A program made the position numbers and the translations under genes. From assembly GCA_051453625.1 (NCBI GenBank), contig JBOZIK010000001.1, positions 25,007,948 to 25,042,012 on the forward strand: a stretch of DNA of 34,065 nucleotides, written 5' to 3'. Below are positions 1 to 34,065 of this stretch, piece by piece; positions within the stretch are counted from its first letter, which is position 1; the number at the start of each line of letters is the position of its first letter. This DNA is from Welwitschia mirabilis (Eukaryota). The notes under the pieces are model-generated. The model ran no database searches. It worked only from the letters and a program-made list of their open reading frames with translations, and was not told where the DNA came from.

Positions 1-279
1 TTGCAAGAATAATTATTCAAAAATATCATTTATTTATATCTACATAAAATTCTTGTAATTTATCTAGAAACTGCATATTTTCATTCTTTTCATCTTGGTT
101 CTCCATTATCATGGGAACTAAGCATTTATTTGTTAATTCACTTGCAAAACAACTTAGACTACCCTATCAAATACATGTAACTTGGTGGTGCAACAATTAT
201 GAAAAAGAAAAAATGTACCATCCCCAGCAAAGTCTTCCTAGCTCAATTTATTAATAACTTAGTTTACTAAAAATGTTCA

Positions 280-2775
280 CATTTTAAATATCTAGGAGCA
301 GCAATGGTGAGTGTCACTTTAAAAAATAATATAAGATTAAGAAAGCCTTAATTGATATTAGAAGTAGTGTTAATATCATGTCCTTATATATTTATCAAAA
401 ACTTGATCTAGAATAAAGAGTAAAACCTACACAGATTGTTTTAGAGGTGGCTGATACTTCTGTGAAGAAATCGTTAGGTGTAATTAAGGATTTGGTTATT
501 CATATAGAAGAATCTTTTTACCCCATTGATGTTATAGTTATAGAATTTGAGCACCATTATGAATACCCTTTACTTCTAGGTAGAGCATTTGGTGCAATAG
601 CCCATTATATTATAGATATAAGAATCAGTTTGATGGGGTGCATTTTGGAAATAAACAGTTTTTAATAAGAGTTTTTGATGCAGCCAAAAAATATTTAGGT
701 AATAATTTGAGTGTGATGAAAGAAATTAGGCCAACTCTATTTTTACAACACCATCCACTTGAGGAAAGATGGTCCATGCTTCACAAATCACCATTATTTG
801 ATGTCCAAATTAAAAGTAGACAACTTGTATGTTTTTAAAGATTAACTTGATTTGACCATTTGAAAACTAAATTTTTTGATCTAGAGAGTAGAGAATTTGA
901 GTCTGTTAACTGTACAGAATCTTAAGATTTTAGTATACCAAAGATTTCTTATTTTGAGGGTGGTCATCCACTATTGACATCTGAACAACAGTCTGAGATG
1001 ACAGTTTATTTTCCTAAGAAATTTATAGAGACTGAAAATGAACTTAAATCTGAATATGAAAACTTTAGATAGTGGACTAAAATACATTTTTTAAATAGTG
1101 ACTTAAACAAGCCTTTAATTATCAATGAAAACCTTACCCCTTAATAAGAATTGAGTTTAGTCTCTCTTCTATAATTAAGATAAATGCATTCACTTGGTCT
1201 TATAATGATTTGATAGCCATACCCACTTCCATTATTTAATATAAAATCTAACTTTAAAAAAAACATTAAATCTATGAGGCAACTCTAATGTAGACTGAAT
1301 CCAACCCTTAAATAAATTATAAACAATGAAATCATAAAGATTTAATGGATGTTGAAATCATTTATTCAATTTCTGATAGTGAGTGGATTAACCCCTTAAT
1401 GATAAAAAGATGGGAAATAGAGAATGTGCATAAAATTTAGAAAATTAAATGAGGTAATTAAAAAAGATCATTGTACTTTGCCTTTTCTTGATCAAATTCT
1501 TGATAGGATTTAGGATCATGCTTTACTGTTTTCTTTATGGATATAGCCATTACAACCAGGTTTGCATTACTAGTGAGAACTAAGCCAAAACCACTTTTAC
1601 TTTTCCTTTTGGTACTTTTGCCTTTAGATGCATGTCTTTTGGACTTTGTAATGCTTCTAGTACTTATCAGCATGCTATGATGTGTATCTTTTCTAATATG
1701 CTTGAGGATTCCATTAAGATTTTTTATGGATTACTTCTCTATTTATGCTAAAACTTTTGAACAAATCTTAGATTGAATAGAGAAAATCTTAGACCATTAT
1801 ATTTTTAGTGGTCTATACTTTAGTTCGGAAAAGAGTCTATTTCTTGTAGAAAGTGGCATTTTTTAGTCACCATATCTCTTGAGAGGAAATTAGGATGGAT
1901 ACTTTTAATGTTGGTATTATTCAAAATTTACCTATAAATGTTAAACAAGTTTTATTTTTTTCTTAGTTATTATGGCTTTAACCATCAGTTCATTCACGAT
2001 TATGCTAATATTTGTAAATCCCTTCACTAATTACTAGATAAAGAAGCCAAATTTAATGACATGAATCTTGTTAACTTGCTTTCAATAGGCTTAAACATAA
2101 ATTATCTTATTCTACTATAGTAACAGGACCTAATGGAGAACTAGATTTTGAGCTTATGTGCGATGCGAATAATTTGTTGTGGGTGGGTTGTTTGTCAAAA
2201 ATATGAAAATGATTTTAAAGTTATATCTTATCATAGTAAATCTTTGTCTAGAGCTTAAATGAAGTATATTCCTATAGAGAAAGAGATGTTATCTATTATC
2301 TTTTACCTTGATTCTTTTAGACATTATCTATTAGGCTTTCATAGTTTACATCGATCATGCTTTTATTCATTACCTTATGACTAAGAAAGATTCTACTGCA
2401 TGTTTGATTAGATGGATCTTTCTTATGCAATATTTTAACTTAACCATTATAGATAAAGTAGAAAAGCATAATTATGTCAACAATCACTTATCTCGACTTC
2501 CTTTTCCTCCAAATGATATTATCATTGATGATTCATTTCCTGATGAGCAGCTTTTTATTATTTTCTCTTCTCATCATCCTTCTTGATATGCAAACATTAT
2601 TAACTATGTTGTGACCATGACAACATTACAATGCTATAATTTTAATCAATGTAAATATTTTCTCCCTAGGATAGTTAACTATGAGTGGATAGAGCCACAT
2701 TTATATCCCTGATTGGAAAATACTTGAGGTCCTTCATCTTTATCATAGTGGTACTTGTGGAGGACATTTTAGTGG
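280..2775 (+). pseudogene. pol: Degenerate Athila-lineage Ty3/gypsy pol, copy 1 (aspartic protease, RT, RNase H, start of integrase)
   Basis: Protease: KALIDIRSSVNIM (~354; cf. ALCDLGASINLM) and ORF 447-665 ADTSVKKSLGVIKDLVI...PLLLGRAF. RT: KDHCTLPFLDQILDRI, YGYSHYNQ, TTFTFPFGTFAFRCMSFGLCNASSTYQ, and FMDYF at ~1723 (cf. FMDDF). RNase H: FELMCDA (~2150) and RWIFLMQYFNLTIIDK...NHLSRL. Integrase zinc-finger start HSGTCGGHFS just before the gap. Many stops and frameshifts. Confidence 0.93.
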
Positions 2776-2875
2776 NNNNNNNNNNNNNNNNNNNNNNNNN
2801 NNNNNNNNNNNNNNNNNNNNNNNNNNNNNNNNNNNNNNNNNNNNNNNNNNNNNNNNNNNNNNNNNNNNNNNNNNN
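2776..2875. other. Assembly gap (100 N)
   Basis: Run of exactly 100 N, the usual placeholder for a gap of unknown size. Confidence 0.99.
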
Positions 2876-4711
2876 AGTAGTATGTAAAACCTAAGTTCCC
2901 TTATAAATATTAGACAGGTTAAATATTTTCTTCATCATTGTGGTTTTTACCATTGGTTTATTCATGATTATGCTAATATCTATAAACCCCTTTACTCATT
3001 ACTAGAGAAAAACTCTAAACTTAAATGGAACGAATCTTGTCAACTTACTTTTGAAAGGATTAAACATAAACTTTCTTATGCTCCTATAATAATGAGACCT
3101 AACTGGGAAAAATATTTTAAACTTATATGCGACGCAATTAATTTTGCCATAGGTGGGCTTCTTTGTCAGAAACATGAAAATCATTTTCATGTTATATCTT
3201 ACTGTGAAAAATATTTGGTTATTATGTTTTACCTTAATCTCTTAGACATTATCTTTTAGGATTTTATTCAAATGATTACACTGACCATGCTACCATTCAT
3301 TACCTAATGACCAAGAAATATTCTAGTACATATTTGATTAGATGGATTATATTTATATAAGAGTTTAACTTAACCATTATAGATAAAGAAGGGAAGCATA
3401 ATTCTATTGTTGATCATTTATCTCATTTTTCTTCTCCTCCAAATGATTCTATCATTGAAGCTTTATTTCTTGATGAGGAGCTTTTTATTGTATCTTCTTC
3501 TCATCCTCCTCCTTAGTATGTAGACATTATTAACTATTTTGTGACCATGAAAAAACTATAACATTAAACCTATAATTAATGCAAATATTTTATCCATATA
3601 ATAGATGACTATGAGTAGATAAAGCCACATTTGTATCATAGGTAAAAAAATTAAATCATGAAAAAATATGTGTTTAATTGGGAAATACCTGAAATCCTTC
3701 ATCTTTGTCATAGTGGTGTTTATAGAGGACACTTTAGTGGACATAAAACAGTGATGAAAATCCCCCATTCTAGTTTTTATTGGCCTTCTCTTTTTTATGA
3801 TTATTTTAATTTTGTTAGAATATGTGATCCTTACCACCATTATGATAGTCTTGCTCATTCATAGGAAATACCCCTTAAACCTATTCTTGAGTGTGAGCCT
3901 TTTGATTATTGGGGTATTAATTTCATAGGTCCTATACATCCACCTTCTTTTGATAAGCATTATATTTTAGTAACTATGGATTATGTGATTAAATGGGTTA
4001 AAGCTATATTACTTCTTTGAATTAAGACCCAACTATTTCTTTTTTCTTAGAACTCATATCTTTCAAAAGATCAGGGTACTTATTTCATTAATCAGATTTT
4101 TAGAAAACTTCTTTTTTCCATTAGTATAGAACATAGAATATCTTGTGTTTATCATCTTCAAACTAATGGAAAAGCTGAAAATGTTAATAGAAAAATTAAA
4201 AAAAGTTAGAAAAACTTATCTTATTAATAAAAAGTCTTTGGCTTCTAAATTAATGATGTACTTTGGTCTTACTATACTACTTGGCATACTTCTCTTGAAT
4301 TTTCACCTTACAAACTTATATACAATAAAGTTTGTGTATTGCCTCTTGATGTGTGTTATAATTCTTATCATGCATCTTATTAACTTAATTTTATAGATTT
4401 TCATAAAAACCTTAAATATAGATTAGCCCATTTAAATCATCTTAATAAAAAAAGAACTTATGCCATACATCATAAATTAATCCATAAAGCTAAGCAAAGT
4501 TAAAACATGATAAAAAGATATTTCATAAAAAATTTGAACTAGGTTAACTTCTTTTGTTATATAATACTAGAGTTCATCTTTTGAATAATAAGTTAACCTC
4601 TAAATGATTAGGTCTTTATCTTATAGATATTCTCATGGCTCAATTGAGATTTTATACTTAGAAACTAGAGAGACTCGGAAGGTTAATCGATAATGATTAA
4701 AATTATACTAA
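2876..4711 (+). pseudogene. pol: Degenerate Athila-lineage pol, copy 2 (RT connection, RNase H, integrase)
   Basis: FKLICDAINFAIGGLL; HLCHSGVYRGHFSGHKTVMKIPHSSFYWPSLF (ORF 3658-3864); PILECEPFDYWGINFIGP; YILVTMDYVIKWVKA; DQGTYFINQ; YHLQTNGKAENVNRKIK; C-terminal KVNR**LKLY (cf. Athila KVNGQRLKHY). Confidence 0.93.
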
Positions 4712-6943
4712 GGATCTTTAGATGTAACTATGAACATGATAGAAGTATTTATTTTGCAGGTTTCCCTTGATGAGAAGGACTTCTTCCCTATCATTTTCTG
4801 AGTTCTTTCTTATCCTACTCCTCTGATTGATATTATAATATTTCCTAATCATCTTTTACACTTGACTTGTGCATTACTTTATGAGGTTTCATAATTAATC
4901 TTCATACTTAAGTATTTATAGTGGTAAGATCGGATTCACCTAATCTAGAGACATTTCCATGTCTATGAACTTCACTTAAAGGAAGATGTCTTAGTTTCTT
5001 GTACCTTTTTCAATGATGTTAAGATCTTAGATTATTTGGAAGTGTTCTTTTCTATCTTTTATCTCAATTATTTGCATTCATCTTTTTGAGTGTGTGATCA
5101 TGTGGGAATTTTCAAAAAAAAAAAAGAAATAATGATCATGATATATTATATTATGTACTTCAAATAAAAATACATGGTTACCATATGTTCTACTGCATCA
5201 AGGTAAATTTTTCTGAGAGGAACTTTAGTAGTATTGGTAGCTATGGGAACTCTACTGGGAGGTAAGTTGGCTATGCCTCATGGGTCTCTACTCCTCTGAT
5301 AGTGGTTGCACTCCCCTCATCATGCAAAAAGAAATAAACTTTGAGGCTCTAGGATTAGTGATGTTCATAGTGTCATCAGAGGCATTGCTTATTTCTTAGA
5401 CTCTTAGTATTCCCACACTTGGTCATTTTACTTTTAAATATTTGAGTGTGTTTGTGGGGTGAGAGCAGGTGAGTTCATTTCTAAGTAATTTTTTGATTTT
5501 AACATTTATTATTCTAAGCACTTGAATGTTTGGATATCACTATAACTACTACCTTTTTTAGTAAACTTTATGAAGTTTATACATTTTTTAATGCATGTTT
5601 AGTCAGGTAACTTTATAATGTTTTCCTTAGGAGCTTGCTAGATTAGTACTTAGGATAGGTAAACAATCTTGCCCTGTTCCTTGTGTCCATTTTTATTCTA
5701 TATTTCTTCGATTTTTGAATTTAGAATTTTAAAGTCATTATGCATTTTCTCTTTCTTTTATAGGACCTTAATCATTTAGTATTTTCCTTGTTATTATTTC
5801 ATGTTATATCATTTTTTAGTAAGCATTTAAAAATTCAAAATAACATCTTTGTTTTGATGAGTTTTCTTGTAGATCATGATTTTCTGAGTTTATCATGCTT
5901 TTCTTTTCTATTTGGGCACATTCATGCAATCTTTCTTGATAGGTTTTGAACCTAGATAGTCTATTTTTTTTAGCTATAGTTTTTCTTTATTGTGTGTTTG
6001 TCCTTTTTCCTTGATTTTCTTAGTTTCTATTTGATTTTTATGTTTTTCTAAGTTTTTCTCTTCAGAATTACTACTTAGATGATCATATCCGAGCCTAAGG
6101 TTTTTGGCTAATTTTTTTTTTCTGAAAAACTTTTCATGTCCTATCATCCACTGAGTCATCCAAGTGACACGGGTAGGACGATAATTTGATTTTTTCTAAG
6201 AATCATCCTAGGGCTATCTTCTGGATGACAGTGCAATATAACCATGGTTCAAACACTTTTTCCTCCTTTTCCTTTGTTTCTTCATTATTTTTATCCATTC
6301 CTTTAAGAGACATGATCTCTCTAGCTCATACCAGCATTTTGGAACTTGTCTTGATAGATTTTATGTCTAGATTTATCATATCTCACTAATTTTTTAAAAA
6401 TAATTTATGTGTCTCTCTCCTCTTATTTTACACATTTTTCTCTTATTTTTCAGCCTTTCGACATGCATTTTTCATGTATATCACTTAGTTTTTCATGCTT
6501 TTCAATTTGGAACTTATGAATTTAAATTTCACCATGTATTTTTCAAGATATAAGAATTTGTGAATTTTACAAAGTAATTTTAAATTTTCATCTTTTACAC
6601 TTATTTTCTCGAAAAATATAGGTTGAACCATAGTAGTTCTTTAGGTAAAATTGATCAATTTGATAAGTTCTACGACTCTGCCAAATTAGATTTTTTATTT
6701 GAGCACTTTAAATTTTCATTTCATGTGGGGACCACTAAAAATACATTTTTTGAATTTTTCACATATTTTAAATTTTTTCTGCCACGTTTAGGCAATTTGG
6801 GATACATTGCAACTTCTAGAGAGGTAGAACATATTTTTAGTATTTTTCTCATTTTTATTAATTTTCAAGAATTATTATTACACATCCATGCGATGTTTTT
6901 GACATGTTTTTCTATTTTCACATAATGATTTTTGTGTTTCTAA

Positions 6944-8238
6944 TTGAGTAGGCCTCATACACATAAAGCTAGACAAGCTAAGGCTAAGGTTGAGGTAGTA
7001 GAGTAAGAGACATACCTTTTAATTGAGCTAGAGATAGAGCCTGCACATCTTCCACCTTAACATAAATACTCCATGACTATTCAAACAGCTAGTATATGTG
7101 TTGAGCATTATTTTGGCAAGTTTATGAGTCGTATCAAGCCTGAGGTTGACTAGAAACTAATAGATTTATAGCTCAAATGGATTATAGATGAACATGAATC
7201 ATACTACATATCAGAAAAAAGGGAGTTCCATGACATCATAATATCAAAAGGTGACATGACACTTGTGGTCAGTTATAAGATATAATTGTTACATTTATAT
7301 AATACTATGAGATAGCAATTATCCCATTCCATATTACAATTGTAATAGGCCTTAGCAGGTGTGGGAGCATGCATATATACTCAGCTGGTGGGATTGAGGA
7401 GCACCGAGCATATGGTACCATTTTGAATATACTAGCTGATATCACTACTGATCGACAGGGGGTAAATATTACTTAGCTGACCCCTTCATATAGGATGTTA
7501 CACAGAGGACTAATTCATAACATCAGTCTATTCTTTCATGATAGTCACACCATGATATCACATTTATAAATATTAGTAGCTTTTAGATGAAGGAGCAGAT
7601 GAAACTTCGTACATTTATTTAGAGGAGACTCAAATCCATGATAGATGCATAATAGCTTTAGACACTTGGTTATTCATACCTCCTCTCAGCACTCTTTATA
7701 TGATTAAGAATACCACATCCCATGGGCGAATAGTACCTATTGCATATATAGACTTTAGCTCATTATTTATAGAACATGGATATACAAGTTCTATGAGAGG
7801 CAGAGAGACCTCAAGTACAGAGACTTGCAGTTGGAGCTTTACTTGAGTAGATTAAGGCTCTCCTAACCAAAACCACCAAGACCATCATAGGTTTCATTAA
7901 CAAGGGTATCCAGAGACTAGATCAGAGGATCTAGACTCTTAATCAAAGGACATAGGCACTTGATCAGAGATAGCAAACATTTAAGCAAAGGATCCTATAT
8001 ATTGAGAGGAAAGTCCAACACTCTGAGGATTAAATCATTGACATGTACTAGTGTGTCATTTCCATTCAGAGAGTGTAATAGTAGACATTCCTTAAGTTGT
8101 ATGTATCTAGGGTAATGAGATGGTCAGATCTATTTCTACATCTTTAGATCTCCATTTCCCCTAGATCCTGAGCATCCTCCTTCTTCTCCCCCTACTTCTG
8201 AGCCAGCTACCAAACCATATTTTATCATGTTTATATGA
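6944..8238 (+). pseudogene. Decayed env-like / additional ORF of the Athila-like element
   Basis: Less T-rich, codon-like stretch between pol and PPT. Basic N-terminus (SRPHTHKARQAKAK), YYISEKREFHD (resembles the YPELVREFY-type motif of plant retroelement extra ORFs), heptad repeat at 7911-7994, and Pro-rich tail (PFPLDPEHPPSSPPTSEP). Interrupted by stops. Confidence 0.65.
7911..7994 (+). repeat. Four degenerate 21-nt repeats encoding coiled-coil heptads
   Basis: cagagactagatcagaggatc / tagactcttaatcaaaggaca / taggcacttgatcagagatag / caaacatttaagcaaaggatc, read as QRLDQRI-*TLNQRT-*ALDQR*-QTFKQRI. Confidence 0.8.
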
Positions 8239-8511
8239 GGGGAGTGATTTTGTATTATTATTTTGTATCTCCCCTTATATACATCTTTTGTACTAAAAAC
8301 TCTTTTTTAATATTTTATAGATGCTTTATTTTTCCATCATGATGTACTGATTTGAATTTGATTTTTCATGTGTATCTTTTAATTTTTACATGTTATGAAT
8401 AAGGATTAGTTTTACTTGGACAATTCTTCTAGCTTATTATTGTTTAATTTAGTGGGGGATTTTTTATTATATTTACTAATTATCTATAAAACATAAATTC
8501 TATCACAGGTT

Positions 8512-8532
8512 NNNNNNNNNNNNNNNNNNNNN
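8512..8532. other. Assembly gap (21 N)
   Basis: Run of N. Confidence 0.99.
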
Positions 8533-8768
8533 AGACCTTTTTGAGCCTATGATCTCTTCTATTATTTAGACGATGACCCAAATGACTGATTGGCTGAGCT
8601 TTTGGTAAGTGAAATGTTTAATTTTTCTTATTTCTTAAAATTCAATTTGTATCTTTGTAAATTCTAAAAATATTTTTAAGATAATTTCCTTAATTATCTT
8701 AGCTATTTTATTGTCTAATAAGTTGGCTCATAAATAATAGTTTATCACTTGGTTTTATTAGGAACTAA

Positions 8769-8788
8769 CAAGGATAAGTGGAGGGCTA
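8769..8788 (+). promoter_or_regulatory. Polypurine tract (PPT) of the Athila-like element
   Basis: caaggataagtggagggcta lies immediately before TGTTG and is preceded by an Athila-like 'ttattaggaactaacaa' motif. Confidence 0.6.
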
Positions 8789-9862
8789 TGTTGCATTGCT
8801 AACTTACACTTATTTGATAGGGTATTCTAAGTGGTTTTATAGGTTAATAGATAGGTCTTGATTTTTATAATAATGGAGAAATAAAGTAAAAGAGATGAAA
8901 ACATGCAATATCCATAATGATTTACAGTATTTTGAGCAATTTTGAATACTTTACATTTCTAAGACAACTTCCTATAAAACATTGAGGCTGATGCACTGAT
9001 TAAAGATTTGTCAAAGATCGTCATCCATTTCATCATTTAAACGACTATACGGATGACCAAGAAAATTGTGCCAATAGGGATGTTGACTATAATCAACCTA
9101 ATAGCTAATGTGAATTAATTATGAGGTATCATCATCTCTTCTATCATCCAGACAAGCAGTCATATGAGATTGTTGTAATGTCTACATTAAACATTCACCT
9201 AACTTCTACCACATATATGTTTGTTTCTTCTTGCATAATCATTACGGCTTTACATATGCCTTTTTATTTGTATTCTTATGTGCTTATGTATTAATAAATA
9301 GTGATCTCATCCTTGACTTCTGCTTGTCTTCATTTGCACCTGAAGTTCTCGTGACAGAAGATCAAAGGGCTTAAGATCCATCCTTGTAGTTACAAAGAGA
9401 TTTTTTACATGGTGTTAGATAGTGTTTCCTCCATTGAGGTGTGGCTACTTTATAACATGAATGTGGTTCATGATTTAATATAAAACATTTTCTTTTATAA
9501 TTTTAATGCATATTTGTCCTTCACCCTCATAGCTTATATGGTTTATGATTCATTAACGGTTTCTTTAATCATATAGGTTATGAGGGTAAACTTTGTCAAG
9601 GTTATGCATGATTAGTTTAGGTTAGGTGCATTCTTATTTCCTATTCCTAGATTAGCTTTACATGGGTGTATTATATTTACTTTCGTGCATTGTAAGTTAT
9701 TTCTATAGTTAGAGTATAAGTATTTCTATGTAGAAAGCAACTCTCTTATTTCCTAACTTAGCCCTTGATAGATTATAACATTTATGGCACTTACGTCTAT
9801 ATTAGTATGTTGTGTTTATGTATTATATCCGTAATTAATGGGATTCTACTTAAAACGTAACA
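8789..9862 (+). repeat. Probable 3' LTR (~1.07 kb) of the Athila-like element
   Basis: Starts TGTTGCATT right after the PPT and ends AACGTAACA (reverse complement TGTTACGTT), an imperfect terminal inverted repeat differing only by transitions. No partner LTR is in the window, so the right end is inferred. Confidence 0.55.
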
Positions 9863-9944
9863 TTGCATAAATACATACCACAATACTTATACTTAAGGAA
9901 TCTATTTTAATAAATGTGTTAAAATCCTATATTACTCATAGTGG

Positions 9945-10065
9945 TTAATTTAAAATAACATCTTATTTTCATAACAATTTTAAATAAGGATAATTGATAA
10001 TTTTATTAAAATCTTAATATACTTAACATTAGATAAATAAGGTTTACAAAATATGGAATATGACA
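9945..10065 (-). repeat. Recognisable remnant of the 3' LTR of the chromovirus
   Basis: tttaaaataacatcttatttt...aaaatcttaatatacttaa...aataaggtttacaaaatatggaatatgaca aligns with 17375-17492. It begins TGTCATATTC on the - strand directly after the PPT. Confidence 0.85.
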
Positions 10066-10078
10066 TCCTTCCCCACTT
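10066..10078 (-). promoter_or_regulatory. PPT of the chromovirus
   Basis: - strand AAGTGGGGAAGGA directly before TGTCA, preceded by aatttctaggagtaaat (cf. Tekay aatttcgaggacgaaat). Confidence 0.9.
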
Positions 10079-10129
10079 AGACTGATTTACTCCTAGAAAT
10101 TAAGATACATAAAGAGAGAGAATACTTAA

Positions 10130-13100
10130 CTACATATTATAAGAGTAAAAAAGATTTGGGAATTTATTTTTCATTGTTTTCTCTAACTTTTAGGTAGCTT
10201 CATCAAGACTATGATTAGTCTACTTTATCTTTATTTGATGGATCTTCCTATTTTGAAAATTGATAGTTTATTGGTTTAGCACTACTTTTGGCTTACCTAT
10301 AATTAAACAACCTAGTTCTACCTAAATATGGAACCAAGTTAATGCATAAGAAGAATTTGTAATATATTTTCTTAGCATACTTATATGGAAAACATCATGC
10401 ATGTGCAATAATCAAGGTAGTAGAGAAAACTTGTATGCAATATATCCAACTCTTTCTAATATTTCAAATGATTTAATAAATTAAAGTGCTAATTTTAATT
10501 TCTTAACTTCTTTCATTGTTGATTCCATTGATGACATTTTAAGAAATACATAATCACTTATTTTGAACTTAAGATCTCTTATTCAATAGTGTGCATATGT
10601 CTTTTATCTATTTGCTACTTCTTTAAGTTCATTCTTAATGATCCTCATTTTACTTTCCATGTCTAGTAATATTTTTGGTCTTATCATCAATCTTTCTTCA
10701 AGTTTTATTCATGAAATAGGTGTTTTACACTTTCTATCATATAGGGATTCAAATGAGGCCATTTAAATTGAACTCTAATAACTATCATTAGATGAAATTT
10801 CTACCAATGGTAGGTACTCTTACCAACTTTTAGGATTATCTTGAATACATTCTTTGAGAAGATCATCTAAATTTTGATTAAATCTTTCTACTTAAATATC
10901 TATTTGAGGATAAAATGCAGTGCTCACATTTAGCTTAGTTCCTAAATCCATTTGTAATTCTTGCTAAAACTTAAGTAAATTTTAAATCTCTATCACAAAT
11001 AATTACTAAAAGCACACCATGCAACTGAGTAACATTTTAAATATATACTTTAGTTATAGCTTTAGCATCATAAGTAAATTTTAATGGAATGAAATGTGTT
11101 AACTTAGTTGCTTTATCAATTATTACCATAATAGAAGATTTACCTCTTTAATTTTTTGGAAGTCCTAAAAAAAAGTCCATGCAAATTACATCTCATTTAT
11201 ATTCTAAAATATCATGAAGATAAAGTAATCCTGCTAAATCTCTATATTTTACTTTAACTTATTATTAATTAGAGCATCTTAACATAAATTCTGCTCTATT
11301 CTTTTTCATCCTTAATCATCAAGATTTTGTTTCATATTTAGATATATTTTAGTCCCTCTAGGATGACCTGCTATAGATGGATTATGAAATTCAAACATTA
11401 ACTTATGTCTAATTCAATCTACATTAGAAACCAAAAATCTTCCCTTGAATTTGATAATACCATCTGAACCAATACTAAAATTTTTTGAATCTAGTAATAT
11501 TTCTAACTAGTCCCTTAATTTTCAACAATTCTCATCCTTCCTCTAATATAATGGTAGAAATCTGGCTTGAATTTTTATGATTATTTTAACATAACCTCAT
11601 CTACTAAGAGCATCTGGAACCTTATTTCTCTTATCTTTATGGTGTAAAATCTCTATAATAAAGTTATATAAAACTCCATTCATCTTCTTTACCTAAGGTT
11701 TAAGTTTGGTTGAGTAAAAATGTATTTTAAACTCTTTTAATTTGTTTAAAATTAAAACTTTACATCATAGAGATAATGCTTCCATAATTTTAAAGAAAAC
11801 ATTATTGCAGTTGTTTCAAGATCATGAATAGGATAATTTCTCTTATGAGTTTTAAGTTATCTTGATCCATAAGCTGTTAATTTTTTATTTTGTTCAAGCA
11901 CTACTCCAAGACCTTATCCAAATGCATTAGTATAAAGTAAAATATTTTTAAATCATCTGGTATTGCTAAGAATAGAGTACTAGTTAAACATTCTTTAAGA
12001 TGATTAAATGATTACTGACATTCTTCTATTAATTAGAAGTCTTTATTTTTTTTAAAAGGCTTGTTAATGAAGAATCTATCTTAGAAAAGTTAAAGATGAA
12101 TTAATGATAGTACTCAATAAGAACAAGAAAACTTTAAATCTCAATAATATTTGTAGGTATCAGCCATTCCATGATTTCTCTAACTTTATCTTAATCCACT
12201 AGTATACCTTTCTTAGATATTAAATTATGTAAAAATTGAATGAAATCCTTTCAAAAAGATTATTTTTCTATGTTGGCATATATTTAGTAATTCCATAAAT
12301 TTTTTAATATTATTCTCAAGCATTTCTTATGATTTTCATAAGTCTTGGAATAAACGAGGATGTCATTAATAAATACTATTATAAAGGAATTAATATGTCA
12401 TTAACAAATTTAATTCATAAGACTCATAAATACTACAAGGAAATTTGTTAAACCAAAAGGCATAATAGCAAATTCATAATGTCCATAGTAGTTTCTAAAT
12501 GCTATTTGATGAATATGTCCATCCTTAATTCAAACTTAATGATGTACAGATCTTAGATTATCCTTTAAGAATACTTAGCTTCCTTGAGTTAATTAATAAG
12601 ATCATTTATTCTTGATAGTAAATACTTTTTCTTGATATAACCTTATTTAGTTATTTCTATTCAATGTATAATCTTAGTATTCCATCCTTGTTCCTTACAA
12701 ATAATACAAGTTCTCCTCATGGTGATACACTAAAATGAAGAAAACCTTTTTGTAAGATTTATTCAAGCCAAGTTTTTAATTCTTTCATTTTTTTAGGAGA
12801 ATCCTATATGATGCCTTAGAAATTGGTTGAGTTTCTGGGATCGATTCAATGAAAAACTTAACTTCTTGAAGTGGTGACATTCCTATTAATTCTAGTGTAA
12901 GTACATCAGGATATTCTAGAACTATTGGTATATTCTTTAGTAAAGTTTTTCTCTTCTTTAAGGTAATTGATTTTAGGTATATCATATAAACTAGTGATAT
13001 CCCCTTAATTTCGCTTTTTATATGCTTTGTATTAATTAAATTCTCTAGTGCTAATTTGTAATGACCTTGAAAGATTAGTATTTGGCCATGATTCCTCATT

Positions 13101-14587
13101 TCTACTTGATGCTTTTTACAATTTATAACTACTCTATTATATATTAGCTAATTCATAGTCAAAATAATGTCGTATTTTTCTAAGTTAATAATAATTTGTT
13201 ATATCTAAAAATCTCCCCCACTTATGAGTAAAGTATAGTTTTAGATTTGTTGATTAATTTTAGACCTAAACTCATTTTCTAAATCTATGCATTCCTCAAT
13301 TAGATAATTCTAAGATATATTAAGTAATGCATTACTTTATAATTAAAAAAATAATTACTTTTTTATTATTAAGTAAAACTTTATCTTCTATGACAAGGCT
13401 CTAAAATTATACCCCTTGATTATCTACTACTACTTGAAATTATCTTATTGATTAAGAAATACTTTTTGATCCTTAAGACTCTTCTAGTTGTTATCTAGAG
13501 AGTCTCTATTATTTAATGGATATTCTCTTACGTTATGATTTTCTTTCTAATAGTAGCATTAATGTTCAATATACTAGTTATGATATTGATATTGACTAGG
13601 AGTTTGCTAGAAGTTTGATCTCTAAGGTTAATTACATACATAGCTCTAACTAGGAACATTTCAGTTTCTTTTTAATAGAGTTTACTTTGGTTAATTAAGA
13701 CTCCTGTTTCTGCTATTATTACTACTAACATTATTTTTGATAAAGTGTTAATTCTTATTTTGATAAGAAATTTTTGATTAATTTTCCTTAAAGATATGTC
13801 CCCATGGAGGAATTCTTTTCTTAATTTCTTATTGTCTCTACTATTCTTATTCTATTATCTTTAACTTTTCTATAACCTCTACGAGACTCCTAGGTTGAAA
13901 CAAGAATGTTTTAATATCAAAAAAATGAAGAAGACTATTAACAAAAATATTTGACTTAACTTCTTTGTCTAGATGCATATATGATACATATTTTAATAAT
14001 TTTATAAATTTGTACTCATGAGATGCTATGGTCACATTATGAGATTATCTTAGATTGTAGAATTCTATAACCTTCTAGAAAATATAGGACTAGATAATGT
14101 ACCTCTCCTTAAAGATGTGCTTAAATTTCTTCCATGAAAGTTTTAGATCTACTAACTTGGTCATTTTTATTTTCCACTATAGATTAGCTTCTCCTTTTAA
14201 CGTATAAATAGCTAAAGAAGTCTTTTCATATTTCTCACATCTTAAGGTACCTATAACCTTTTCAACATCACTCAGTCATGCTTCTACTTTGGAAGAATCT
14301 AAACCTCCTACAAGGTTTGAGGGATTTAACTTCATAAATTTTTGAATTAATTTCCTTATATCCACTTCCTTAGGTTGATTGATGTCATTGTTTACTTGTG
14401 GGTTTTAATCTTGATTTACTATTATAATAGGAACTACATGAAGGTATTTATCAATATTTTTGAATTAAAGATTAAATGGAAGTTAATTTCCATCATTAGG
14501 TTCCTGACTCTCTTATGAATTCTCTTGATGTTGATTACTTAATGTAGCTAACTTGGCTTTAATATTTAACTGACGACGATGAGACAT
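10130..14587 (-). pseudogene. Degenerate gag-pol polyprotein with C-terminal chromodomain
   Basis: Start MSHRRQ (ATG at 14587). Gag: KFMKLNPS...LAIYTLKGEANL*W...SWKKFKHIFKERY. Zinc knuckle remnant CYY*KENHNVREYP (~13520-13560). Protease C-terminus DIILTMN*L. IPIVLEYPDVL...PISKASYRI (ORF 12785-13099). RT IIVFINDILVYS (~12350-12380). RNase H YTNAFG*GLGVVL...YPIHDLE. Integrase ~10400-11400. Chromodomain IKIK*TNHSLDEAT*KLEKTMKNKFPNLF (~10146-10235). Confidence 0.93.
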
Positions 14588-15553
14588 CTGAAAGAAGAAG
14601 AAATTTTCATGAGATTACATTTGGAAATAGAATATATATTATCAAAGATTAAATTAAAAGATATTTTTATAATATTAAAAATAAGATGGTTATTATTATG
14701 AGGTTATAGATCCTTGTTTATATTTTAAAGTACATAATCAAGTTTATCCCCTTTCTGTATTTTCAATAGATAAGGTTTATAAGTTATGAATATGGTTTTT
14801 CATTTTAAAGTTATGTGATCATATAATTTAAGATGAATAACTTGGTTAGAGATTTGATTATTTTCAAGGGTATCTAATTCTGGGCTATTATTTATGTATT
14901 CATATTTATTATAAAAGGTTAAGCTCTTTAAGAAATCATATGAAGTTATTATCCTAAATTCTTAAGATAATTTTAATTCCTCTAAGTTATTACTATCTAT
15001 AGCTATAAGGTGACATAGTCTTAATTGACTTAGATTCATCATTCTTCTTAGTTTGTTTAAAGATTTAAAATTATCATAAATATGATTAGCATAATGATCA
15101 TTCAAGGGCTAGGGTTATAGTTAATCTTATGAATACTTGGGTTACTATACAAAATATAATTAACCTCTAGGATTGTTAAGGTGCTAATATTATCACTAGT
15201 GTAATCTTTATAACTATTTTGAATTAACATGAATGTAATTTGGTATATATTTATGAAATAGGAAAATTATAAATAAAATGAAATTGATGACTATTAGGAG
15301 AGGATTAAATTCATGCTTATCTAGGAGTTAGAGTTATTTTAGAACCTGTTATTATTAAGAATATAATTAATTTTACTCATGGTTTAAGATGATTAGGAAT
15401 ACAACTAACTTTATAGCTATTATAAATTAAGGTTATTATGGTTACAACTAACTTTACAATTATTAAGAAGAAAGGTTATTAAAAATGCACTTAGATTTAT
15501 ATTCTTATAAATTTTTAAGTGCTTAACATAAGTATTATTTAAGTTAACCTAGA

Positions 15554-15565
15554 GCTCTAATACTA
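15554..15565 (-). promoter_or_regulatory. Primer-binding site, initiator tRNA-Met type
   Basis: - strand TAGTATTAGAGC versus canonical TGGTATCAGAGC (two transitions), 3 nt after the LTR-terminal CA. Confidence 0.85.
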
Positions 15566-16323
15566 GTTTGTGATATTCTCTCTTCTCTTACCCTAATTAA
15601 GTACTTCCCCCTCCTCCCCTCTTTTTTTCTCTTCCTTCCTTATTTAATATTATTATCTAATAGACATAATAGAACCTAAGGATTAAATTTTAATTATTCC
15701 TTTATTAGTGTTTCTATATTTAAAGAAAAACAAAACATATTAATATTATATATTTACCTATAATTAATTTCTAGATTATTTTCATTTACAAATAATAACA
15801 ATGTCATACGTTTATGTCCTCCATTTCTTCCTAGTCTTTCATCACATAAAAGATATCTTGTGGATAGTTAAGAAGATGTAAACTTATTATAAACATACAT
15901 GGATAAGTTTAAGGATAATACCTAATGGATATAATATGAGGTTTCAACTCTAATTAATGGCATTTCAACTCTATATCTGGCCATCCTTCAAGCGTGAGTT
16001 AGTACTACTCTAGGTTCTAAACTATACAAACATGGTTGGGCTTAGCTTCATAACTTTTTACTTTATCTTGATATGGATAATAAACAAAAATATAATATTA
16101 AAATAAACAAGAATACTCAAATTTCTTTTTTTATAGTAAACCCCCTAGTCACTTATTCATAATCATCCATTAGTAATCTCCATTACCAAGCATAAGAGGC
16201 CCCTCAGTTTTTCCTAGTATCTTGGTGAGAGCCCATGGAATGAAATAATATTTTATAAAATAATTATATAAAAATCATAAATGATTTCTTAACATAATAT
16301 CACATCATTCCACTAGAATCTTG

Positions 16324-16398
16324 AAAAGAGATCATATGGATAGTAAAGATCTTACTTAAAAAGAGATCATATGGATAATAATATTAAAGATCTTACTT
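16324..16398. repeat. Two-copy tandem repeat (~35-40 bp) within the LTR
   Basis: aaaagagatcatatggata...taaagatcttactt occurs twice. A second two-copy ~30-bp repeat (gaaagtatc..tttttacaa.agagaaaaa) lies at 16562-16620, across the gap. Confidence 0.85.
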
Positions 16399-16449
16399 TG
16401 AAAGATTAGTAAATCTTTAATAGTTAAAGATTGATGAAGATTTAGGATT

Positions 16450-16556
16450 NNNNNNNNNNNNNNNNNNNNNNNNNNNNNNNNNNNNNNNNNNNNNNNNNNN
16501 NNNNNNNNNNNNNNNNNNNNNNNNNNNNNNNNNNNNNNNNNNNNNNNNNNNNNNNN
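16450..16556. other. Assembly gap (107 N)
   Basis: Run of N, flanked by short tandem repeats. Confidence 0.99.
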
Positions 16557-19496
16557 AAGAGGAAAGTATCTTTTTTACAAAAGAGAAAAAGAAAGTATCT
16601 CTTTTTACAAGAGAGAAAAAGATTTCTATATATAGATAAACAAAGGCATATAGCTCAAGATCATAAGATCACATAACTTAGAATTGGTAAATAGGATGGA
16701 TAATAATTAATATCGAAGTACAAAAAGAGATCATATTTATGACTTATGCACCTAACTAGGGTGAACAATCTTCTTGTTTTAATTAGTAAGGCTAATTAAA
16801 TGCATCATTTTCTCATGTTAGCTCCTTTTTAATCATTCATAAGCTTATAAGTAAGTTTAATTCATCTAATGCATGCATCAAAAGAATAAATGCATAGATC
16901 TTAAAATTGTCATATGTCATAATGAGACAAATTCTTTATATTCAATAAATAAAACAATAAGTATGCTATGAATCAAATGTCCTTACACATATTAAGAACA
17001 TAAAAGTCATGGTGGAGTAAATCTACTCATTTATCATTCTTATTGCTAGGTAAGAATGCATATACTTTTTAAAATGCTCATTTATTTTAAAATGCATAAA
17101 TTCTATCAATCACATAACATAAGAAAAAAATGTTTATTCATAATAGAGTATACCTATTACATTTATCAAGAATTTAAATGAGTAAATAAGATGAAAAGTA
17201 TATTATTATTTTCTCTTAAAATTTTTAATTTACTAGTTTTATCATGTACTTTTAATTCCTTACATAATGGGATTATCTAATTTTAAATGTTTGAATAGAT
17301 TTTCTCATACAAACCTTCTAACATAATGTTTATCATTTTCATGATAAATTATGAATATTAAAAAATAACGTTACTTTAAAATGACATCTTATTTTGGCAA
17401 GGCCTTTAAATAAAGATAATTAATCATTTGACCAAAATCTTAATATACTTAATATTCAAGTCAATAAGGTTTATAAAATATAGAATATGATAGTGAAAGT
17501 AATTTTTATTTTTAAATATTAAAGATAATTAAAAATGTTTTAATCTTAACATTAAGTATGAAAGAAAAGAGGGAAAAAGATGAAAAACACAAGGAAAAAG
17601 GAATTGATTATGATATAGTTAAGCTAAGTAGATCTTGCTCACAATCAAACTTAGCTTAATCTATCCAAATAACAAAAATAGATCAAATTAAAGTGAGAAT
17701 CACATCAATGGGTTTTTTCACTCCTTCTAAATTGATTTGAAAATATTAGTTTTAAAGGAGGAAAATTACAAAAAGCTAAGATATGTAGGTAATAGAATAA
17801 TATTTTTAAGGAATATGTTGAAACTCAACTCATCTATAATTGAGATATAATGCCCATTCCACTTGCATTAAAACTAGAAAGAGATGCAAAAATTAAATTC
17901 ATTTTAATCATAATCAAACTATTACTAAAGAAATATGTTGAGATGAATGCACTCAAATGCACTTAAACCATTTCTTAATTAACATTATGCCAATAATGCT
18001 TATAGGAGGTTAAGGCTTAAGAAGGTAATTTCTTTAATGAGAAAATACATATCAACATTGGTCAAGATGTGTGAGTGTAGAGTAAGACAAAAATTACTAT
18101 GACTAAAAAACCATGTGGCTAGAAATGGCAAAAGTCAAGGGAGAATACAAGAAACAACCACCGAAGTTGTTATAAGACCAGTGATTGACTAGTGATGATA
18201 AAAGACAATAAATTCTATAAAGAAAAATGCCAAATTCCATGATAGCAATATTGATCACCTGAGGAGAACTATAAAGGAAATGGAGGTGGGATCTAAAAGA
18301 AGTAAAGATTTCAAGATTAAGACTAACACCATACTATTAAACACTACTTATATTCTCCCATTTACAGATAAAAGAACATGCATGTAAGAAAGACATTAAA
18401 AGGCCTCGATACTACATAAAATCTTTAGAAGGGAAGAAAAAATTAATTACATGAAATTATATCTTTGAAAAATTAATTTTCTTCTATAAAAGAGTCAAAG
18501 AAGTAACAAATAAGAGACTATCTTTGCAACAGAATCAAAAATCGACATAAAAAAAGAACAAGCTAACTTTAAGATTTCAGTAATGTAACATGATTTCTTT
18601 AAAAATGGAATAAGGATATTAATATCAAGAATATAAGTTATAACAACCTCAATTTATTTAGCTACAAAAGAAATCTCAAGACTGTAGGCCTTCCAGAATC
18701 ATATAGAGAAGGATAAGTAGACTACACATGAAGAACTCTTATAGAAATCACAACATAACCTCCAAAAAATACTACAATGATAATAAATATAAATAATAAA
18801 ACCTATATCTAAGTGAAACCATAAGAAAAACGAGCATGGAAAGGATATTCAAGGGCATTCAAAGAAACACAAAATCCAAGAGTCTTAGGAATCCTATCCT
18901 AAGCTTTAAAATCACATGAAAAAGTAGAGCAAGAAGAGTAAAATTCAAAGCAAGATTTCAAAAAGCATAGTTTTATTTTTCTCTTATTTTAACAGTAGAG
19001 ATTTCTTTTATAGGTAAGCAAACATAATTAGGGTTTTCACTAGGATTCTTATCTTCTCCAAGTATGGTACCATAGTGTAACTTATTAATTTCTTAGCATA
19101 AGATAGATGATACAAAAGATAGAATTGCAATTTTCATCTCTAAGATGATGGAATTAGGAAGCATAACAAAAGTTATAAAGTTGCTTAATTATAAAATTAT
19201 ATGGAATTACAAATGTTACAAGTAAACTCTAAATTTGTAAATTTTTCATTTTATAGTTTTAATAAGAGCAAAGTAGTAATTTTTAATAAAGAAGAACATA
19301 AATGAATAGATATATTTATAGACATTATTAGAATAATATTTGAATACTTTAAAGGTAAAAAGCTTAATTCATATGTTATTTTGAATAAGAAATAAATAAT
19401 TAAATGAACTTCTATAGATGTGCAGTTCGATAACAAAGATTATGTATTATTAGAGTATTATATATTAATTATAGAAAGAAAAAGGTATATTATAGT

Positions 19497-19584
19497 ATTA
19501 TTGAAGTATTGGATTCAAAAATTTTATCATATAATAATTCATTATTAAAGTATTAGGTACAAGAATTTTATCATATAATAATTC
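19497..19584. repeat. 44-bp tandem duplication
   Basis: attattgaagtattggattcaaaaattttatcatataataattc / attattaaagtattaggtacaagaattttatcatataataattc. Confidence 0.9.
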
Positions 19585-19649
19585 CAAATCGACCTTATGG
19601 TCTAAATTTATTATCATCAAAATAGATTTAGAAAAAAAGGAAAATATTT

Positions 19650-21063
19650 CTTATTCACTTATATCTTTTTGTTGTAGAAAAAGAAAACATCAATAAAATA
19701 AACTAGATAAGTACTTAGTATCATTCTTCCATAGGAATAATTCAAGGTGATACTAAATAAAGGTAACATAGACTTCTCTAACCTATAAAAAAATAAAAAT
19801 AAAAATAAAAAATGGAGATTGAGATGAAATTAAACTTGGTGGGCAAAGTAAGAAGATGAACTAACTCTAGACACTTCATTTAAATCTTTTACCCCCCATA
19901 GTACTTTCAATTTAACAACATCCTATAATTTTTTAAAATAATCATAAGATTGTTAAGTTGTTTAAGGCTTAGATCATGGTAACATAATCTCATTCACTAT
20001 ATGAGTGTCGGTGAATTACTCAATCCCTCTAATCCTTTATAGCCCTTTATAAGCATGAAAAGTAGAAACTATTGTGCATACTATCCATTAAATAATAGCA
20101 ACTAGAAGTTTTAGAAGTAACCTCAAGAAGCTCTCTTAATAAATAAAAGAAATTAACATGTATTTTTACTTAAGAATTAAAAGTACGAGGTTATGCATAC
20201 TAGAAATCGAAGAATCAACAACTCCTTTTATATTAAAACAATAAGTACATTACATTGGAGGATAAAATTAGAGTAGATATAGGATATTCAAAGCTAACCT
20301 CAAAGCTAACTTGCTCCTAAATAAGGGCCTTATAATGCCATGTTAACTTAATTTTCCAAGGTTTCACCAATTTTTTACCAATTAAAGATCCTCTACACGT
20401 GAGGGCTCAAGGCCCTTTTATAGTTGAAAGAATGATTAGGAGTCTTTAGCTTGTAGAGGCTAGTGATGATTTCACTTTAGATGATTACAATTTTCTTATG
20501 TAGCCTTAGATGGAGTTTATCTTCTTACGTTATGTGAAGGTTATCTTCTTGTATTAGGCAGGGGTTCTTATGATGAGCCCAACACTTGGCCTTTGGATCA
20601 TGATGCCTCTACTAGCTAATGATATCAGCATGCATTTCTAACATCACCACCATGTTACTACTACATGTGATTATCATGTATCATTTTATGCCTTTACCAT
20701 GGGTCAGTGAAGTTGATGGTTATTTATGACTTAATTTCTGACTAAGCCTATAGGTGGAATTTGATCAATTTTCCATGAAGGTTTTAAATGTACCTTTGAA
20801 TGTATACTACCTCAAAGAACCAGAGGTGTCAGTGGCCAAAATTGTAGCACTGATGTTTCTTGATGGATTTTCTTCAGTTTTTGTCATGTCTTTTGGAAGG
20901 TAGCAATTAAGTTGAAATTGTTGTGAAAAAGTTCATAATTTCATAAATCATGTATAAATGGCTGAAGACATAATTTTATGATAAAATAGTAATTTTAATG
21001 TCTTCACCTATACTAAATTGATCAAATATACTTAGTATGAATGTCAATTTTTACATGTAAACA
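19650..21063 (-). repeat. LTR copy A (3' LTR of an Athila-like element)
   Basis: Colinear with copies B-D along its length. Starts TGTTTACATG on the - strand directly after a PPT-like motif. TATA-like CTATAAAAGG at 20414-20423. The left end is placed by alignment to copy C. Confidence 0.88.
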
Positions 21064-21102
21064 CATCCCTTAAGTAGACTTTTACTAGTCTCTTAGCAAA
21101 AA
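21064..21102 (-). promoter_or_regulatory. Degenerate Athila-type PPT region
   Basis: - strand tttttgctaagagactagtaaaagtctacttaagggatg|TG resembles the Athila ttgct.gaggac.agcaaa...taag.gggg motif. Confidence 0.6.
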
Positions 21103-23700
21103 GTTGATAAAGAAATGTCAGCATAGAAAATTATCTTTGGAAAAATACTCAAGTATAAAAAATGATATAAGCTTTGAAAATTCTTTAATTAAGTTTATAA
21201 AAAGGCATTAAAATTAGTAAAATTCATGAAAAAATAGATGTCATGCCTTCTAATGAAAATTGAACTTTGTCATCAAAGTTTTTAAGAATATAAAAGGTTT
21301 TATACAATTTTTGAGAATATTCTAAAAATTAAGTTTTTCATTACATGTAATTTTAACACTACAAGCTTAGAAAAACACTTTGATGCAACATACTAACATG
21401 CAAAAAATATATATATATATAATGCATAAAATGTTACAGTAGAAATACTCTTTGCAATAATGATTAATCACTATTTTTCAAATTAGGATTACTATGAGGA
21501 GAATGAAATTGAAGGTAAAAATAAAAAAATGAAGGCATAATGTGATGGTCGAAAATGGATTATAGTCAATTTTTGGAAAATTTAGTGGTTACAAAAAAAT
21601 TAAATAGAATACAAATGACATGTATGATGCTACTAAATAGTTTGAAAGTAAAAATTTAAAAATGGGTAGTGGCAGCAGTAAGGACTAGTGACAATGCTAG
21701 TTGTTTGGAGATTCTACAAGTGAAATTTTGGGAAATGATTTATCAATCAATATGATAGAATTTAATTTTATAGATTGAATTCAATGGTACATGGAATGAA
21801 TAGAATAGGGATCGAATGAAATTTGCACTACATGATGAAAAATGAACCATTAAAAACTAATATAGATTCATATTTTTTTGGTTTTCTTTTTCATTTTTAC
21901 AAATTTTTCATTTTAGTAGTTGGAATCTAGGTTTGATATGTTTTAGTGTTTTTCTAAAAATTCTAAAAAATAGAAAGACTTTTAGGTCTTTGTATAGATT
22001 TTTTTCATTTAATCCCATTACCATTTCATTTTTTTACTATCTATTTTCTATGATCCATTACATAAATTAATTTGCATGGAAAAGAATGTGTTAATATTTT
22101 TTTTCGAGCCATTTCTCTAAAAAAGTTTGGCACTATTGTGAAGAGTAATCTGCACTATCAGCTTTTTCATAAAATTTTGCTCAAATTTTAAATACAACTT
22201 TTCTTGGATATCTTGAATCCTTATAATAGTAAGCCCTCTATAAAACCTTGAAAATTTTGTAGAAGTATGAAATACCATATGAACTATAATATGTTTATGA
22301 TAATTGTGTAAATCCTTATAGCTTGATTAATTAAATTTAATCTTAAAAATTATAAAAGATTACATTTGATCCAAGGAAATTTTAGGGCTTCCCTTTAATG
22401 TGGAGATAACAACCAAACCATTTAAAACCTTAAAACCCTTCTGATAGTAGACAAACTTTTAGAGATTATTTTCAAAGCCTAGAAACTCATTCACATATAT
22501 ATTAATCTCTTTATAACCTTGAGTTTTAAAGTCCTCATTTTGATTAAAATTAGTTTGATTACATGCCTTCCATTATCCCTCATAACACTTTTTCTTTACT
22601 ACCTTGTCAATATCCATCATTTTATTCTTACTTATCTAACCATTAACAACCTTCTTCATGTACTTCATTAAAGGAATCATTAAGGAAAAATGCTTATAAA
22701 TCCAAATCCAAATTATCCATGATCATGAGAAAACTCTTAAGCAAATTCTTCTTTCTTAAATGAACTTAAATAGACCATCTAATAACATGCTTTTTCCCTT
22801 AATAAACTTGACCAAATTCTCCAACAAATTAATAATACACTTAACCAACAAAAAAAAAGAATACTTTCTTATATTTTATAATCCAAGAGTCTTGAAAACC
22901 TTAAAAGAATTGATGATACTAAAATTAATGATACCTAAGCCATGTCCTTTATAAATGAGGAATAAATCAATAAGGAAACCTATGAGGAGCTTATGTTTAA
23001 AGAAATCCTAGTGAGTGTACGAAGAATGAGTCAATAAGCAACATCAATGAGAAGGATAATATTCAAGAATAGTCTTTTTTTCCTTTAAATTACAACCATT
23101 TTTTCTTGAGAAACTACATGAGGAGGGAACCCCTAGCAACCTTTATGAAAAAGATAACATTAGAAAAGAGCTTATACTTAATCCATCTGATGTAAAAACT
23201 TTGCCTTTTTTTAAATATCTTCATGATCCAACCATTTTAATTTCATCCTTACGTACTAAGAAAGATCCAAACATCAATGAAGAAGACAAATCTTCTTTAG
23301 GATTGAAATCATCTCCTAATAATTTTGTTAATGAACATTTACCTTCTTCAATGATTCCAATTTACATTTATCTTCATCTAAAAATGATATCTTGTATGAG
23401 TTACTGAGAAAATAAAAATAAGGTAAAGAATGAACTATTTCTAACTTTGAATGAATAAACTTTACTACTTATACCAATGTTATCTCTAATTTCATGGACT
23501 CTTGCATAAAAATGTACATGGATTATCTTCCAACTCAAAATGCTTTACAAAATTTTGAATCATTGAATCTTTGCTTCCATGCTCTTGAGCCATTTTCTAT
23601 ACATCATCTTGGAATATTCTTTTGTTTTAAAAGTTTAATTTTATTTTCTTATTCTTTTAGATCTGGGTTTTTTTAAAATTAAAATTTCTTTTTAGATTAG
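21064..23700 (-). mobile_element. Internal region upstream of LTR A, with no recognisable gag or pol
   Basis: Adjoins the PPT and LTR A. No RT, RH or INT motif seen. The right boundary is uncertain. Confidence 0.45.
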
Positions 23701-24856
23701 ATATAGAATGAAAAAAAAAAAAGCTTTAAAAACATTTTTGCTTAACAGTCTCTCTTTCCTAAAACCATCCAAGCACTACCACTTACATAATCATTGTCTT
23801 AAATCTTTTCATTTAGAAAACTCCAAATACCACCCACAACTTAGAATAAGCCATCATCACATTAAATCTCATCATCCACCTTTTTCAACTTGGTACTACC
23901 TCATAAAAATTATCAACCATTGTTTCCTTCCATTCATCTATGAATTCTTAAGACTTAATAACCCTAGTTGATGGCCATTAATAGGTAATCTGCTAATAAG
24001 TGATCATATTGTTAGTGCAAGTTTAGGTAGAATTTAAATTAACTTATATTTTTCAAGAAAAAGTTATACTTGTTTTTGAGTTATCTTATTAAGAATTATG
24101 TCACTTAAGGTCTTCAAATTTGAAAAATATGATCAAAAAAGATGAAATTTACCTTTATATTATATTCTTTATTTTCAAGTATTTTATGGGAATAAAACCT
24201 TTCTTGATTGGGCTAATGAACCAATGACCCTTTTCATGTACATAAAAAAATAATGAATATAAAAAATAGAAATCAAAAGAAAATAAAATATCTATTCTCC
24301 ATAAGAACATTTTATGATCACTTAATTAGATTTAGATAATTGCATTAGGGCTATAGACACTCACAGGTAATATAGCTCTAATGATCTATTTATAACATGA
24401 TAAACTACATCAAGGCTATATAAACTCATTAGCAATGCAGTACTAATTTCTTCAAGAAACAACATGCTTAATTCTATTAGAATAAAATGTTATAATAGTG
24501 GATGCTTAATTTTATCCAAATGCTCAAAACAAGAAACATGTGTGATTGTGAAAAAGGTAAATTATGGAAATAAAATATGGGATTTGAATATACTTTTGTG
24601 ATTACTTTTTTAAACTTATGTTCTTGAAAATTTTCTTATTAATTTTTGAACATTTATAGTTTTACCTTAAGAATATCTTATTTATTTAATATTTTGATCC
24701 ATTAGAATAAACATAAAACTTAAAAAAATTCAATAAAATAGCCATTTTCCTAGCCATTTTTTTCTTCTACATTTATATGTGTTTGGACTAGTTTTTGTCT
24801 CTATTATCATGCATTATAAATAAAACTCTAGTTATAATGATTTTTAAAAATCTACT

Positions 24857-26255
24857 TGTAAGACAAATGTCTATCCCTTGTAGTAAAAGAAAAATTCTAT
24901 AAAACTAGGTAAGCAACTAGTATCATTCTTCCATAGGAATAATTGAGGTAAATCTTAGTAGAGGTAATATAACATTCTTCAATCTTAAAGAAATCAAAAC
25001 AAAAACTGAGAATGAGATTTGTAATGAATTTGAACTTTATTGATGAAGTACGAAGATGAACTAACTCCAAAGCTTCAACTTGAATCATCTAAATTCTAAA
25101 ACTTTTATTTTAATAATGTTCTATAATTTCTTAAAATAATCAAAATTGTTAAGTTGTTTTAAATATTGGTCCACAGTGACATAATCTCATTCACTACATA
25201 AATTTTGATGAATTACTTAGTCCCTCTAATCCTTTATAGCTTTCATAAGATGGAAAGTATGAACTATTATACATAATATCCATCAAACAATAATGACTAT
25301 GAATCTTAGAAGTAACTTCAAGAAACTCACTTAGTAAATAAAAGAACTGCATAATGTAATTTCACCTAAGGATCAAAATTATGAGGTTACATATACTAGA
25401 AATCAAAGAATGAACAACTAATTTTATAATAAAATAAGAATTATATTACATCAGAGGATGAAAGTAAAAAGATACAGAATCCTTAAAGCTAGCCTCAAAG
25501 CTATCTTGCTTCTAAAGGGAAAAGCTCAAATGCTATGTCAACTTAACTTTATAAGGTTCCACCTATTTTCCACTAATTGCATCTTCCCTACAAATGAGGT
25601 CTTAAGATCCTTTTATATGTGAGGAAAGAATCAAGATCCTTTAGCTTATAGTAGTTAATGGTAGTTACAATATAAGCAGTTATAATTTTTGTCATGTATT
25701 TTTAGATGGAGGTTGTCTTCTTGTATTAAGTAAAGATTATCTTTTTATATTAGGTGAAGTTTGTTATGATAAGTATAACCCTTTTGAATCGTGATTCCTC
25801 TACCAACCAATGCTATTGTCATGTATCTGTAATATCATCGCCATGTTACTACCATGTTTTATTACCACATGTCATCTTGTGCTTTCACCATGTATTATGA
25901 AATTTAATATTTGTTTTTAATTTAGGTTTTTACTAAGCCGATAAATGGAATTTTATCAATTTCCTATGAAAGTTTTAGAAGATAACTTGGAATGCATTCT
26001 TCCTCAAAGAACCAGTGACACCGATGGCCAGGATGGTGCTACTAAAATTTCTAATGGATTTTATTTAGTTTTTATCATGTCTTTCATAAGATAGCAATTA
26101 ACCTGAAACTATTATGGAAAAGTTCATAATTTCATAAATCATGTATAAAATGGTTGAAGACGTAATTTAATGGTAAACTAACTATTTTAATAACTCTGCC
26201 TATGATAAATTAATCAAATATACTTGGTCTAAATGTTAATTTTTACACCTAAACA
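24857..26255 (-). repeat. LTR copy B
   Basis: Colinear with A, C and D. Ends ...acacctaaaca (TGTTT on the - strand). TATA-like motif at ~25609-25618. The left end is approximate. Confidence 0.88.
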
Positions 26256-26785
26256 TGTAGAAAAATTAGAAATAGCTACATAGATATGAAATTATTATCA
26301 TAAAAAAATTTCTATAAAAATAGAAACTTTAGGTAACTAATAAAACTTTAAAAAATGCATACAAATCTAAAACTAGCTACTAAAATAAAACTTGCACAAA
26401 GCCAAAAAAAAAAAACATAAAGAAAGATGATTTCTATTTTAGTTTTAATGTTTCATCTCTTTTGTCCTCTTTTGAATTGCAACTTACAAAAAAATTATTA
26501 GACTTGCAACATAAAAGATCTAATATGGAAAATGAATTTTAGGTTAGATCAAAATCTAGATAAAACTTAGAAAAGGATCAATTTTGGTATTACTAGTAAC
26601 AGATTATTATCACCATTAGGGATAATAGAAGATTAAAGAGATACTCAAAAGGAATAGTACTAGTTTGGATATCACTAGTAATGATTACTATCAACCACTG
26701 GAAGACTGAAAGAAATTACAAGAAAAAAAAGTTATACTCCTTTTAAGAAGCTATCATATCATTATTCCTAGCAATAGTGCCAAAA
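26256..26785 (-). repeat. Spacer 1: PBS plus 5' leader following LTR C
   Basis: Homologous to 28173-28570 (shared aaaatagaaactttagg, taaaactagctactaaaataaa, aaaagatctaatatggaaaat, ttttaggttagatcaaaatcta). Confidence 0.9.
26765..26782 (-). promoter_or_regulatory. Primer-binding site, tRNA-Asp (Athila) type
   Basis: - strand TGGCACTATTGCTAGGAA versus the Athila consensus TGGCGCCGTTGCCGGGGA. All six differences are C>T or G>A, five at CpG. It lies 3 nt after the LTR-terminal CA. Confidence 0.82.
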
Positions 26786-28172
26786 TGTATTTACCCAAAT
26801 ATTTTCATTATAGTTAAAGGTAAACATTAATAAAATAAACTAAATAAATACCCACTATCATTCTTCCATAAGGATAAATTGAGGTGAGATTAAACAGAGG
26901 TAATATAGACTTCTCTAACTTGTAATGAAATCAAAACAAAAACTAAAAATAGAGATTGATAAGAAATTAGACTTAGGTGGTAGAGTAGAAAGACAAACTA
27001 ATTTTAGAGGTCTAGATTGAATGATCTAAATTTTAATACTTTTAATTCAAAAATATCCTATAAGTTCCTAAAATAATCATAAGATTATTAAGTTATTTAA
27101 GAATCAAATTTGGTTATGTAATCTCATTAGCCACATGAGTATTAGTGAATTACTTAGTCCCTCTTATCCTGCAAATCCCTTCATCAGCATGAAAAGTAGA
27201 AACTATTATGCACAAGATCCATCAAATGATAGAAACTACAAATCTCAAAAGTAACCTCAAGAAACTCACTTGGTAAATGAAAGAAATTAACAATGAAGTT
27301 TTATCTAAGGATTAAAAGTATGAGGTTATGTGCACTAGAAATTAAAAAATGAATAGCTAATTTTATATTAAAATAAGAAATACATTACATTAGAGGATGA
27401 AAATAGAATAATTATAGAATCTTTAAAGATAGTCTCAAAGCCAACTCACTCCAAAAGGGGGATCTCAGAAGGCCATGTTAACTTGGTGCTCTAAGGTTCT
27501 ATCTATTTTTCACCAATTAAATCTCCTCTAGAAATGAGGGTTGAAGGTCCTTTTATAGGTGAGGTAAGGCTTAGAAGCCTTTAGTTTATAATGGTTGGTG
27601 GTAGTTATTACTTAGGTAATTACAATTTTTATCATATAGCTTTGAATGAAGGTTGTCTTCTTATGTTAGATGAAGGTTATCTTCTTCTATTAGGTGGAGG
27701 TTGTTATGATAAGTTTAATACTTGTAATTTAGATAACGATACCTCTACTAACCAATGTTATTACCATGTGTCTCCAATGTTACCATCGTGTCCCTACCAC
27801 ATGTTGTTGCCATGTGTTATTTTACACCTATTCAATGTATCATTGAAGTTGATTGTAGTTTTTTATTTAATTTTTTACTAAGCCCATAAGTGGAATTTAA
27901 TTAGTTTCCCATGACGATTCTAGAACATAGCTTTGGATGCATTCTTCCTTAAAGGACTAGTGGTGCCACTGGCTAGGATGGTAGCACTAACATTTTCCGA
28001 TGGAATTTCTTCATTTTTCATCATGCCTTTTAGAAGGAAGAAATTAATTTGTAATTATCATGGAAAATTTCATATATTTAATACTCATTTTATGATAAAA
28101 TAACTATTATAATATCTTCGACAATGCTGATCAAATATACTTAGTCTGAGTGTCAATGTTTTCATGTAAACA
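26786..28172 (-). repeat. LTR copy C (both termini intact, 1387 bp)
   Basis: + strand TGTATTTA ... TGTAAACA termini, adjacent PBS, and CCTATAAAAGG at 27549-27559 on the - strand. Confidence 0.92.
27549..27559 (-). promoter_or_regulatory. Candidate LTR TATA box
   Basis: CCTATAAAAGG on the - strand. The TATAAAAGG core is at the equivalent position in all four LTR copies (20414, 25609, 27549, 29244). Confidence 0.6.
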
Positions 28173-28579
28173 TAGGCAGAAAATGAAAATAGCTAAGTAT
28201 ATATGAAATGATTATAATAAAGAACCCTAAAAAAATAGAAACTTTAGGAAACTAAGAAATATGAAAAATACACACATAACTAAAACTAGCTACTAAAATA
28301 AATCTTATAGAAAATAAAATGAGCCACAAAAAAGGTGAAATCTATTTAAGTTTTATTATTCTATTTTTTTAGTTCTCTTTTACATTTTAACCTATAGAAA
28401 AATCATTAGATCTATAATATAAAAGATCTAATATGGAAAATAATTTTTAGGTTAGATCAAAATCTAAATAAAACTCAAAAAAGGACTAATTTAGGTATTA
28501 TTAAAAAATGACTAGTACCCACAACTATAGAAAAAAGAAAATAGAAGATACACTCAAAAGAAAAAGGACCATAAGATGA
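28173..28579 (-). repeat. Spacer 2: 5' leader copy lacking the PBS
   Basis: Aligns to 26256-~26655, then jumps into LTR D. The PBS and the LTR's 3' tip are missing. Confidence 0.88.
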
Positions 28580-29855
28580 GCATCAATAAAATAAACTAGG
28601 TAAGTACCTAATATAATTATTTCATAGGAATAATTTGAGGTAAAACTAAACAAAGGCAATACTAACTTCTCCAACTTGCAACGAAATTAAAACAAAAATT
28701 AAAAATTAAGATTGATATAAAATTAAATTGGTTAATAAAGTAGGAAGATGAACCAACTTTATAGGTCTATCTTGAATAGTTCAACTTGCATTAGTTTTAC
28801 TTTAATAATATCCTGCAATTTTTTGAAAAAATCATAAGACTGTTAAATCATTTAAGGCTTAGATCATGATGATAGAATCTCCTTTACCATATAAATAGTG
28901 GTGAATTACTTAATTCCTCTAATTCTTCATAGCCCTTCATAAGCATGAAAAGTACAAACTATTATGCACAAGATCCATTAAACAATAGCAATCATGAATC
29001 TCAAAAGTAACCTCAAGGAGCTCACTTAATAAAGAAAAGAAATTAATAACATAGTTTGACTTAAGGATTAAAAGTATGAGATTATAAACATTAGAAATAA
29101 AAGAAAAGAAAGACTTCTTAAAGCTAGTCTTGAAGGTAGCTCACTCCAAAAGAGAGAGCTCAAAATGATATGTTGACTTAATATTCTAAGGTTTTAACTA
29201 TTTTTCATTAATTAAAGATCTTCTACAAATGAGGGTTCAAGGCCCTTTTATAGGTGAGCTAAGGATTAGAAGCCTTTGGCTTGTAGTAGTTACTAGTGGT
29301 TACAATTTAGAAAATTACATTTTTTTCTCAAATAACATTAGATGGATGTTGTCTTCTCGTATTAGGTGGAGATAGTCATGATGATTCTAACACTTGGTCT
29401 TTGGATCATGATGCCTCTACAGACTAATGCTATCATGATGTATCTCTAACGTCACTACCATGTCACACATGTTATTTTATATATTCACCATATGTTATTG
29501 AAGTTTATGATTGATTCTAATTTAATTCTAACTAATCCCATAAATAGAATTTTATCATTTCCTCATGAATATTCTAGAACATAACTCTGAAAGCATTCTG
29601 CCTTAAAGAACTAGTGGTGTTAATGGCTAGAACAATAACACCAACTTTTTTTGATGCATTTTCTTAAGTTTTTATCATGTCTTTTAGAAGACAACAATTG
29701 ATCTGAAATTGTCATGGAGAAGTTCATAATTTTATAAATCGTGTATAAAATGGTTGAAGCCATAATTTTATGATCAAACAAATATTTTAATGTCTTCTCC
29801 TATGCTAAATTAATTAAATATACTTGGTCTGAATGTCTATTCTTTCATGTAAACA
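28580..29855 (-). repeat. LTR copy D (3' tip deleted)
   Basis: Colinear with A-C from catcaataaaataaactagg to catgtaaaca, with an internal deletion near 29105. Confidence 0.9.
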
Positions 29856-30767
29856 TTATTATAATTAAAAAAATAGCTTAGAGTAAGTGGAAATAAATTA
29901 GATTTGTTTTAAAATATGATAGAATAAACTACTTTAGTTCTTTAACTTATTTATGTATATTTATTATTTTTATTTATAGAATAAGAAAGGCATAAAAATA
30001 ATATACTCTAGAAATTCATTTTATACAGACTAATTTATATATTTATAATGTTCATGTGTAGAAAGTTATAATATCTATAGTATTAATTCTTATCATAAAC
30101 ATCAACTAAATAAATTAAAAGGGATATAGATGAATCTCATGAAGGAAAAATGTAGCTTCTTTAGATTCCTAGTCTTCCTTCTTTATCAATCACACTTGGT
30201 ATTTAGCTTGTGGAGTTCGATATCTCTCAAAAATGACATACAAATATATAAATCTCATCATTTATATTGAGATAAGTCAAATCTAGGTAAGTTACCTTTA
30301 AAATATTACAATACTTATGGTTTTAAGAATTTCTTAATAATGGAGTAGTCTTATTTAATGAAATGTTTGGTTTAAGATATTTTATTTAAAGACTAAATGA
30401 AGATATTAATTTTTAAACTCAAGTTTAAAAATCTTTGTATTTCATGTATGCACTATGGATTGAAAGGAAATCCTTTAAATGTATGTGAATCCATTAGTAA
30501 CATTTATTCTAAGATAAGAAACATCTAACTTCTAGAGAAGTAAACAAGAAGAATATTAGAAAAATAAATCAATTAAATTGTACTCTAATAACTAAGGATC
30601 TTGAAATTAAAAACATTTTTTAGATCCTTTACGAAGAATCTAGGGGAGAATAAAATAAAAATGAAGAGGGCAGTGTTTAAAATAATGTTAATAATAAAAG
30701 TTTAAATGATAACAAAAAGATACTTAAAGACATAAGTAATGGACTTAGAAATAATGAAGACAAAGCC

Positions 30768-30848
30768 AATGAGTGCACTACCACTACACCTGAGGATAAT
30801 GAGTACATTATCATCATGGATAATGAGTGTACCATTACTAATCTTGAT
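30768..30848. repeat. Three degenerate 24-30 bp tandem units
   Basis: aatgagtgcactaccact... / aatgagtacattatcatc... / aatgagtgtaccattact..., starting at 30768, 30798 and 30822. Confidence 0.7.
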
Positions 30849-31162
30849 TATTAATGCATGTTACAATCTTATAAAAATGAAAAAATTATAGAATAGTGGA
30901 GAAATGATTTTTGAAATAATTCAAAATGAAAGCACAATTTGATAGAACAAGACCTCAATGTTTAATTTAATAACTTGTTTAACACTACTAAGAGAGATAT
31001 TGAGGAATTTATCCAAGATGAAATATTAATAAATATGAAGGTGTATTATGTCATATTCAAATAACTCATATTTGAAATTTACCTACAATAGTTAAATATA
31101 TTGCAAATATATTTGTATTAATCTACAAACATTTTATTTTTATTGGTTTTACTAATTGAGAT

Positions 31163-31325
31163 CCTCATTAGTTTTCTCTTCTTACTTTCTTCTTGTTTGT
31201 ATTTTTTGGATTTCTGATTTATAGTTTGAGTAATGCCTCATCAGTTTCCTTTTCTTACTTTCCTCTTGTTTACCATCTTAGCTTTCCTTCTTACTTTCAT
31301 CTTGTTTCCCTTCTTGGATTTTAAC
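31163..31325. repeat. Three degenerate copies of a pyrimidine-rich motif
   Basis: ttcttacttt(t)c(n)tcttgttt occurs three times (~31179, ~31252, ~31288). Confidence 0.7.
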
Positions 31326-34065
31326 ATTAATAACTTGTTGTTGCTATTATTTGTATTTTATCCAAAAAGTATCATTTTTAAAAAAATTTAAGGAGAAACA
31401 ATGATAGATAATGAATTATTCATTTTGATAAAATTTAAAATTGTAAGAAAAATGTTAAGAAATAGTAAGTTCATTTTAATAAATTAAAAGTTGTACCAAA
31501 ATGAGGTGGTTAAAAAGATTACAAAAGTTAAAAGAATAAGTAGATAAAAATACACAATAACTAAATAAGTTATAAATCTTAATTAATTCATGGCATTATA
31601 TAAAATGAGATAATACAAAATGATTGGAATCAAGGAAAGAAGTTCATGAATTATAGAGAGAAATCACTGATGTAAGAACTAAAGTAATTTCAATGTGTAT
31701 AAGATGTAAAACCATCAACAAGGCTACACTAATAAAACCTATTATTCTAACAAAATACTATAAAGAAGTACTTAACACAAATAATCCAAATTTTTGATGA
31801 AGTTATTAAGGAAAATAAGTTATATTAGAAAACATAGAATAAATTAGCTTTGAAGATTTGCTATGATTTTAAGAAAAATTAATTACTATGAAAACTTTAT
31901 TTATGAAGATTATATTCTTGTAAATAAGACATGAATTTTAGAGGATTGGTGATGCAGAAAAGCATAGTTTTATGAATATGTTTTATAAATGATTAAGTAC
32001 TTTAGTTTTGATATAAATATTAATAATAGGATTATTTTATTTCATTTTATCATCATTATCCTATTTTATCCTTTTTATATATCATCCCATTATATTATGT
32101 TATGATCCTTATGCATAGTCTTTAGATTAAGAATGAGAACATAGAATTTATTTAGTTATGATACATAGTTTTTTATGAGTTATTATCATATAATTCTTCA
32201 TTTTGAATTATTAAACAACATTAATTTAGATATATTATCTATGATATTGCTTATAAAATGAATGTCTTTTAACATGATGCTATGCATGAGCTACATTATT
32301 TATTTCATTAAGTTCTTTACTTGTCATGCAAGTTATATTATCTCATGATATGCATTTTGTTTTCTTATACAAAGGGGTTTACCTATTTATACATGTCTAA
32401 CATAATTGATAATCATTAGAATATGTTATTAGTTGATTATCTTAATTTTAAAAAAAACTAGTATGTAATGATATTTTAATTTGTATTATTACTAAGATGA
32501 TTTATAGTGTTTCTGGATTTTAGTTATACTATTGTTAGTGCACATGAGATTTAATATTTATACTATATTTAAAATGTAGTATATCTATTTTTAAATTAAT
32601 AGATAATAGTATATTTATCTTAATTAATTTTATAATAGTTTTTAAAAATAAAAATGTAGTTATATCTTTTTTTTTCAAAATATTTTCTACTGATCCAATT
32701 TTGGAATGTAAGAATTTTATAGTCTCATAAATTATTCTAATACTATTGTTGATTTATGGAATTAACTATTTTTTAAACTACTTTTCATAATAATTTTCTA
32801 CGAGATTTAACTTTAAGATTTTTTTATCATTTTATGCATTTTTTTATATGATTTAATAATTTACATGTCTTAGCCTATGATATAAATTAATTTTACTATA
32901 AATAGTAAATCTAATCTTAGAATGTAGTACATACACTTCACTAATATTTCTTCATGTGCTTATTAAGTGTAACATGTTATCCATTATTTTGGAGTTTAAA
33001 GACTAACAATGTATTGTGAAAAAAATTCAAAAATAAGTATGTTATTAATTATTATGGTACATGTTGCAAAATTTGGTTTAGTTACTCCTATGCTTAACTC
33101 ATTAGTCTTGATGAGATCCATTTATGTGTTTTTATAACCATACTTGATATATAATAGATAAGAAGTAATAGAACTTTTATTATTTTTAACAATGTTATCT
33201 AAATAATTGTTATTATATTTTATCAATGTAGGTTGGATTAATAGATATAGGTATTGCAAGATCCCTTTGAGAAGCTGAAACATATAGAATTGAAAAAATC
33301 ATAACTTGAAATCATTTTTATTATAATAAAATTAAGATCTTTTGTAATCAGTGGAATTAGGTACATTTCCCTATATGACATTAGGTAATTGAATGATATA
33401 GAAGATACATCACAAATATGTGTGTATGTATGTGTGTAAAAAGTAATATCTATAGGTTGTAATAATACTAAAAGATCACATTAACATGTGTTATCCTATC
33501 ATTATTGCCAACATTCCCCATCTATATAGTGGAAATGTGAAACTTATCATGGTAGAAACCAAACCTTGTACTATTTTTAAGTAAATCAATCATCCTTAAT
33601 GCAATGTTCTCAAGATTTTATTATTATAAATCAACATAGCTACAAAAAGTATAACTCACTAATTTTGGCAATACTTAAGTCATTTAATGAAAATACGATT
33701 TATGCATGTAAAAGGAAAAAATTTCTTTATGACTTAAACTTGTCCTTGTTTCGTGTTTATGGCACTACCCAAAGATATAAAATCTCTCCAACATATGCCA
33801 AATAGCTATGAATAAGTTATTTTGTATGTAGGATTGAAACTATTTGTATTTAACTATGAAACTTTAGATTCATACATGATGACCGCACATAGTCCATGTG
33901 GTTTTTTGAAGTCGCATGATTTTATGATATCAACAATTAGTATCTAATATTATTGGATATAGCAAAACCCTATAACATGATTAAATAACTACTTATCAAT
34001 CCTTAAAAATATTATTGTAGTACTTAATTTATCAATTAAATTTTATTATATTCTTTTTTACTATT

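Follow-up and report, generated by a model that had tools for sequence, protein, structure and literature searches.

A dead LTR-retrotransposon complex of Welwitschia mirabilis with a short array of LTR-plus-leader units, probably derived from a single leader-to-LTR junction

Tandem repeats built from a retrotransposon's long terminal repeat (LTR) together with its untranslated region (UTR) are known from the centromeric retrotransposons of maize, under the names CRM1TR and CRM4TR (Sharma, Wolfgruber & Presting 2013, PMC3648361). The origin proposed for them is an LTR-UTR~LTR structure, which grows by non-allelic recombination or gene conversion (PMC3648361). The monomers of CRM4TR, about 1.37 kb long, have kept a TATA box (PMC3648361). 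Two other kinds of array come close. Tandem LTR retrotransposons, in the accounts drawn upon here, repeat whole internal regions (Morales-Diaz et al. 2025, PMC11899658; Sabot & Schulman 2007, PMC1950507). Cassandra elements are small, hold a primer binding site (PBS) and a polypurine tract (PPT) in their internal domain, and form arrays whose units are almost the same (Kalendar et al. 2020, PMC7215508). The locus described here lies in a window of 34,065 nucleotides, the whole stretch of DNA that was analysed (contig JBOZIK010000001.1, forward-strand positions 25,007,948 to 25,042,012; positions below are those of the window). By our analysis its structural kind is the one already described in maize as CRM1TR and CRM4TR, and the locus is one old and small example of it.

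LTRs, spacers and their junctions

Self-BLAST and MAFFT alignment place four co-oriented LTR copies, A, B, C and D, on the - strand, and an LTR profile matches the window exactly four times, at these copies, with nothing else at E<1. LTR D (28573-29855, -, 1283 bp) is the outermost 5′ LTR of the complex and begins TGTTTACATG at 29855. A deletion has removed some 30 bp at its 3′ end along with the PBS and some 125 bp of leader; the loss at the boundary between D and spacer 2 is about 155 bp. LTR C (26786-28172, -, 1387 bp; TGTTTACATG...GGGTAAATACA) and LTR B (24857-26255, -, 1399 bp; TGTTTAGGTG...TTGTCTTACA) are complete, and LTR A (19649/52-21063, -) is the 3′ LTR of the complex. TGTTTA opens all four copies, while ...ACA closes B and C and ...AGA closes A; the TG...CA termini form a short inverted repeat (TGTTTAC / GTAAATACA). 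Each LTR also carries a TATA block, TATAAAAGGRYCTTNARMCCTCA, once (27535-27557 in C, and 20400-20422, 25595-25617 and 29230-29252, all on the - strand). The pattern for this block, designed from these same four copies, has four matches in the window and none in 100 shuffles, and the presence of the block in each LTR fits the - strand as the sense strand.

Spacer 1 (26256-26785, -, 530 bp) is made of a TTT linker, a PBS and about 510 bp of leader, and its terminus, TTTTTCTACA, directly abuts the TG of LTR B. Spacer 2 (28173-28572, -, 400 bp), from which the PBS has been deleted, has CTGCCTA as its last bases, and the TG of LTR C follows at once. It is homologous to the stretch 26256-26660 of spacer 1 (E 9e-41), the two showing 76.8% identity over 393 aligned sites, and this homology reaches the last base before TGTTTA. 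When B with its spacer is compared with C and its own, self-BLAST gives 1781 aligned columns at 73.3% identity. The preliminary description of this DNA, made from its letters, had seen three co-oriented LTRs separated by two homologous spacers at a period of about 1.7-1.9 kb, the two spacers stopping at the same leader position, where TG follows; self-BLAST and MAFFT bear out the former, with periods of 1917 and 1683 bp, and alignment the latter. Spacer 1 further holds a purine-rich tract, AAAAGAGGACAAAAGAGATG, noticed by eye some 200 bp before the junction.

The Athila-type PBS that had been reported at the start of spacer 1 is indeed there, in decayed form. It is a tRNA-Asp/Asn primer binding site, TGGCACTATTGCTAGG (26767-26782, -), lying 3 nt past the terminal ...ATACA of LTR C, and the PBS pattern has one match in the window against none in 100 shuffles. 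Published ATHILA elements have a PBS of the TGGCGCCGTTGCC type (tRNA-Asp/Asn) behind an AT-rich linker of 3-6 bp that follows the LTR end (ATHILAfinder preprint 10.64898/2026.03.20.713144). TTT followed by TGGCACTATTGCT matches this PBS at 9/13 positions, all four mismatches being G>A or C>T. Both the type of PBS and the AT-rich linker are thus like those of the ATHILA lineage of Ty3/gypsy, as far as it is treated in the sources used here (10.64898/2026.03.20.713144; PMC6317226). The likeness goes no further than this: the Athila ORF1, gag, pol and env-like sequence were not detected in the complex, and a Pfam scan of its frames finds neither Athila ORF-1 (PF03078) nor RT, RH or INT domains. 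The name given in the preliminary description therefore stands for the PBS, which matches the type, and falls short for the element, in which no coding domain was found; on sequence, the PBS alone would carry the label, and membership of the lineage is not established.

What precedes each LTR is as telling. Among the 20 nt before the TG, purines number 5/20 at B, 4/20 at C and 13/20 at A, where a PPT-like tract, AAAAGTCTACTTAAGGGATG (21064-21083, -), stands directly before the LTR. The junctions before B and C are without a PPT, as had been claimed, and their flanks are pyrimidine-rich, as the flank of their common ancestor already was. A repeat unit of this make-up, being without a PPT, is therefore unable to finish plus-strand synthesis or to move as a unit. 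That the array is not an ordinary TRIM or Cassandra array also holds, the LTR being 1.4 kb long and the flanks of B and C having 4-5 purines in 20. Reads with loose ends at 21117 and 26247 reveal the flank of the family, ...TTAGGAGATG|TGTTAACA; X14 has 256 reads, and X1 has 181 contigs, that leave B at 26247 for a ...TTAGGAGATG-type flank. A purine-rich flank like that of A is common to most copies of the family. Of the general marks of an LTR retrotransposon, the locus has direct TG...CA LTRs, a PBS inside the 5′ LTR and a PPT before the 3′ LTR. The termini, the PBS after C, the purine-rich flank at A and the TATA block identify the repeats as LTRs, with the - strand as sense. Scans for tRNA and Rfam families gave 0 matches in the window.

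These boundaries bear on two related ideas, that three elements of one family inserted in succession at the same leader nucleotide, or that the spacer is part of a longer LTR ending in a PPT of its own. For such a PPT one might turn to the purine-rich tract in spacer 1, about 200 bp before the junction. Yet A and D both open with TGTTTA behind flanks that are unrelated, and the flank seen family-wide, PPT|TGTTAACA, places the LTR start there. Triple nesting, for its part, needs at least three downstream 3′ LTRs, and A is the only one within the 24.8 kb of window on that side; the repeated self-targeted insertion put forward in the preliminary description thus lacks, in this window, the further 3′ LTRs that it requires. 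Contradicted by the LTR profile, the alignments and the reads, these ideas are scarcely credible.

The complex, its age and its copies

The array is not free-standing: it is the 5′ part of one D-to-A complex between low-copy flanks. Raw-read depth, with both orientations summed, is 1.9 (19300-19666) and 4.4 (29943-30300) in the flanks, against 16-482 inside. A candidate target site duplication (TSD) encloses the complex, AATAA before D (29856-29860, -) and AATAT after A (19644-19648); the match, 4/5, is weak in AT-rich DNA and would be expected by chance, on our estimate, in about one case in eight here. LTR B taken alone has a TSD match of 0/5 (CTACA before, AGTAG after). The flanks of D and A could not be aligned to the spacers (p 0.02-0.5, no value surviving multiple testing). 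The upstream flank of D was considered as a homologue of the spacer end, with a common AGCTATTT at the same offset and a BLAST match of 22 nt past the LTR, and this was not significant.

The interval between B and A is rearranged. LTR B is followed by 31 bp (24826-24856, -), where there is no PBS, and then by an internal segment (21844-24825, +) that is inverted relative to the family norm. Its joint on opposite strands, 21843|24825, is found in 8, 8 and 2 contigs and in 3 reads, and reads link the inverted segment to the 3′ internal region adjoining A. That region (21064-21843, -), the 3′ end of the internal region of the A-terminated element, ends in the PPT-like tract; spacers and region give long, gappy alignments of noise level, and homology between them was rejected. 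The high-copy part of the inverted segment is 23704-24825. Decayed + strand frames at 22483-23968 have no database matches, and the longest frame between B and A (115 aa, 23060-23404) has no homologue. A second linker-plus-PBS 13-mer occurs at 22126-22138 (+); what lies downstream of it shows no homology to spacer 1 after its PBS, and what lies upstream none to the LTR tail (z -1.0 to 0.1), and anchored tests of 22053-22125 as an LTR remnant were unconvincing (12 tests, p 0.01-0.8). At 21838-21934 (+) a putative third partial spacer is weakly supported, by a profile E of 0.0033 and about 5.5 SD in a tile scan, single-sequence nhmmer giving nothing. Autointegration with inversion was rejected as the source of the inverted segment: its topology would leave one LTR inverted. 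In a Pfam scan of 61 frames of at least 55 aa across the window, no frame in 19649-29855 reaches a gathering score, and the weak rows there hold no retroelement domain such as gag or pol; the element would be non-autonomous, or too decayed for coding domains. Remnants of RNase H and integrase at 2335-3861 (+) belong to another element.

The pairwise distances among LTRs A to D, which the preliminary description had proposed to compute, tell of age. Identity is 73-76%, K2P is 0.30-0.35 for pairs of LTRs and 0.27-0.28 for the spacers, and the three possible groupings are backed by 37, 33 and 28 informative sites, as in a star. To judge from these sequences, all four LTRs and both spacers are about equally old, and there has been no homogenisation. 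The array is indeed not an amplified, homogenised one of many monomers such as CRM1TR and CRM4TR, having three LTRs and two spacers at K2P 0.27-0.35. The earlier suggestion of a seeded macrosatellite is in part plausible, as regards a seed junction and local duplication; 'macrosatellite' is too strong a word for an unhomogenised set of three LTRs and two spacers whose divergence is 23-30%.

The same figures bear on whether the array is real. Its units are 23-30% different, and it is therefore not a duplication artefact of assembly. Short-read contigs of three samples cross the junctions with 0-1 differences, spacer 1|B (26255/6) excepted, and among the 24 pieces listed, of about 106,000, none spans spacer 1|B or the whole array. 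Depth in the spacer bins, 16.5 and 28.7, is the lowest in the array, against 30-482 for the LTR bins; read at a likeness of at least 80%, such depth depends on the decay of the local copy and bounds copy number only roughly. There is no sign of the unit being active or amplified at this locus. It might nonetheless be supposed that the unit of LTR, PBS, 0.5 kb and LTR moves as a non-autonomous element, or has been amplified and dispersed as a repeat, so that this locus would be one among many. Spacer bins have 4-15 times the depth of the flanks, which implies spacer-like sequence elsewhere, and a few contigs join a PBS of the spacer 1 type to an LTR tail (joint 26791>28588: 1, 2 and 4 contigs). 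The same reads are, however, equally expected from the ordinary 5′ LTR-PBS-leader ends of full-length elements. Neither unit has a PPT before the LTR, the ancestral flank was already pyrimidine-rich, most copies of the family have a PPT-type flank instead, and the units here differ by 23-30%; this makes a mobile unit very improbable. A metagenome scan with the 23-nt TATA-block pattern, which all four copies match, returned one contig, L001; its match to the LTR profile is limited to 56 bp (hmm 633-688) around the pattern, and it was set aside as unrelated.

How the array may have arisen

The locus is probably the fossil of a dead LTR retrotransposon with an 'LTR-5′UTR~LTR' structure, in which one seed junction was copied once and then decayed. 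On the - strand the order is D, spacer 2, C, PBS and spacer 1, B, rearranged internal region, PPT, A, with a repeat unit comprising a complete 1.4-kb LTR, the PBS and the first 0.5 kb or so of leader, joined to the first base of the next LTR. A single seeding junction, from a leader position X to the LTR terminus, would have arisen once; a single seed followed by copying is suggested by spacers whose homology holds right up to the TG, and by D and A flanks that are not alignable to spacers. The junction may then have been copied once, as sister chromatids underwent unequal LTR-LTR exchange or gene conversion, inside a single inserted complex and around the time when its LTRs were still alike. 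The copies would have decayed independently, without homogenisation or further amplification, and a later inversion would have scrambled the internal region between B and A. B is followed by neither the PBS nor the first 300 bp of leader, and because these are missing, B-A as the parent element rests on the read-inferred inversion and on an assumed deletion.

Nested insertion, deletion and aberrant reverse transcription all fit the formation of the seed junction. Because the junction falls on the terminal base of the LTR, we slightly prefer one made by integrase, deletion from UTR to LTR coming next. An element of the same family, in the same orientation, would have inserted into the leader, and LTR-LTR recombination would have removed the remainder. 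With such a nested insertion one would expect 5 bp of leader to be duplicated and the remainder of the host element to lie downstream; neither is present. A plain deletion, arising through illegitimate recombination or end joining and reaching from leader X to where a downstream LTR starts in a single or an already tandem parent, with unequal exchange to follow, is the model of Sharma et al. Proposed for CRM1TR and CRM4TR (PMC3648361), it also invokes what is the commonest fate of plant LTR elements (PMC11899658), and the locus has suffered a further deletion, that of about 155 bp between D and spacer 2. Its right breakpoint, on the other hand, would have to lie at about 0-3 bp from the LTR's first base, whereas the CRM4TR monomer starts at LTR position 138 and that of CRM1TR in U5, as random breakpoints predict (PMC3648361). 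We hold it to be an unlikely seed.

Star-like LTRs and one TSD are predicted just as well by a single aberrant product of replication that had formed before integration and gone in as one piece, and this weighs against the preferred reading of a seed copied in place. Several routes can be drawn: the minus strand, at the first base of the LTR (the 5′ end of plus-strand strong-stop), might jump to leader position X in a co-packaged RNA; reverse transcription might use a read-through or concatemeric template; or a circle of LTR, PBS and leader (1..X), born of autointegration, might recombine into a 5′ LTR. The LTR's terminal base, where the junction lies, is a natural end for a template or for integrase, equal star-pattern divergence of LTRs and spacers is expected if they were identical at insertion, and low-copy flanks with the 4/5 candidate TSD enclose the complex; tandem LTR retrotransposons with one TSD, from single insertion or template switching, are moreover documented (PMC11899658; PMC1950507). 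The published cases of template switching or tandem elements, however, repeat complete internal regions and not a leader stub. For two units to end at X, the same jump would have to occur twice, or a later duplication at the DNA level would be needed anyway, and at a K of about 0.3 copies that were identical at insertion look no different from copies duplicated soon afterwards. An autointegrant of the inversion type would give inverted LTRs, which are not seen, and no direct evidence supports the intermediates. We give this product a small chance, the best among the alternatives; the more definite proposal that the array is the fossil of a replication intermediate (a strong-stop run-off to the leader of a second template, or a captured autointegration circle), integrated whole with a single TSD, seems doubtful.

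Comparison with described systems

By itself the finding has little weight. The UTR~LTR junction on the terminal base of a complete LTR hints that an end made by integrase or reverse transcriptase, and not a random deletion, can seed such arrays. Recurrence of the same type of junction throughout a genome would have a bearing on the way in which retrotransposon-derived satellites start. If the array did come from a replication intermediate, it would be natural plant evidence for a replication error joining an LTR terminus to its own leader.

With TRIM and Cassandra arrays the locus shares the head-to-tail order of LTR, short internal domain and LTR, for which LTR recombination or template switching has been invoked (PMC7215508). 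It differs from Cassandra in its 1.4-kb LTR, in having no PPT and in units that are old and diverged. As in the tandem LTR retrotransposons, in the accounts cited, LTRs alternate head-to-tail with internal sequence and internal LTRs are shared (PMC11899658; PMC1950507), a single TSD may surround the whole complex and the same debate opposes unequal recombination to template switching (PMC11899658; PMC1950507). Unlike in those elements, LTRs do not alternate here with complete internal regions: there is a leader stub of 0.4-0.5 kb, the repeated part being the PBS and about 0.5 kb of leader, without PPT, upstream of one fuller internal region.

The nearest systems are CRM1TR and CRM4TR. There as here, the monomer combines LTR sequence with the 5′ UTR beside it, which runs straight into the next LTR, and the remaining internal region is absent (PMC3648361). 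Unlike CRM4TR, which starts at LTR 138, and CRM1TR, which starts in U5, the present array has a complete LTR with the junction on its first base; the PBS is retained, only three LTRs and two spacers are present, and units are 23-30% diverged, as against the 95-98% likeness of units in CRM1TR and CRM4TR (PMC3648361). CRM is a centromeric chromovirus, whereas the parent here, with its Athila-type PBS, is not shown to be one. The locus thus adds to the tandem structures of LTR plus 5′ UTR an example with a PBS of the Athila type rather than one from a centromeric chromovirus.

Anatomy of the array

The framework of the locus is a repeat of about 1.4 kb, present in four copies that all have the same orientation, as recognized by self-BLAST, a repeat finder and a four-way MAFFT alignment. 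These LTRs lie on the minus strand, A at 19649-21063, B at 24857-26255, C at 26786-28172 and D at 28573-29855 (limits from self-BLAST and MAFFT), in the order D, C, B, A along the sense strand. A profile built from the four matches them alone in the window, and the block TATAAAAGGRYCTTNARMCCTCA (minus strand) is kept in every one of them. Spacer 1 (26256-26785, minus strand) separates C from B and spacer 2 (28173-28572, minus strand) separates D from C; the two are homologous, with 76.8% identity over 393 sites, and self-BLAST aligns B and its downstream sequence with C and its own over 1781 columns.

On the minus strand all four LTRs start with TGTTTA, and B and C end in ...ACA. Because the flanks of A and D have no relation to the spacers, the placement of the LTR boundary at TGTTTA has a fourfold basis. 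In both spacers, homology continues to the very last base ahead of the next TGTTTA. The final 20 nt before that motif comprise 5 and 4 purines at the spacer ends, against 13 before A. About 30 bp are missing at the 3′ end of D, as are the PBS and about 125 bp of the leader that followed. The observation made in the preliminary description was accurate in each of its elements: LTR copies, homologous spacers, PBS, a shared spacer end directly against the next TG and pyrimidine-rich flanks. Smaller repeats are superimposed on this arrangement. LTR C carries a 24-bp tandem repeat (27646-27704, 2.5 copies, TRF score 83), and the other copies have a variable block in the matching region. In spacer 1, two adjoining copies of about 45 bp of a motif with ACTAGTAA can be seen by eye at 26570-26700, where spacer 2 is alignable in part only.

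The primer binding site, TGGCACTATTGCTAGG, begins 3 nt past the end of LTR C, and the corresponding degenerate pattern finds a single match in the window compared with none in 100 shuffles. According to the ATHILAfinder preprint, the published Athila PBS is TGGCGCCGTTGCC, placed after an AT-rich linker of 3-6 bp. The site following C agrees with it at 9 of 13 positions, all four differences being GC>AT transitions. The Athila label proposed earlier has support from the PBS and from no other feature. The 13-mer made of linker and PBS, TTTGGCACTATTG, occurs again at 22126-22138 (plus strand), within an inverted segment and on the strand opposite to the array; we estimate the chance expectation of such a second occurrence in the window at about 1e-3. 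Its flanks could not be aligned to the tail of LTR C or to spacer 1.

Family reads and the surroundings of the array

That the units differ from one another by 23-30% rules out an assembly duplication. Contigs from three samples, belonging to two organism codes, match the window with 0-1 differences (one of the samples, X1, may be its source), and they span the outer end of A, 21843/4, C|PBS, C|spacer 2, spacer 2|D and the outer end of D, as well as, together, the junctions 24825/6 and 24856/7. Neither spacer 1|B nor the array in full is covered by any of the 24 pieces listed out of about 106,000. Reads agreeing with B or A as far as the first base of the LTR continue into a common flank, ...TTAGGAGATG|TGTTAACA, to which A's own flank, AAGGGATG|TGTTTACA, is similar. 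Divergence into this flank is displayed at 26247 by 256 reads (sample X14) and 181 contigs (sample X1), and at 21117 by 440 reads and 370 contigs. Most copies of the family therefore have a PPT-type flank, which makes A a 3′ LTR; the exception is the direct spacer|LTR junction found at B and at C.

The outer flanks have a raw-read depth (at least 80% likeness, both read orientations summed) of 1.9 and 4.4, compared with 16.5 and 28.7 for the spacer bins and 30-482 for those of the LTRs. This contrast indicates that the spacers are the least repeated part of the array, and that the complex running from D to A is bounded by these two LTRs within low-copy DNA. Depth also varies with local decay and limits copy number only roughly. 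Immediately outside the complex stand AATAA (at D) and AATAT (at A), a candidate TSD matching at 4 of 5 positions; we estimate that such a match would arise at random with a probability of about 1 in 8.

The region between B and A is rearranged. No PBS comes after B, which is separated by 31 bp from an internal segment. Reads from other copies of the family connect ...24825 with ...21843 in reverse complement, in the orientation opposite to that of the window; this joint of 21843|24825 on opposite strands is found in 8, 8 and 2 contigs and in 3 reads. The breakpoints as they stand in the window are both confirmed by contigs, in two samples. The simplest reading is that 21844-24825 was inverted within an element whose 3′ end (21064-21843, PPT and LTR A) is intact. 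The decayed plus-strand frames of the inverted segment gave no Pfam or homologue match. Part of it, 23704-24825, is a high-copy repeat (depth 217-388, that of the flanks being 2-4) without protein or RNA match, followed in other copies by the 3′ internal region that here adjoins A. At the start of the segment, 21838-21934 (plus strand) has a weak match to the spacers in their 3′ half, with a profile E of 0.0033 and about 5.5 SD in a tile scan; single-sequence searches against the spacers returned nothing. This stretch may represent a partial third spacer that stood beside B before the inversion, or else the leader native to the B-A element; anchored alignments favoured neither.

The window as a whole is AT-rich (GC 19-36% per 1-kb bin), devoid of long reading frames and interrupted by three N runs. 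Its sole clear protein signals, remote from the array, come from remnants of a Ty3/gypsy RNase H and integrase (2335-3861, plus strand), where a decayed pol retains RT_RNaseH_2 (2888-3256, E 7e-13) and an integrase zinc domain (3655-3861, E 2e-7). The two arms of a tandem duplication of 0.84 kb (1933-2775 and 2902-3740, with 71% identity) lie on either side of a 100-N gap (2776-2875). Two short dispersed repeat pairs are unrelated to the LTR family, one direct (9944-10063 and 17370-17490, 82% identity), the other inverted (46-195 and 8789-8933, 72% identity). When family reads are compared with the window over 19300-30300, C>T and G>A dominate the differences (in X14, 624 and 603 places, compared with 45-52 for C>G and G>C), an excess consistent with methylated repeats decaying by deamination and with the very low GC.

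Origin and age of the units

The repeated unit, in which a complete LTR with PBS and about 0.5 kb of leader abuts the first base of the next LTR, is an LTR-5′UTR~LTR structure. It keeps promoter block and PBS, and could be transcribed and prime minus-strand synthesis; lacking a PPT, it could not complete replication, and as a unit it is not mobile. Two spacers that end at one nucleotide point to a single seeding junction, copied once. This junction would have been duplicated by unequal LTR-LTR exchange or gene conversion, the established route of growth for such arrays (PMC3648361, PMC7215508, PMC11899658). As the seed sits on the terminal base of an LTR, an end made by integrase or reverse transcriptase is favoured over random deletion, and a deletion-type seed appears quite unlikely. 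The footprints of a nested insertion, a TSD in the leader and a remainder of the host, are both absent from the locus. On balance, we consider DNA-level duplication following an integrase-type seed the probable origin.

K2P distances are 0.30-0.35 across the six LTR pairs and 0.27-0.28 between the spacers. The three possible groupings are supported by 37, 33 and 28 sites, with 80-121 singletons per copy: the relationships form a star, B, C and D being no nearer to one another than to A, and the copies have not been homogenized. With a plant substitution rate of 1.3e-8 per site per year, their age would be of the order of 10 million years. The same star pattern, with a single TSD, would be expected had the entire complex arisen in one piece as an aberrant replication product (compare PMC1950507 and PMC11899658), an origin that we regard as rather unlikely. 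Beyond duplication from an integrase-type seed, a deletion-type seed and a one-piece product, all remaining readings together hold very little probability.

Comparison with known systems

As the preliminary description had proposed, the structure differs from the TRIM and Cassandra arrays: the LTRs are 1.4 kb long and there is no PPT. Its suggestion of a macrosatellite goes too far for a locus with two spacers only and no homogenization. A standard tandem LTR retrotransposon was also rejected, the repeated internal part being a stub. The closest known structures are CRM1TR and CRM4TR of maize, which are tandem repeats of LTR and UTR. Their monomers start inside the LTR (PMC3648361), whereas here the junction falls on the LTR's terminal base. 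The array is a new, small and old example of an already known kind of structure.
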